From the IMG/VR virus record IMGVR_UViG_3300043425_001634, positions 27,508-91,507 of that record: 64,000 nucleotides of DNA; one strand, written 5' to 3'. The position numbers and the translations under genes are program-made. Under the pieces are notes generated by a model that saw only the letters and a list, made by a program, of their open reading frames with translations, ran no database searches and was not told where the DNA came from. This document shows positions 1-64,000 of the stretch, piece after piece; the first letter of the stretch is position 1, and each line of letters begins with the position of its first letter. The stretch is from a virus.

Positions 1-310
1 TCGTTACGTCCCATCCGCAAACGGTAGTTATGATTTCCTCAGAGTCCGGTGAATCAAGGGATTCTAGGTTAGGCTCAAAACCTAACTCAATCAGCTTTCT
101 GGTTTCTTGGTTGTAAGGAAGTGGCATGATGGCACTATAGTAATAATCCAAAACTTTAATGATTTGAGCCTTAGTTAACCGTGACCAATCGCGCTTGTCA
201 AAACCGAGTGACCGGAAAAACCGCCGCGTGATTTTGAAGGCAGTTCGACTAAGGTGAGAGATTTTGGCCTTAAGTTGCCGGATGGTTAGCGTTGAGTAAA
301 GTCGTTTCAT
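1..310 (-). CDS. hypothetical protein, partial (runs off window start)
   Basis: ATG at 310 after GAGG; open frame MKRLYSTLTIRQLKAKISHL... to position 1. Confidence 0.55.
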   Translation of the reverse strand, partial: MKRLYSTLTIRQLKAKISHLSRTAFKITRRFFRSLGFDKRDWSRLTKAQIIKVLDYYYSAIMPLPYNQETRKLIELGFEPNLESLDSPDSEEIITTVCGWDVT

Positions 311-428
311 AGGTTCCTCACTGATAAATGAAGTACCCCCATAGCCCGAAAGCTATGGGGCGTAGGGGTTTTACGCTAGTTCTTTGGCTGCGATTGCAGC
401 CACCGTGCTGATAACTTGTTGGTCAGAT

Positions 429-611
429 TCAGACCGTGAGAATTCGGTGAAAGATTGCTTTAAGGTCAGAATTAGCGCCGCCGTTTCCGCGTCCCGTGGG
501 GTGCGCTTCAAACTTGGTAAAGAAGTGCTTACGGGCTTCAAAAACGAGAGCCTGAGAGCGGTCTAACCGATAGGTGATGCTGTCATGGGTAAAGGTTCTC
601 ATTATTTCCAC
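429..611 (-). CDS. small hypothetical protein
   Basis: 60-aa ORF overlapping the stop of the upstream 602..940 gene. Confidence 0.4.
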   Translation of the reverse strand: MEIMRTFTHDSITYRLDRSQALVFEARKHFFTKFEAHPTGRGNGGANSDLKAIFHRILTV

Positions 612-940
612 CCCCGCATCAATTCATCTGCCAGTTGTTGTTCGTCAGTCGGATCAATGTCGTCACCGGCGATGATGTCGTAAGCTTCTTGTAGAGCCAC
701 GTCCGCGTCATCGTCATCCGCGTCGTCGTCATCTAGAGATTCTTGAATTAAACCCAAAATTTCGTAAACCGTATCGCTTGCGCCTACCAATTCACGAATT
801 GTATTTTGGTCATGGCGCGATAACAGGTCTAGCGCTACCCGCAAGTAGTGGTCAGCATCCGAAAGCGCCTCTAAGAAGTCCGGGGCATCATCCTTTAATC
901 GGCGGATGATGCAATCGACATCAAACTGTGTTATATTCAT
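602..940 (-). CDS. acidic hypothetical protein
   Basis: 112-aa ORF with a D/E-rich C-terminus. Confidence 0.65.
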   Translation of the reverse strand: MNITQFDVDCIIRRLKDDAPDFLEALSDADHYLRVALDLLSRHDQNTIRELVGASDTVYEILGLIQESLDDDDADDDDADVALQEAYDIIAGDDIDPTDEQQLADELMRGWK

Positions 941-1245
941 AGGTAATGAACCTTCTAGGTACAGGTATGCCCGTGTCAGCGAAACCGTCGAAAGTTTTTG
1001 CGCTGATGCGGGTTTTAACGTTTTTGGGGTTTATGGGGTTGCATCAACGTGACCATAAGGGTCAGTCTCAACCATTCTTGGTGAGGCTTGTTTTTGCTTG
1101 CCATGCTTTGTATTATAGCACGGCATTGACTTGATGCAACCTATTTTGAAGAATAAATAAAATGACTTGATTTGGATAAAACTTAATGCAATCTATCATA
1201 AGATAGAGTACAATAGACATGATAAACTGATACTGAGGTTACGCT

Positions 1246-1521
1246 ATGGCACAAATTATAAGTATGGGTAAGGTACGGTGGCGTTTAAATGAGATCATGG
1301 CTAGATACTTTATCAGGGTTGATTACTTGGCGGAAAAGGTAGGCATTTCCGCTCAGTCACTATCAAATATGAAAAATCGTGACGATATGCCACGGATCGA
1401 CGGTGACAGACTTGGGGCGCTATGCAGACACTTAACCCTGATGGCAAGGGAGCGTGATCCGTCGGTTCTGATAACCCCTAATGATTTGATCGAATACATC
1501 CCAGACCGTGACGCGGCATGA
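1246..1521 (+). CDS. Cro/C1-type HTH transcriptional regulator (HTH_26-like)
   Basis: VRWRLNEIMAR...LAEKVGISAQSLSNMK...MPRIDGDRLGALC pattern; paralogue of 46750, 51498 and 58519. Confidence 0.85.
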   Translation: MAQIISMGKVRWRLNEIMARYFIRVDYLAEKVGISAQSLSNMKNRDDMPRIDGDRLGALCRHLTLMARERDPSVLITPNDLIEYIPDRDAA

Positions 1522-1579
1522 CCCCACTTTTCGCAAAGTGGAGTTAACGCTAGAATAATAAATCTTCAATAAAAATATA

Positions 1580-1610
1580 AAGGGCGAGGATTTTTCCTCA
1601 CCCTTTTTTT
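1580..1610. terminator. intrinsic terminator between convergent genes
   Basis: AAGGGCGAGG/CCTCACCCTT stem followed by a T-run. Confidence 0.6.
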
Positions 1611-1706
1611 ACTCCTCAATCTCAACACCACCGTAAGCTAAAAACTTTAGACGATTTACCTCAAACTTAAAATGGCGGTGTTATTGGCGTTAACAAGCCT
1701 ATCTAT

Positions 1707-2612
1707 TTAAAACAAACTGAGTTGCTGTTGATCATTTGAAACATAGGTTGCGCTAAATAATTGCTTCCTGATCAACAGCAACTCAGTTTTCTTTGACCTG
1801 GTTTGCTTTTTGTCTTTTTTCCTAATTCCTGTTGATATGGTCGAATACTTAACGTGGTACTCCCAAGAACTTTCATTATATAAACTTCGCACAAAAGGAT
1901 GATCATAGTAACTTACTACTGGTTGCCCCTTGCATTCGTGAAGCAACTCCGCCAGCCTTATATGATCTTTTTCACCAAAAGTATGGCTGTAATATTGCTC
2001 TTTCTCGACATACGGCGGGTCACAATAAAATAAAGTATGTGGCGTGTCCCATCGCGTAATACAGCGCTCAAAACAGTCATTTTCAATGTAAGCTGACTTA
2101 AAATATTTTAATGCAACTTGCAATCTTTTTGGTATGCCGCTCCAATCGGTAATTGAATTTTGAGAGCCCCATTCTTTTGCCGTCTGAAATCCCCAAGTTT
2201 CATTTTGTTTAGCAAAAGATTGCCAGTTCTTGACTAAATATTTTCTGGCTTTTTCTATCGGATCTTCGCAATTAGGCGAATTTTTAGCGTTGTTAAATTC
2301 TATCCTAGAATAAGGCGTTAGAGCAATTGCAGCTTGCAATTGCTCTGGAAAATCCCGGCAAACTTTAAATAGGTTAATGATTTCATCATCAATATCGTTT
2401 AATATAGCCCTAGGAGAGTTTTCTTGCTTTTTGATTTCGCCAAAAACTCCTTCTTGGATTAATTTAAAATAGACAGCAGCCGACCCGCAAAATGGTTCGC
2501 AATACATACTCCAATTAAACTTTTTCAAATGACTGCATATCCAAGAAGACATTTGAACCTTTCCACCTGGTCTGCCGATAATTGGGCGTGGAACTTCGGA
2601 TAAGTAACTCAT
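1707..2612 (-). CDS. DNA adenine methyltransferase (Dam/D12 class)
   Basis: GGK, EPFCGSAAV (motif I), LNDID and DPPY (motif IV); C-terminal QLSLF; ATG 2612 preferred over TTG 2639. Confidence 0.9.
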   Translation of the reverse strand: MSYLSEVPRPIIGRPGGKVQMSSWICSHLKKFNWSMYCEPFCGSAAVYFKLIQEGVFGEIKKQENSPRAILNDIDDEIINLFKVCRDFPEQLQAAIALTPYSRIEFNNAKNSPNCEDPIEKARKYLVKNWQSFAKQNETWGFQTAKEWGSQNSITDWSGIPKRLQVALKYFKSAYIENDCFERCITRWDTPHTLFYCDPPYVEKEQYYSHTFGEKDHIRLAELLHECKGQPVVSYYDHPFVRSLYNESSWEYHVKYSTISTGIRKKDKKQTRSKKTELLLIRKQLFSATYVSNDQQQLSLF

Positions 2613-2759
2613 GACTGTTGTGTAATTGCTGTGTGACAAGGAATTTCCATTGATCTCTAATGACTTAGATGCAGCATTAGAGTAAAATATTTATCTTGAA
2701 CAAGGCAATCAAGTAACGTCAAATCATAAACAATAAAAGCCTGAAAATAATTTAGGCTT

Positions 2760-3392
2760 TTATTGTAAGGGGATAGATTCATCAATCAATTCCCATTGCA
2801 CATCTCGATTAATTAAATTAGTGCTGGACGGCAATTTGATCGTATAGAGTCGGTCGGAATCTAAATCGTAGACTTTAGAGAACTGAGCCTTTTTGTCGTC
2901 AATAAATACCAATGGGGCATTCAGCCAATTTTCTTCAGTGATCGCAGGACAAAGTACATAAATCCAAGCATTTGCCAAAACGCGGGGTTTGTGTACCGAG
3001 AATCCGCGATCTCGATAACCTAGCTGATCTACCGGCAGGTAACTAGCCGCCCAATCTGGAAACAAATTATCCTCGATCAAGGAAATAATCGTCTGACAGA
3101 CAGCAAAACTGTAGTGTTCGTCTTTAGGCCAAAAATGGCAAAATTCCTTTGTAGTTGAATATGGAGGTTTGGTTTTCTGGGAATTTACATAGACCGCAGT
3201 AAGTTGGGCGATCGCGATTTCCTGAAGATGCAATTTTTGAGATTGAATTCTTTCGCCACTTGCCAGTGCATCCAGGATCAGCCATACGGGTTGACTTGAA
3301 AAATTTTCTTCATTAAATCGCGAATCATGCGGCCATAAGTCCCTTAATCGCCAGAAGATTTCGTTCCAATCTGTTTTTTGCTGGGCTTTCCC
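2760..3392 (-). CDS. tail assembly chaperone C-terminal extension (gpGT-like, reached by -1 frameshift)
   Basis: The -1 frame is open from the GGGAAAG at 3386-3392 through the 2760..3233 ORF, which has only a TTG start. Confidence 0.75.
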   Translation of the reverse strand, partial: GKAQQKTDWNEIFWRLRDLWPHDSRFNEENFSSQPVWLILDALASGERIQSQKLHLQEIAIAQLTAVYVNSQKTKPPYSTTKEFCHFWPKDEHYSFAVCQTIISLIEDNLFPDWAASYLPVDQLGYRDRGFSVHKPRVLANAWIYVLCPAITEENWLNAPLVFIDDKKAQFSKVYDLDSDRLYTIKLPSSTNLINRDVQWELIDESIPLQ

Positions 3393-4108
3393 TCTTCAGC
3401 GGCTTTTCGAGTTTCCTCCTCAGAAGGAATTTGTTTTTCAGATTCAGTCGAGTCCTCTTCTAAGTTTTCTTCCTTACGGAAAAACTTGTAAAATTCATTG
3501 ATCAATTCAACCGGCAATTCCCCAACTTCTTCTTCAGTGATAATTTCATAATCTTCAAGGATCTTTGATTCTAACCCTTTAAGGAATTTAGTAATCTCGC
3601 TTGCTGGCACCATTCCGTTAGATTTGGCCATCCATTCTTTAATCTGAGGATGCAATACCAACATGATCTGACTAACAACTGACTTGATAGCTGAAGTCGA
3701 AACGGCTAAGTTTTCAGAATGCTGTGTCTTGTTGAGTAATCGACACTGCAAAATCGCTTGAGTTGCAACAACGGAAGATCGTGCTTCGTTGTTATTAAAC
3801 AATGACCAAATCTGTTTTAGGTCTGCTAAATATTTTTGACGAATATCCTCAAGCCCTTCAAATCCAGGATTTGTGACGAGCGCGTAGGCGTCTTTGTAAG
3901 AGATGCCTTCGTCGTCTGTAATTTTAATAATTAATTTGCTCAAACTAGAATGAACGTCTGGCAGAATAGATCGCAATTCATCCATCATTGCTTTTTCTGC
4001 TTGCAGTAACCCAGTCTTGGGGACAGCAATAATCCCAATATTTTCATTGCCAATTTCAACTTCAGTGGTTTTTGGCAATACCTTAAAAACAGACTTAAGA
4101 CGAGACAT
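3344..4108 (-). CDS. tail assembly chaperone (gpG-like)
   Basis: Immediately follows the tail tube gene; in-frame G GGA AAG slippery site near its 3' end. Confidence 0.75.
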   Translation of the reverse strand: MSRLKSVFKVLPKTTEVEIGNENIGIIAVPKTGLLQAEKAMMDELRSILPDVHSSLSKLIIKITDDEGISYKDAYALVTNPGFEGLEDIRQKYLADLKQIWSLFNNNEARSSVVATQAILQCRLLNKTQHSENLAVSTSAIKSVVSQIMLVLHPQIKEWMAKSNGMVPASEITKFLKGLESKILEDYEIITEEEVGELPVELINEFYKFFRKEENLEEDSTESEKQIPSEEETRKAAEEGKPSKKQIGTKSSGD

Positions 4109-4156
4109 ATTAACTCCTAAACGAATAAGGGATATTCAACAATATCCCTTTTAAAA

Positions 4157-4870
4157 TTACGCAGCCGGGGTGTAGCTTACTGGTCCAGTAAAGCTAAATT
4201 CAATGTTTCCTGAAATCAGTCCTTTTGGAGTTGCTTCGATCGGCATGGATGTAATGACGGCAAAGCCCTCGTAGGTATCGCCAGCGGTAAATACATCTCC
4301 GCAGCCTGGTTTGGGAAAAACGATTTTTAAATACACTTTTCCGCTGCCACCATCCGCAAAAGCGTATCGAGTGTAATGGCAGGTTTGCCAGCCTGGATCT
4401 GTGGGCAAATAGTTGCCATTAGCGGATAAGTTATAACCTAATGCTGTAAACTCAAAAGCCTTCCAGCCATCATTGTCAAAGTCTTCCGATTCAACGTTTT
4501 CATCTTGAGTGGAAAGGTTGGCTGAATTTCTGCCGCCTAATCGACAAGGGTATTCGGCATCAGATCCAGAAGGAATTAAAAATTTAACAGGAGCAACAGT
4601 AAGAGCCGTTGAACCGGGTGCAATATCTGAAGTTACTTTTACTGTACTTGCTTTTCCAGTTACACTATCAACAAACTTTATCCAGATCGGGGCAAGAATC
4701 GTTTTAGTGTTAGTGGATGCAGTGATTGCGATCGACGTAGCATTAACCGCGATATCAGCAGTCGCGTTAAAGGAAACTTCTTCTGGGGCGACATAACTAC
4801 AATCGTGTGCAGGAGCGCAGTAAATTCGCGTGCCACGACCTACTTCGTAATCGATAATCTCTTTAGCCAT
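4157..4870 (-). CDS. major tail (tube) protein
   Basis: 237 aa, beta-rich, ends ...YEGFAVITSMPIEATPKGLISGNIEFSFTGPV as in siphovirus tube proteins; position before the chaperone. Confidence 0.8.
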   Translation of the reverse strand: MAKEIIDYEVGRGTRIYCAPAHDCSYVAPEEVSFNATADIAVNATSIAITASTNTKTILAPIWIKFVDSVTGKASTVKVTSDIAPGSTALTVAPVKFLIPSGSDAEYPCRLGGRNSANLSTQDENVESEDFDNDGWKAFEFTALGYNLSANGNYLPTDPGWQTCHYTRYAFADGGSGKVYLKIVFPKPGCGDVFTAGDTYEGFAVITSMPIEATPKGLISGNIEFSFTGPVSYTPAA

Positions 4871-4896
4871 TTTTGTATTTTCTCCGAGTTAAAAAA

Positions 4897-5325
4897 TTAA
4901 TTCAAGGTATAGTCTTCTTCGATCAAAAACTGTCCTTTGATCGTGTAAACTAATGGCGGCGTTGTAGTTGTTTTGAATTCAATATCAAAAACAAAGTGCT
5001 GACCAGGTTCAAAGCCCGATGTATCAGCAGATTCAATAAAAGCTTTAACAGAACTAACCGCCGGGTTAATTTGAGCTAAAGTAATTCCGCCTGCCGCACC
5101 AGAAGTTTTTGTAATCACTGCTGGGCCGACAGACCCATCTGGCATAATCATTCTGCCTGTCAAAGAAGCGCTTAATCCTGTCAAGCTATCCCCTGTAATT
5201 TTTCCAACGAGAATGATCGTGTCGCTCCTAGGAAAAACTGGTGCATAGTTAAAATTAACTGGTTTGCCATTACGTTCGTAGAACAAAGACGCATCAATAC
5301 TTTTTGGCACTTTTGAACCCCTCAA
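4897..5325 (-). CDS. putative virion structural protein (Ig/BppU-like beta domain)
   Basis: Structural operon; shares the DTS.F...Y/FD.E...G.F pattern with 5332..5718. Confidence 0.55.
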   Translation of the reverse strand: MRGSKVPKSIDASLFYERNGKPVNFNYAPVFPRSDTIILVGKITGDSLTGLSASLTGRMIMPDGSVGPAVITKTSGAAGGITLAQINPAVSSVKAFIESADTSGFEPGQHFVFDIEFKTTTTPPLVYTIKGQFLIEEDYTLN

Positions 5326-5331
5326 TGAACA

Positions 5332-5718
5332 CTAAACAGCAACATCAGGCACTAGAGCAAAAACACCTTGTTCAAGAGTGGTGATGTCAGACCCAATCGT
5401 TCGCTCTAGGTCATAAATTAATTGAATTTTTTCTTGGAAGTGGCTGGTATCGCTAGACAATAATTTCATTTCAGCCAATAAAACGTTGCCCGATCCATTA
5501 ATACTGATCGTAAAATCAAGACTTGATTTAATAACTTGAGGACTACCATTCGGGTGATCTGCAAATAGCCTAGCGACAAAACGCAGTGTTGCACCAGTTT
5601 GTTCTGGCTCTACAACTTTAATTCGTACAGTTTCTTGATCGCCTCGAAATATAGTTGATCCATTCAAAGGCTGCATTGCCTTTGCCAAGATTACGCTTAC
5701 CAGTCTGGGTGATTTCAT
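5332..5718 (-). CDS. putative virion structural protein (Ig/BppU-like beta domain)
   Basis: IFRGD...DTS...YDLE...TLEQGVF..PDV pattern; structural operon. Confidence 0.55.
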   Translation of the reverse strand: MKSPRLVSVILAKAMQPLNGSTIFRGDQETVRIKVVEPEQTGATLRFVARLFADHPNGSPQVIKSSLDFTISINGSGNVLLAEMKLLSSDTSHFQEKIQLIYDLERTIGSDITTLEQGVFALVPDVAV

Positions 5719-6383
5719 AATCCTCTAAAAATTAAAGTTCCTTCTTCCAGAAAATATTTTTTAGTTGTGCTATTTTTTAACTCCAATAAAAATTTAGTCT
5801 CATAATTTTTGTAGTTCCGAACGAAATCGGTGTCCTGTGGCAGCAAAATCACATATCCGGTGATTGTTTCATTGCCATCAAGATCAACGCTATAATCGTC
5901 AATTGCTACCCCGCCCGGATCCAACTTAATTTGCTTAGAGAGCAATAATTCTCCTGCCAGATTCTTTAAAGTAAAAGCAATATCTAGCCCAACCATTTTG
6001 CGGCCAAACAAATTAAATCCAAAAGAGTACGATCCGTTTTTTAACAAGGTCATATCCTTGATAGAGTGACCATCGAAAAATAACTGACCAACAGGATGCC
6101 TAACAGCAGGAATTGTCGTTAGTTTCCGGCAAGTAGCTTGAGATTTGGGATAAATTAACAAAATGCCATGCCGCACTCTTAGATATTGAGGAGCGCCAAA
6201 GCAAATATCTGATAAACCAAAAGAAATAAATCCGGCGCGATCTCTACCCGTTAAGGTGGGCGCAATTTGTGATATAGCCCCAGACAAAACTTCTGCTCCA
6301 CGAATTCTTGCCAGAAAATTAACAGGAATATCGAGAGACTGAGACTGCACCAAAATTTCAGAAAAACCATATAAAATAGGCAT
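5715..6383 (-). CDS. putative virion structural protein
   Basis: Translationally coupled; C-terminal half resembles the two downstream small proteins. Confidence 0.5.
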   Translation of the reverse strand: MPILYGFSEILVQSQSLDIPVNFLARIRGAEVLSGAISQIAPTLTGRDRAGFISFGLSDICFGAPQYLRVRHGILLIYPKSQATCRKLTTIPAVRHPVGQLFFDGHSIKDMTLLKNGSYSFGFNLFGRKMVGLDIAFTLKNLAGELLLSKQIKLDPGGVAIDDYSVDLDGNETITGYVILLPQDTDFVRNYKNYETKFLLELKNSTTKKYFLEEGTLIFRGL

Positions 6384-6385
6384 AA

Positions 6386-7180
6386 TTAATCAAGAGAGAC
6401 TTTGATGTCGCCAGCCAAAAACTTAAGCTGATCATTTGTAAGTAAAGCCTTTGCAGGATTGAGCATCCCATAAGCTAAATGCTGCCCACCCGACGCAGCG
6501 TTATAAATAGAAAAGTGAGAAATATTTCCAATATCGGCAGTAGCAATGGGAAACTCAATTTCTACTGCATTTTGCTTAATCCCCCCAGATGTTGCGGGGA
6601 AGTTGGTCGCATTATTGGCGATCGGCTGACGAATATATCCGCCAATTGTCGGTTCAGTTCCAGGGGTTTGATCTGTCGGCGCTGCTGTATTTAAGCCACT
6701 ATAAACAGTGGGAAACAGCGGCATTGGCACACCACGGTAAATATGATTAAAAATTAAATTCTTTAAGTATTCAGAAAAGCCACCCGCCAAAAAAGAGTGA
6801 CTTAATCCGCCCGACAAAATCACCAAAGAATCACGATTTTCAATTAACTCAGTATCGGTTGAGTTGTAGTAAACGTAGCAGTTCCCTCCTACCGCTGAAT
6901 CAAATAATCCGATCGCCACAACCGTTCCTTGATTTGCGGTCGCACGAGGACAAATAATATCTTGAACATTTTGGGTTTGTGCCACCGTGGAAGTAAGCCA
7001 AATATTACTCGCTGTAGCTACCCGATTGTATCCACCGCCTGCCGGTTCCGAACCTGGCCCTGACTCCCCAGGAGAAGTCAGGAAATAGCCAATATAAGGC
7101 GTGAATTGTGGCAGCGAAATGCCTCCGAGAATAGCATCTAAAATCTTGGCTTCTGCGTAATCTGTAAAACTTCCCGTCAT
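6386..7180 (-). CDS. tail-associated structural protein with internal domain duplication
   Basis: Two ~130-aa copies (SFTDYAEAKILD / GFSEYLKNLIFN ... GGY.R ... D/NA..GG); ATG at 7180. Confidence 0.75.
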   Translation of the reverse strand: MTGSFTDYAEAKILDAILGGISLPQFTPYIGYFLTSPGESGPGSEPAGGGYNRVATASNIWLTSTVAQTQNVQDIICPRATANQGTVVAIGLFDSAVGGNCYVYYNSTDTELIENRDSLVILSGGLSHSFLAGGFSEYLKNLIFNHIYRGVPMPLFPTVYSGLNTAAPTDQTPGTEPTIGGYIRQPIANNATNFPATSGGIKQNAVEIEFPIATADIGNISHFSIYNAASGGQHLAYGMLNPAKALLTNDQLKFLAGDIKVSLD

Positions 7181-7434
7181 AAAGTGCTCCTGTTGCACAG
7201 TGAATGGTGAACAAGTTGAACTGGTGCGGTATAAGGCTGTCTTTCGTGCAATAAAATCAAAGCAATTTTTTCTTCATTTGATGGATTATGGGGCAGTCGA
7301 AGTTGATACGCTTTTGCAACAATATCAACTTCGTCCGCAGTCATCCTACAAAGCTGATCGTGGCGAGTCATTCCACCGGATACAAGAGGATCAATAACCG
7401 TGTAAAAATTCTTCCAAGGGTGAGAGTCTACCAT
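7177..7434 (-). CDS. hypothetical protein
   Basis: 85-aa ORF overlapping both neighbours in the structural operon. Confidence 0.6.
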   Translation of the reverse strand: MVDSHPWKNFYTVIDPLVSGGMTRHDQLCRMTADEVDIVAKAYQLRLPHNPSNEEKIALILLHERQPYTAPVQLVHHSLCNRSTL

Positions 7435-7772
7435 AAGATTTTTACTGAGTAAGAGTACCCGATAGCACGAGATAATTTTGCCTTCAAATCATCCTGATAC
7501 CGCCGCAATTGACAATCTCGGTTTTTGTTAAATTCAATCACGTCAACTTTAGTCACTCCGGTTTCTTTGACTGAAATTTCATGCAATCGCTTCGACGTTT
7601 CCTTGAGTTGCTCTAACAACTCAATAACCTGTCTAACTAAATAGTCAGAAGTTTTTTCTGCATTAGCCAAGCATTGTTCAATTTCCTGAAATTTGTCTTG
7701 AGTCAACTCAAGTTCAGTTATAATTTGCCATTTTTGCTCTAAACTAAAAGCACCGCTCATTTGTTTGGACAA
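7428..7772 (-). CDS. putative head-tail connector/adaptor
   Basis: Helical 114-aa protein with KVDVIEF motif, downstream of the capsid gene. Confidence 0.5.
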   Translation of the reverse strand: MSKQMSGAFSLEQKWQIITELELTQDKFQEIEQCLANAEKTSDYLVRQVIELLEQLKETSKRLHEISVKETGVTKVDVIEFNKNRDCQLRRYQDDLKAKLSRAIGYSYSVKILW

Positions 7773-8161
7773 TCAGATTTTGCGATTGGGCAAATTTGCT
7801 TCCCGGCAAAAAAACGTTTTTTTTCTCCACAGTAAGAGCAAGTTTCTACGCCGATCGCCTGATAAAAACCAGTAGAAAATCTTGAGCGCATTTCTTGTTC
7901 TTGACTAGATTTTGGTAACGTTTCTTCTTGATCGACTGAATTGCTCTTGTCTTCGCCAATTGACTCAGGCAATTGAATCAATCCGGATCCAGATTCAGAT
8001 TGAAATAACAAATTTTGATTGCTTGATTGTTTCTCCAGGATTAAAGGAATTGCTTCAGTCCATCCATTTTCGGGTTTTGGAATTTGCAAGGATTCAGCGA
8101 TTTCCTTAATTTCTCTCCAATCAAGCTGAGATAGCTCAGTATTGGACCACATTTTAGCCAC
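7757..8161 (-). CDS. hypothetical protein (N-terminal helix-extension-helix-like segment, C-terminal Cys cluster)
   Basis: ELSQLDWREIKEIAESLQI; CSYC...CP....CP. Confidence 0.65.
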   Translation of the reverse strand: MAKMWSNTELSQLDWREIKEIAESLQIPKPENGWTEAIPLILEKQSSNQNLLFQSESGSGLIQLPESIGEDKSNSVDQEETLPKSSQEQEMRSRFSTGFYQAIGVETCSYCGEKKRFFAGKQICPIAKSDCPNK

Positions 8162-10012
8162 CTACACTGGAGAATCAGCTAGACGAATCTCGACAACTCT
8201 TAATTGTTCGTTGCCCGATCCACCCGCGCGAGCGGGATCAATATCTAGCGCCCCGCAGCCTTCGTGAGATAACCAAATATAGCGGTTCAATCGGCCAAAG
8301 TCGTCATTGTTATCGCGCCGCAACATCATTGGCATTGATGTCGCCCATCCAATAGAATCGGGACCAAAGGCAAAGCCTGATCTCATTACTTTTGATGCGC
8401 CGCCGCCAACTGCTTCTTGTGCAACTCCAGTCGTTCCCACCGCACCTGTACTAAAGCTGCTGCCCTGGAAAATATGAAATCCAGCGATCTTGCCGACATA
8501 TCCAGAGATTCGATTGATTTCATTATTTTGAGTTGCGTTCACGAACATATTCGTCACGCTTTCAACATTTTCTTTTGAAATATATTGATGGTGTGAATAT
8601 GTGTCAGATTGCAATTGCCCAACATGATTTGGGGGGCAAGCAATTCCATAGCAACCGTCTTCGTAAGTGGGAATATTTTGTGAGGCTAAATAAGCGTACA
8701 ACTGACCCAAAAATGGAACGGTCATTTGTCCACCAGAGGTCACCTGTGCCGCTGTGGAAACTACTCCACCGCCAGAACTGTAGACAACATTTGTTGTCGT
8801 AAACCAAATCTCCTGGTGGGCCAAATCCTCCCACTGAGCATAGTTATAAGCAATACGACGGCGCAGGACCATCTCTAAATCAACAAGCGAGTAAGCGGTA
8901 ATAAATTCGGGAATTGCCACCGCAGGATTTGATGCAGTTTTTCCCATCCCGTTTTCGAGAATTACTACTGATTCTGCCGTGCTAGTTAAAGGCTGACTTG
9001 CGATATTAGTTGGAGTACCCGGAGTTAACGTCCAGTCGGCTGCTACCGTACCACCTTGAACGTGAGGAATACGAGGTACTAAAATCGTCTGTCCCGGAGG
9101 AATCCCTGTTTGAATTCGGCGATTACTGAATTGCCACAAAACGTGAGCGGGGGTATGCTCCAATCGCATCGACTCAGAAAGATAATCCAGAAAAAGAGGA
9201 GGCACGTCCGCTAAAGTAGTTGGGGCGTCAATACCAGCGCCGGATCCCCCGCCACCTCGCAAAAAACCGTGTTTTTTGGCATAACATTCCATGCCATCTC
9301 TAAGTGCACCACGATTTTTCTTGACGAATTTCACTAAAGGCCGGTTATCAACCTGAAGACTGACCTTTCCCGTGGCATGATCGGTTACGTGGATACCAGA
9401 TTTTTTCACTCCATCAGAAATTCTTTGAAATTCGCGAAATGCGGCGTCGCCGTCTAAGGCTTGTTTTGCAGCGGTGGCAATATATGGACCGGTTACAGCG
9501 GTAGAAGAAGGCGATCGCAGATCAAGACCTGGTACGGGAGAATAGCCAAAATCATTCACCACGCTGGCTATTAAATTTTTTTCGTCAACCGCTTTTTTTA
9601 GCTTTGCTTCGTATTCTTGCTTAAGCTGCTCTTTGGCGTCTCTTTCTTTGGTGATCTGTTCGACCAATGATTGATTTTGGTCTTCTGCCTTTGCAAGTCG
9701 CTCTGAAATGTCCTTAGTTACATCTGCGGCTTTTCTCTCAAACATTTTTTGCAGCATATCCTTGCTAAGAGAAATGTTGCCATTATCTTCAAAGCTAATC
9801 TGAGGAGTAATTGCCTGAATCGCCCGATCCAAAGACTGAGAAGGCTTGTCTTCTTCTGCGGCAGAATCACTGCCTTTAATGCTACTGGGAAAAACCTGTA
9901 CAGGAACAGAGTCACCTGAATCAGTTGTAGCTGGTTGAGTTTTTTTCAAATTATCTTTGCCTGACTTTGCCCGATTGATGGCATCGATAATACCTTGTTC
10001 GTTTGTGGCCAT
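8162..10012 (-). CDS. major capsid protein with N-terminal scaffold-like region
   Basis: 616 aa; N-terminal coiled coil; C-terminal ~350 aa capsid-like (GQTILVPR, GYVGKIAGFHI, DDFGRLNRYIW); follows the prohead protease. Confidence 0.8.
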   Translation of the reverse strand: MATNEQGIIDAINRAKSGKDNLKKTQPATTDSGDSVPVQVFPSSIKGSDSAAEEDKPSQSLDRAIQAITPQISFEDNGNISLSKDMLQKMFERKAADVTKDISERLAKAEDQNQSLVEQITKERDAKEQLKQEYEAKLKKAVDEKNLIASVVNDFGYSPVPGLDLRSPSSTAVTGPYIATAAKQALDGDAAFREFQRISDGVKKSGIHVTDHATGKVSLQVDNRPLVKFVKKNRGALRDGMECYAKKHGFLRGGGGSGAGIDAPTTLADVPPLFLDYLSESMRLEHTPAHVLWQFSNRRIQTGIPPGQTILVPRIPHVQGGTVAADWTLTPGTPTNIASQPLTSTAESVVILENGMGKTASNPAVAIPEFITAYSLVDLEMVLRRRIAYNYAQWEDLAHQEIWFTTTNVVYSSGGGVVSTAAQVTSGGQMTVPFLGQLYAYLASQNIPTYEDGCYGIACPPNHVGQLQSDTYSHHQYISKENVESVTNMFVNATQNNEINRISGYVGKIAGFHIFQGSSFSTGAVGTTGVAQEAVGGGASKVMRSGFAFGPDSIGWATSMPMMLRRDNNDDFGRLNRYIWLSHEGCGALDIDPARAGGSGNEQLRVVEIRLADSPV

Positions 10013-10135
10013 GATTTATTTTATTGCTGTCTTTATGGCCAATGCTAATAAAAAATAGTATGATCTTCAAGTAAATAGACATATAGCAACTAAATAGACG
10101 CTATATGAATCAAGCTAATTGTATTTTGCCGTAAA

Positions 10136-10438
10136 ATGACAAATAATTTAAATGAACAACTTGGCTCTAGATTAAGAGAAGCAAGAAGGCTTTCTGGCAT
10201 GACCCAAAAAGAAATGGCAAAAAAAATAAACTCTGAGCCATTATATTTGGAAATGGCTCAGAGAACAGTAACTCAGAAAATGGTAAGTCGAGTAGAAACG
10301 GGACAGTGTCCGGCCAGTTTTCTATACGTCCAGGTGATAGCACTCTTAACCGGGCAGCACACTAATTTCTTTACTATATTTTTGCATTCTGCGCTGAATA
10401 AGACCAGCGGCAGGCAAGTTCGGAATCAACACAAATGA
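10136..10438 (+). CDS. XRE-family HTH regulator
   Basis: LGSRLREARRLSGMTQKEMA...VSRVETG. Confidence 0.85.
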   Translation: MTNNLNEQLGSRLREARRLSGMTQKEMAKKINSEPLYLEMAQRTVTQKMVSRVETGQCPASFLYVQVIALLTGQHTNFFTIFLHSALNKTSGRQVRNQHK

Positions 10439-11458
10439 CACTTCTCCCAAGTCAATAATTCCAATTCGCTCATAATAAGGAGCAACGTTCTCTTTCCCTT
10501 TATTAAGTTCCGTAGGAACAGAGTGAGGACATTTTTTGTCCATAAAAGAACATTTGCAAATTGGGCAAAAAATGTCCTTAAACTCAAATCCTCCCAAGCT
10601 GACGGAGTTCAACAAGGAAAATCTAATTTTTTGAGCAATTGGCGAGGTTATCGGAATAGCAGCGATCGCGATAACTGAAATATATCCTTCTTCTTTAACT
10701 ATTTTTTGATTAATATCTAATTGATCCTTGACTCCCATTTTTTGAACTAGCCACGAATGCTGATAAATTTCATCAGGAGAAATTATCTCGATCTTAAAAT
10801 CTATCAACAAAGAATGGCTTTTATTTACTGAATCCCAGTCGTGATCCAGTGTGACGGGAATACCGCAAATCATGTTAGCCATTTTTTGCAAATCCGGAAA
10901 AGTCCACCGACTAAAGCTTCGGTTTACTATATTGTCGGCAATGCGGATCGGGTACACTACAAACTCTTCTGCTTGAACCGAAGGAAAACCCAAAGGAATA
11001 TAAGAATTGTATTTCTCTAAATATTTTTCTGACGGAATAATATTGGATTGATAGGTTTCAGCATACTCGGCGACTTGCCCGTCATCAGTGCAGTATCTTA
11101 AAGTGATTTTTTCGGGCTGAATCCGGTGATCTTTGTTAATCAACGCATCCGAAGAATAGTGTAGAATTAAAGATTTTGTGCTTGGGCTTAACCCTGCGGA
11201 CTCTAATCGTTCAACCAAAGGAGAAGAAGCTATTTCTAGGTGAATATTTCCATCAGCCGAAACAGAAAGTGAAGCATCCCAAGAAATGATACTAGATTGA
11301 AGCGATTCAATGATTTTTTCAACCTGATCCACGGAAACATTTTGAGTCTCGACCAACGTAAACTTAGGAGAATACAAAAAACGAGCGCTTCCTCTGGCGT
11401 CAGAGCGAATATCAAGAGGAAATGGTAAAATTTGACAAGTAAGAGTGAGTAGAGACAT
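10346..11458 (-). CDS. prohead maturation protease-like protein
   Basis: LDHDW, SVSLGG, CPIC..CPH, EVSFVLIP motifs typical of phage head proteases; upstream of capsid; ATG 11458. Confidence 0.75.
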   Translation of the reverse strand: MSLLTLTCQILPFPLDIRSDARGSARFLYSPKFTLVETQNVSVDQVEKIIESLQSSIISWDASLSVSADGNIHLEIASSPLVERLESAGLSPSTKSLILHYSSDALINKDHRIQPEKITLRYCTDDGQVAEYAETYQSNIIPSEKYLEKYNSYIPLGFPSVQAEEFVVYPIRIADNIVNRSFSRWTFPDLQKMANMICGIPVTLDHDWDSVNKSHSLLIDFKIEIISPDEIYQHSWLVQKMGVKDQLDINQKIVKEEGYISVIAIAAIPITSPIAQKIRFSLLNSVSLGGFEFKDIFCPICKCSFMDKKCPHSVPTELNKGKENVAPYYERIGIIDLGEVSFVLIPNLPAAGLIQRRMQKYSKEISVLPG

Positions 11459-11459
11459 A

Positions 11460-11948
11460 ATGGCTTCTTTGTTGCTAAGTTTAAACAATTTGTCAGTTGA
11501 AATTGGTTGCGCTTGTAGTCCTTTTTTAGCAGGAGGATATAAGCGTACTATGCTTGATTTTGCTCAAGTAGAGCGAACTATAGTTGGCACCCCAATGATG
11601 GGTTCTCCATTCTATATTAATCCTTTTTTTTGGGAAATACAGTCAATTCTTAAAGAAACTGAAATGACAATGTTACAATTAATTTATAAAACATCGGACA
11701 ACTTAAGGAGACAGCATAAACCTTACGCAATAAATTGCCAAGATACAATTGAATTCATTGTAGAAGAAAGCACAAATTCTCGTCAAATTGCCACAGGATT
11801 TTCTTTGCAAACGATTGAAAACACCGTAGGTATTAAGTATTATGGGGCATTTCCAGTATGGATCGGCAACTTAGAAATTCAGCGAATAAAAACATCTCAC
11901 CTGTGGCAAGCTTCATTTCAACTGACAGAACTAGATCCTTTAAGTTAA
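11460..11948 (+). CDS. putative tail protein
   Basis: Precedes the tail fibre; ends ASFQLTE as in small distal tail proteins; ATG 11460. Confidence 0.5.
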   Translation: MASLLLSLNNLSVEIGCACSPFLAGGYKRTMLDFAQVERTIVGTPMMGSPFYINPFFWEIQSILKETEMTMLQLIYKTSDNLRRQHKPYAINCQDTIEFIVEESTNSRQIATGFSLQTIENTVGIKYYGAFPVWIGNLEIQRIKTSHLWQASFQLTELDPLS

Positions 11949-11954
11949 AAAAAT

Positions 11955-13304
11955 ATGGGTACTTTATTAGTTTATAACGGCGCAAAATGGGTTTCGATAG
12001 AACCACACGCATTTAGTCACGCAACTGGCGGCAAGGATGAACTAATGGCGTCTCTAATTGGTGCCGCAACTGAAGATTACGTTGATAGCGTGATTGCTCA
12101 TGTTGCTGATAGCGTGATTGCTCATGTTGCTGATACTGATCCACACCCAGATTATTTGCTCCAATCCGAATCAGATACATTATACGATTCAATCGGTACA
12201 GCTAACGCAGCAATTTTAAGCCATGTTCAATCACCAGATCCCCATCCTAATTATTTGAATCAGTTGCAAGCCGACAGTTTGTATGATTCTTATGGAGCCG
12301 CCGCAAGTGAAATCGGCGATCATCTAACAGCAAATAATCCACACCCTGGTTACTTGACTCAATCGACGGCTAATGCTTTATATGATTTTTTTGGTACGGC
12401 AGACACAAAACTCGCTGATCATATTAGCTTAGAAAATCCGCATCCCATTTACTTAACTCAAGCAGAAGGCGATACAGTTTATTCTGCCTTAAATCATAAT
12501 CATCCTTATGCCTCAATTAATCATAAAACACAGCATGAACCCCTCGGCAATGACTCTTTGGGTGGATATGCTCTTACCGTCCATGCCCATACTGGATCTA
12601 ATATTTCGGGAAATATTTCTGGTAATGCGGCAAATATCACTGGAATCGCAGCGATCGCCAATGGTGGCACCGGAGCAAGTACCGCAGCCCAGGCACTTAC
12701 CAATTTAGGTGCCGCCGCTGCCAGCCACAACCACGCCGCCAGCGCCATCAACTCTGGTACGGTGGCGATCACCAATGGCGGCACTGGGGCATCAACTGCC
12801 GCTGGCGCTCTTACGAATCTTGGTGCAGCACCGGCAACTCATACTCATGCCGCAAGCGCTATTACCAGTGGCACGATCGCGATCGCAAACGGTGGCACCG
12901 GAGCAAGTACCGCAGCCGCCGCTCGTACAAAATTAGGTGCAGCAGCAGCATCGCACACTCATGCTGCATCTTATATAGAGGCAGCAACTTTCCCTTTTGC
13001 AGCAGGGTGGAGTGAATATAGCCCTACTTATAGGTGTTTGATCGAAAAATATGAAGCCATAATGTTTCTTGCTGGCTTGGTAGAAAGATCAGCCACAAAT
13101 CAACCGTTAATTCTTGTTTTACCCACTGAATATATACCTTTCAGCAGAAAACTATTTATGTGTTGGGGTATGATTGGTTCCACTTATACACCTTGTCGTG
13201 TTGATGTTGAGGTCAACGGCAACGTTTCATTAATCTACCCAATAACAAGTGCAGCAATAAGCTGGCTATCACTGGATTCAATTATTTTCAATCAAAGGCA
13301 ATAG
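11955..13304 (+). CDS. tail fibre protein
   Basis: Four H....PHP.YL repeats, three NGGTGASTAA.A...LG / H.H repeats, C-terminal receptor-binding-type domain; 24-bp tandem duplication (DSVIAHVA)x2. Confidence 0.9.
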   Translation: MGTLLVYNGAKWVSIEPHAFSHATGGKDELMASLIGAATEDYVDSVIAHVADSVIAHVADTDPHPDYLLQSESDTLYDSIGTANAAILSHVQSPDPHPNYLNQLQADSLYDSYGAAASEIGDHLTANNPHPGYLTQSTANALYDFFGTADTKLADHISLENPHPIYLTQAEGDTVYSALNHNHPYASINHKTQHEPLGNDSLGGYALTVHAHTGSNISGNISGNAANITGIAAIANGGTGASTAAQALTNLGAAAASHNHAASAINSGTVAITNGGTGASTAAGALTNLGAAPATHTHAASAITSGTIAIANGGTGASTAAAARTKLGAAAASHTHAASYIEAATFPFAAGWSEYSPTYRCLIEKYEAIMFLAGLVERSATNQPLILVLPTEYIPFSRKLFMCWGMIGSTYTPCRVDVEVNGNVSLIYPITSAAISWLSLDSIIFNQRQ

Positions 13305-13305
13305 A

Positions 13306-13349
13306 CTCATAAGCCCTTGGTCTCGTGTTCAAATCACGCTTGAGCCATA
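13306..13349 (+). repeat. att core-like tRNA(CAT) 3'-half fragment, copy 1 (degenerate)
   Basis: CTCATAAGCCCTTGGTCTCGTGTTCAAATCACGCTTGAGCCATA; 42/44 identical to 20400..20443; no tRNA 5' half upstream. Confidence 0.85.
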
Positions 13350-13350
13350 G

Positions 13351-13398
13351 ACACCGCATCAGGGTACACTGCTGTAGGCTCAATGCGGTGTTTTTTTC
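13351..13398 (+). terminator. intrinsic terminator after tail fibre / att copy 1
   Basis: ACACCGCAT...ATGCGGTGT followed by a T-run. Confidence 0.65.
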
Positions 13399-13461
13399 AC
13401 ACCATGCTACAACTTTGCTACATTTTTTGTACTTTGTTTTGTAGTTAATCAAAATATTAAT

Positions 13462-14898
13462 TCAAGGAGCCAACTTAGCTTTTTTCGCTCTTTTTTTAGA
13501 ATACCATTCAGCAATTTCAGGCACCCATGCTTGGAAATGCGGCCAAATTAAATCGCAGAGTTTCTGACATTCTAACTGGGCATCTTTTTTCCAGCGCATA
13601 TCTAATAAATGCATCAGCGATCGCACATTTAAAGACATGACCCAATGTTGTCGCACATCAAAGGGAATAATCCCTCTAGCGTGTTCTTCCGCTGCCCCTT
13701 CAGAGATCAGTTGTTGATAGCGTTTTGCTGCTTCTAAACACCAAGCTAAATCGCGATCGCGCTGTGCTTGAGTATAGTCATAACGCTTTCCTTGGCGATC
13801 GGTGTAACTGCCCACGGGACGCAGATAAAATACTTCTTCGAGATCGCGTTTTCCTGTCGCCGCATCAACGATCCGATTTCCCGTATAGCGGTTAGAGTTA
13901 TGCACCACCATACCATTGGCGACAAAATTATGCCAAGGACCTTCTACTTCTAGGTCATAAGTCATTTCAAATCCCAGGAATTCAACGCTTTTTACCTTAA
14001 TTGGATGCGATCGGAGTTTATTCCCTGGTGATTTCGGTTTAGGTTGCCAATTTTTTGCTTCGAGAATCGGTTGATAATTTTTGGCAAACTCCGCCTCTTT
14101 GTTATTTTTCTGTTCTAGAAACTCTTTATTCCGATAAAGTCCATTGCCTGCCACTGCCATGCCATTACATAAGACCCAGCAATTTTTAATCATGTTAATT
14201 ACCTGACCATTTTCGGCTGTCATTAAACCGACCGCTTCCCCCATTGTTTGCCAGCCGAATGTGGTAAATAAGCGGTGATTGGTCGTACAATCTAAGGCTT
14301 TACCATCTTCTAAAGTTAGGCGATAAACAGGTTGAATCCCTTTAGCCATCACATCCTTAATATGTCCGAACTCAAAAAAGCCAGTGGTTTCATTCAGAAC
14401 CCTTAGCCGCATTTTTTTGATTCGGGTTTTGCCATCACGACGATATTCTCCAGTGGGTTCTCCGTTTCGACCTTGTTTTAATCGTTGGCGAATCGCTTTT
14501 TTGCCATTCGTCCATAACTCGTAAAGTTCCGCAATTTTGATTTTGCGTAAACTGCCACTAGCATGAACAAATGTCACCTCAGTATTTCCCGCCAGACACT
14601 GCACGTCGAAAGAAATTCCTACGCGGTGAGTTCTAATTTGCTGCATCACACTATGAGGAAAATATCCACAATTAAAAACAATGGCAGGGTGTTCGCAGCT
14701 ACCAAAGTGTCCGCGATCGCCTGCCAATAATCTTTTTACAGCAATTTCTCCGCACTTGCTTTCTGATGGCCATTTGTCCAACTTAGATAACCACTCATCT
14801 ATTACATATTCTTCGCTGTAATCCTGGTGCATTGCTGCATAAATAATTTGCTGAGGATTCGCAGCTTTAGATAGCACTTCTACTCGAAATTTTTCCAT
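13462..14898 (-). CDS. thyX: FAD-dependent thymidylate synthase containing an intein
   Basis: GHFGSCEH, QIRTHRVGISFDVQ|...|SNRY, EHARGIIP, NVRSLMHLLDMR. Confidence 0.92.
   Translation of the reverse strand: MEKFRVEVLSKAANPQQIIYAAMHQDYSEEYVIDEWLSKLDKWPSESKCGEIAVKRLLAGDRGHFGSCEHPAIVFNCGYFPHSVMQQIRTHRVGISFDVQCLAGNTEVTFVHASGSLRKIKIAELYELWTNGKKAIRQRLKQGRNGEPTGEYRRDGKTRIKKMRLRVLNETTGFFEFGHIKDVMAKGIQPVYRLTLEDGKALDCTTNHRLFTTFGWQTMGEAVGLMTAENGQVINMIKNCWVLCNGMAVAGNGLYRNKEFLEQKNNKEAEFAKNYQPILEAKNWQPKPKSPGNKLRSHPIKVKSVEFLGFEMTYDLEVEGPWHNFVANGMVVHNSNRYTGNRIVDAATGKRDLEEVFYLRPVGSYTDRQGKRYDYTQAQRDRDLAWCLEAAKRYQQLISEGAAEEHARGIIPFDVRQHWVMSLNVRSLMHLLDMRWKKDAQLECQKLCDLIWPHFQAWVPEIAEWYSKKRAKKAKLAP
13897..14598 (-). 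mobile_element. intein (234 aa) in ThyX
   Basis: Starts CLAGNTEV; block B TTNHRLFT; ends TYDLEVEGPWHNFVANGMVVHN followed by Ser. Confidence 0.92.
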
Positions 14899-14946
14899 AA
14901 ATTAGATATAATAAAACAAGAAGTTAAAGTTATTTTAGTACGAATC

Positions 14947-15432
14947 ATGGATAAAGCACAAGAGATTTTACACAGTTTAGAAAAATTAATTAAATGGCGA
15001 CGCGGGCAATCAAGATGCAAGCACTCTAAAAGCATTAGAGAAGGTAGTGTATTGTGCGAAGAATGCGGATTTCTTCGCTTGCCTGTGGTCACAACATACC
15101 CGTCACAATGCAAAAAATGCGAACAACAACTTTCTAAGGTTGATGCAAGGGGTATATACTGTCCAGTTTGCAATTCTTACGAAAACTGGTTCTGCGCTCC
15201 AGAATTGCTCGTAGAAAAACACAGAGAATCAATTAAAGATTTTGTTGTCAGATGTCTGGATAACTATCCAGAACAAGAAGACTTTGCAAAAAGAATGGGA
15301 TGGCCTAATTGCAGCGATCGCCAATTGGTTTGGTTGGCAAGCTTTCTCAACGAACAAACGATCGTTGAGTCAATCTTAACTTCTCACAATAACGAAATCA
15401 CTTCGCCGATTCCCCGAAAAAAAATCAGTTAA
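14947..15432 (+). CDS. Cys-rich (zinc-finger-like) hypothetical protein
   Basis: Several CxxC pairs (CEEC, CKKC, CPVC). Confidence 0.65.
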   Translation: MDKAQEILHSLEKLIKWRRGQSRCKHSKSIREGSVLCEECGFLRLPVVTTYPSQCKKCEQQLSKVDARGIYCPVCNSYENWFCAPELLVEKHRESIKDFVVRCLDNYPEQEDFAKRMGWPNCSDRQLVWLASFLNEQTIVESILTSHNNEITSPIPRKKIS

Positions 15433-15485
15433 TTTTAGCAATTTTTATTTACCATGCAAGCAACTCAATATTTTACAAATACAAC

Positions 15486-15531
15486 CCTGTCAGCACCCAA
15501 GGTAATGCGACTCACCTTGGGTGCTGACAGG
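15486..15531. terminator. perfect 18-bp inverted repeat, probable bidirectional terminator
   Basis: CCTGTCAGCACCCAAGGT / ACCTTGGGTGCTGACAGG between convergent genes. Confidence 0.65.
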
Positions 15532-15557
15532 ATTTTGTCAAAATTTATATTTTTATA

Positions 15558-16311
15558 TTAATCCATAAAACATCCACATCCGCCCAAGTCAAACAAATCT
15601 AGCTGAATTTCAGAATTATTCACCTGCTCACGCAAATTCGCTAAAGAAATATCTTTTAAAATGGTAACTGGTTTTTGCAATAAATTTTGCATTTCTTTTT
15701 CGTGATCTTCCCATTCAAGAAACCTTTCTGGAAAGTATTTTAGTAGTTTTCGCCATTGTGCTTTTCCGCCTCGAACACACGCTCCTCCGCAGTTATTGTG
15801 CGGAAATCCTTTGCTATAAAGTAAAGGCAAGCAAATTCCTAGTTTGCTAATTTCATGCTGGCACTGGAGTTTATCCCAGTAAGGCGGATCGCAAAGTGGA
15901 GCAAGCACATCCCAGGGCTCCCAGGACGATTTAATCTTAGACAGTCTGTGAATCTCACTCCAGTCAATTCCTACAATTAATTTAACTGAAGTATCACAAT
16001 TATTCTGTACCCAATTAAGGCAAGTTTCCTGTTTTAGGACGTGGCTACATGGAGCAATTCGACTATTTCCAAGCCATCGCTTATCTTTAAAAACTTGTTG
16101 CGGAGTTCTTCCGTCCGAAACAAAACAAAGAGGAATTAATGTTTTTTTTGCTGAACTCATCGATAAAACGATATAAATCTGGATCTTCTATTTTTGTGTC
16201 AGCAAACAATAAAGTGATTTGAGTCGTTTTTGCTGTTTCTAGCAATTTTAATACAGAAGCGGCAGACCCTACTCCTCCGCTAAAAAAAACTACATATTTT
16301 TGTTCTATCAT
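15558..16311 (-). pseudogene. PAPS reductase-like (PP-loop) protein split by a frameshift in an A8 tract
   Basis: FSGGVGSA...FADT..ED.DLYRF in one frame; DGRTP..CSHVLK..GID..E..HNNCGGACV in another; junction at T8 16142-16149. Confidence 0.75.
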
Positions 16312-16407
16312 GTTTTCTCGTTTAAACTTTATCAAATATTTTAGCACATAAAATCCCACCATTCCATTAATAACAGAAAGGTTTAATGGAATTTTATCAG
16401 CGGCCAA

Positions 16408-19400
16408 CTATACCGATTCAAAAATTTTCGGAGTCAGTCCAAAAGATTGGCAAATTTCTGTCAAAAATTCTTGAATAAATGAGACAAAACCAGAGGGATC
16501 TAGCCATTTTGCCGCCACCAGCATCTCCTTAAGTCTATCAATTCCATATTTTTTGATAGCAGAGGCAACAAATTTAGTGGTACAAAGCACATCTTCTTCT
16601 ATTGTTTGATGAGCCAGATGCTCCCAATGTTCGCCATAAAATTCCAAAGCCAGGTTGGTCAAGGCTTCAGTTGTATCTTCTGTTTGTTTAATTTCGCTAT
16701 ATATACTGTCTAATAGCGAAATTAAACAATTTTTCAACGCCTTAAATCCACCAAAAGCTTGGGCAATTTGACTGATCCGCCCTTTCGTCACTCCCACAAA
16801 ATCTGCTACCTGCTGACAGGTTTCTGCACCCGCCTTAATCGCCTCCCCAATTTTCCGCTTGAAACGATCAACTATTCCTAGGCATTCAGGACTGAGTGAT
16901 TCCAGATCAACAACCTCGACTTTGTAACCAAGGGGAGATAAGTCAACATCAGTAATTACCCATATAGTTATATTTTCCTCGCGCAAATTCGCTCTTGGGC
17001 GGCCAATAGCCTGTTCGTATTCAATGTAAATTTTTTCAAGCAAATACTGATTTAGCTCATCTTCAGAAGGAAGATGAACAAAAAGAAGGTGAAACTCGCT
17101 TTCTACTGATGCGAGATTTTGTGCTGGCGTCAAAGTCAAGATAAGATCCGTCACGCCTTGCTCGTAGAAATAATTTGTTCCGCGACTGTGACTGCTAAAA
17201 AAGTATCGATCGTCGCCTAATTTTTTGCTGCCGATAATCGCAGCCTTGGGGCATTGCTGTAAAATTGCTTCCTTAGCCGCTTCGATCCGGCGCGATTGAT
17301 CTGCCCCCCGGTGCAGATAGGATTTGAGAGGAATTTGCTTAATTATTAAATTTTTTGATTTTTCTGTTTCCTGGCAAATAACAAAAATTTCGTCTGGGCC
17401 GCATCGTAAGATGGCCGCCAAGCGATCACGTGAAAGCGTAGCATCAGAGAAAATATTTTTTTCAGCCTCTCTTGCTATTACAGGGATGCGATCATTGAAT
17501 AGATCGATCATTAGACTTCGACGGCTAACATGAAAATGCCCTATTTTTTGCCCTGTGAGAATCGCAAAAAAGTGATGCAACCATTGTTTTGTGAGTTTTT
17601 CCGCTTGGGATAACTTTTCTTGGGTAAAGGCGTGTCTTAATGAGATCGCCTCTTTTCCTGTTAATTCACTGCCGTCGAAAGAATCGTTCAGAAAATCTAG
17701 CTTTGGAGAAATCGCCTCATAAACTTCCTTGAGTTCTTCATGTGTAAATTTTCCCATTAAATCTTTGACATTGAATGATTCAATGATCTTGGAGTGAGGC
17801 ATCCCAAAGCGGGAGTTGTCTTCGGAAATTATTTTTCTGAGAATCTTGACTAACTTCCCGATTTCAAATGCTCTTGACACTGATTGAAACGATTGCAGGA
17901 TTTCAGTAAAAAAATTGTCCAACAGATCCAAGTATCCAGCAGAATCTACTTGTTTTACGGATGCAATTAACTCAGTAAAGTGATAAAAGCCATGCTTTTG
18001 ATAAATATCAGCAATAAAGCTACATACTGGTAAAGGCGTCTGAGATGATTGAGCTAAATAATTCCACAATTTCTCGAAAAACTTTACTCCCATTTCCTTT
18101 GCAGTCACCGACAAGTCATGCGCTTGGCGCAGATTTGATACCATTAACTTCATGCAAGATTTGAGCGTGTTAAAATCACCAAACTTGCCAATAATTTGAT
18201 TGCTGATATCGCTTGAAGTTGCCGCATCAAATCTTAGCGAGTCTATTACATTGAAGTTAATATCGCAAAAAGTTTTTTCTAAATCTTCCAGCGATACACC
18301 AATAGAATGGACTATCGGGACTGAACCAAATTCCTCCCAATAAAGCAAGCTACCCAGGTCTTTTCCTTGTTGCGATTTTGCATAAGGGAAAGATTCACCG
18401 TCAAAAGCCAATTCTTTGGGCTGGGGCAAGGATTGAGGGTGGATAATTATAGCGGACTTACCCAGACCTTCTCTCCGCTGATAAATGTAATTGGGATAGT
18501 CGCCAGCAGATCCCTTAATTTGAGGTGATTTGCAAACATTAAAATAAGGGCACGATACACAGCCAATTCTCGAACTATCCGCATTCTCGATCCCCGCAAT
18601 CCTTAATGCCGTGAAAATTTCAGGAACGAAGCAACTGGGGGGTGCCGCCAATTGATCCCCTTGCTTCGCAACGCGGTATTCTCCGGTGGCTGTCTTTGTT
18701 ACTCCTTTGTGTCGGGAGTCGATCCGTGTGACACTTTTCAATCCTTCTACTGTTACGTTCCGTGGATCTTGAGTGACAAAAATGATTCGACTGGCACCAA
18801 AATACTCTCCGCCAAGTTCAATCATTTCCGCTGCGGTGTAGCTTTTTCCTGTCCCGGTCGGGGAAATATCTAAAATATATTTTTTTTCAGAAGCTAAAGC
18901 CGCTTCAATTGCTGCGATTCTTCCGCCCTTTGGAAAATAAAGATCGACAAAAGATGGCTTGCGAATAAATGCTTTCCGTTCGTTTTTTGCTGCAACAACA
19001 ACTTCTTCTGTCGGGTATAATTTTTTCAGAGATTTGGCTAGTTGTCTCTGATATTTTTCTTCTTCTTCTAGTAATTTTTCGACCTTTAACCCACACTTAA
19101 CTGCGGCATCTTTGAATTCGCCGACAGATAACCAGCGCACTTTTTGTTCCCAAGTTGCTGTTTCTTCGCCAAGATCAACTAACCAGTCATCTGGAGATGG
19201 AATTAGGTTGCCGTTTAACTGGCCGTAATCGGCAATCACAATCTCCAAGAAATTGTTTTCTGAGTTTCCGATCGCCTGAAGCTTTTGGATTTGCCCCCAG
19301 GTTCTTTGAGCCACTTGGGGATTCCCTAGGCTGTTCGCGTCAGCAAAAATCCCAAGTTTTTTGGGATGATACTTGCGAATATAGCTTCTAATTTGCGCCT

Positions 19401-20277
19401 CTCCGCTCGTCCAATTACCACCGGCTGCACCAATTAAGGTTCGCTCTGTTTTTAAAAATACAATATCAGTTTTTAAAAACCCTTCAGTGAGCAACGGAAA
19501 ATCTGGCTGGTCTCCGACCATGATCGCCAGGGGTGACTCCACTGCACCTTCGGTAGAGACTTTAAGTTTGTATTTTCCGCCACCAGATAACCACTTGTAT
19601 TTGCCGATCTTGTTTTCGGTGCGGATTTGTGCCGCGACAACTTGCCCGTATTGCCGAACCGGGCAAAGAAAACCGGGATCTGCTATTCTAAATTCCCCGC
19701 CAAAAATTCCTGGGAATTCTGTCCCCGATACGCGATCGCCGGGGTTGATCGAGACATAACCAAATTCTTTGATCTGAGATTCGCTCAGACCTCTCTTGGT
19801 TAAATCATTAAAATGAATATCCGATAATCCAAGCTGTTGTTGAATTTTTTTATAATTTCTATCGCGATCATGGGTGTTTTGAATCTTAATTTTGGTCGGA
19901 TCTAGCTGGACGTATGTTTTAATTTTTGGCTTGGGAATAAGATCACCACTGTTTTTGGGGCGCTCATATCCTCCATCCTTCAACGGTAACGGCAATCCAA
20001 GTAAATCATGGGCTCTTTCAATTTGCTCTTTCCATTCCGAAATACCACACAGCAATCCCACTAATTGAGAAGGAAACCACGCCTCTTCGCAAGTATGGCA
20101 ATAGATGTGAGGCGAATCATTGCTTGCATAAAGATAAGCACTGTAATGCCTATCTTCGTGTTGCGGACTCGGACATCGACAAGAGCGACCTCTTGTTTCC
20201 ACTCCTAAAATATCTAGGAGCCGGGGAAACATTGTATTGAGGTTTTCATTGCATCTATCAAAATCAAGTAACGGCAT
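16408..20277 (-). CDS. primase/helicase-type replication protein
   Basis: N-terminal CP..H.D...CHTC zinc finger, TOPRIM-like LTEGFLK...FADAN...PDD, Walker A SPTGTGKS, late QAIGRPR helicase motif, C-terminal HTH. Confidence 0.8.
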   Translation of the reverse strand: MPLLDFDRCNENLNTMFPRLLDILGVETRGRSCRCPSPQHEDRHYSAYLYASNDSPHIYCHTCEEAWFPSQLVGLLCGISEWKEQIERAHDLLGLPLPLKDGGYERPKNSGDLIPKPKIKTYVQLDPTKIKIQNTHDRDRNYKKIQQQLGLSDIHFNDLTKRGLSESQIKEFGYVSINPGDRVSGTEFPGIFGGEFRIADPGFLCPVRQYGQVVAAQIRTENKIGKYKWLSGGGKYKLKVSTEGAVESPLAIMVGDQPDFPLLTEGFLKTDIVFLKTERTLIGAAGGNWTSGEAQIRSYIRKYHPKKLGIFADANSLGNPQVAQRTWGQIQKLQAIGNSENNFLEIVIADYGQLNGNLIPSPDDWLVDLGEETATWEQKVRWLSVGEFKDAAVKCGLKVEKLLEEEEKYQRQLAKSLKKLYPTEEVVVAAKNERKAFIRKPSFVDLYFPKGGRIAAIEAALASEKKYILDISPTGTGKSYTAAEMIELGGEYFGASRIIFVTQDPRNVTVEGLKSVTRIDSRHKGVTKTATGEYRVAKQGDQLAAPPSCFVPEIFTALRIAGIENADSSRIGCVSCPYFNVCKSPQIKGSAGDYPNYIYQRREGLGKSAIIIHPQSLPQPKELAFDGESFPYAKSQQGKDLGSLLYWEEFGSVPIVHSIGVSLEDLEKTFCDINFNVIDSLRFDAATSSDISNQIIGKFGDFNTLKSCMKLMVSNLRQAHDLSVTAKEMGVKFFEKLWNYLAQSSQTPLPVCSFIADIYQKHGFYHFTELIASVKQVDSAGYLDLLDNFFTEILQSFQSVSRAFEIGKLVKILRKIISEDNSRFGMPHSKIIESFNVKDLMGKFTHEELKEVYEAISPKLDFLNDSFDGSELTGKEAISLRHAFTQEKLSQAEKLTKQWLHHFFAILTGQKIGHFHVSRRSLMIDLFNDRIPVIAREAEKNIFSDATLSRDRLAAILRCGPDEIFVICQETEKSKNLIIKQIPLKSYLHRGADQSRRIEAAKEAILQQCPKAAIIGSKKLGDDRYFFSSHSRGTNYFYEQGVTDLILTLTPAQNLASVESEFHLLFVHLPSEDELNQYLLEKIYIEYEQAIGRPRANLREENITIWVITDVDLSPLGYKVEVVDLESLSPECLGIVDRFKRKIGEAIKAGAETCQQVADFVGVTKGRISQIAQAFGGFKALKNCLISLLDSIYSEIKQTEDTTEALTNLALEFYGEHWEHLAHQTIEEDVLCTTKFVASAIKKYGIDRLKEMLVAAKWLDPSGFVSFIQEFLTEICQSFGLTPKIFESV
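16684..16729. repeat. 17-12-17 palindrome in the 3' end of the rep gene (candidate origin)
   Basis: TTGTTTAATTTCGCTAT-N12-ATAGCGAAATTAAACAA; second copy at 56589..56634. Confidence 0.7.
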
Positions 20278-20399
20278 ATTGTAATTTACCTGTAATGTGT
20301 TGACAACAAGATAAACGGGACAAGGCAAAGATTAAGCAGTGATAATTTTAGTGAAAAATTTTATTGTTCCCACAAGAGATTCCTTAGACTTCTTTAGTC

Positions 20400-20443
20400 C
20401 TCATAAGCCCTTGGTCGCGTGTTCAAATCACGCCTGAGCCATA
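20400..20443 (+). repeat. attP-like core: 3' half of tRNA(CAT), probably elongator tRNA-Met
   Basis: Anticodon loop CTCATAA, perfect T-arm GCGTG-TTCAAAT-CACGC, acceptor end TGAGCCA; 123 bp upstream of the integrase; no 5' half. Confidence 0.88.
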
Positions 20444-20451
20444 TATACTGC

Positions 20452-20483
20452 AAGCGATCTGAGGAATTTAGATCGCTTTTTTT
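20452..20483 (+). terminator. intrinsic terminator after att core
   Basis: AAGCGATCT / AGATCGCTT stem plus T-run. Confidence 0.7.
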
Positions 20484-20566
20484 GTGAGAATAAATATATC
20501 CATAGGTAGGCATTTGGTTTCTTTTGTATTTAAAATTTTAAGCAGGAGTTAAGCGGGAGCAAAACT

Positions 20567-21658
20567 ATGTCTAACAACAAGCTTACGATTGAAAGTATCA
20601 ATCAAGACCTCAAGGCGGCCAAGATCCGCATCCGCATCTGTACGGTAAAAGAAGGAAATACTTTGTTCTTAAGGGGGACTTTGCCTCCTAAGCCGGGTAG
20701 TGGAAAAGTTGGGGCTTACCAGCAAAGAGTCTCCCTTGGAGTTTTTGCCTCAGAAGTGGGGCTTCAATTTGCAAAAGGAGAAGCAATTAGATTGGCTGGC
20801 CTATTGGATACATATAGATTCTCATGGGAATCTTATCTCCCCGACATTTTCAATGATAGCACAAGTCAACTCAAAAAATGTGGGGAATGGATCAAATTAT
20901 TTGAGGAAGATTTTTGGCAAACGGGGACAAGATGCCGAGTTACCTGGAAGGATTACCGCAAGGTTTTCAAGAAGCTTCCTACTAATGAATTATTGGTTTA
21001 CGATCTTGCAAAAAAAATTATTTTAGAGACAAAGCCAAACACGAAAAGCAGAGAACGTACCACGGATAAAATTGCATCACTTTGTGAATTTGCCGAAATA
21101 CCCGATGCCTCAAATTTGCGCCGTTACCGGGGTTGCTATTCTCAGAGGGGTAAAAATACGCCTATAGTTGTCCCTGCATATCAAGAAATTCTTGATTGCG
21201 TGGATCATTTCCATAATGACTGGTGGCGAAATGCCTTTTGTTTGCAGGCAGCTTATGGACTCAGAAATCACGAAATTTACCACCTGAATTTTGACAAGAT
21301 GCACCAGGGTCTTCTGATTGTCAACAAAAATACAAAAACTGGCTGGCGGGTAGTCCCCAGTTGCCACCCTGAATGGGTGGAAAAATGGGGACTCAAAAAA
21401 TTAACACCGGCGGATATGCCCCAGTCTACCTTGACCGATAATGACTTACTTGGTCGCCAGGTTTGGAAGGCTTACAAGCGATCAAAAGTACCATTTTCCC
21501 CCTATGCTTTGCGCCACCGATTTGCCTGTGACTGTGCCTTACAAAATAAGCCTGTGGCCTTGGCCGCAAAAGTCATGGGGCACAGCTTAGAAACGCATAC
21601 AAAAATTTACCATGCTTTTCTCAGTCAGGATGACTTGCTGAGTGCATGGTATAAGTAA
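20567..21658 (+). CDS. int: tyrosine recombinase / phage integrase
   Basis: YGLRNHE, TKTG.R, YALRHRFA, MGHS...H...Y catalytic motifs; N-terminal arm-binding-like region. Confidence 0.92.
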   Translation: MSNNKLTIESINQDLKAAKIRIRICTVKEGNTLFLRGTLPPKPGSGKVGAYQQRVSLGVFASEVGLQFAKGEAIRLAGLLDTYRFSWESYLPDIFNDSTSQLKKCGEWIKLFEEDFWQTGTRCRVTWKDYRKVFKKLPTNELLVYDLAKKIILETKPNTKSRERTTDKIASLCEFAEIPDASNLRRYRGCYSQRGKNTPIVVPAYQEILDCVDHFHNDWWRNAFCLQAAYGLRNHEIYHLNFDKMHQGLLIVNKNTKTGWRVVPSCHPEWVEKWGLKKLTPADMPQSTLTDNDLLGRQVWKAYKRSKVPFSPYALRHRFACDCALQNKPVALAAKVMGHSLETHTKIYHAFLSQDDLLSAWYK

Positions 21659-21662
21659 ATTT

Positions 21663-21851
21663 TCAAGACTTTCTTTTAGCCATTATTGTGTTCATGTATT
21701 TTTCTATGGCGGGTAAGTTATACTCATACTGACCAGAAGGTGTTCGCCGATAATGGATGCCTTCAATCCAGTAATTAATTCGCCATCTCCTGATCGTTGA
21801 TTTATGTTTTCTGAGTTTTGCTGTAATTTCTTTAATTTTCAAGTAATTCAC
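21663..21851 (-). CDS. xis: excisionase-like HTH protein
   Basis: Small and basic; STIRRWR..WIEGIHY.....YEYNL pattern; convergent on the integrase. Confidence 0.7.
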   Translation of the reverse strand: MNYLKIKEITAKLRKHKSTIRRWRINYWIEGIHYRRTPSGQYEYNLPAIEKYMNTIMAKRKS

Positions 21852-21908
21852 TTTGTTTCCCCTTGATTACAATGATACCCCGACTAAAGTTTAGTCGGGG
21901 TATTTTAT

Positions 21909-22538
21909 TTATCGACCAAAAAGTAGCACTTCTGAGGATTTAAATAACCGCTCATTGGTTGGCAGTTGCCAACTTCTTAGGAGGTCAAAAATGGCGATTT
22001 TTGCAATCTCATATCGCTGTTCGTCCATCACATAACATTTAATGTGATAATCATTTAATTGCTCTTGTGGGTTTAATTTTTTCCGACCTCCTCTTGGTCC
22101 AGTTTTTATGATTGGTTCAATAAAGCAGCAAGACCCAATGTAATAGGATGGCGAATCATTGATCGCCAATCCATTCGCTACAAAAACATCCAATAGTGCG
22201 CCTATAGCATTGTCTATATCCGCCCTCAAGGATCCGTGAAAGCAAAAGATTAAGCCAAATCTCTCAGGAAATGCTTGAACCTGCTGTTGATTTAGGTAAG
22301 AAATTACCTTATTCTGCCACTCCCTGTATTCAGAAGCCATATATGCCCCGTTGGTTCCGAACCGAGGCCGCTCTTTGGCGGCGCAGAGTTTCGGTTTGTT
22401 ATTGATCACTACAGCAGGAATTTCAAAATATTGACTGCTGCTGTTTATGCCGAAAATTTGACTGGCTGCCATAGCGTGTACGTTTCTCCAAATACTTTGA
22501 CAAAGTTTTCTGGGTGGTGTCCAAAATAATAAAGACAA
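21909..22538 (-). CDS. RusA-like Holliday junction resolvase
   Basis: KERPRF, ADIDNAIGALLDVF...INDS; start uncertain. Confidence 0.7.
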   Translation of the reverse strand: MSLLFWTPPRKLCQSIWRNVHAMAASQIFGINSSSQYFEIPAVVINNKPKLCAAKERPRFGTNGAYMASEYREWQNKVISYLNQQQVQAFPERFGLIFCFHGSLRADIDNAIGALLDVFVANGLAINDSPSYYIGSCCFIEPIIKTGPRGGRKKLNPQEQLNDYHIKCYVMDEQRYEIAKIAIFDLLRSWQLPTNERLFKSSEVLLFGR

Positions 22539-23104
22539 GTGTCGTATCGATTGCTTTCGCCAATTGGTTGGCGATCAAGATCCACGAATTGTATTCGTGG
22601 GCATACCATTGCTCCTACCTTGCAGTGGCTACCCAGCAGCTTGCTTGTACCTGCATTTTGCATAGTCCCTGCCAGCATTAGCGCGATCGCTTCCGCTACA
22701 TTCCCAATTTCCATTTCTTGAATCAATTTTTCCAAGAAAAGAGATTGGTTCCCCTTATTTCCCACTTTGCTGTAAGGAGGATTCATAAACAAACAGGCAT
22801 TAGGGATACGACCTGGATTCCAGGTTAGTTGTTCTAGAGCATTATCTTTTTTGGTGAAAAAAGTTTTTGCTCCTATTAAATTTGTTCCGTCTTCCTTTTT
22901 TCTTGTACAGGGATCTATGTCTATGTCGCTAAAGTCAGGTCTGGACATCTTGAATACTTTTCTGATCTGGCCTAAATGCCATTCAGGGGTGTAGGCTTCA
23001 TCTGAGCCTTTTTCTTCTTGTCTTTTCGTCTGGTTGACTGACTGAAAGGTAGAAAGTTTATTATTAGCAGATGCTTCAAATAGCGAAAGTTGATTTGGCG
23101 TCAT
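22445..23104 (-). CDS. phage DNA N6-adenine methyltransferase
   Basis: DEAYTP, IDIDPC, FMNPPYS, RIQF; N-terminal QLSLF. Confidence 0.85.
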   Translation of the reverse strand: MTPNQLSLFEASANNKLSTFQSVNQTKRQEEKGSDEAYTPEWHLGQIRKVFKMSRPDFSDIDIDPCTRKKEDGTNLIGAKTFFTKKDNALEQLTWNPGRIPNACLFMNPPYSKVGNKGNQSLFLEKLIQEMEIGNVAEAIALMLAGTMQNAGTSKLLGSHCKVGAMVCPRIQFVDLDRQPIGESNRYDTCLYYFGHHPENFVKVFGETYTLWQPVKFSA

Positions 23105-23151
23105 ATAGCTAGTTCTACCCGGTTTTAGTGACCTTTGAATTCCGATTGTCT

Positions 23152-23385
23152 TTAGTAATTCTGCCGTTTTTGTTCGTAAATTGATTCGAGACTTGCGACT
23201 ACAAATTCAGCCGCTAACGGAGGAATGATCGCGTTTCCGTAGCCCCGTAAATCTCTGGAAATTTTCAATCGCTCCACTCTATCCCGTACCCCCATCAGCC
23301 ACCGGACAAACTCCGGGTTTAATGGGGCGCGATTGCCCTTCTGAATCTTGAATGAGGTCATTGTGACCTGCTTCCTGCTTTTCAT
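23152..23385 (-). pseudogene. C-terminal remnant of a DNA cytosine methyltransferase
   Basis: LNPEFVRWLMG...LRGYGNAI (motif X-like) with no catalytic N-terminal part. Confidence 0.65.
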
Positions 23386-23423
23386 CTCCGATCATTAACC
23401 CGATCAGAGATGAAAAAAATATG

Positions 23424-24191
23424 CTAAAATAAATTTAACTGCATTGGTTGATTTGTTGGCTCCAGCTTTGCTTGCTGGGGCTTATTTTTTAGGTTCTGTT
23501 CGGGAAATTCTTTAATCTCTTCTCCTTCCAATAAGCAACCACCTGCTTTTGGGGTTCTGCCGCCCCATTGCTTGAAGAAAAAAGGCACTCCCGCTACATA
23601 GCACTGATCTCGAATACTTATTGCCCATTGATATGCCATATCGCGAGAACCCGCCCCCGATTCCCCACCCACAATTACCCAGTGAATGCCATACAGGGGT
23701 AGGTAAAGGGGGCCTAGCAGTGGCTCACAAGAAAGGAATCGGATTTTTGCAGGAACCGTAACCAAATCAGCAATTCGATTAACGTAATCCTGAGTCTCTA
23801 CTGATACGCCCATCCAGATATTTTCATGCCAGATTAATTTAGGGGCAAGTTCTTTCAGGCGATCGCTTCTTTTTGTCAAAATTTGATAAGTGTGCCAAGG
23901 GGTTTTTTCTATAACGCTAAATACCTCTTGAATAAATTCTAGCGGCACATCTTTGTGAAACAAGTCACTCATTGAGTTAACGAATACTCGACTAGGTTTG
24001 CGCCACTTTAAGGGGTCGGTTAATCGGTCTGAATGTAATGTTAAGTTAAAGCCGTTTGGCCACCCGTTTGGAAAGCGCCTTGTTAGTTCTTCTGCATAAC
24101 ACCGGAGGCAACCTGGGCTAATTTTTGTGCAGCCCGTGGTGGGGTTCCATGTGCGGTCTGTCCATTCAATACCAGTTTTTGTGTTTGACAT
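23424..24191 (-). CDS. DUF5131 / phage Gp37Gp68 family (radical SAM-like) protein
   Basis: IEWTD.TWNP.TGC.K.SPGC..CYA, FVNSMSDLFH, LTKR, SCEPLLG, WVIVGGESG, FFFKQWGG. Confidence 0.9.
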   Translation of the reverse strand: MSNTKTGIEWTDRTWNPTTGCTKISPGCLRCYAEELTRRFPNGWPNGFNLTLHSDRLTDPLKWRKPSRVFVNSMSDLFHKDVPLEFIQEVFSVIEKTPWHTYQILTKRSDRLKELAPKLIWHENIWMGVSVETQDYVNRIADLVTVPAKIRFLSCEPLLGPLYLPLYGIHWVIVGGESGAGSRDMAYQWAISIRDQCYVAGVPFFFKQWGGRTPKAGGCLLEGEEIKEFPEQNLKNKPQQAKLEPTNQPMQLNLF

Positions 24192-24193
24192 TT

Positions 24194-25213
24194 TTACTCC
24201 TCAGTTCCGTCTGTGCACGAACACATGATCAAATTTTTAATACTATCGATTTCCAATTGCTCGCTTTCAGTCAATTCATTGCAATTAGACCATCCGAAAG
24301 AACGACCTAAACCAATAACTTTGCTTCCCTGGGGGGTGTGTTGTAGCGCCTGTTTTTCCAGAAATACCCCGATCTCGTAGAAGTCCGGGTGTTTTTCTTT
24401 CAATGCTAATACTTCGCTGATTTTTGCATTCGAGCAAAACCAGCACGATGATTTTGCTGGTTGTTTCTCCAGTAATCTACACAAGTCTAGGCAGTTTTGC
24501 TGGTTTTGGTTGAATCTGCTGACTAATGGATAGTCGATCAAACCATAGCTTGTTTCAAGCGACTTGGCTTCACCTTGTTTTGTAAACAATCTTTGGGTTT
24601 CGCCCGAATGGATTCCGATCCATTGAGTAATTGGCAATAAAAGGTAATTGTTTTTTATGTAAGCTTCAATTACAGCGATCTTCCATTCTTTTGAGCAAGC
24701 ACCATATCCATAGGCTTTAGAGGGAAGGGTTTCGCTTAACAGGCAACGGTCACCCAGCGTCTCTGCTACGCCGTAAATCTTGGTATGAAACTCAACAACA
24801 ATCCAAGGGAGAATGGCCATAAAAATTTTAGTATTTACCCTTGACTTGAGATTTTCTACCCGTGCTTTTAGATGGGATTCTAACGTGGTTCTTTTTCCTG
24901 GATTACCGGGATTCTTTCTCAGAACAGTTATGCCGACCATAGGCGGATAGCCTTGCCAATCATTTGTCAACCAAGTGCTGAACCATTCGATAAATTCATA
25001 AGTCCGGGGATGCTCATTTCCTGTATCTGCAAATAATATTGCATCCACCTTGATGCCCTTTAATCTTGCTATTATTAGCATGGCGGTAGAATTTACTCCG
25101 CCACCATAGGAAACTACGATTGGCCAATCAGGAAGCACTCTATTTTTTATTGCCTCCACTGGATTAATCGGCAATTCTTTTTCCATCTCCTTGAAAAGAC
25201 TTAATTGTCTCAT
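24194..25213 (-). CDS. PAPS reductase-like (PP-loop) protein
   Basis: VSYGGGVNSTAM, FADTGNE.P.TY, CS..WK, GIH..E, YPL, KSSCWFC. Confidence 0.8.
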   Translation of the reverse strand: MRQLSLFKEMEKELPINPVEAIKNRVLPDWPIVVSYGGGVNSTAMLIIARLKGIKVDAILFADTGNEHPRTYEFIEWFSTWLTNDWQGYPPMVGITVLRKNPGNPGKRTTLESHLKARVENLKSRVNTKIFMAILPWIVVEFHTKIYGVAETLGDRCLLSETLPSKAYGYGACSKEWKIAVIEAYIKNNYLLLPITQWIGIHSGETQRLFTKQGEAKSLETSYGLIDYPLVSRFNQNQQNCLDLCRLLEKQPAKSSCWFCSNAKISEVLALKEKHPDFYEIGVFLEKQALQHTPQGSKVIGLGRSFGWSNCNELTESEQLEIDSIKNLIMCSCTDGTEE

Positions 25214-25217
25214 TTTT

Positions 25218-25688
25218 TTATCGTCTCCTTTGATTTATTCTTGACTGAGCAAGAATTTCCTTCCACTCTTTTAGCGATTCCCAATGTGCATTGACCCATG
25301 AGTAAAGTTCTGTCCATTGCTTGTTGTTTGCTACTTTTTGCCCAATTTTTTTGTTCAAAAAGTCAATAAAATTTTCGGCGCTTGAAGAGTCTGCATTTAA
25401 AATTTGCAGTAATCTTTCTAAGCATTGAACTTTTTCACTAAATTTCGATCTCGGAATCAAGAATACAGCTATTCGTCCTTTCGTTTTTTGTAAGTTCTCC
25501 TTGTTCATTTTTTTTACTAACACTATTGTTAGTCTCTGAGGTATCGATTGGTTTGTGTACGCTGTTATTTTTGACTGCGAAATTGAATAGCATCCACAGA
25601 AAAAATAATAATCGTCCTGATTTTTTCCGTGGAGTCGAAAATTTTCAATTAATTTATTCCAGGATGGAATCATTCTTTGATGTCCCAC
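25218..25688 (-). CDS. hypothetical protein, paralogue of 25670..26200
   Basis: Shared PSW.L...YY.F...KG.I..F.I...CLE.LL..LN...W..L..W. Confidence 0.7.
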   Translation of the reverse strand: MGHQRMIPSWNKLIENFRLHGKNQDDYYFFCGCYSISQSKITAYTNQSIPQRLTIVLVKKMNKENLQKTKGRIAVFLIPRSKFSEKVQCLERLLQILNADSSSAENFIDFLNKKIGQKVANNKQWTELYSWVNAHWESLKEWKEILAQSRINQRRR

Positions 25689-26200
25689 TTGCTTTTTAGA
25701 TCAATCCATTCACTCAGTTGGATCCATTTGGTAAGGGAAGTTATTTTCTTGGGAAACAGAAAAGTGAATTCTTCCTCTAGGGATGGATTACTGTTTAGTA
25801 AGTTTAGTAGTTTTTCTAAACAACAGAGTTGATCCCATGACTCAAAATAGGCATAGGGAGTACATTGATTAATCATAAAAGAACCGATCTTGCCTTTTGA
25901 CATTTTTAGCTCCCCCTTATCACCTTTCTTTATCAAGGTAATAGTTATCGTTTCTTGCCTGGAATAAGGACATTCCAGCCATTTATCTTTACTTATGTAC
26001 TCTTCTATTTTCCACAATTTGAAGAACAAATAGTATTGCTGAACAGGATCGAGTCCAGTGATACATTTTTCATCATTTAATTTTCGGTTTAGTAACTCCC
26101 AACTGGGGACAGTAAAAACATTCGTGATCATTGCTGTGTGCTGTGTATTCAAAAGTATGTATTGTTGTTTACCAATATCATGGTAGTTTACAGCTACCAT
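25670..26200 (-). CDS. hypothetical protein, paralogue of 25218..25688
   Basis: Same shared motif; tandem duplication. Confidence 0.7.
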   Translation of the reverse strand: MVAVNYHDIGKQQYILLNTQHTAMITNVFTVPSWELLNRKLNDEKCITGLDPVQQYYLFFKLWKIEEYISKDKWLECPYSRQETITITLIKKGDKGELKMSKGKIGSFMINQCTPYAYFESWDQLCCLEKLLNLLNSNPSLEEEFTFLFPKKITSLTKWIQLSEWIDLKSKWDIKE

Positions 26201-26215
26201 GATATTTTCTTGAGG

Positions 26216-26656
26216 TTAAGGAATGAAGGATTGTTTTCTGCCCGCTTCAGCTAAAAGATTGACTAAATCTGCTGGGTCGTTTACCCATCCTTCAACGGAG
26301 TTGTCGCTACTGTCGAATTGCGACCAAATGGTCACATACCATTCATAATAATCAGCGAATTCATCTGATTTCGACCATCGGAATTCAAAAATCACTAAAA
26401 CCGGATAAGTGACATCATTTTTTCCTTTTAGTGTACTGATTGATTCTTTTTCTATATCTACTTTGACTTTTCTGCCTGTCACCAAGAACTGATAAAGGTC
26501 TTGACCTATAACACCAGTTAGCATTTGAACCAGCACTTGAGATTCAGCTACTTTCTGACGTTTTTGTCGTTTTTGCTCTAGAATTTCTTGTTCTGTTGCT
26601 CGTTGTGCAGCGGTTTCTATTAACTGTCGAATTGATGAAAATTTTTGGTTTTTCAT
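26216..26656 (-). CDS. hypothetical protein
   Basis: 146-aa ORF with AAGGA RBS. Confidence 0.7.
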   Translation of the reverse strand: MKNQKFSSIRQLIETAAQRATEQEILEQKRQKRQKVAESQVLVQMLTGVIGQDLYQFLVTGRKVKVDIEKESISTLKGKNDVTYPVLVIFEFRWSKSDEFADYYEWYVTIWSQFDSSDNSVEGWVNDPADLVNLLAEAGRKQSFIP

Positions 26657-26733
26657 GGTATAATTTCCTTAATTGTGACCTCTTTATCTCCAAGCAACTA
26701 ATTGCTACAAAAATTGCTTGGAGATTTTTTTAC

Positions 26734-27690
26734 TTAATAAAGCATTTCGTATCCTTGTGACTCGAAATCGTCAAGACCTGCCGAATCTGCTGCTATCGCT
26801 TGGGATCGGCGAACGTAGTCGATTCCTTCTTCTGTCGCTTCAGATTCTTCTGACTTTTCCGCTTTACTCCAGTTGAGATCCCAGCTAGAAACTTGTTCCA
26901 GCATTTCATTTATCTTCACGCGAGACTCTGGGGGCAGTAAAAGGGATTCAAAAGATCCTGCATGATAGCCAGTCATGCAGTAAAGTTTTTTTGAGGCGCT
27001 ACCCGATCCTCGTACCTCAATTTTGTATTGCGGAGCGAATGAAAACTTCGAGAAAAAACCGGTGCTGGTAACGCTTATTTTCCGCTCCGTAGCGTACCCG
27101 CGAAGCAAATCACAGAAGGCAATCTGTTGATCCTTTTTCTTTTCAATCTTTCGTGCAAAAGATCCGAAGTATGCTCCCATTTGGGCGCACAATACGCCCT
27201 TAAAGGTCAGCATTAAAGGGGTATCCTGACAGATGTTATTTTTCGCATCTAAAAATGCGATCGCGTATCGTTGGAGTAGCTGGTGGCTATCTTTATTTTC
27301 TTGATAGTATTTCCACTTTGCTTGATTCATTTTTTCTGGAAATGAATCTTTTTGGTTCCGCGCCTTCATGTGGATATCTCCTATCTTGAGGATACACAGG
27401 CGGGGTGACGCTGATACAAACAGGGGCAAGGTATCTCCACCCTGGAACCGATATTCGATGAGTTCCCACGACTCATCGGCGGCGGTGAATCCGCATTTTT
27501 CAGCATTCTCGGCAGTGATAGCCATCCCTACCACCCGACGAAATTCACCATTCACTTCCACTGGATCGGCTACGACCATAGTCTGCCCATACGGGCGAAT
27601 CCGAACGGACTCAATAAAATCACCGCCAGAGTTGAGATCGTCATAATTGGCTGTAATAGACTTTGTTGTATTGGGCATTGTATTAGGCAT
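26734..27690 (-). CDS. DUF5895-like protein with acidic tail (possible ssDNA-binding/recombination function)
   Basis: GMAI..ENA...GF....W.....F..G...LF....PRL, RY.I.F, PL.LT..G recalled from a cyanobacterial phage/plasmid family; acidic C-terminus. Confidence 0.6.
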   Translation of the reverse strand: MPNTMPNTTKSITANYDDLNSGGDFIESVRIRPYGQTMVVADPVEVNGEFRRVVGMAITAENAEKCGFTAADESWELIEYRFQGGDTLPLFVSASPRLCILKIGDIHMKARNQKDSFPEKMNQAKWKYYQENKDSHQLLQRYAIAFLDAKNNICQDTPLMLTFKGVLCAQMGAYFGSFARKIEKKKDQQIAFCDLLRGYATERKISVTSTGFFSKFSFAPQYKIEVRGSGSASKKLYCMTGYHAGSFESLLLPPESRVKINEMLEQVSSWDLNWSKAEKSEESEATEEGIDYVRRSQAIAADSAGLDDFESQGYEMLY

Positions 27691-27761
27691 GGTATTTTTT
27701 CTCAGTAAGTGTAAGTTTTTAGTATGTTTTAGGGACTTTACCACCTGTCCAGCAGATGAGA

Positions 27762-27974
27762 TCATCTAGCGATCGCAATGAGCATTCGCAAAGTAGTCAC
27801 CAAATAAATCTTTTTTCTGGATTCCAAATTCCTAAGACAAACTTCAACATCTTTTTTGTTGAGATGAGTTTTTTCTGCGATTTGTTCGAGATTCATCGCG
27901 CAATCACCGCTTTTGATTAATTGCATGATTCTATTTTCTTCTTGATAATAATTTGACATGGCTATCCATTTCAA
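27762..27974 (-). CDS. small winged-helix protein
   Basis: MNLEQIAEKTHLNKKDVEVCLRNLESRKKI. Confidence 0.55.
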   Translation of the reverse strand: MKWIAMSNYYQEENRIMQLIKSGDCAMNLEQIAEKTHLNKKDVEVCLRNLESRKKIYLVTTLRMLIAIAR

Positions 27975-28218
27975 ATGATAAAGAGAGTAACTCGTTTAAT
28001 GTCCGCTGTAAAGTTTCCGTTGGTGCAGTTTCCAGCCTTACGTTTAATCTAGGGATTATTATGGCTACGGCAAACAATTCAAAAATTAAATCACTTTTTT
28101 GCTGATTTAATTGTTGCACTGTCTCAATGTAGTCGATTAAAGTCCGCCTATCTTCGACTCGATAAATCTCTCTGCGGTATTTTTCCGCAGCGAATAACTG
28201 CTCGATCGTCAATTCCAT
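27931..28218 (-). CDS. hypothetical protein
   Basis: 95 aa with GGAGG RBS; see finding on weak NblA-like ends. Confidence 0.65.
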   Translation of the reverse strand: MELTIEQLFAAEKYRREIYRVEDRRTLIDYIETVQQLNQQKSDLIFELFAVAIIIPRLNVRLETAPTETLQRTLNELLSLSFEMDSHVKLLSRRK

Positions 28219-28234
28219 TTTACTAACCTCCTCT

Positions 28235-29152
28235 TTAGGTGAAATCTAGGCTGAGTTGAACGTGACCAAGGGTAGCCAGTCTTGTTTCAATTTCGCTCTT
28301 GATATTCCCCGTCAATTTGCTGCTGGATTGCAATAAATCTTCGCCGACTCGTTTTGTCTTGGTCAGCAGAACATTAAATTTCTGGAGAGACTGTAACGCC
28401 TTGCCGCCAGGTTCAACGGATTTATTTTTAATTGCTTCTCTGACAACTTCTACCTCGATCTGATTGGCAAGCATTTCCTCTGCCGCCATTAATTTTTCGG
28501 TAAAAGATTGGACACTTTCAGTGTCATCCACATTGACGGACTCCTCTAAGTCAGAGGCGATCGACAACAAGATTTCTTGCGTTTCTTCGTTTTGTTTGTC
28601 GATCGTTTCAACCACTTTCGCCAAGTGTTTACAGACGATTGCCCCTTGTCTTCCATCCATTCCTACTGCTACTTTTGCGATCGCTCCCAGTTGAGATGTC
28701 CCAACTGTTGCAATATTTTGGAGTTTTTTCAGCAACTTGGTCGTTAGGATGCCTTCTGCTTGTTGCTGAAATAGTTCAACAACTTGAGATTTTATTCTGT
28801 CTTTGAGCTTCAATAATTTCAACAAAGCTTCGTGAGTAATGCTTGCTAAGTTTAAATCTTCATTGTTTTTAAGCCAAAAGTACGACTGGCACATCGTGTC
28901 AATTTTCTTTTGTGTCAGTTCTGCAAACCAACCGCCCCTCGCCCGCAGTTCTTTAAGCAATTGCTTTTCTTCCACCCGTAGAAGTAGAGAATTAACAGCT
29001 TCCACTAAAAGCTTGCATTTTTGATAGTAAGCTAGGTTCATTTTCGACTCAGGGTTATTGATTTCATCGTTTTGATGATTTTGATGATTTCTTGCCACGC
29101 TACCACCGTTAAATTGACGATCGTACTCTTGGTTGATTACTTGAGCCAGCAT
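28235..29152 (-). CDS. coiled-coil hypothetical protein
   Basis: 305 aa, helical; C-terminal QLSLDF. Confidence 0.7.
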   Translation of the reverse strand: MLAQVINQEYDRQFNGGSVARNHQNHQNDEINNPESKMNLAYYQKCKLLVEAVNSLLLRVEEKQLLKELRARGGWFAELTQKKIDTMCQSYFWLKNNEDLNLASITHEALLKLLKLKDRIKSQVVELFQQQAEGILTTKLLKKLQNIATVGTSQLGAIAKVAVGMDGRQGAIVCKHLAKVVETIDKQNEETQEILLSIASDLEESVNVDDTESVQSFTEKLMAAEEMLANQIEVEVVREAIKNKSVEPGGKALQSLQKFNVLLTKTKRVGEDLLQSSSKLTGNIKSEIETRLATLGHVQLSLDFT

Positions 29153-29216
29153 GATTGTTTCCCTTTGTTTGATTTACTGTTTTAGGCAGTCCCGGAAAAA
29201 CCGGGACTTTGTTTTT

Positions 29217-30569
29217 TTACGAACCTTTTTTGATTTCTTCGAGTTTTTCGAGTTTTTTGATTAAAGCCTCATTGCCTTTCTTGAGTTCGGCGTACCCGAT
29301 TTTGAGGGTTGTTCCAAACTCCTCGTCAACCAGGAGCCTTAGCAACCCATTCTTACGGCAAAATTGGATTAACTGAGCGCGTACCTGGCATTCTTTAAGT
29401 GTGGGCTTTAATAGTTTTTCGTATGCCTTGACATGGGCGCACTTTTTCCCGTACTTATAAGCAGCGCAGTCGCACTCTGTCTTGATGTCACCTGCAATTA
29501 TTTCGTGAAAAGATACCTGATTATTGGCTTTTTCTCGAATCACCGAATACAAAACGTGATGCATTTTGTATTCGGTGGGGAATACCCAGAAGTATTCCCC
29601 ATCAATTACGGCGTCGGGTTCTCGGCTAGGCGCTTGAACAACAAGAGAAGACAGCATTACAACGTAATGACCGGAATAACCTTCTGTTAAGGTGGGAACG
29701 TAACGACAGTCCCACTCATGCACCTGATGTTCTACTGCGTTTATGTGATGAACCCATCCCGGCTCATCCTCTGTGCGCGGTTCTTTTCGCACGACTTTGA
29801 TCTTTGGGGAGACGTGGTGATAAATGTGATCCGTTTGGGTAAATTTCCCCAGCAAATCACCCTTTTTTCCCTGCAAAGACTCAAGTCCCATCTCTTTGGC
29901 TTCATGCTCTGGCGCAAATACAAACACTAGCGTCTCTGACTGAAGACCATTGTCTAAATCCCGATAATACTGATTTTCTACAGGCTTGTAATTGCTCCGT
30001 ATGTAACTGGCGACTTCTTTCCAGCCATTAAATCGGTAAACCATCTCGGATATAATGACCTGATAGCTGTCTCCGCTCTTGTAGAGTGAAATCTCCGCAA
30101 AACGGACTTTATGAGGATTGATATGCAGTATTTCCCCAAAATGAGGAAACTTAATAAATTTTGCCAAAAAAGCAGGAATGTAGCTGACTTCGTAGAGGGA
30201 TGCCACAACTTTTTTGTGTCCCCAGTTTTTCTCCACCCATACTTTCTTGGGACAAAGATTTTCTTTGATCCAGAACTTATAATCTTGCCACTCGGTCAGC
30301 CCTTCGGGGGGATACGCAGCAGGCAAGTTAAATTTTTTGTCCTCAAAATCGTATGTGTCTGTAGCTGCTGTGGCTGTGTCAATCTTCTTCTTCAGTGCAT
30401 CCAATATTGAGGCTCTAGTTCCTGATGCGGATACGCCTGCCGCTTTTGCGTAGGCTCTCAATTGATTCCAACCTAGAGACTGGATTTCTTCCCAGTCAGG
30501 TGCGGTAAACCCACCGTCGCTTGATTGAGATATGTTAGAATTGACTTGATGAGAAAATTCAGATAACAT
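29217..30569 (-). CDS. SWIM zinc-finger protein with N-terminal HeH/SAP-like motif
   Basis: LGWNQLRAYAKAAGVSASGTRASILDAL; CDC...C.H. Confidence 0.7.
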   Translation of the reverse strand: MLSEFSHQVNSNISQSSDGGFTAPDWEEIQSLGWNQLRAYAKAAGVSASGTRASILDALKKKIDTATAATDTYDFEDKKFNLPAAYPPEGLTEWQDYKFWIKENLCPKKVWVEKNWGHKKVVASLYEVSYIPAFLAKFIKFPHFGEILHINPHKVRFAEISLYKSGDSYQVIISEMVYRFNGWKEVASYIRSNYKPVENQYYRDLDNGLQSETLVFVFAPEHEAKEMGLESLQGKKGDLLGKFTQTDHIYHHVSPKIKVVRKEPRTEDEPGWVHHINAVEHQVHEWDCRYVPTLTEGYSGHYVVMLSSLVVQAPSREPDAVIDGEYFWVFPTEYKMHHVLYSVIREKANNQVSFHEIIAGDIKTECDCAAYKYGKKCAHVKAYEKLLKPTLKECQVRAQLIQFCRKNGLLRLLVDEEFGTTLKIGYAELKKGNEALIKKLEKLEEIKKGS

Positions 30570-30728
30570 AATTTAGTTAGCTTCTCTGTTTTTAAGTTTG
30601 CAGATTCCTGAGATTTAGCGAAGGAAACGGATTGGAATCCGCTTGCAGGCTTAACCACAGGTTGTTTTGAACACCCATCCCGGTTCGGTCGCCAAACTTT
30701 TCCGGGATGGGTTTTTAATTCATGTTTT

Positions 30729-30758
30729 TTATGATACACGGTCTACCGTACATCGTCA
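30729..30758 (-). promoter_or_regulatory. sigma70-type promoter with palindromic operator for the leftward operon
   Basis: TTGACG-N17-TATCAT on the minus strand; the spacer holds ACGGT-AG-ACCGT; hairpin at ~30675-30713 in the leader. Confidence 0.55.
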
Positions 30759-30764
30759 ACTCCT

Positions 30765-31409
30765 TTAGGCGACAATTTTAATTTTTTTTATCCGCTGACT
30801 CAGATCCTTCTCCCCACAAGGCTTTTGTCGCTTATTAACTCTTTGAGAATTTTGGATCGCTGCAATCCATTCCATATCACCACCAGTCCCATCTTCATTC
30901 AATAGGTTGAGCAGTTTACGCGCCCGGTAGTTCGTCTCTGCTGTTAGGTGCGGTTCGGAAAGCCCAGCACACCAATCTTGTACTGTTCGGTAAGAGACGC
31001 CTAATAGATGCCCAAACCCTACCTGAGTCAATCCTGCTTTTTTTATCAGATACCGCAAATCATAGTCTGGATCGCTGATTGGCTTTTTTGCCATCACTTT
31101 TTCGATCTCCTTAATTCCATATTTTTTACAACCAGATCGCCCAGAGAGCAAAATTTTTAGGTCGTAAACCGATAACCCTAGGATTTCCCCTAGGGATTGC
31201 CACTGGTCAAGAGTTAACCTCCATTCGACCTTTCCCCCTATCCAGTTAAAAACAGTCTGGTTAGACGGTGGCTTGCCCAATTTTTTGTCCTCCCACACCT
31301 CAAATATGTATAGGTGTAAATGGCTAGGTAGTATCTGCCGCTTTTGCAAGTATAACTCAAAATGATTTGAATTGGAATCGATGTTCATGGTATGATCCTT
31401 CTTGTGCAA
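30765..31409 (-). CDS. repressor-like protein with two XRE-HTH domains
   Basis: SNQTVFNWIGG...LT and LIKKAGLTQVGFGHLLGVSYRTVQDW.AG..EPHLT. Confidence 0.75.
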   Translation of the reverse strand: MHKKDHTMNIDSNSNHFELYLQKRQILPSHLHLYIFEVWEDKKLGKPPSNQTVFNWIGGKVEWRLTLDQWQSLGEILGLSVYDLKILLSGRSGCKKYGIKEIEKVMAKKPISDPDYDLRYLIKKAGLTQVGFGHLLGVSYRTVQDWCAGLSEPHLTAETNYRARKLLNLLNEDGTGGDMEWIAAIQNSQRVNKRQKPCGEKDLSQRIKKIKIVA

Positions 31410-31775
31410 AACCGAGAGGGATGAGGCGACTATGCCGCCCCATTCCTCTCGCTCCTATCAAAGCAGGGGATTATGAAAATCCCATGAATGAGCAAAGATC
31501 AGTAGTTTTTCGGATGTCCCCTGCTTTATTTCTAGAATAAAGAATAATTTAAGATTCGTAATAAAGATTTGTGTAGCTTAAACTGAAGTCATTCCGACTT
31601 TGAGTGCTTTATCGCAAACCTGAAATAATTGAAGCGGATACAGAAAATGTCGATTTTACGTTACAAAAGTGCTTAAAAGCAAAATGATCTTAAGGAAGCG
31701 GCTACGGGTCATTTTGCTTTTATCTAGCGGGCTTATTTCCTTATCTAGCGTGTAAGCCTCAAGAATAACCCATAT

Positions 31776-32180
31776 CTAGTGGGTAATCTCTAAAGATAAG
31801 GATAATTGAGTGAAGTTTGGTAGCGAGATCGCTCGTTCAACTGCTTGGGTCTTTTTCTCGGAAATCCCCCAGTAGGCAGAAGCTTGGCTTGAGTTCCACT
31901 CCAGGCATCGAAAGTCAGCTTCGGGTAATTGGCGAATATCTAGCGCTTTTGTCTCGCAACCGAGGCACTTAATAATTTCATCGCCCAAACACTTGGACAG
32001 CATAGGGATTATGGCATTACCGATTTCTCTAAATCCATGCCAGATTGTCCGGTGGAAATGAAACCAATCTGGGGAAGTGTGCAATCTTGCGGCTTCACGA
32101 ATTGTAATACATCTCGGTTCCCGGTAGTGAATTGGCCGGGGGCGGTGTGCGATCCTTTTCTGCTCCAGTACCCGCTCCAC
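31776..32180 (-). pseudogene. C-terminal remnant of a C5-cytosine methyltransferase
   Basis: RPIH..EPRCITIREAARLH..PDWF.F......FREIGNA (motifs IX-X); motifs I-VIII absent. Confidence 0.75.
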
Positions 32181-32391
32181 AGCCTGAGAATAAATCGATC
32201 GCGATCGGTCGTTGCATTTTTTACTCTATTTATTTATTGTCAATACTTGCATATTGTACATTAAAGTTTAACAAACTTGTTTTTTTGATTTTAAACAATT
32301 AGACAAAAGTATAATCAATATTGACAGTGTATTTATTTTTTCTTATTATTGAAAATAAATTATAGCTTTAGCAGCATTTTTGCTCAACACA

Positions 32392-33006
32392 ATGAAAGGA
32401 AAGTTAATTGTTTTTGAAGGCATTGAAGGCAGCGGTAAAACCACTCAAATCAAACTAACTCAATCATGGCTACAAAGTCAAGGGTATTCGGTTGAATGTA
32501 CACGCGAACCAGGTGGCACCGAGTTAGGTCAGCAAATAAGGCAAATATTATTAGATTCCAATCAGGCGGTTTCTAATAAAACTGAATTATTACTTTACAT
32601 GGCAGATCGCGCACATCACATAGAAACCAAGATCATCCCACTCTTAAATGAAGGCAAGATTGTTTTATGCGATCGCTTCATATACTCGACTCTTGCTTAT
32701 CAAGGATTTGGCCGGAGGATTCCTGTAGGCTTGATCGATCGACTTAACTATTTTACTTGTGCTGATGTTTCTCTTGATTTAATTTTCTGGCTAGACATAT
32801 CACCAGAAAAAGGTATTCAGCGAGCAAAGTCAAGAAGTAAGCTAGATCGGATGGAATCTGAAAGCTTATCCTTTCATCAAAAAGTTTGCAGCGGATATGG
32901 CAAGATATTTGACAATTTAGACATAGTTCATAAGATAGATGCGGAAATGCCCGCCGAAGATGTCAACATAAAAATACAAGCAATTTTAGCTCAATACTTA
33001 ATATGA
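32392..33006 (+). CDS. tmk: thymidylate (dTMP) kinase
   Basis: FEGIEGSGKTTQ, TREPGGT, LCDRFIYSTLAYQG. Confidence 0.95.
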   Translation: MKGKLIVFEGIEGSGKTTQIKLTQSWLQSQGYSVECTREPGGTELGQQIRQILLDSNQAVSNKTELLLYMADRAHHIETKIIPLLNEGKIVLCDRFIYSTLAYQGFGRRIPVGLIDRLNYFTCADVSLDLIFWLDISPEKGIQRAKSRSKLDRMESESLSFHQKVCSGYGKIFDNLDIVHKIDAEMPAEDVNIKIQAILAQYLI

Positions 33007-33221
33007 AGAAAGAGAAATCAGGATACTGGCTTTTTCGGGAAACTTTATACATTGTGGGTGACTTTAGTTACGAAGATTTTACAAATAATCGTCCATTTTG
33101 TAAATTTTCAGGTTATTGTTTTTTAAGTCATCCTAGATGGAGAAAAAGCGATTTACAGTGGCGGCAAGTCATAAAAAACGGCAAACAAATATCTTGTTTT
33201 TTGTCGCCACACAAGAACTGA
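33003..33221 (+). CDS. small hypothetical protein
   Basis: 72-aa ORF coupled to tmk. Confidence 0.5.
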   Translation: MKKEKSGYWLFRETLYIVGDFSYEDFTNNRPFCKFSGYCFLSHPRWRKSDLQWRQVIKNGKQISCFLSPHKN

Positions 33222-33273
33222 TCGCAAAACTTTGTTAAAATTACAGTTATCACCTACCACTCTGGAGTTACCT

Positions 33274-34410
33274 ATGAAATTTACTTGCAAACAATCTGAT
33301 TTTAATGTAGCGCTATCTGCCGTCAGCCGCGCTATTCCTTCTCAGCCAAGTCATCCGATATTGGCTAATATTTTGATTAAAATAAAAGAAAAACAGTCGA
33401 TTCAAGTGATGGCTTATGACTTGAGTCTGGGTATTTTTGCGACTTTTCTTGCTGAAGTAGAAGACGATGATCGAAGCTGCATTACTTTACCAGCTAAATT
33501 ATTGACTAGCATAGTGTCTCACTTATCTGATGAAGATATTACCTTAGAATCTTTGCCAGGAACAAATATAGTGGAGATTACTAGCTCTACAGGAAAATAT
33601 CAAATTCAAGGTCTGGATGCCGAAGAATACCCCGCCTTACCTGATGTCAACAATCAAAATTCTTTGACGTTACCAGTTGAATTTTTTAATCAGGGATTAA
33701 ATGCTGCATTATTCGCTGTTAGTCCGGATGAAACAAAGCGGGTATTGACAGGATTGCATTTAATTGTTTCTCTCGAAAGATTAGAATTTGCTGCCACTGA
33801 CGGCCATCGACTCGCAATGATTGAGATACCTAGAGATGTCGATTCAATTGAAATGGAAGACGCAGATTTTTTTGAGGCTACAATTCCAGGTCGAGCATTA
33901 AAAGAATTGGCAAAGATAATTGGCTCAAGTAATGCCGAATCTTTGTCCATAGCATTTGAATCAAATCAAATCGCTTTTGGCATTGGAGAACAAAAAATGA
34001 TCAGCCGAATTCTTAAGGGCAAATACCCAGATTATAAGCAATTGATACCCACTCAATTCAATAAAACAGTGACAATTAATCGAAAAAAAATTATTGGCGC
34101 ATTAGAGCGAATTTCGATTTTGACTGCAACTTGTGCTCTTTTGCGTATCAGCGAATCGGATCAGTGTGTTTATGTTACCTCTGAAGCTAAAGATATCGGC
34201 ATTGGAGAAGAAATCGTTTTTGCCCAAGTAACAGGAGGCGAACTAAGTTTAAGCCTTGCCCCTAAATACGCCATTGAATCTTTAAAGCACTTAGAGGCAG
34301 AAGAAGTGCAAATTCATATTAACTCTGCTAAATCTCCAGTTGTTTTTACCCATCTAACTGGAGCAAGTGTAGTTCATCTGTTAATGCCTATCCAATCGCG
34401 ATCGCTATAA
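33274..34410 (+). CDS. dnaN: DNA polymerase III beta sliding clamp
   Basis: HPILANIL, AYDLSLGI, FAATDGHRLA, G.YPDYKQLIP, HLLMP. Confidence 0.93.
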   Translation: MKFTCKQSDFNVALSAVSRAIPSQPSHPILANILIKIKEKQSIQVMAYDLSLGIFATFLAEVEDDDRSCITLPAKLLTSIVSHLSDEDITLESLPGTNIVEITSSTGKYQIQGLDAEEYPALPDVNNQNSLTLPVEFFNQGLNAALFAVSPDETKRVLTGLHLIVSLERLEFAATDGHRLAMIEIPRDVDSIEMEDADFFEATIPGRALKELAKIIGSSNAESLSIAFESNQIAFGIGEQKMISRILKGKYPDYKQLIPTQFNKTVTINRKKIIGALERISILTATCALLRISESDQCVYVTSEAKDIGIGEEIVFAQVTGGELSLSLAPKYAIESLKHLEAEEVQIHINSAKSPVVFTHLTGASVVHLLMPIQSRSL

Positions 34411-34526
34411 TTCTATAATTTACGCTATATCCAAAACTAATCAGCCTTTCAATCCTGCCCTAAGCAAAACAGGCAGGTTTTTTTGTGCTAAACTTAATTT
34501 ATTGGGAAATAGTTTTAGGTGTCAAC

Positions 34527-35738
34527 ATGGATCCTATTGCCACAGAAAAAATACTGAATAGCGCTTTTAATCAAATAAATAAATTAAAATTTCTCGAAGA
34601 AAACCCATCGATGGCTTGCATCATAACCGATTCGCATAACAATATACTTTGGGCAAATACCGCTTTTCTTAATTTTGTTAAGTTTTCAATAGAAGAACTT
34701 TTGGACAAGCCTTTTGATTCTTTAAGAACAAGGGGCTCTGACTTTGTTGAACATAAATTAAAAGAAACTTTAAAGACAGATTATACTGCAAGTTTAGGCT
34801 TAACATTACGGACAAAAACAGACAGAGAATTTACGGTATTTGCCACAATTGTTCCTCTCAATTCTGACAATAATCGATACTTTCTGTATGTTTTTAGTTT
34901 TTATAGCGACAGAGTTAAAAATTTACTCAATTCGATGCATGAAAGTTTCAAGCAGTTAACCGGCAGTCCTTGCGTTGTTTTCATAACTTTGTCATCTTTT
35001 TACCCGTACACTGTGGAACTAATTACCAATAATTGCTTTTTGGAATTAGGGCAAGACTACCAACTAATTCAAAGCAAATCGATTCTAGAGTTCACCGAAA
35101 GTCAGGATAAAAATATACTGATTGAATCTTTTGAATCTTTAATCTTAGGACACAGTAAACTAGAAACATTAACTATTGGGTGGTACTATTCAGCAGGGAA
35201 CAAGAAAGTGCTCGATTTACTTATTCAGTTAGACGAAGAAGATAAAAAACATTTCTATGTGTTGGCCGCGCCTTCAACGAATGATTATGCGAGAGAGGAA
35301 CAGGCTCTATCCGAACTAAAAGAAATAAGCTATTTACCCCAGTCGGCACTAAGTAAAATCGAGATCATTGAAGAATGCTTAAATCATCAAAGAAAAGTGG
35401 AAGAATTTCAGGATAGACAGGCAAGATATCTTCAAGATTCTTTGGATCAACTAAGACAAGAATTAGATGACACTAAAGATCATTTGTCTGGCATATATCT
35501 CGATGTAATCGCCGTGATAGAAGATTGGAAATCAAGAAATAAGCGTCAAGAAAAAAGAATAGAAAAAATCAAGGATTTTTTGATAAAAATCCTTGAATCT
35601 CCTACTAATATTGTTGCAATAGTTACTCTTCTCACTATTTTGTTTGTCGAGGGATTACTGTTTTTTGCTCCAGAAGGTTCACGGCTTAAAAACGCACAAA
35701 AAGAAATGACAGATTTTTTAGAGAAAATTCTAAAGTGA
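34527..35738 (+). CDS. PAS-domain protein with coiled coil and C-terminal TM helix
   Basis: IITDSHNNILWANTAFLNFVKFSIEELLDKP (PAS signature); IVAIVTLLTILFVEGLLFF TM. Confidence 0.75.
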   Translation: MDPIATEKILNSAFNQINKLKFLEENPSMACIITDSHNNILWANTAFLNFVKFSIEELLDKPFDSLRTRGSDFVEHKLKETLKTDYTASLGLTLRTKTDREFTVFATIVPLNSDNNRYFLYVFSFYSDRVKNLLNSMHESFKQLTGSPCVVFITLSSFYPYTVELITNNCFLELGQDYQLIQSKSILEFTESQDKNILIESFESLILGHSKLETLTIGWYYSAGNKKVLDLLIQLDEEDKKHFYVLAAPSTNDYAREEQALSELKEISYLPQSALSKIEIIEECLNHQRKVEEFQDRQARYLQDSLDQLRQELDDTKDHLSGIYLDVIAVIEDWKSRNKRQEKRIEKIKDFLIKILESPTNIVAIVTLLTILFVEGLLFFAPEGSRLKNAQKEMTDFLEKILK

Positions 35739-35889
35739 ATTTTTACCTTGTTTTGCTGGATATCTGTTTCCGTAGGTGCCACCGGGTAGCTCTATAATAT
35801 CTGGCACGGTAATAGCATTGCCGTGAGAACCTAAGCTTAAACCTCCGCCATTCAAAAAGAATAAGATCGAAGCAAGTAAACCTAGCAAA

Positions 35890-36129
35890 CTAAGTAATTT
35901 CATATATCAATGCCTCAATCAATCTTATACTATCCTCGGCCCCTCTTTTGGCGCTTTTGCTGTCTAATGCAATCTTAAATACTTTTGATCCATAAATAGC
36001 TGCTATGTCGCTATTTTGTGCATAAAATTCAATCCTATGCCACCAACCGTCAGGATGAATATATTTGTAGTTAGATGGCTGATCGAATGTTTCCTTGAAT
36101 CCAATCTTTTTTAGTATTTTTTCTTCCAT
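35890..36129 (-). CDS. hypothetical protein
   Basis: ATG at 36129 with AAGGTGG RBS. Confidence 0.55.
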   Translation of the reverse strand: MEEKILKKIGFKETFDQPSNYKYIHPDGWWHRIEFYAQNSDIAAIYGSKVFKIALDSKSAKRGAEDSIRLIEALIYEIT

Positions 36130-36139
36130 GAACCACCTT

Positions 36140-37402
36140 TTATTCGTATGTTTTTTTTCTTTCCTGGTAAACATTAAGCAATTTTTTTAAAGACAATTGC
36201 CTTTGCCCGTAATTATTGTGAGGAAAACTTGCCCATGTTGACCCGGATTTTTGAATAGCAAGAGCAATATTTCCTTTTTCGATTAAAGGTAAGATGCCCT
36301 TGGCTTTTAGTAGTGCGATCGCCGCTCTATCTTGAGATTCTGACGTGAAATCTGGTTGAGCGTACTCGTTCCAGGTTGTCGTCAGGAATTGATAGCGTCC
36401 CGCTGCACTGCTACAAAGATCCCTTCCGTTGTATTTTCGGCAAATTACCCGGTCGGGGTGTTTGTCGAAATTTGTAATTTGTTCGTACCCGTAAGTTATT
36501 TCGTACCCATCAGGTCGCAGAGTTCCCTCTGCATAGGCGATCGTGTCCAGGAAAGCTGCAATATTGGGGCTTAATCCTTTAAGAGCAACTTTTGTGCCGT
36601 CATATTTTGCAGATGATTGTTGTCCAGGCGTAGCAGAAAATGGTTTCAGAGAAAATTGAATTAACTTCCTTGAAGGATCTCTTGATTCCCAATCCCCATT
36701 TACGAGAATTTGTGACTCGATATGCAGATGTGGGCCAGTTGAGCCGCCTGTATTGCCTGTCTCTGCAATTTTTTGTCCAACCTTGTAATTACCAGTATTA
36801 CAATTATTCAAGTGAAAATGCCTTACTCTATATTTACCTCTATCAAAAGTGAAAACTGAGTATATTCCAGCCAAACCGGGCTGATTAAAACACTCGTTTT
36901 TCCCATCGGCTACGGCATAAATTGGAGTTCCAATTGGAGTTGCAAGGTCAGAACCGTTGTGAAATTTTTGCGCCTTTGTGATTGGATGAATTCGCCAACC
37001 TCTAGGGCTTGTTACTTCGTATCCTGCCACATAACTACCTTTTGGCGGTTGTTCTCCGTTGATATTTAAGTGGCTTAAAGATTGCTTGTTTTTCTGTTTC
37101 GTTTTTTTTGTTTTGTCGCCAATAATGTCAAAAAAAACTCGAAACTCAAATTCCCTAATATCTTTAAGCACATCTTCAACTGCTTCGATTTTTTCTATAA
37201 TTGGTTTAATTTTTTGTCGATGAAAGTTATATCCATTATAACCAACCAATCCGATCAATCCAACTACTATCAGCGTCTTAATAGAAAGTTTTTTCTTTTT
37301 GGCAGCAGAAACAGGGGAAAATTGCTGTATTTGTTCGTTTTGGGTATAACGATTTTTTTTAGCGTCTTCCCCCGCTTTCAACTTAAATTCGATCTCCATC
37401 AT
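36140..37402 (-). CDS. membrane-anchored peptidoglycan hydrolase (M23 peptidase plus lambda-R-like muramidase)
   Basis: N-terminal TM; HNGSD, H.H, STGPHLH (M23); AFLDTIAYAEGT, SSAAGRYQFL..TW, WASFP (lambda lysozyme-type). Confidence 0.9.
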   Translation of the reverse strand: MMEIEFKLKAGEDAKKNRYTQNEQIQQFSPVSAAKKKKLSIKTLIVVGLIGLVGYNGYNFHRQKIKPIIEKIEAVEDVLKDIREFEFRVFFDIIGDKTKKTKQKNKQSLSHLNINGEQPPKGSYVAGYEVTSPRGWRIHPITKAQKFHNGSDLATPIGTPIYAVADGKNECFNQPGLAGIYSVFTFDRGKYRVRHFHLNNCNTGNYKVGQKIAETGNTGGSTGPHLHIESQILVNGDWESRDPSRKLIQFSLKPFSATPGQQSSAKYDGTKVALKGLSPNIAAFLDTIAYAEGTLRPDGYEITYGYEQITNFDKHPDRVICRKYNGRDLCSSAAGRYQFLTTTWNEYAQPDFTSESQDRAAIALLKAKGILPLIEKGNIALAIQKSGSTWASFPHNNYGQRQLSLKKLLNVYQERKKTYE

Positions 37403-37417
37403 TATTATCTCCTGATA

Positions 37418-37726
37418 CTATCTCCTGGGGCGGGGGATTTCTTTGATCGGTTTAACCTCTTGAATTGTTTCCACCTTGACCCGATCAAGCCCTATTCCGT
37501 AACCATCACGAAATATCATTAGGGAACAACCATTCAGTATGAATAATAATCCGCCAATCATTAATCCGTATCTTCCTAGAAGCTTTCCAAAGTTAAAATA
37601 AACCTGAGTATGCTCTTGTCCGGCTCTGTCTAGCTTCACCGAAAGCTTTCCTCCAGGTGCAGATTGTTGAGGCATTGGGTATGTCGGATAAAATGGAGCG
37701 TCTCTTTCTTCTGTTGGTCTAGCCAT
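37418..37726 (-). CDS. small membrane protein
   Basis: One hydrophobic segment; AGGAG RBS. Confidence 0.7.
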   Translation of the reverse strand: MARPTEERDAPFYPTYPMPQQSAPGGKLSVKLDRAGQEHTQVYFNFGKLLGRYGLMIGGLLFILNGCSLMIFRDGYGIGLDRVKVETIQEVKPIKEIPRPRR

Positions 37727-37743
37727 TTATTTTTCTCCTTTAA

Positions 37744-38001
37744 TTATTTTCTGCATTCAGGATGAATGGACCTTTCTTCGGGTGGAATGGAGGGACAATT
37801 GTATTGAGGCTGCGCTTCTTTAATGTCGATAAGTTCAAAATATTGAAATTCATCAATATTTCCTTCTACGCAAGCAATTGTTCTTTCTGTTATTTGATTG
37901 CTAGATATTTTTGACACCATGTACAACAAGTATCCCGACTGTCCTGTGTTGGTAAGGCAAGGTATTGGTGCATAAAGCGAAAGTATTAACATGGGCAGCA
38001 T
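37744..38001 (-). CDS. small secreted/membrane protein
   Basis: Hydrophobic N-terminus, 4 Cys; AGGAGG RBS. Confidence 0.6.
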   Translation of the reverse strand: MLPMLILSLYAPIPCLTNTGQSGYLLYMVSKISSNQITERTIACVEGNIDEFQYFELIDIKEAQPQYNCPSIPPEERSIHPECRK

Positions 38002-38016
38002 TGTGTCCTCCTTTAA

Positions 38017-39345
38017 TCAAGCTATTGGTTCTTGCGACTGCAAAAGCTTATTTAATTCTTGTCTTTTCACAGTTTCTTCCTGGTGATATTTGGAAAAAGG
38101 AATGGATTTGTACCTGGAAAAGTCGTAAGTGGCTTTTTTCGACTGACTTCCATCGGGTAATTGATAAGATGTGATTTTTACGCAATCATTTGATGGCAAA
38201 ATCGTAGGTATTTTTACAAGGCGATTAACGTCTTCTCCATTGTGAGAATAAGTAATCAAACATTCGCCCGCACATCTTAGTCCACCATCAATCTTTTTGT
38301 CCTGTTTGGCTTTAGTTTGAATTCTAGTAAATTGACGATTAAAAACGTCTTTTTTGCCCGCCAAAGCCTTGCCCAACAAACAGGCAACAGTGTTACCGTG
38401 TCCGCCGAAATAAACTCGACAATTCGTTTGTCTTAAGTTTTGAGTAATTACTTTTACTAGCCTCCTTGAGACTACCTCTAGTTCAGGGTTGTCGCCCCAA
38501 GAGGTGATTTCGTCGCATATCAGAATAACTGTAGGCAAGTCTTCCGGAAAATAAGCTTGTCCATTGGGGTAAAATCTTCTGTACTTTAATCGTTCGTCAC
38601 TCTCATTGCAAAATTTGTTAAGAGCTTGGTTTATGGACAAATAATCGTGATTGATTCCCGCTATTTCAATCCCATTTACCCATCCAGAGTAGGCGAATGG
38701 AGAGACAATCAATACAATATTTCCTTTCTTAAGGTGTTCTTCTGCAAGCCATAGAAGCTTAGAAGTTTTTCCGCCACCTTGCTGACCGTATAGCAAAATA
38801 GCTAATTCGTCGGACCATTTTCTGTAATCCAATGCCGGGTGTTCTAATTCTTCTTCTGCTGAAAAAATCCAATTTTGTGGATCATCAAATGATCGATTTT
38901 CTTCCCAGGGATCCGCATTTAAATTGTCTGGATCGGGATAGTTATACCCAATATTTTCAAAATCAGCACTGGGAGAAATGTATTCAGGGTTCTGTTGCTG
39001 TTCCTGACTGGAGATTGGGCGATTCACGGGCGGTGCAGCCATACTATGTCGAGCAGAAGCCGATCTCTCCGATCCTTGTTTGACCAACCCATCTACTCCA
39101 ACCCATCCCAAGCCTACTGAAGCAATTCCAGTTACTCCAGCAATGAATTGCAGTAAGCTTTTGTTTGGATTGAGGACATATTTTATTGTTGGCTGATTTA
39201 ATACATTATCAGCGATCGATGGGATAGCCATCAAAGAGTTCGCCTTATTTAATAATGCAAACATTACCACAATCAAGGAGAGAGAACTTGATAGCAGCAA
39301 CAAGCTAATTGTCTTCGTTGACAACGGAGCCGTCCGGACTAACAT
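38017..39345 (-). CDS. membrane-anchored P-loop ATPase (FtsK/HerA or coupling-protein-like)
   Basis: Two N-terminal TM segments; Walker A GQQGGGKT; Walker B ILICDE; LRQ..C.V. Confidence 0.75.
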   Translation of the reverse strand: MLVRTAPLSTKTISLLLLSSSLSLIVVMFALLNKANSLMAIPSIADNVLNQPTIKYVLNPNKSLLQFIAGVTGIASVGLGWVGVDGLVKQGSERSASARHSMAAPPVNRPISSQEQQQNPEYISPSADFENIGYNYPDPDNLNADPWEENRSFDDPQNWIFSAEEELEHPALDYRKWSDELAILLYGQQGGGKTSKLLWLAEEHLKKGNIVLIVSPFAYSGWVNGIEIAGINHDYLSINQALNKFCNESDERLKYRRFYPNGQAYFPEDLPTVILICDEITSWGDNPELEVVSRRLVKVITQNLRQTNCRVYFGGHGNTVACLLGKALAGKKDVFNRQFTRIQTKAKQDKKIDGGLRCAGECLITYSHNGEDVNRLVKIPTILPSNDCVKITSYQLPDGSQSKKATYDFSRYKSIPFSKYHQEETVKRQELNKLLQSQEPIA

Positions 39346-40096
39346 ACATCATTGCCTCCTGTTTTATTTGCTGTTTTAAGTCGTGCAATTGCGCCGTTGT
39401 TTCCTCTTTACCCAGTTCAGCTTGTACAACTAGATTAGAGTCGGCAAAATTATTTATATTCTGGATTAACTTTTGCGTCTCGATAGCCGTTTCTTGCTCG
39501 ACTACTTGCCCGATCTGAGCCTGCGATACCAGCGCTTCTGTATATGACAAAGCAATGATTTGCAGCATAGATTCTGGTAGTACAAGAGATTTTTGCTTGT
39601 TTTCCTCTGTGGAAAAATAACTAACAACGATGCCCTTTTCCCCACCTTTCTTGGTAGTAATATCGTCCACTTCTGCTGCTAAAGCTAATTGAGTAGCGTT
39701 GGTTAGCAGTGATCGCATAAGCGCGGTTTGGACATCTTGACGATAGTTTGGGTGAGAAGGATCTTTGATTTGTTCCTCCACCTTTTCTCGGATTTCAATT
39801 CCCGCGTTTACGGTCGCCAACTGTTCCAGACCCCCGCCTTCAGTTGTGACAGGGCTTAAATTTGTTGTATTTAGCGATTCCAGGATCTCTCGATACTTAG
39901 CGGCCATTTCTTCCCTGGCTTGTTCGACAGCGGCTTCTTGCGGATCTGTTTCCGTTATTGGCAAGGATGGCGGCGGCTGCATTTGAGAGGCAAACCCTAT
40001 TGCCGCCAATCCCGCGAATCCTGCTTTCCACCACCATTCAGTTTCTTTGGTGAATGCCAAAGATAAAGGGTTTTCGGTAATTATTACAGCAGCCAT
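39305..40096 (-). CDS. membrane-anchored coiled-coil protein
   Basis: WWWKAGFAGLAAIGF TM followed by a helical region. Confidence 0.7.
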   Translation of the reverse strand: MAAVIITENPLSLAFTKETEWWWKAGFAGLAAIGFASQMQPPPSLPITETDPQEAAVEQAREEMAAKYREILESLNTTNLSPVTTEGGGLEQLATVNAGIEIREKVEEQIKDPSHPNYRQDVQTALMRSLLTNATQLALAAEVDDITTKKGGEKGIVVSYFSTEENKQKSLVLPESMLQIIALSYTEALVSQAQIGQVVEQETAIETQKLIQNINNFADSNLVVQAELGKEETTAQLHDLKQQIKQEAMMYVSPDGSVVNEDN

Positions 40097-40107
40097 ATTT
40101 TCCTCTC

Positions 40108-40359
40108 TTAAAATAAGTATGGATAAACAATTTCTGCTTCTACGGTTTGTTCCGACTCATAAGGATAAGTCCGGAACTTAGCCCGAATCTCACCTAAAAA
40201 GAAAAAGCCAAAGCTATTCACGACAGCGGCTATTTCAAAAAAGGATAGCCAAGGAATTAAAGATTTTAATCCCAGTGAAATGAATGTGAGCAAGCATAAA
40301 TCAATTGCTCGGTCTATGTTAGGATAGGTCAGTTTTTTTAAGAGTTTCATTGGTGACAA
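40108..40359 (-). CDS. small two-TM membrane protein
   Basis: Two hydrophobic segments. Confidence 0.55.
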   Translation of the reverse strand: MSPMKLLKKLTYPNIDRAIDLCLLTFISLGLKSLIPWLSFFEIAAVVNSFGFFFLGEIRAKFRTYPYESEQTVEAEIVYPYLF

Positions 40360-40512
40360 ACGCTCCTGAAGACAGTAAAGATAATGCTACTGGGAGTAGT
40401 GATTTAATCGAATTATTATTAATGTTTTGAGTCACTACTCCCAGCATTGCGGCAAAAGCAGAGATAATAGACAGTTGAATCAATTTATTCACTGTGTATC
40501 GCTTGCTTACTA

Positions 40513-41055
40513 TTAAAATAGTGTTGATTGTGGCAGCGATTTCGTCGCTAAGTTCTCCTGACCTTGAAGTAAGTGTTCGGTCGATTGTGTTTGGATTGGC
40601 ATCAGTTGACTCAACTTGGTGCTGAAGAACTTGTCCGTTCGCGACTTGGATTGATTGCTGAACTCCCCCATTGTTCTGGCCCAGACTTCGGTGGCAGTGA
40701 TTTGTGCTGCCACTGCTTGTATTTGCCCAAGGCGTGTGCCGAAATTTACTCCTTCTTGCACTGCGGCTTGAAGACTTCTTTCATAAAGCTGATCTGATAA
40801 GACTTTATTTTGTGCAGCAACTTGCTGTAGCTCCTCAAACGGATCTGCCGTTGCCTGTCCGATTTGATGGGACTTTTGGTGCTGAGATTGCTGGGATTGT
40901 TCCTGATGAGATTTTCTTGCATCAATCAATCCTTGAGCGATATCGTTAGGGATTTCCTCGGCATTAGGATCAATCCCAGAAAGTTGAGAGAGAATTTGAG
41001 TTAGAACTCGATCTGATTGCAGTCCTAGATTTTGCAGTAGTTCTTTTCTTTTCAT
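40513..41055 (-). CDS. Gln-rich helical protein with possible N-terminal HTH
   Basis: ATG at 41055 (MKRKELLQNLGL); first gene of the membrane operon. Confidence 0.65.
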   Translation of the reverse strand: MKRKELLQNLGLQSDRVLTQILSQLSGIDPNAEEIPNDIAQGLIDARKSHQEQSQQSQHQKSHQIGQATADPFEELQQVAAQNKVLSDQLYERSLQAAVQEGVNFGTRLGQIQAVAAQITATEVWARTMGEFSNQSKSRTDKFFSTKLSQLMPIQTQSTEHLLQGQENLATKSLPQSTLF

Positions 41056-41650
41056 TACCCTTGATCTCCTGTAGATAATCAAATTCGTTGATGATTTGTG
41101 ATTCGGTGTATCGGAGAACTCCGACATTTTTTAATATGTCTTCTTCGCTGGGCAGTTTCCTGTCTTTGTCACATTTAAACATTTCCCAGGAAAATGCTGG
41201 CTTGCTCAATAAAATTGATGTTTTTAACTTTTTGTGATTGATTTTATTGGTTCCAGGAAACCGAAAATATCTTCCTAAACATAGGGTTAAAAACCAAGCC
41301 AAATATCCGTCATCGTCCCAAGTATCTATTCTTTGATCTGCATAGATTAAAGAAACTTGTTTTAAGGATAGAACAATCGGGAAGTAATCATCGATTATTC
41401 GAGCAATCGCCCGAAAGTCTGTTTGATAAATTTTCGTTAACTGGCTTTTTGTTGGGACCGCCTCTTTTGTCGGAACCTGAATAAAGCCATCGCAAAAATC
41501 TACATAGCTAATATTTGAGTTCAATGTGCAATTTTTTATTTCCTCTTGCGCTTTACACAAACAACCATATTTCACGCACCAAAGGAATCGCAAGGGTTTT
41601 TCTACAAATGTCAAAAAATTTTGGTCGTAACGGGGATTAAGATTGCTCAA
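40970..41650 (-). CDS. hypothetical protein
   Basis: 226-aa ORF; 3' end overlaps the next gene. Confidence 0.5.
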   Translation of the reverse strand: MSNLNPRYDQNFLTFVEKPLRFLWCVKYGCLCKAQEEIKNCTLNSNISYVDFCDGFIQVPTKEAVPTKSQLTKIYQTDFRAIARIIDDYFPIVLSLKQVSLIYADQRIDTWDDDGYLAWFLTLCLGRYFRFPGTNKINHKKLKTSILLSKPAFSWEMFKCDKDRKLPSEEDILKNVGVLRYTESQIINEFDYLQEIKGNEKKRTTAKSRTAIRSSSNSNSLSTFWD

Positions 41651-41714
41651 AGTATTGAAACTTCATAAAACCCATTTAGACAAATGTCTAAATGCCCTTG
41701 ATCTTTTGGTTTGA

Positions 41715-42299
41715 TTGGCTAAAATAAAAAAAGAGTCCCCGGCTAGGAAATTGGGACCCAAGCCGGGGACTAGACCTATTACAGTCTTGATCGCCATGAT
41801 AACACAAAGATCGCATCTGGATATCTGGATGAAAAAAATATTCACTTTTGAATCTCAATTTCAGAACAGGGTCGTTGACCTTATGAGGGGCTACTGGCAA
41901 AGAGATAGTCGAGGGTTGCGTAAGGCCCTCAAGTCATCCGCTACGCTGCCACCTTGGTACAAAACCCTAAGCAAAAAAGTCTTGCCACCTTCTGAATTTA
42001 CTTTGCAGCAATTTATCGCTTGCTGGCCAGAGGATGGATGGAGCGAGGAAAATACCCAAAACAATCTAAGGATTTTGGCTGAATTGCTAGAATTAAAAGA
42101 GAGAGATGGTACTCCAAAAGATATTAAAACAGTGGTTGGCTCTTTGCAGCAAGACCTTAATCGCAATGGCAAGACTTTTGAGAATTGGCAAATTCCCTAT
42201 GAGAGGTTGTGTATATTGTGGGGAATCCACCGCGAACGAATTCTTCAAAAGTGGAGAGATGAAGAGGTCATCAACAAATTTGACGGACGAGTGGCTTAA
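41715..42299 (+). CDS. hypothetical protein
   Basis: 194-aa ORF; start uncertain. Confidence 0.55.
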   Translation: MAKIKKESPARKLGPKPGTRPITVLIAMITQRSHLDIWMKKIFTFESQFQNRVVDLMRGYWQRDSRGLRKALKSSATLPPWYKTLSKKVLPPSEFTLQQFIACWPEDGWSEENTQNNLRILAELLELKERDGTPKDIKTVVGSLQQDLNRNGKTFENWQIPYERLCILWGIHRERILQKWRDEEVINKFDGRVA

Positions 42300-42300
42300 G

Positions 42301-42767
42301 ATGAATCTAAGAACTAAAGAAATCAACGATATTTTTGAATTGATCAATACTGGCAACAATGTTTCTCTTATTGGAGCAAGCGGACATGGCAAAACATGGC
42401 TTCTTCGTCAAATCCATCAACTAGCAATCACTGGACTGATACTAGAACAAAGAACACCAATTTATTTGACCCTTCAAGCTGTTGAGAACGATCAAGAATT
42501 CTTTTCTTATTTGTGTAAGGATATCAACTGTTTCGACAACTACGGACAAAGCGTTTGTTGCTCTTAATAGATGAAGTTGATAAATTTTTGGAGGGCAATT
42601 TTTCAACAGAAATAGAAGACAAGCTTCGCTGCTTATCCGAAGAGCAAAACGCTCCAATTAAATTGATTTTAGCGTCAAGAAATTCTTTGGATTTGGTATT
42701 TGCACAAAGACAGGTTTCACCTCTTGTTAATATTTGTTTTCAGGTTGCCATTTCTCATTGGAGGTAA
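42301..42767 (+). pseudogene. truncated, frameshifted AAA ATPase fragment
   Basis: Walker A GASGHGKT in one frame and Walker B LLLIDEVD in another; ends after SPLVNIC. Confidence 0.65.
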
Positions 42768-42770
42768 AAG

Positions 42771-42968
42771 ATGTTGAACTTTGTCAAAATTAAGTCAGAA
42801 AATGGTAAAATCAAAAACATTGAACAGATCGGTATTGATCAATTCAGATTGACTTACGATAACGGAAGTCAAGAAATGATCAGACACCCTTTTTCTGTTG
42901 GTGTCGAGAAAGGGGTTAACGGATGGTACTGGAGAGTCGATACCCCGTTTATTGTTTATTTTCCTTAA
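42771..42968 (+). CDS. small hypothetical protein
   Basis: 65 aa with GGAGG RBS. Confidence 0.55.
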   Translation: MLNFVKIKSENGKIKNIEQIGIDQFRLTYDNGSQEMIRHPFSVGVEKGVNGWYWRVDTPFIVYFP

Positions 42969-42977
42969 CTTAAAGCC

Positions 42978-45278
42978 ATGAAATTTCCCTCATTGACTGG
43001 AGCGCCAGTTTTTTTTCGCACTTACTCAAGAAAGCTGAATGGAACCTTGGAATTAGAAACACCAGAAGAAACGATCGCACGTTCTCTGACGGGGACGGAT
43101 AGCGAAATTCTTACAGAGGAAGAAAGGCAACTTTCTTTGGAGTACGGGTTGAAATTGTATAGCCTGCCTTCGGGTCGCCGGTTGTGGTTTGGCGGCACGG
43201 AGAATAGCAAAAAACCAGAAAATGTTCCTGGGCTATATAACTGTAATTCCCTAGACCCAAGAACTCTAGGTTTAGATGTTTTTCGCCTATGCTTTGATCA
43301 CCTCATGCTGGGATGCGGTGTAGGAGTTGTGGTAGAGCGGGAAGCGATCGCGGCACTGCCCGCAATCAATAATTTGATTGAAGTTCAAATCGCCCGTCCC
43401 ATTCCTCAGAGAAAAGAATGGGAGTCTGCAATAAAAAAAGAGAATACTTTCATTTTATCAATTTCTGGGAGTCATTATCAAATAATTATTGGTGACTCTC
43501 GAAAAGGCTGGATTGATGCGTATATGGGATTGCTGGAAATTGCTATAAAACCAAAGCAGTCTCACCCAATTACTGTTGAATTTTTCTTTAATTTTGTGCG
43601 GCCTAAAGGAACTCCGATCAAGGGGTTTGGTGGCACTGCCAACCCATCTATGTTGCCTCAGCTATTTATTAAAATTGCAAAAATCCTTAATAAAGCATTT
43701 TTGCGAAAGCTGACATCAGTAGAGGTTTGTTTGCTTTTGGATGAACCGGCATCTGTGGTTGTGAGCGGCAATGTTCGTCGATCTGCGGGTATTCGGCAGG
43801 GAAGCGCCGAGGATTCGGGATTTGGCCAAGCAAAGCTGTATTTATGGCGTGAGGATGAGAATGGTAATTGGTCGATTGATCCAGAGAGAGACGCCCTCAG
43901 AATGGCAAATCACACACGAGTATTTCATCACAAACCCATGGAAGCAGAATGTATTGAAGCCGTTCAGCAACAATATTATTCGGGAGAAGGGGCGATTCAA
44001 TATGCTCCAGAGGCGATCGCCCGTGCGAATGCTGATATCCTGACCGATAACCAACTTAAGCATAATTTTTTAAGATACCTGGACGTTTACGGAGCCGAAG
44101 GATGCCGTAATTGGCTAAAATCTCGCCACCCAGAAATGAGCGATCAGGAAATAAATCACCGATTAAATCGGTATGCGCTGAATCCCTGCGCGGAAATAAT
44201 AGGATCGAATTTTTTTTGCAATTTGTCGGAGATTCATCTGAACCGACTGGCATTAGAATCAGAGGCAGTAATAGAAGAAGCTTTTCGGGTCGGCGCTATT
44301 AATGCCTGTCGGCAATTGACCCAAAAATTCCAACACCCCCAGCTACAGTACAGTCGGGAAATCGACCCTATTGTGGGCATAAGCTTTACCGGATTATTCG
44401 ACTTTTTTGTTGTCAAGTTTGGCGCAGACTATTTGCGATGGTGGAGCAAGGATCGGTGTTCTTCTTTCATATCCAACAACCCCGATGCACCTCAGTACAA
44501 TCTGGCGGTTTTTTTTCGTGATCAAGAGCGAATTTGGCTTACCAAATTTCGGCTGTGGGCGCAAAAGTACGTCTGGGATTTTTGCGATCGCCACGGGTTA
44601 AAACGTCCCAACCGTTACACCACCGTTCAACCCAGTGGCACTAAATCTCTTTTGACTGGAGCTTCTCCCGGTTGGCACCCCCCGAAAGCCACTCGTTATA
44701 TTAGGAGGATCACCTTCCGCAAAAACGATCCGGTAGCCTTAGCCTGCATTGACTATGGCTACAACGTCATCCCCTCCCAGTCCGATAAAGATGAAAACGG
44801 TCATCTACTTGACGATCCTTACGATTTTCGTTGCAACGAATGGTTGATTGAGATTCCTGTTAAAGTTGCCTGGGCAGAATTGGCAGATGAGGTGAATTTT
44901 TGTCCCAGCAAAATCAGTGCCTTGGCTCAATTTGATTTTGCTATGGGTGTGCAAAATTATTATAGTACGCACAATACCAGTGCGACGATTGAGCTAAGAG
45001 AGACAGAAATTAAGCCATTGGGAAAAAGAATTTTTCAGGCAATTAAAAAAGATGAGGGGTATGTATCTTTTGCTCTCCTTTCCCGCTTTGATGATCATCA
45101 AGCGTTTCCCCGATTGCCGTTTGAACCAATCTCAGAAGATACATATCGCGATCGCCTGAATCGAATTACTGCTACCGAAGAATATTTTGATCAACGAGTA
45201 CAATACCATCTAAGGACACAAGAGTTTGATTATCATGGACCTGCGCCATGTGATTCTGATAAGTGTCTGATTGGATAA
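42978..45278 (+). CDS. nrdJ: class II (adenosylcobalamin-dependent) ribonucleotide reductase
   Basis: RTYSR, PSGRRLW, YNC, GNVRRSA, NPCAEI, CNLSEI, TTVQPSGT, C-terminal CDSDKC. Confidence 0.93.
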   Translation: MKFPSLTGAPVFFRTYSRKLNGTLELETPEETIARSLTGTDSEILTEEERQLSLEYGLKLYSLPSGRRLWFGGTENSKKPENVPGLYNCNSLDPRTLGLDVFRLCFDHLMLGCGVGVVVEREAIAALPAINNLIEVQIARPIPQRKEWESAIKKENTFILSISGSHYQIIIGDSRKGWIDAYMGLLEIAIKPKQSHPITVEFFFNFVRPKGTPIKGFGGTANPSMLPQLFIKIAKILNKAFLRKLTSVEVCLLLDEPASVVVSGNVRRSAGIRQGSAEDSGFGQAKLYLWREDENGNWSIDPERDALRMANHTRVFHHKPMEAECIEAVQQQYYSGEGAIQYAPEAIARANADILTDNQLKHNFLRYLDVYGAEGCRNWLKSRHPEMSDQEINHRLNRYALNPCAEIIGSNFFCNLSEIHLNRLALESEAVIEEAFRVGAINACRQLTQKFQHPQLQYSREIDPIVGISFTGLFDFFVVKFGADYLRWWSKDRCSSFISNNPDAPQYNLAVFFRDQERIWLTKFRLWAQKYVWDFCDRHGLKRPNRYTTVQPSGTKSLLTGASPGWHPPKATRYIRRITFRKNDPVALACIDYGYNVIPSQSDKDENGHLLDDPYDFRCNEWLIEIPVKVAWAELADEVNFCPSKISALAQFDFAMGVQNYYSTHNTSATIELRETEIKPLGKRIFQAIKKDEGYVSFALLSRFDDHQAFPRLPFEPISEDTYRDRLNRITATEEYFDQRVQYHLRTQEFDYHGPAPCDSDKCLIG

Positions 45279-45300
45279 ATTATTGTTTTTCTTGAGAAAT

Positions 45301-45609
45301 ATGAATTTTGACACTTATCAGTCAATGGCGATTAAGACCGCTTTTTACCCGCACGGAGTCAATTATCCTGCTCTTGGTTTGGCAGGCGAAGTTGGGGAAG
45401 TAAGTGAATTGATTAAAAAATCAATTCGAGACAACGCGCCTCTTGATATTCAAAAGCTAAAGTTAGAACTGGGAGATGTTTTGTGGTACTTAGCTATTAT
45501 TGCCTCAGAGCATGGAATTTCGTTGTCTGATATAGCCATTGCCAACATTGAAAAGCTAAGAAACAGGCAAAAAAATAACACTTTATCTGGCAGCGGAGAT
45601 TATCGATAA
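45301..45609 (+). CDS. MazG-like nucleotide pyrophosphohydrolase
   Basis: YPALGLAGEVGEV...ELGDVLWY...NIEKL..R...GSGD. Confidence 0.9.
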   Translation: MNFDTYQSMAIKTAFYPHGVNYPALGLAGEVGEVSELIKKSIRDNAPLDIQKLKLELGDVLWYLAIIASEHGISLSDIAIANIEKLRNRQKNNTLSGSGDYR

Positions 45610-45734
45610 AGTGTTGACTTTGTGCTTTTGATTGGGTTACAATATAAAGGTTGTTTACCGAGAAAGAAGGTGACAGCAACCGGAGAATCAACCGACTACA
45701 AAAGAGTAGTCGGTTTTTTTTGCTTAAATAAGCA

Positions 45735-46232
45735 TTAATCCTTAATAGATTCATTTATCAAGATAACAATTTGTTTCATTAAGGATGCGCTAACAATACT
45801 TATTTTGATGTTGTTCCTTAACAACTCACAAATAACACTAATAAGTGTTCCGAAATCATCTCCGCACAGCAAGTCAAAATTGTGGCAATATTTTTCAACA
45901 ATAACTGTTAAAAGCGGCGCGAACCAATAGGTCGATGAGGTTATTTCTACCTCAATGTCGCCAAATTCTTCGGATGGTGATTCATAAGTCCATTCACAGC
46001 AGTCCAAGTCAAGAGAGTTGATTTTTTGTTCAATGATTCCAGTACCAGGCGAAACAAGCCTGTCACCGGGATCGGTGACAACGGAATAGCCGACGACTAA
46101 GGTGAATTCTAGGATTCGTCTGAGAAACGAATCGTTTGTATCCCAAGTATTTATCGACAGAGCCTTTAGGACTGGAGTCCAATATTTTTGATCTTCCGGG
46201 ATGCTGACAATTATTTTCATTTTTTTACCCAC
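45735..46232 (-). CDS. hypothetical protein
   Basis: 165-aa ORF. Confidence 0.6.
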   Translation of the reverse strand: MGKKMKIIVSIPEDQKYWTPVLKALSINTWDTNDSFLRRILEFTLVVGYSVVTDPGDRLVSPGTGIIEQKINSLDLDCCEWTYESPSEEFGDIEVEITSSTYWFAPLLTVIVEKYCHNFDLLCGDDFGTLISVICELLRNNIKISIVSASLMKQIVILINESIKD

Positions 46233-46282
46233 AAATCCTTGAACATTCGTAATATACTTTTTCTTGTGAAATCAGACTGGAA

Positions 46283-46654
46283 TTAGACAAACTTTTCTAC
46301 TTCAATTCGTGGGGAATTGTCCACCCTGCGGGGATTGGTTTCATCGGATTTCAGTCTTTTCACTTTCATTCCTACTTCTTCTAATCGTGTTGCAATGTGT
46401 TCAGCGACATTCTTTGTGTCATAAGCACCAGAAAACATGACCGTAAACCATACTTCTCCGGTAAGTTCAAACACTCTAAATCCAGGAATGGACTCCAATT
46501 CTTGAATTACGCTCATCCCTTCGTAACCGGGATGGTACACGAATTTTATGTCAATGGTATCACTAACATGAGTGATACCCACCGATACTGAATACTTGGG
46601 CTTTAGTAATGAAATGCTCATACAGCGGTTGAATTGCAACGACAACACCATCAT
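46283..46654 (-). CDS. hypothetical protein
   Basis: 123-aa ORF divergent from an HTH gene. Confidence 0.6.
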   Translation of the reverse strand: MMVLSLQFNRCMSISLLKPKYSVSVGITHVSDTIDIKFVYHPGYEGMSVIQELESIPGFRVFELTGEVWFTVMFSGAYDTKNVAEHIATRLEEVGMKVKRLKSDETNPRRVDNSPRIEVEKFV

Positions 46655-46749
46655 AGCTCACCTAATTTTAAATGTCAACAGGTAAACGTAAGTTACTTTA
46701 AATTTACTTGTGATATACTCAAGAATGACGCTAAAGGCAAAAGACTAAA

Positions 46750-46956
46750 ATGAAAATACGATGGATGTTGCGGCACGTTATGACAGACCGCAAGATTACC
46801 AGCATAGAACTCAGTAAACAAATCAACCGGCACCCTAACTCAGTTGGTTCTATGAAAAATTCCGACAAAATGCCCCGCATTAGCGGGGAGTTGCTGGAGG
46901 ATCTGTGCCAAGCGCTAAATTGCAAAGTCACGGACTTAATTAAGGAAGAGGAATGA
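46750..46956 (+). CDS. Cro/C1-type HTH regulator (HTH_26-like)
   Basis: IRWMLRHVMTDR...MPRISGELLEDLCQALNC.V.DLI. Confidence 0.85.
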   Translation: MKIRWMLRHVMTDRKITSIELSKQINRHPNSVGSMKNSDKMPRISGELLEDLCQALNCKVTDLIKEEE

Positions 46957-47019
46957 TGTCTCTTCACGGAAAAAATGCAATGATTTCATCAATGCACTAT
47001 ACGGATTCATTCCGGGTTA

Positions 47020-48666
47020 TTAGCCAACCAAAAAATCAAAAGCGACTGAGCGACCTGATCGCTTCGCCCATTCTAAAAATTGAGAGGTGCTATCCACTTG
47101 GTCTGCATATTGAGATTTAGGAAACTTGGTAATCTCGTTAAGATACTCGGTCAACCAATTTTCTTCTAGCTTTGGAAGGTGTACTAAGCCAGCCTCGATC
47201 ACCGGAGACTGAGCGGCAAGCCGAACCAGTTTATCCGCTGTTGGCCGAACTGGAATTATCGGGAATTTTAGTATTTCTTTTCTGCGTAAATCTTGAATAG
47301 CTGTTGTCCCGGTGCCCTTGTCCTCAATCAAGATCGCATCGGGATTATATTTTTGCGCCAAAATTTGAATTGCCCGAAGCCCTTCCGGGTATTCCAGAAA
47401 TTTACGGAAAACATTAATCAAGTAATATTCGCCGTTAATTTCACCCCAAGTTGTGCAGACCCAAGGGCAATTAGTTAACTCATTTCCTTTAGAAGCTGTG
47501 TCCCAAGACTGAGTGATTTTTTCAAAGCTTTCTGGTAAATTTTCATAAAAATTAAACCAAGAAGTTTTGATCATTCCACCACCAGCAGGCACAGGATTTT
47601 GTTGTTGTTGTGCCGCATAACCATAGCTGCCAAGTTCTTTTTTAAGTTTTTCGATTACTTCCCTGGTATAGCGATCGCCCCATAGTAATTCACCTGACTC
47701 CTTGCGATGATCCGACCAAATAGAAGTAGAACAATGTCGTGCTGGGTCATATTCGGTCGCCAAGCAAAGGTGCTCAAATTTTTCATTTTCCAGCAAATAT
47801 CCGGCCAAGTCATTTTCGTGCAATCGCTGCATGATAATTACTTTTGCCACTGTGCTTGGGTCATTGCCTCGCGTTGACATTTCTTGGCTCCACCAATCAA
47901 TCACGGCATTTCGCATTGTGTCAGATTCGGCATCCCCCGCTTTGATTGGGTCATCTACCACGATATAGTCCCCACCCTTTCCTGTTGCAGCACCACCAAC
48001 AGAGGTCGCAACCCGGCACCCGGCATTAGTATTTTCAAAAGTTAATTTTTCATTTTGATCTGAGCAAATTCTTACTTCATACCGGGTCTGATACCAATCA
48101 CTTTGAATCAATCTGCGACATTTTATCGAAAAGAGATTCGATAAGCTTTGTGCGTAAGAACTAAACAGCCATTTTGAAGATGGATTGACTTCCCCCCACT
48201 CCCAGCATGGCCACATAACAGAAACCAAGGTACTTTTGCCGTGCCGGGGCGGAATATTAATAATTAAATTTCTAATTTCTCTTTTGCTTACCGCTTCTAA
48301 ATGGTCGCAAATTACGTCGATATGCCAATTTCCTTGATATGGAACTCCTGGCTCTACAATAGGCCAAGCTTCTTGTACAAATTTTTTCAAAGATAATTTT
48401 TTTGCCGCATTGAATTTTTCTTTAAATCGCTGCTTAAAGAAAAATTCAATCATAAATTGATCGTAGGATTCAGCCCTTTTTTGCCAACCAAACCGCCAGT
48501 AAAGATTATTCCAGTATTCAAAGTTGAACGATCGAGCAGATAATTGCCACGCCTTCAGCAGTGTACGATCTAGCCCAAGATCGCGATATTGACAAAAACA
48601 CATATATTCTACTGCTGTTTCATCCCCCAGTTTATCCCATGCCGCCATTTTATTCCGCTCCCTCAT
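47020..48666 (-). CDS. terL: terminase large subunit
   Basis: INIPPRHGKS, IVVDDP.K, IMQRLHENDL, QSWDTA, IEDK..G, DQVDSTSQ. Confidence 0.95.
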   Translation of the reverse strand: MRERNKMAAWDKLGDETAVEYMCFCQYRDLGLDRTLLKAWQLSARSFNFEYWNNLYWRFGWQKRAESYDQFMIEFFFKQRFKEKFNAAKKLSLKKFVQEAWPIVEPGVPYQGNWHIDVICDHLEAVSKREIRNLIINIPPRHGKSTLVSVMWPCWEWGEVNPSSKWLFSSYAQSLSNLFSIKCRRLIQSDWYQTRYEVRICSDQNEKLTFENTNAGCRVATSVGGAATGKGGDYIVVDDPIKAGDAESDTMRNAVIDWWSQEMSTRGNDPSTVAKVIIMQRLHENDLAGYLLENEKFEHLCLATEYDPARHCSTSIWSDHRKESGELLWGDRYTREVIEKLKKELGSYGYAAQQQQNPVPAGGGMIKTSWFNFYENLPESFEKITQSWDTASKGNELTNCPWVCTTWGEINGEYYLINVFRKFLEYPEGLRAIQILAQKYNPDAILIEDKGTGTTAIQDLRRKEILKFPIIPVRPTADKLVRLAAQSPVIEAGLVHLPKLEENWLTEYLNEITKFPKSQYADQVDSTSQFLEWAKRSGRSVAFDFLVG

Positions 48667-49132
48667 CCATTGAGTCTAGGGGTTGGGCAGACTTTAATTG
48701 AAGATACATTTCCTCCGCTTTCTGCCAGTATCTTTCGGCAATCGCTTCCGTGTTTTGAACGATCGCAATTTGCGGATCTTTTGTCAGCCCCAATAATCGA
48801 TTTTCGTCGGCAACCGTTCGCCGAATTAGGTCTAAAGTTTTACTGGCTTGACTCTGATTATTTTGCATTTGAATGTAATACAGTGACCACGCTTCTCTCT
48901 CGATCGCTTGAAGCTTTATTAACTGATTATTATAGGTTTCCTCAACGCTTCTATTAAGTGCATGAATAGCACTTATTTGGTCATAGCGGCGGATCAGAGT
49001 GTGAATATTTCTGTAGGTAGTTCCCAGAATTTGGGCAACTTCCAGATAACTTTTTTGCTGAACTCGAATTAATTCACCTACTAATCGGCATTCGTCGTCT
49101 AATTCTTCTTGTGGGCGAGATGGGCGGGGCAT
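48650..49132 (-). CDS. probable terminase small subunit
   Basis: N-terminal HTH (SYLEVAQILG); helical; directly upstream of terL. Confidence 0.7.
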   Translation of the reverse strand: MPRPSRPQEELDDECRLVGELIRVQQKSYLEVAQILGTTYRNIHTLIRRYDQISAIHALNRSVEETYNNQLIKLQAIEREAWSLYYIQMQNNQSQASKTLDLIRRTVADENRLLGLTKDPQIAIVQNTEAIAERYWQKAEEMYLQLKSAQPLDSMDEGAE

Positions 49133-49177
49133 ATTCTATACTAAGAGAATGAGGATCGTTATCATTCTAATTCTAAT

Positions 49178-50632
49178 ATGTATCCATCCAGATCGTCGAG
49201 TCAGCAACAAAACCAACCTAAAAATTACAAGTGGTATAATCAACCGATCGCTTCAGGTTTAAAGCAATTGTGGGATGAAATTAATCCTTTCAATGCCGCT
49301 CCAATACAAGGGAGTCAGCGACCGATTTCTGGGGTAATTTATTCCGGAGACGAGTCAATCTATGATCGGAATTTTGACCTGGAGATCCGCGAACTTCCGG
49401 TGCGTGACGCTCAGGTTGCCAGGGAGTTGATTCACTTTAAAGAAAATTGCTCATTGGCCGCAACCGCGATCGACATTATCGCAGATCGGCTGGACTCATC
49501 TAGCGATGGGGACGACATCGGATTTATTGTGTCAAAATTCTTGGGAGACGGGACGCCAATCGATTCAGAAGTTTACGCAATTCTGAGAAATTTAATTTCC
49601 GAGGTAATTGGCGGCGACGCATTGCAACGCGCCCCCCACCAAATGCTTTATTTCGGCGATGCCTTTGCCTCAATTTCAATCAATTGGTCAAAAAAACAAA
49701 TTGAGCGCCTCATGTTTTTGCCTACATGGGAAATGTTTCGGATTGAAAGCAACGATGGCATTTTGCTTGGATTTGAACAACGGACAAGTGTCGCTGATGC
49801 GGCGGGGATAGTGTTCCATCCGATCCGGTGCGTCCATTGGCGACATCAGCCCGAAAAACTTTACGGTATCTCCCTGTTTTACGAATCACGAAAAGACTGG
49901 TTGCTATTGCTGGAATTGCAACAACAACTTAGGGATGCCACAAAAACTTTAGCCCATAATCCTTTGATTCACAAATTACCTTGCGACTACGGCCAAACGG
50001 CGATCGAGGATTATCGTGCGGCATATCAAGAGAGAATCAAGCGCGGCATTATCACTGATTTTTTTGTGCAAAATGACGCAGAAATTAAACGACTTTCTAA
50101 TTTCAATCCAGACTTAGCAGGGATTTTGCAAGAAATCGACCACGTTCTTTACCAAATTGCCCGTCAATCACAAGTTCCACCTTGGTTGTTAGGGCTGCCA
50201 GCGATCGGCGCAAGAGAAATTAGCTATGCCCCAGAAAGGCATTTTGGCTTATTTCTAAATAAGCGCCGTGCCGAAATCACTAGGGGAATTAGATTTTTAT
50301 GTGACCTAGAATTAGCGCTGCATGGAATTAAGAATGCCCAATATAGAATCGTCTGGCCTCGAATTTATGTTCCCCATACCTTTGGGCAAATGAATCCAGA
50401 ATTTGATGAAATGAACACAGAGGATCAAAATGTTCTGGACTTAGACAAAAAACTTTATCGCAACCAGCAAAAAGAATTTGATGTCGCTCAAAAAACAGGT
50501 AATAAAATATTTATTGGTGAATGTGAAAGATATCAATTTACAGGCCAAGGAACTTACAACCGCAGAAGTATAATCACACCCACTGGATTACAAGAATTAA
50601 AAAACCAATACCGGAGTGAAATATATGCCTAA
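49178..50632 (+). CDS. portal protein
   Basis: 484 aa; LYFGDAF, CVHWR...LYGISL, VPPWLLG; next to terminase and minor head. Confidence 0.85.
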   Translation: MYPSRSSSQQQNQPKNYKWYNQPIASGLKQLWDEINPFNAAPIQGSQRPISGVIYSGDESIYDRNFDLEIRELPVRDAQVARELIHFKENCSLAATAIDIIADRLDSSSDGDDIGFIVSKFLGDGTPIDSEVYAILRNLISEVIGGDALQRAPHQMLYFGDAFASISINWSKKQIERLMFLPTWEMFRIESNDGILLGFEQRTSVADAAGIVFHPIRCVHWRHQPEKLYGISLFYESRKDWLLLLELQQQLRDATKTLAHNPLIHKLPCDYGQTAIEDYRAAYQERIKRGIITDFFVQNDAEIKRLSNFNPDLAGILQEIDHVLYQIARQSQVPPWLLGLPAIGAREISYAPERHFGLFLNKRRAEITRGIRFLCDLELALHGIKNAQYRIVWPRIYVPHTFGQMNPEFDEMNTEDQNVLDLDKKLYRNQQKEFDVAQKTGNKIFIGECERYQFTGQGTYNRRSIITPTGLQELKNQYRSEIYA

Positions 50633-50777
50633 TATAGACCCTAGCATCAATACAACGCTAATTCCTTTCGAGGAATTGATCAAGGAAAGTAAATTAACAA
50701 AGGAGAAAGTCTTAGCAATTATTGAAACGCTACCACCTTCGCTGAAAGCATTTTTAACGGCAGAGAATCGGCCATGA
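50625..50777 (+). CDS. small hypothetical protein (50 aa)
   Basis: MPNIDPSINTT...; overlaps the portal stop and the next start (ATGA). Confidence 0.55.
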   Translation: MPNIDPSINTTLIPFEELIKESKLTKEKVLAIIETLPPSLKAFLTAENRP

Positions 50778-51421
50778 GCGAAGAATATTGTTTTAATCAA
50801 AAAACACAGCGCTATCATCACCGATCTGGTTCTTTGAAAGGAAAAATGGTTTCCGGTGCAACGGTCACTCAATCTCGTGAAAATTTTATCTCCGAAAGCA
50901 CCGATAATCTTTTAGCGCTAACTAAGCAGTTGACCACTGAAAAAAAATCCCTTAAAGAGTGGGAAGAACAAGCAAGTCAAATTTTGACTCGGCAACACGC
51001 GATTAGCTACCTATTGGGTATTGGAGGGGAGAAAAATTTAGAAGATTCAGATATTGAAGCGATCAATAATCGGGTAAAGTCCGAATTGATATATCTGCGT
51101 AGATTAAGTAGCGACTACGAAAAAGGACTTGTTTCTGATTCTCAATTAAACGCCCGAATCAAAATGTTTACGAGATCATCTCGCGGGACTTACGAAGGGG
51201 CTAAACAAACTTCTCACAAAAAAAACGGTTTTCTCTGGGAACAAAGAATTTTGACAAAAACAGAAAATTGCAATCAATGTTACGAATATTCTTTGAGGGG
51301 ATGGCAACGAATCGGTGTACTGCCCCCACCCACAGTCGCCTGTAATTGTCGATCAAATTGTGGTTGCTACAAAATTTATAGCAACCAACTATTCCCGGAA
51401 GATGCAGCGCAGCCGCCATAG
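50774..51421 (+). CDS. minor head (MuF/gp7-like) protein
   Basis: Follows portal; C-terminal C..C...W...G.LP.P...C.C..NC.C. Confidence 0.75.
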   Translation: MSEEYCFNQKTQRYHHRSGSLKGKMVSGATVTQSRENFISESTDNLLALTKQLTTEKKSLKEWEEQASQILTRQHAISYLLGIGGEKNLEDSDIEAINNRVKSELIYLRRLSSDYEKGLVSDSQLNARIKMFTRSSRGTYEGAKQTSHKKNGFLWEQRILTKTENCNQCYEYSLRGWQRIGVLPPPTVACNCRSNCGCYKIYSNQLFPEDAAQPP

Positions 51422-51497
51422 AGGGTATAATGTAAATCTCCATTTATTTGGTTTGCACCTGGCTAGATTTGGCCGGGTGTTTTTTTGTGGAATCTTC

Positions 51498-51728
51498 TTA
51501 GGGTCGCCCGTAAAATTCTCCTTCCCAATCAAGCAACTCTCCAGGGTGGCATCTCAGCGAATGACAGAGACGCTCCAGTGCGTCCCCAGAAAGCTGCTTT
51601 GGCGGTTTCTGCCGCAATCGACAAACGTGCTGGAGAGAAAACCCGGTTTCTCTTGCTAGGTCTGCGTTCGTGACCCCCTTTCTGCCATTACCACTTTCAA
51701 TCTCCAAACTAAGCCCATATTGACACAA
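51498..51728 (-). CDS. Cro/C1-type HTH regulator, possibly N-terminally damaged
   Basis: TNADLARETG.S...V.RLR...LSGDALERLCHSL.C.PGELL. Confidence 0.65.
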   Translation of the reverse strand: MCQYGLSLEIESGNGRKGVTNADLARETGFSLQHVCRLRQKPPKQLSGDALERLCHSLRCHPGELLDWEGEFYGRP

Positions 51729-52000
51729 GTAGTACGGTTGACAATTACAACTTAACTGATCATGGTAATTAAATCAACCAATAGGTTGATTTACTAGCTT
51801 ATTTGTTTATTTTTTTGATATCTCTTGACAATAGCGTGTTAGTGCGCTTTTGTGGATGAAATGACTCCTAAAAGCAGTGATTGAGTTCATTCTCAAGAAT
51901 TTGGGTGATGATGCCTCGATAAAATCCGAAGCGCTTTCGGATAAGGTTCTTTGACAAAATAACAGACTAATATGTTACTGAACACATAAGCAAAAAAACA

Positions 52001-52789
52001 GGCGTTGCACATCTATGGTAGGATAAGGGGGTAGCCTCTACCCCTAGAGAAGATGATTTGTCCTAAGTGTCAGTCCACCAATATCAGTAAAAATGGCTTG
52101 AAGAGAGGAAAACAGAACCATATATGTAAGGATTGTGGTCGTCAATTTATCGACGTCTATTCTCCAGTCGGTTATCCCGAAGAAGTTAAACAACACTGTG
52201 TACATCTCTATCTTGAAGGGAATGGATTTCGCCGGATAGAAAGATTAACTGGAGTTTGTCATAACACCGTGATTAATTGGGTAAAAGCTGCGGCCAATAA
52301 TTTACCTTATGAACCTGATTATCAAGAGATTCCTGAAGTCTCTCAAGTTGATGAGTTACAGACTTATGTGGGTAAAAAAAACAGAAAGTCTGGGTCTGGA
52401 CTGTTGTAGATAAAAGGTTCCCAGGCATTTTAGCGTTTGTGGTCGGAGATAGGTCGAAAGAAACATTTAAACTGTTATGGAAAATAATTCAAGGTTGGGA
52501 ATGTTTCTTTTATGTCACGGATGGCTATGCAGTTTATCCTCAATTTATTGATGAACTTGACCATATAGTTAGCAAGCCCTTTATGACTCGGGTAGAAGGA
52601 GAAAACACGCGATTAAGACATTATCTAGCCCGCCTCCATAGAAAAACTTTATGTTATTCAAAATCTGTAGAAATGTTAACGATTTCTATCAGATTGCTTC
52701 TGTACTACCTGAAACATCGGACTATACCCCTGCCCAATTGAAGGACGGGATCCCTGTTTAATTCCATCCTACCATAGATGTGCAACGCC
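52001..52789 (+). mobile_element. IS1-family insertion sequence (789 bp)
   Basis: Perfect 24-bp terminal inverted repeats GGCGTTGCACATCTATGGTAGGAT (52001-52024, 52766-52789); no target duplication visible. Confidence 0.93.
52053..52741 (+). CDS. IS1 transposase (InsA-InsB fused by -1 frameshift)
   Basis: CPKC..CKDC zinc ribbon and HTH; A8C tract at 52374-52382; DE / TDG / VEGEN.RLRH DDE motifs. Confidence 0.9.
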
Positions 52790-53618
52790 GTGGTTGCGAT
52801 TTTTGCTTGATGGCGGCACGAATACTGCGATGCGCTGCCGCTATTTTTTCAGGAATTGGTGTAGAAGCGGGGACGGAAACTGGTTGACGGGGTGCCACCT
52901 GGCTAGAGATAGTCTGACGGCGAACTGGCGGCTGAACAATCTTTTTACCCAAAAACACTCCAGCGGGTGTTTCAATGATTTGCAGTCCCCCTAGGTCAAA
53001 GTTTTTCAAGTCATCGTGCTGTAATGCTGAAATTCGTTTGGCGATGTACTCCGCTTGACCGACGCTTACTTTGATCGGAGCCAAGCTTGACTCCCAAATT
53101 TCTTTTGCTACCAACACGGGATCGGGCTTGATCTCTTCTCCCGCTTGAGTTTTAAGAATTTTATTTACCAAATTGTTACTGAAGGCGGCAACCATGTCAG
53201 TGTGCCGACACTGCTTTTTGTCTATAGGGGCAAAGTAATGACTTTTACAATTGCAACTTATACTAACCTTATCCTCCTCTTGGGAAATATAAATATTGGT
53301 TGCGTAATTCTTATTATTTTTTTTCATTTGGTCTGCATTTTTTGTGGCGAACACTTTCCAGTGTATCCACACCTTGTGTTCTTCTGTGGGAATCAACTGA
53401 CAGCACAAAATATAATCAGATTTTTTCAAAAATTGGCTGCGGATCTTACCTTCGGATCGGTAGACGATCCACGGCTGACCTTTTTTGGTTAGCCCAAATT
53501 TGATCACCTCAACGCTATCGTTTTTAGCAATATCGTTAATTATTAAGATATTTGTATTTTGCAGGACATTTTGCCCCGATATATGGTAACGACCATTATT
53601 TTGTGCTAAAATGTACAT
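52790..53618 (-). CDS. SWIM zinc-finger protein, C-terminally truncated by the IS
   Basis: CNC...C.H; the reading frame runs into the IS end and stops at 52758. Confidence 0.7.
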
Positions 53619-53710
53619 GGCATTAACCTAATGTGTTGAATATGGAGCCATAATAGCGCACTAATATGCTATTGTCAATAGAGGCTACGCTATTATGGCT
53701 GCTTTTTTTG

Positions 53711-53980
53711 CTATTCTAGGATTGGTTGAGACTCCATGTCTCGGTAGGGTTGAGCTATATCTTCTGGAACTTCAAATCCTTGAGAGACAAGGGATTCGAT
53801 TATAGCTTTTCGGAGTAGGTCTTTGTTGGCTTGGCGAATCAGGTGATAAATAACTTCCTCTACTTGAAGACCGATAACTTTGTTCCGTGGGTAATTGAAC
53901 CCCTTTTTAAGCTTAAAAGAATGCCTACGAATTTCGGGATTGCCCGGTTTACCGGGATTACAATTATTAGAATCTGCCAT
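53711..53980 (-). CDS. small hypothetical protein (possible DNA-binding)
   Basis: 89-aa ORF. Confidence 0.6.
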   Translation of the reverse strand: MADSNNCNPGKPGNPEIRRHSFKLKKGFNYPRNKVIGLQVEEVIYHLIRQANKDLLRKAIIESLVSQGFEVPEDIAQPYRDMESQPILE

Positions 53981-54042
53981 ATTTTAAGATATGTTGGGCT
54001 TACACCCAAAAAATAGCACAGTTTCACGCTATTCCCCCCTAG

Positions 54043-54243
54043 CTATTCCCCTAGTGTTTTTTGCAGATCCTCTACCTTTTGCCTGAATTCTTCGGCAGCA
54101 GGATCGGGGGCAAAAAAATTTTCGTACACCCAGAAACAGCCGGTTCCCAGCACTATCAAAAGAAAAACCGCCGATGCTAACTCGTTAATGGTAAAGTCAG
54201 GTTGCAACGGGTTTCGATTATCGTCGTCATCCTCTCGTTTCAT
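54043..54243 (-). CDS. small single-TM protein
   Basis: LASAVFLLIVLGTGCFWVY. Confidence 0.6.
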   Translation of the reverse strand: MKREDDDDNRNPLQPDFTINELASAVFLLIVLGTGCFWVYENFFAPDPAAEEFRQKVEDLQKTLGE

Positions 54244-54308
54244 GCCTCTTTGCCTTGTTAAGTTTTTAGTATTGTAATCGGTATGGTGCAGGTAAAAACA
54301 TGATCAAC

Positions 54309-54695
54309 CTAATCAGGCAGAATCGACATCATCAGCCACTTCTGGCTGATGTCTTCCACCGGAAAAGCGAAGAACCGCAGGGTGGGTTCTTCGCTATGTG
54401 CAAACAAACCCTTCCATCTCTCCCGGACGATCTTTGCGGAAACAACATCCTGGGCATCCGACGGAAGTACAACCAGGTCAAGCCGCTTGGGGTAATAAAG
54501 CCCCCCGCGAGTTTTTCCCTGGGTAATTCTTAATAAAATTTTTTGATGACTTACCCAAGGATCCGACACGGGGGATACAATCCGAACGGCATCAGTGGCT
54601 TTATCCGCCCACTGAAAGCGACCCGTGTGCCTCGGAGCAATTTGATGATAATGATTTTGACTGGGTAGAATCGCAGAAATTTTTAATACTTGCAT
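54309..54695 (-). CDS. hypothetical protein
   Basis: 128-aa ORF. Confidence 0.55.
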   Translation of the reverse strand: MQVLKISAILPSQNHYHQIAPRHTGRFQWADKATDAVRIVSPVSDPWVSHQKILLRITQGKTRGGLYYPKRLDLVVLPSDAQDVVSAKIVRERWKGLFAHSEEPTLRFFAFPVEDISQKWLMMSILPD

Positions 54696-54749
54696 ATACT
54701 TGTTAATAGATAGAAATCGGCGACTTCTAAGTGTCGCCGATTCGGTATT

Positions 54750-55622
54750 TTAGTTAATTTCTAAAGAATCAACTAAGTCCGACAAATAATCGAAGAAGTT
54801 GTTTGTCCGTTTTTTCTGTTTTTTCTGTTTTTTCTGTTGTAGCTCATTATATCGCCTAGAGTTTTCGGCATTGAATAGACCAGGATCTATTCCGAGTTCT
54901 TTATCTAAAATGAACTCAATCAACCTGTCTCGACATCGATCGATTAACGGTTTTAAACACAAAATAGCTTCATTTTCATTGCTTTCGTTCACAGACAAGA
55001 CAAATGGAAAGTTTTTCTGGTGAACTTCTCTCAGACCCAGCTTGATATAATCCAAATTGCTATCCATGCAGTAAAGCCACAACGTACTAAATAATACGTT
55101 GTAGTCGGCCAACAACGCATATTTCGTTTTTGCTATGTCCTCCTTTTTTAGCTCCAGGAAGTGTTCCTCCGAGGGAATATACATAGAGGAGTATTTGTAA
55201 AAAATATCGGAATTTTGAACAGCATATTGCTGCTCTGTTAAATACTTCTGCCAAGAAGTAATTCTGCCTTCCTCTCGTTCTTCAAGATAAAGGTGTATTG
55301 CCAATTTACTTCCTGGGAAATCATTAAGACCCGTGGGAAATATGATATTGTCCGCATAAGTGTCCACAAGGTGATATCCCCAAGAACATGGGGGTACTAC
55401 TCCCAAACCATTAATCCATCCGCCTGCGTCAACTTTAAACCAAGCTAACCTTCCGCGAATCTGACCCTTTCTCTTTCCGCGACTGTAGCGACCAACTATC
55501 TCTACAATTTCCTGCTCTGAAAGACCTAGCTTCTTTTGAGCTAGATCAATTCCAAACTCGCTATTTAGATAGGCACTTTTGTCTACTATCTCTGCGCGAA
55601 AAGCGTGTTCTCTTCTTGCCAT
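54750..55622 (-). CDS. hypothetical protein
   Basis: 290-aa ORF; 9-bp (QKK)x3 repeat near the end. Confidence 0.7.
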   Translation of the reverse strand: MARREHAFRAEIVDKSAYLNSEFGIDLAQKKLGLSEQEIVEIVGRYSRGKRKGQIRGRLAWFKVDAGGWINGLGVVPPCSWGYHLVDTYADNIIFPTGLNDFPGSKLAIHLYLEEREEGRITSWQKYLTEQQYAVQNSDIFYKYSSMYIPSEEHFLELKKEDIAKTKYALLADYNVLFSTLWLYCMDSNLDYIKLGLREVHQKNFPFVLSVNESNENEAILCLKPLIDRCRDRLIEFILDKELGIDPGLFNAENSRRYNELQQKKQKKQKKRTNNFFDYLSDLVDSLEIN

Positions 55623-55767
55623 TGTCGATCAAGGCTGAAATAGCCTCGGTGAAATACTTTACTCAATAATCGCATAACTTCAGTCTGCTGTCCAGGTCTT
55701 AACGATCCTATTTTAACAACAGGTAACATATTTGTTACAGGCAACAACAAAATAAATGACAAAGTGC

Positions 55768-55797
55768 TTGCCAAAATCAGGAAAGATATGATAGAAT
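55768..55797 (+). promoter_or_regulatory. sigma70-type promoter for the putative ncRNA
   Basis: TTGCCA-N18-TAGAAT with extended TG; predicted start about 55804. Confidence 0.65.
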
Positions 55798-55803
55798 TAA
55801 TTC

Positions 55804-56320
55804 GGGAATAAGGATTTCTTTGTTCCCATCCGAGAGTAGTCCGGGGAATCCGGCTGAACTCTCGTACCTCTACCGGCGGCTATTAAGCCGCAAGCGGATT
55901 ACGGGTATCTGATTAAATTGCCGGGGCAATTCTCCCCCGACCGGGAAACCGGGCTGATATGAAAGCAAGAGATTTAGTCAGGTGGCTAGGGATGGCCGGT
56001 AAGTGCGAGGCGTCGTCTAATGAAAATAAGACAAAAAATACTCGGTTGTGGGGCTCAACACCGGCTATCCACGTAAATAGGCTCCTGTGGTAAATACGCA
56101 GAGAAATCTAAAAGGGAACAGACTCTTGAATGAAATAGTTCAAATAGCCAAGAATAACTGTTCTTGTGTCGTTTAGATCAGAGGAAAAGGGCGGCTCTCT
56201 TAGGGGAATTAATTAGCAAGAATTACTGAACCCGGCTTGTTACTGGACCAAGGATTTAAGTTGAAAAAACTAAATAATTAAACCTTATATTTTTTACTGC
56301 TTTTAAAAGCGGTCAATAAA
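55804..56320 (+). ncRNA. putative large structured non-coding RNA
   Basis: No ORF >=60 aa; nested helices with G-U pairs, GAAA tetraloops and multiway junctions; 3' end uncertain. Confidence 0.65.
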
Positions 56321-56586
56321 TTTTGACCCTTGATTGGCAGTTACGCAACACTACGTCTTTTAAGATTTAGTGAGATTTGCTGTGTTTAAAAATATTTTTT
56401 TAGTAAGAAATAAGGGTAATGGGGGATAGAATATTGTTTTTGAGTGACGGTTGAAGTGATCGCGGATTAAATTCGCCCCATTTCAGATGTCCAAGGTAAA
56501 AAGACAAGCGATCGCCCCGCATCTTGAGGGATAAAGGTTTTAGGTGAGCCAATCTCCCAAAGGCAATAGGTTTGAGGTGAAAGAGG

Positions 56587-56636
56587 ATTTGTTTAATTTC
56601 CCTATATAAGGCTATATATAGGGAAATTAAACAAAT
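56587..56636. repeat. 22-bp-arm AT-rich palindrome (candidate origin)
   Basis: ATTTGTTTAATTTCCCTATATA-N6-TATATAGGGAAATTAAACAAAT; homologous to 16684..16729. Confidence 0.75.
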
Positions 56637-56937
56637 TAAACCTACTCACTCACTCTTATCCTCTTAATCCTGGGGCGGGTCTTGTCACCCAAACAGGTTT
56701 TTGTTCACCTTGATCCGTAGGGCGGCTGGCGACGATGTGTGGTGGACTAAATGTCTCTAAACAATTCCTTGCCATTGCCTTAAGCCGGAGCGTGATCACG
56801 GTTGGGTTATTTTCAACCTGTGGAGGTGGCTGACATAAGGCGTCAAAATATAAGAAAAATTTATTCACAAAAAAACAGACCCGGAATAGCCCTGGTCTGT
56901 GATTGTATGTTTTTTATTTGATTATTGTTTTTTTTGA

Positions 56938-57336
56938 TCATCCTTCGTAGTCAGGATGGTAAAGGTTGCAATATACTTGTTTGTATGCGGAGATTAAGCA
57001 CCTGATATATGGAGAGTCTTGACCAATCCCTTGCCAGAAAGCAGAGTCATCAGCATATTCGCAACTTTCCAGCCATTGAAGACCCCCACGGTCTTCAATG
57101 GCGTCAAACAACTTTATATGTTGCTCAAGCTTTTTCTGTATAAGCAGGGTCATCGTGCGAGTGTCATTTTCACCATCCTTTTGTGCTTGATAGGCTGCTG
57201 CCAAATCTCGATAGCTAATACCACAAGCTTGAACCTGGTATGAATGACGCAACAGGCCATTCAATTGGGCTGCACTCGCAAGAGTAGAAAGTGCAGCACT
57301 AATCCCCGGTCGCTGGCAGGTAATTTTGTAAATCAT
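56938..57336 (-). CDS. hypothetical protein
   Basis: 132 aa with AAGGAG RBS. Confidence 0.7.
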   Translation of the reverse strand: MIYKITCQRPGISAALSTLASAAQLNGLLRHSYQVQACGISYRDLAAAYQAQKDGENDTRTMTLLIQKKLEQHIKLFDAIEDRGGLQWLESCEYADDSAFWQGIGQDSPYIRCLISAYKQVYCNLYHPDYEG

Positions 57337-57594
57337 TCTTTTCTCTCCTTAACTTAATTTGCTGTCCCTATTCGGGAATGCGATCGCCCGGTTCCGACCC
57401 CGGCTGAGGCATCCAGTATGCGCGATCGCTAAATGTTTGACTTATTTAACAAGACTGACGGGTGATGGTCAGCGGCAACCTGCGATCATAGTGGTGGGGT
57501 TGTTATCCCTGCTCAATCTTCTCGTAAAGAGGCTTGCCGCACTCTGTTACCAGTTGTGACAGATCCTGCAAAGGGAACCACTCAATATTTTGAC

Positions 57595-58366
57595 TTTGTA
57601 AGCCGCGCCCCCGTCAGGGGCTACCGAAATCGCTACATCTTATTTGTTCATCCGGTGTTACGCCGGGTAGTGGTTTCGAGCGTTAGTCGCACTTTTTCCA
57701 TACAACAGGAACCACAGATTTGTCTGCTATTGGATCAAGATAGGGAGACTTGTCCTTTGACACATAAACGTTACCTGTGCTGTTGACAAATAATTCACCA
57801 GAATTAAACGCTGTGTAGCGATCTTGATACCATTGCCCGTTAAACTCACACCCGTTTTCTGAACAATGAGCAATTGCCTCGGCTTCGGAAGCGTAAAAGG
57901 CATTATATCGCCCTGATTCATAAGTCGCATATACAGTAGACTCATTAATCTCAATCTGCTCTTGCGAAGAGCAAGAGCGAAAACGATCGATAGCAGTGGC
58001 AGCAATGCTTTGACTATTCATAATATTTTCTCCGTTTGTTTCTTTCATGACTGTTGTTTCTTGATTTTGTAAGCCGCGCCCCCGTCAGGGGCTACCGAAA
58101 TCGCTACATCTTATTTGTTCATCCGGTGTTACGCCGGGTAGTGGTTTCGGTGGCTGTTGTTTCTTGATTTTGTAAGCCGCGCCCCCGTCAGGGGCTACCG
58201 AAATCGCTACATCTTATTTGTTCATCCGGTGTTACGCCGGGTAGTGGTTTCGGTGGCTTTCTTTTTGCCATGTTCTATTGACTTTGTAAGCCGCGCCCCC
58301 GTCAGGGGCTACCGAAATCGCTACATCTTATTTGTTCATCCGGTGTTACGCCGGGTAGTGGTTTCG
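57595..58366 (-). repeat. four identical 84-bp direct repeats
   Basis: Copies at 57595-57678, 58066-58149, 58169-58252 and 58283-58366. Confidence 0.95.
57683..58048 (-). CDS. hypothetical protein bracketed by 84-bp repeats
   Basis: 121 aa; probable start at the second ATG (58021) after GGAG. Confidence 0.7.
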   Translation of the reverse strand: MKETNGENIMNSQSIAATAIDRFRSCSSQEQIEINESTVYATYESGRYNAFYASEAEAIAHCSENGCEFNGQWYQDRYTAFNSGELFVNSTGNVYVSKDKSPYLDPIADKSVVPVVWKKCD

Positions 58367-58391
58367 GTGGCTTTCTTTTTGCCATGTTCTA

Positions 58392-58420
58392 AATATATTG
58401 CACCCTTTTGGATTTGTCAA
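58392..58420 (-). promoter_or_regulatory. sigma70 promoter driving the repeat array
   Basis: TTGACA-N17-TATATT. Confidence 0.7.
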
Positions 58421-58518
58421 GCGCTTTTTTATAAAAATCCAGGAAAGGCTGTGAGATATCCCTGAAGGTCTTGTATGACCTGTGTTACAGTGGGGTGGTA
58501 TGGTATTGAGGCTTATTT

Positions 58519-58767
58519 ATGAGTTGGCGTTTAAGTGAGATTATGGCTCGGCATGGGATCAAAGGGATTCAGTTGGCCAAAAAACTGGGGATTTCCGATA
58601 ATACGGTATCGAAACTCCGAACGGCGCAAGAGATGCCCTATTTGTCAGGGCAAAAGCTAAATCAACTTTGCGACGCCTTGAACGATTTGATCTGGGAATC
58701 GGGGCAAAGTAGTAGCATCATTGCCCCATCTGATTTGATTACTTATAGCTACAAGCGAACAAGATAG
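58519..58767 (+). CDS. Cro/C1-type HTH regulator (HTH_26-like)
   Basis: WRLSEIMARHGIKGIQLAKKLGISDNTVSKLR...MP.LSG..L..LC. Confidence 0.85.
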   Translation: MSWRLSEIMARHGIKGIQLAKKLGISDNTVSKLRTAQEMPYLSGQKLNQLCDALNDLIWESGQSSSIIAPSDLITYSYKRTR

Positions 58768-58771
58768 CTAT

Positions 58772-58808
58772 AAATAAATCCTCTCTTGTCAGGGAGAGGA
58801 TTTATTTT
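58772..58808. terminator. bidirectional intrinsic terminator
   Basis: AAATAAATCCTCTC / GAGAGGATTTATTT. Confidence 0.7.
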
Positions 58809-61225
58809 CTTTGGTGGCGGTGATTAGTAATCGCTACCGATCCACTTTCTTTCAATCGCTACAACTTGATTGATTAGATCGCAGACAGCGCGATCTTTGA
58901 AAACCAGGTGGACTGTCCCGACTCCGAACGCTCGGATTTTAAAGAAGGTAGATTCAAATTGCTCCTCTGTACCGAAGCCCTTAATTACATCTGCGGTCTG
59001 CGTAATTTCCGAGAAATTTTTTCCGGTTACGATGCAGCAAATTTTGTCAATATCCGCTAATTTTTTTCAGCGTGATAATCGACGAAGTTCATAGAACTCT
59101 TGCAGTAAGGGATGATTACCTTGTAGTTAAGCTTTGATGCTTTGTTGGTTTTCCATCCTTTATAGGCGATCGTATTTTTGGCATGGTAGCGGGTTAATCC
59201 GTCAAAAACTTTAATTACCGAGTCAACGTCGATTTGTTTTTTGTTCTCCCAAAACATCAATAAGAGACTGCGGATATTCTCCTCATTAAATGCCATTAAT
59301 TCCTGTTCTTTTTGGAATTCGTCGAACTTCTCTATAAAGTCGGAGGTGGAAGCATCACGCAACTCGGTACGCCGAAAAACTTCATCCCAGAACCGCGCTT
59401 TTAGATATTTCGCTTCTTTCTCAAAGGAATTATGACGATCGCGTTCGCTTGATTCTGCTTTTGATTGGGTACTCTCCCAATCCCGCAAGCCGATCCCCTG
59501 GAGGGCAAAATCTAACTTAGCTTGCGCCACAAACTTTTCTCGCAGGGCATCGAGTGCAAGTTCGTATTGATGAACCAAGGTAACGATAATATCAGATCGC
59601 CCCAGTCCTGCGGTGGTGGGCTGCGCGATCGCACTTTCAAAGTCCTCTTTAGTAAATGTTTGAGAACGATTCTCATTCTCAAATTTAAATTTGAATTCTT
59701 GGGGGGACTGCTTTGGTTTATCTAGAGTAATCATTTGAATCGGGCAATCCGTGGATCGTCCCGCAAATTCAAAGCAAGATCCAAGGCTTTTGCTTTTGCC
59801 GTGGAGTCGGATTAATTCCGCCAGCCTTACATTCTTTGTAAAGCGTGGAGTTTCTGGCAATAAAGCCACGATCCGTCCCCCTGGTTTGAGTATTTCCCAA
59901 GCGTGGAAAATGTGAGCCAGACCGCTGGAAAATGGCGGATTCATAATGATTGAGGGGCAACACTCCCGCTCATTGAAAGTCAGAAAATCATTGCCTACCA
60001 ATAGGTACTCCTTGCCTTTCAGCGTTGCGGCCAAATCTGGATCGATTTCGATCCCCCGAAGCTGATTTTTGCGATCGCTGCCGTATTTGTCAACATAAAC
60101 AGCGATTGCATCCAATAGATTCCCCTTTCCTGCGCTAGGGTCAAGCACAGGGAAAACTAATTTGATGTCGCGATCGCGCTTTAGTTCCGCCGCCATTTTA
60201 TCGGCGATCTTCTTCGGTGTGGGATAGAATTGGTGAGCGAAGACAAATGCTTTATAGCACTGATCTTTTTCCTCGTCGTTAATACCGGTGTCTACCGTGG
60301 CGGTGGTATCGGTATCGGTATCGGTATCGGTATTGGTATCGGTAACTTCTGCCTTTATTATGGCGTCAGCGCTAGGGGCATCTTCTAGGTTGCGCTCCCC
60401 ATAATAAAAACCAAACTTGTTAAAACGCTCTAGGATACAGATATAGATATCGCTCAATAAACAATCTGCCGTTCCTATTACTGGGTTGGATTCGTAGACA
60501 GATTTAGCAAAAGTGATCGCCTCATCGCTCCATTTGTGCTCGTAGTTAAAGCGATACTCAAAATCTACTGACTCCAGCACACTTATAACATCAGCCTTTC
60601 TTGGACCATCAACCCAGGAAATTGTTATGCTTTCTTCTGTGTACATTGATTTGTACTTTCTAGTCTTAAACTCGCAGAGTTTAAAAACAGTTTTTAAAAT
60701 TTTCTTAATTTTGTTAGCAGATTTTGACTTTTCTCTTTTTTCCTGTGGCGGCAACAAGTGATCCAGCCCGACTCCTCGCGGCGGCTCGACGTTGGCGAAT
60801 TTCTCTTTATTTTCGCTTAAGTAACGAGATAATTGAGCATAATTTTTAACCACCAGTCCATTAGCGTGATCAATTATTATCGATCTGCCTAGCGGTTCAA
60901 GATTATCAGGCTCCAAAGGAAAATCAGAGGAACAAAATTTATTAATCCTTAACGATTTCCATAAGGCCAATAATATCCCCGTGCTGGCTAATGGTGAGTC
61001 AGTTATAAAGTTTAACGTTTTGTTGTCGGCCAATGTATCCATATCTAAATCATCATATTTGATGATTTGATCATCATTCTGTGTCATTGCTGTCATCTCT
61101 GCCATTTCGTTGATCAGAGATTCGATATCTGTAAATAGTTTTAGCATTGTTTGACTCCATTTATTTGGTGGTGGATAGAGGCGATCGCCAGTTTGATATG
61201 GTGGTGGCGATCGCGTGTCGGTCAA
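58802..61225 (-). CDS. polyvalent N6-adenine methyltransferase with DUF4942-like C-terminus, frameshifted at an A7 tract
   Basis: QFYPTP, LDPSAGKG, IIMNPPF, GWKTN; conserved tail LADIDK..FESTFFKIR.F..GT.HL.FKD lies in another frame after 59061-59067; ITISWVDGP (LPD29-like); (TD)n linker. Confidence 0.75.
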
Positions 61226-61770
61226 AGCTTCTGCAATTCTTTAAAAAGCTTTAATCTGGTTTTTTCGGATCCGTGCGATTTCACATATAGGCAGTAATCA
61301 AAATATGAGAATCCCTTGATCCTCATGTATTCGTTGGGGTGATCCCTTAAAAGGAGATCGTCCTTTTTTGTCTCTATTAAAGCAATCAAATTTTCTAGCC
61401 TTGACTGCTTTTTAGTTTTTTCCAGTCCTTTTATGGCACTGTTTACTTTCGCCGTGATCGGATCTGAAAGGTCAAAAGCCTTTTTAATACAGTCAGATCC
61501 AACCTTAAATACTAATCCGTCGCTAGATTGTAGGCTGAATTCAAACTTCAATCCGTTACCGCAATAATCGCAGCATCCCACGGGAGTTATATGTCCGTTG
61601 GGGTAAGTGTAGATTTTTTCTTTTACCCCTAGATAGGAGTATGGATATTTGCCTAGTCCCTTTTTCTCGAATGGGTGCAATGCCCCTAGCTTTAACTCGT
61701 CTATGATTTTTTCCAGTTCTTTAAAAAACTGGATTTTTCTTAATTCTTTTGTCATTCTTTTTTTCCACAA
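61222..61770 (-). CDS. hypothetical protein with Cys motif
   Basis: CDYCG..LK......SSDG..FKVGSDCI. Confidence 0.7.
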   Translation of the reverse strand: MWKKRMTKELRKIQFFKELEKIIDELKLGALHPFEKKGLGKYPYSYLGVKEKIYTYPNGHITPVGCCDYCGNGLKFEFSLQSSDGLVFKVGSDCIKKAFDLSDPITAKVNSAIKGLEKTKKQSRLENLIALIETKKDDLLLRDHPNEYMRIKGFSYFDYCLYVKSHGSEKTRLKLFKELQKL

Positions 61771-62903
61771 TTAACAGTTTTGACTACCATTTTATGATCA
61801 GCGACATTAATAGTGGTTACGGATTTATTTTCTTTACTCATAATTTCATGGGTTTCTATTTCCATCTTTATCATTCCTTTATTGATAGAATGATCAACCT
61901 TCATGGAACCCACTTTTCTAATGGCTTCTAATAAATACCTGGGATTTACAGAAACATTAATCTCAGATTCAATGACCGCAAGGTTAGTTATTGACAATTG
62001 CTGATTTAGATCCATATCCCCGTCAATAATTTTTATGGACAGGGTATCACTGCTTAAGGTGATATCAACAGGATTGTGTTTATATGCTTGACTGTTCGTT
62101 TGAGACAATACTTTGGTTAATAAAATTTTATTAACCAAAAATCCTTTAATATTTAGGCAGTTTATCTCAGGGTCGATCATTAAAGATTTAATGACGTTAA
62201 CGACCGATTCGATATTTTTAATTTCGGCATCCGATCTCTCTGTTTTTACAATCCAATTGCCAATACTCAGTAATTGAATAGAGTGATCTGCCGTGGCTTC
62301 AATCCGTAGTGATTTATCACCATCTTTAACAGATTTGATAAATTCAATTATCAGCGGGTTAAAACTCGCAACACAACCATCCGTTAAGGAATCTGGTAAT
62401 TCATATTTAGCAACTCTATGACCATCACAACTGGCAATACAGCTATTGATTATGTAGAGATTTTTTAACTTAGCTGCTTTGTCGGATTTATTATTGGCAC
62501 GAAATGGCTCTATTAATTTTATGCCGTTTAAAAATTCCTCTAAATTTGTACAGTAATTAGAAAAATTATTGTCAGTAGATTTTACTTTGGTGGTGGGAAT
62601 AAATCTAACTAAGATATCTTGTATTTTTGCCAGGTTTCTGGCAAAAATTGATAGCTCAATACAACTAGATTCGCTGTATTCTGTTGATATTCGCTTAAAT
62701 TTTTCAGCTTCAATGAAAATTGAAAAATTTCTATCAGCAGGTGTCACTATATCGATATTAGCGATATAGCTTATGTTTCCATAAGTAACAACTAAATTAG
62801 GGTTATGTTGATCGATGTTTGTATCGATCTGAATGTATTTGCCATGAGAAGCGAAATTTTCCGCCTCTAGAATTTTGAAAAAATTAGCAGTGTTAATTAG
62901 CAT
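61752..62903 (-). CDS. divergent second beta-clamp (DnaN-like) protein
   Basis: 383 aa; SCDGHRVA and VNPRYLLEAI match clamp motifs ATDGHRLA and N..Y....L. Confidence 0.7.
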   Translation of the reverse strand: MLINTANFFKILEAENFASHGKYIQIDTNIDQHNPNLVVTYGNISYIANIDIVTPADRNFSIFIEAEKFKRISTEYSESSCIELSIFARNLAKIQDILVRFIPTTKVKSTDNNFSNYCTNLEEFLNGIKLIEPFRANNKSDKAAKLKNLYIINSCIASCDGHRVAKYELPDSLTDGCVASFNPLIIEFIKSVKDGDKSLRIEATADHSIQLLSIGNWIVKTERSDAEIKNIESVVNVIKSLMIDPEINCLNIKGFLVNKILLTKVLSQTNSQAYKHNPVDITLSSDTLSIKIIDGDMDLNQQLSITNLAVIESEINVSVNPRYLLEAIRKVGSMKVDHSINKGMIKMEIETHEIMSKENKSVTTINVADHKMVVKTVNCGKKE

Positions 62904-62926
62904 GGTGGTGATTTAGTGGTAGTAAT

Positions 62927-63595
62927 TTAATTGTGGCAACGCAATGCCATCATCAGATAGATGGCATTTTTGATTGTTTTTAGTTTGTAAGTGGCTTTAC
63001 TAGATTCCGCTTTAAAGGTAATGATGATTTCCTTTAAGTCATCGTTATTGTCAGCGATCATCTTTAGCTGACGTTCATTTTTACCGGACAATTTTAGTCC
63101 AGTCTGTCCCTCTATTTGGCTGATTATTTCAGCCTTAATGTCTGCTGATAACATGGTCTTATCAGTCTTGTCATATAGACTAATCACTTTCTGTGACTCA
63201 TATTTTTGTTTATTACCAATCAATCCATCTAGCCCAATCTCCCTCGGTGGCTGTATGTTAATCACTTCAGAAGATTGCAGCAGATAGTTCATTAACTCTA
63301 AGTAAGTGCCTAAAATCTTGTTGTATCCAACTACCAGTTTTTCTGGTAGGGGACAATCATTTTCCTTGTAATACTTAGCTAGATCCCACAATTCATCTTG
63401 GGACAAATTGTGGTAACATAAATTCAATTCTTGCCATAGCGTGATCAACAACTTACCCGGTAACACAACGACCAAGGAATTGTCATTGTATTGTAATTTT
63501 GTGGTTTGAATTGTTAGCGACTTGTATCCGATGGTAATTAAAGCTTCAATCTCTTTAAAAAGAGATTGACTAGATAATATTTTTGCCGCCGTCAT
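62927..63595 (-). CDS. hypothetical protein
   Basis: 222 aa with GGAG RBS. Confidence 0.7.
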   Translation of the reverse strand: MTAAKILSSQSLFKEIEALITIGYKSLTIQTTKLQYNDNSLVVVLPGKLLITLWQELNLCYHNLSQDELWDLAKYYKENDCPLPEKLVVGYNKILGTYLELMNYLLQSSEVINIQPPREIGLDGLIGNKQKYESQKVISLYDKTDKTMLSADIKAEIISQIEGQTGLKLSGKNERQLKMIADNNDDLKEIIITFKAESSKATYKLKTIKNAIYLMMALRCHN

Positions 63596-63672
63596 TTTGC
63601 TTTCTCCAAAATCAGGGATTAATCATGGTACTTACTCACAATGTTTATGAGTAAGTACCATTACCTTTACCT

Positions 63673-64000
63673 TTACGCTCCGATCAACTCCACAAGTTCA
63701 GTATCAGTTAATCCCCGGCGGAAATCCACGATCGCATCATTTATGATGCTTATCGCTAGGCATTGATGCTCGACGACCCAAAGCATCCCATAGCTATTTA
63801 AAAGCCACTGGGATTTAACGTTGTTTAATTTTTTGATGTCATCTTTGATGGCATTAATATCAAAATTAAAAGTAGTTCGTTTATAAGCGATCGCGGTGGT
63901 GGATTCGGAGGCGATCGCGGTGGTGGATTCGGAGGCGATCGCGGTGGTGGATTCGGAGGCGATCGCGGTGGTGGATTCGGAGGCGATCGCGGTGGTGGAT
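63673..64000 (-). CDS. hypothetical protein, partial, with SESTTAIA tandem repeats
   Basis: Open frame from the window end to TAA at 63673-63675. Confidence 0.55.
63888..64000. repeat. 24-bp tandem repeat containing HIP1
   Basis: (GCGATCGCGGTGGTGGATTCGGAG) x at least 4.7; runs off the window. Confidence 0.95.

Follow-up and report, generated by a model that had tools for sequence, protein, structure and literature searches.

A candidate lineage-restricted structured non-coding RNA in the largest ORF-free gap in the genome of an uncultured cyanophage

In a window of 64,000 nucleotides (bases 27508-91507 of the 91,507-bp IMG/VR record IMGVR_UViG_3300043425_001634), we identified a candidate phage non-coding RNA that appears restricted to a single lineage and that would consist of a rightward non-coding transcript with a folded 5' domain. 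We tentatively prefer this explanation of the locus and put its probability at roughly 0.45. Support at the sequence level comes from the features of the locus, an excess of folding, the lack of coding potential, the lack of a known family, and local conservation; the transcription of this RNA, its existence as a discrete molecule, and its function we infer. In the mechanism that we propose, an extended -10 promoter of the host type (55768-55797) would drive transcription rightwards, against the flanking leftward genes, and the transcript would start near 55804 and extend to at least about 56080, possibly as far as the hairpin at 56587-56636. A 5'-terminal hairpin, two more hairpins, and a multi-branch domain with a GAAA tetraloop would form within the first ~180-280 nt of this transcript. 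The product would be a stand-alone non-coding RNA in which the folded 5' domain is the functional part, most likely binding a protein of the host or the phage, early in infection, as a scaffold or decoy, and the 5' hairpin may shield the RNA from decay that depends on the 5' end. A bolder version, in which the locus represents a new lineage-restricted class of cyanophage non-coding RNA of ~280 nt, made early as a protein-binding decoy or scaffold (e.g., against host defence) and perhaps with the neighboring protein P0002 as its partner, is one that we consider doubtful, with the odds clearly against it. The features of the locus are collected in Table 1.

Table 1. Features of the candidate locus and its surroundings (positions in the window; helices as predicted)
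Feature	Position	Strand	Remarks
P0002, 290 aa, divergently transcribed	54750-55622	-	middle allele apparently swapped in relative
Sigma-70-type promoter, TTGCCA-N18-TAGAAT, extended -10 TG	55768-55797	+	predicted start ~55804
H1, 10-bp hairpin at predicted 5' end (GGGAAUAAGG/CUUUGUUCCC)	55804-55827	+	pair probability 0.98-1.0 in both variants
H2, 7-bp stem, bulges, CCGG/CCGG stem, GGAAU loop	55831-55864	+	pair probability 0.74-0.99
H3, hairpin GCGGCU-AUUA-AGCCGC on 3-bp base	55873-55897	+	in MFE, centroid, and consensus
H4, 12-13-bp stem closing multi-branch domain with three hairpins (one CCGG-GAAA-CCGG)	55907-55983	+	pair probability 0.97-1.0 in both variants
Variable region	55984-56072	+	in the window, 11-bp helix H5 (55990-56000/56060-56070)
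A-rich 3' part	56083-56320	+	no excess structure; 98.7% identical to L002
Purine-rich non-coding continuation	56321-56587	+	z = -0.51; 55% purine; one HIP1 site at 56508
Perfect 22-bp inverted repeat, 6-nt loop, then T-rich tract on - strand	56587-56636	-

Source genome, promoter, and gene-free gap

The HIP1 octamer GCGATCGC occurs 59 times in the 91.5 kb of this genome versus ~0.5 copies expected, and the host of this uncultured phage is therefore almost certainly a cyanobacterium. The large terminase of the phage shares 99% identity with those of two other IMG/VR contigs, and all others in IMG/VR and in a cultured-phage collection are at most 45% identical. The only relatives found for the locus itself are likewise two IMG/VR contigs, 3300043443_000811 and 3300047553_000984, which are ~98% identical to it; the comparison sequences, L002 and L003, are identical to each other at the locus, so that two sequence variants were available in all. 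ORFs cover 92% of the 91,507-bp genome. Several other observations were made on the same record. A tandem array of a 24-bp unit, GCGATCGCGGTGGTGGATTCGGAG, with HIP1 in every unit, occupies both ends of the record (63887-64000 of the window and the genome start), and it contains the 111-bp "direct terminal repeat", so that a tandem repeat may be what underlies the completeness call. At 58051-58391, units of 103-114 bp with GC-rich hairpins inside them are repeated in tandem, in 2-3 copies that match at 91-99%. A ThyX (Thy1) gene at 13462-14898 on the - strand is split by an intein splicing domain (Pfam PF14890, E = 1.7e-12). Two sliding-clamp genes were detected (33232-34410 and 61752-62903), one of them unmistakably DnaN, with its three domains all present, and the other strongly diverged, its Pfam matches all below threshold. 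The unmistakable DnaN is only ~25% identical to the proteins found in a genome collection and so is not host-like, and the DnaN scan of this collection gave matches only from Bacteroidota and Pseudomonadota.

No ORF of at least 60 aa is present across 55775-56655, which agrees with the ORF-free stretch reported by the first-pass annotation, and no other gap of this kind in the 91,507-bp genome is as large. The two ORFs that border it (62 and 70 aa) are probably spurious, and the true gap would then be 55623-56937. The near-consensus promoter that had been proposed at the left end of the stretch is also there: it matches 10 of 12 positions plus the TG, and it is the sole zero-mismatch match to TTGMCA-N18-TANAAT in the 64-kb window. 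It is unchanged in L002, and nine substitutions lie just upstream of it, in 55626-55745. A canonical + strand terminator for the candidate RNA was not found, the weak hairpin at 56296-56313 being without a proper U-tract. The inverted repeat at 56587-56636 shows 100% conservation in L002; it probably terminates the leftward operon whose last gene is P0003, and the + strand transcript is likely to reach no further than this repeat.

Base composition also sets the region apart. GC content is 50-53% at 55800-56100 versus ~40% in the flanks, forming a GC island, and the stretch at 56240-56420 (30-35% GC) is the most AT-rich DNA of the neighborhood. The + strand is 55.6% purine over 55803-56590, which places this segment in the top 0.6% of 790-nt windows, whereas the flanking leftward genes show the opposite composition (44-50% purine on the + strand). 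Such purine richness fits a rightward transcript that reaches the hairpin at 56587-56636, and it is possible that 56321-56587 is still within this transcript.

The neighboring gene P0002 differs between the variants. Its middle part (about aa 47-225) is ~50% identical to the protein of the sister contigs, whereas the DNA outside the exchanged segment is ~98% identical in the relative; within the gene, 29% of the positions in 55395-55483 differ, mostly at third codon positions. The middle of P0002 looks like an exchanged specificity allele. Searches of Pfam, PHROG, PDB, and ESM Atlas gave no lead to a family or fold for P0002, and a comparison with 5.8 billion proteins gave no relatives of either flanking protein beyond the lineage.

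Predicted fold and variation among relatives

Folding statistics place the excess of structure at the 5' end of the predicted transcript. For 55803-56082, the + strand reached z = -3.77, with none of 200 shuffles folding as well, and the - strand z = -2.49; for the whole of 55800-56320 (521 nt), the values were -2.96 (+) and -1.55 (-). The 3' part of the + strand (56083-56320) folds no better than its shuffles (z = -0.20), the same strand at 56321-56590 gave z = -0.51, and a sliding folding scan agrees that the excess is limited to the first ~280 nt. The description of the region as ~500 nt of highly structured RNA is thus overstated: it holds for the ~280 nt of 55803-56082 but not for 56083-56320. 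Likewise, the comparison with shuffled controls that the first-pass annotation had suggested favors 55803-56082, with a strand bias, but not 56083-56590, and its argument that G-U pairs point to the + strand survives only as the modest gap between z = -3.77 and z = -2.49. As a yardstick we used 126 windows of the same size from the start of the same genome, which have a mean z of -0.77 (sd 1.47); z is -3 or lower in 6% of them and -4 or lower in 3%. The candidate segment is in the tail of the z distribution of its genome, where it is not unique.

All of the helices that had been named in the first-pass annotation are present in the sequence at the positions assigned to them. Those in the 3' part (CTGTG/CGCAG, AGA-GAAA-TCT, and CAAGAAT/GTTCTTG) are at chance level, as the z of that segment indicates, and the TGGCTA/TAGCCA pairing that had been suggested to close a larger domain has a predicted pair probability of 0. 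In the window's own sequence, H1, H2, H4, and H5 have pair probabilities of 0.87-1.0. H4 is the best-defined element, with zero substitutions versus the relative, and the sole substitution in H1, at 55809, changes a U-G pair to C-G. The upper hairpin of H2 has a pair probability of at least 0.97 in both variants and the lower stem 0.74-0.95; considering that the RNAalifold consensus replaces this lower stem with long-range pairings to 56003-56045, the lower stem is ambiguous. The variable region folds differently in the two variants: in L002, two hairpins are predicted in place of H5, one with a GGGA loop at 55984-55997 and the other at 56048-56072, and the pair probability of H5 drops from 0.99 in the window's sequence to 0.00, G56064C abolishing this helix. 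The overall architecture is not robust, since the consensus and the single-sequence fold do not agree, and the elements that stay stable in all predictions are limited to H1, H3, the upper hairpin of H2, and the multi-branch domain of H4. A loop-loop contact between GGAAU (55845-55849) and AUUCU (55929-55933) is possible in the modelled fold.

Comparison of the two variants shows that 55803-56320 carries eight differences in 518 positions (1.5%), whereas its non-coding flanks carry 24 in 556 (4.3%; Fisher p = 0.011). The stretch 55746-56018, which includes the promoter and H1-H4, contains a single substitution, namely the U-G to C-G change in H1, and four of the five substitutions in 55803-56100 fall within 55984-56072. 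The lower divergence of 55803-56320 could reflect recombination history, the region being mosaic, and the location of the locus in a recombination-prone accessory region weakens the argument from conservation. The RNAalifold consensus of the two variants retains all pairs and includes a double change, from C-G to G-C, at 56054/56064, which sits in the alternative hairpin. When the same five substitutions were placed randomly, 38% of 300 trials gave an equal or better consensus energy, implying that the substitution pattern is no evidence for structure; the double change at 56054/56064 was rejected as a proof of structure on this basis. As the homologues are all ~98% identical, they provide no covariation.

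Further homologues were sought in several collections. A blastn search in distant mode against INPHARED phages found none, and blastn against PLSDB plasmids gave AT-rich chance matches only. Scans of viral contigs, by protein or with exact or loop-only patterns, returned no relative of the locus beyond the two known contigs, and pattern scans of genome contigs and metagenome contigs revealed no further relatives. A 181-nt covariance model of the locus, R1, had no matches in 19 terminase-related viral records, a Nostoc plasmid, or the Pseudanabaena phages Pan1-Pan5, and it found a single copy in the phage's own genome. Paralogous copies or iterons were rejected, R1 being single-copy in the genome and 55600-56580 being free of iterons and tandem repeats.

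Alternative explanations of the gap

The main rival explanation is that the gap is a non-functional or merely regulatory mosaic spacer between two leftward units, in which the promoter-like site and the helices would be incidental or remnants of recombination and would yield no discrete functional RNA. Promoter-like sites are indeed not enriched in the region (5 found versus 3.4 expected), z values of about -3 to -4 occur in 3-6% of genome windows, the permutation test gave no structural signal in the substitution pattern, H5 is lost in the relative, all searches failed to find relatives beyond the two ~98% identical contigs, and recombination breakpoints adjoin the locus. However, ~1.3 kb of idle DNA is rarely kept by phages, and here it would be the largest gap in a genome densely covered by ORFs; moreover, 55803-56320 is more conserved than its non-coding flanks, and the GC island and the strand-specific asymmetries in purine content and folding coincide with the direction of the promoter. 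On balance, we regard a mere spacer as somewhat unlikely. It might also be that transcription itself is functional, the + strand promoter being directed against the upstream leftward operon as an insulator or through interference, or that a long antisense or leader RNA controls P0002 or the read-through of the P0003 operon, with the fold merely stabilising the transcript. We consider this improbable: no opposite-strand gene is overlapped in 55804-56636, complementarity to the rest of the genome never exceeds 13 nt, and the multi-branch domain seems too elaborate for a mere stabiliser, although the candidate faces a strong - strand terminator (56587-56636) in convergent orientation and points away from the P0002 promoters at 55738-55666, its structure is confined to the 5' end as in a stabilising 5' hairpin, and its purine skew reaches the hairpin. 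An RNA acting in trans as an antisense to phage genes was rejected because the longest complementarity (13 nt) is at chance level.

Two further explanations were considered. ColE1 RNA II and the T7 primary origin offer a comparison for a transcription-activated replication origin, in which a structured G-rich transcript would enter the AT-rich stretch at 56240-56420 and prime or open the origin. A strong promoter, GC-rich DNA of positive GC skew, and AT-rich DNA follow each other here in an order that would suit such an arrangement, as would its location in the largest non-coding region of the genome, but the region 55600-56580 lacks iterons and tandem repeats, the gap has neither a cluster of DnaA-box-like sites nor a turning point of the cumulative GC skew, and the replication genes are located in other parts of the genome. 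An origin at this site is decidedly improbable. It is hardly credible that the region instead holds one or more unrecognised small protein genes or a decayed gene. Short + strand ORFs of 30, 44, 29, and 21 aa do exist in the gap, but their lengths are as expected for random sequence, and versus the relative the 44-aa ORF has three non-synonymous changes and one synonymous change, while both changes in the 21-aa ORF are at codon position 1 or 2. The short frames are thus not conserved at the protein level, and a conserved small protein was rejected. The reading that we prefer remains a lineage-restricted non-coding RNA with a folded 5' domain. As a single-lineage candidate, its main value is to offer a clearly delimited target, 55768-56082 on the + strand, for mapping transcripts.

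Comparison with known RNA families

The first-pass annotation could not assign the candidate to a known class, and the search that it had proposed led to the same outcome: cmscan with Rfam 15 gave no match at gathering score over the entire window. At E <= 10, the region 55500-56700 yielded only chance matches to miRNA or sRNA models of at most 20 bits, mostly on the hairpin at 56587-56636. None of OLE, HEARO, RNase P, tmRNA, group I/II introns, 6S, and riboswitches was matched in Rfam 15, the cyano_tmRNA model was not found, and ARAGORN detected no tRNA or tmRNA in the 64-kb window. Identity with a known RNA family, tRNA, or tmRNA was rejected in the absence of Rfam or ARAGORN matches. For GOLLD (RF02032, gathering score 150 bits), the locus had no match and the best score in the genome was 5 bits, elsewhere; for ROOL (RF03087, threshold 99.1 bits), cmscan gave no match at E <= 10, and a separate explicit search gave none either, with control genomes also giving none.

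GOLLD and ROOL are large ornate RNAs that are often carried by phages or prophages and form RNA-only cages (PMC12286853). The candidate resembles them in being phage-borne, non-coding, and multi-helix, with its own predicted transcription unit and a function that is not known. It differs from them in size (~280 nt structured here versus model lengths of 416 positions for GOLLD and 574 for ROOL) and in having neither a conserved family nor covariation. The suggestion that it is an RNA of the GOLLD/ROOL kind therefore stands as far as a phage-borne candidate outside any family is meant, but not in the sense of a match to either model or of comparable structured length. In addition, GOLLD often adjoins tRNA genes in phages or prophages, whereas no tRNA gene is near the candidate according to ARAGORN in the 64-kb window.

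Structured RNA candidates of 29-151 nt have also been reported from intergenic regions of IMG/VR, with significant covariation and at least three unique matches required (PMC10690425). Our locus shares with these candidates an intergenic location in an uncultured IMG/VR phage, a predicted structure, and the lack of an Rfam family; with two variants and no covariation, it would fail that pipeline. Among marine T4-like cyanophages, the manA, wcaG, and PhotoRC motifs are structured RNAs whose function is unknown or regulatory (Weinberg et al. 2010, PMC2864571). None of these motifs matched the candidate at E <= 10, and its phage, with a HIP1-rich genome of 91.5 kb, is not of the marine T4-like type; like them, however, the candidate is encoded by a cyanophage and is predicted to be structured. 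Should the candidate prove real, the small set of structured RNAs from freshwater cyanophages would gain one outside the known families, and the impression left by the literature on GOLLD and ROOL, of many unclassified folded RNAs in phages, would grow stronger.
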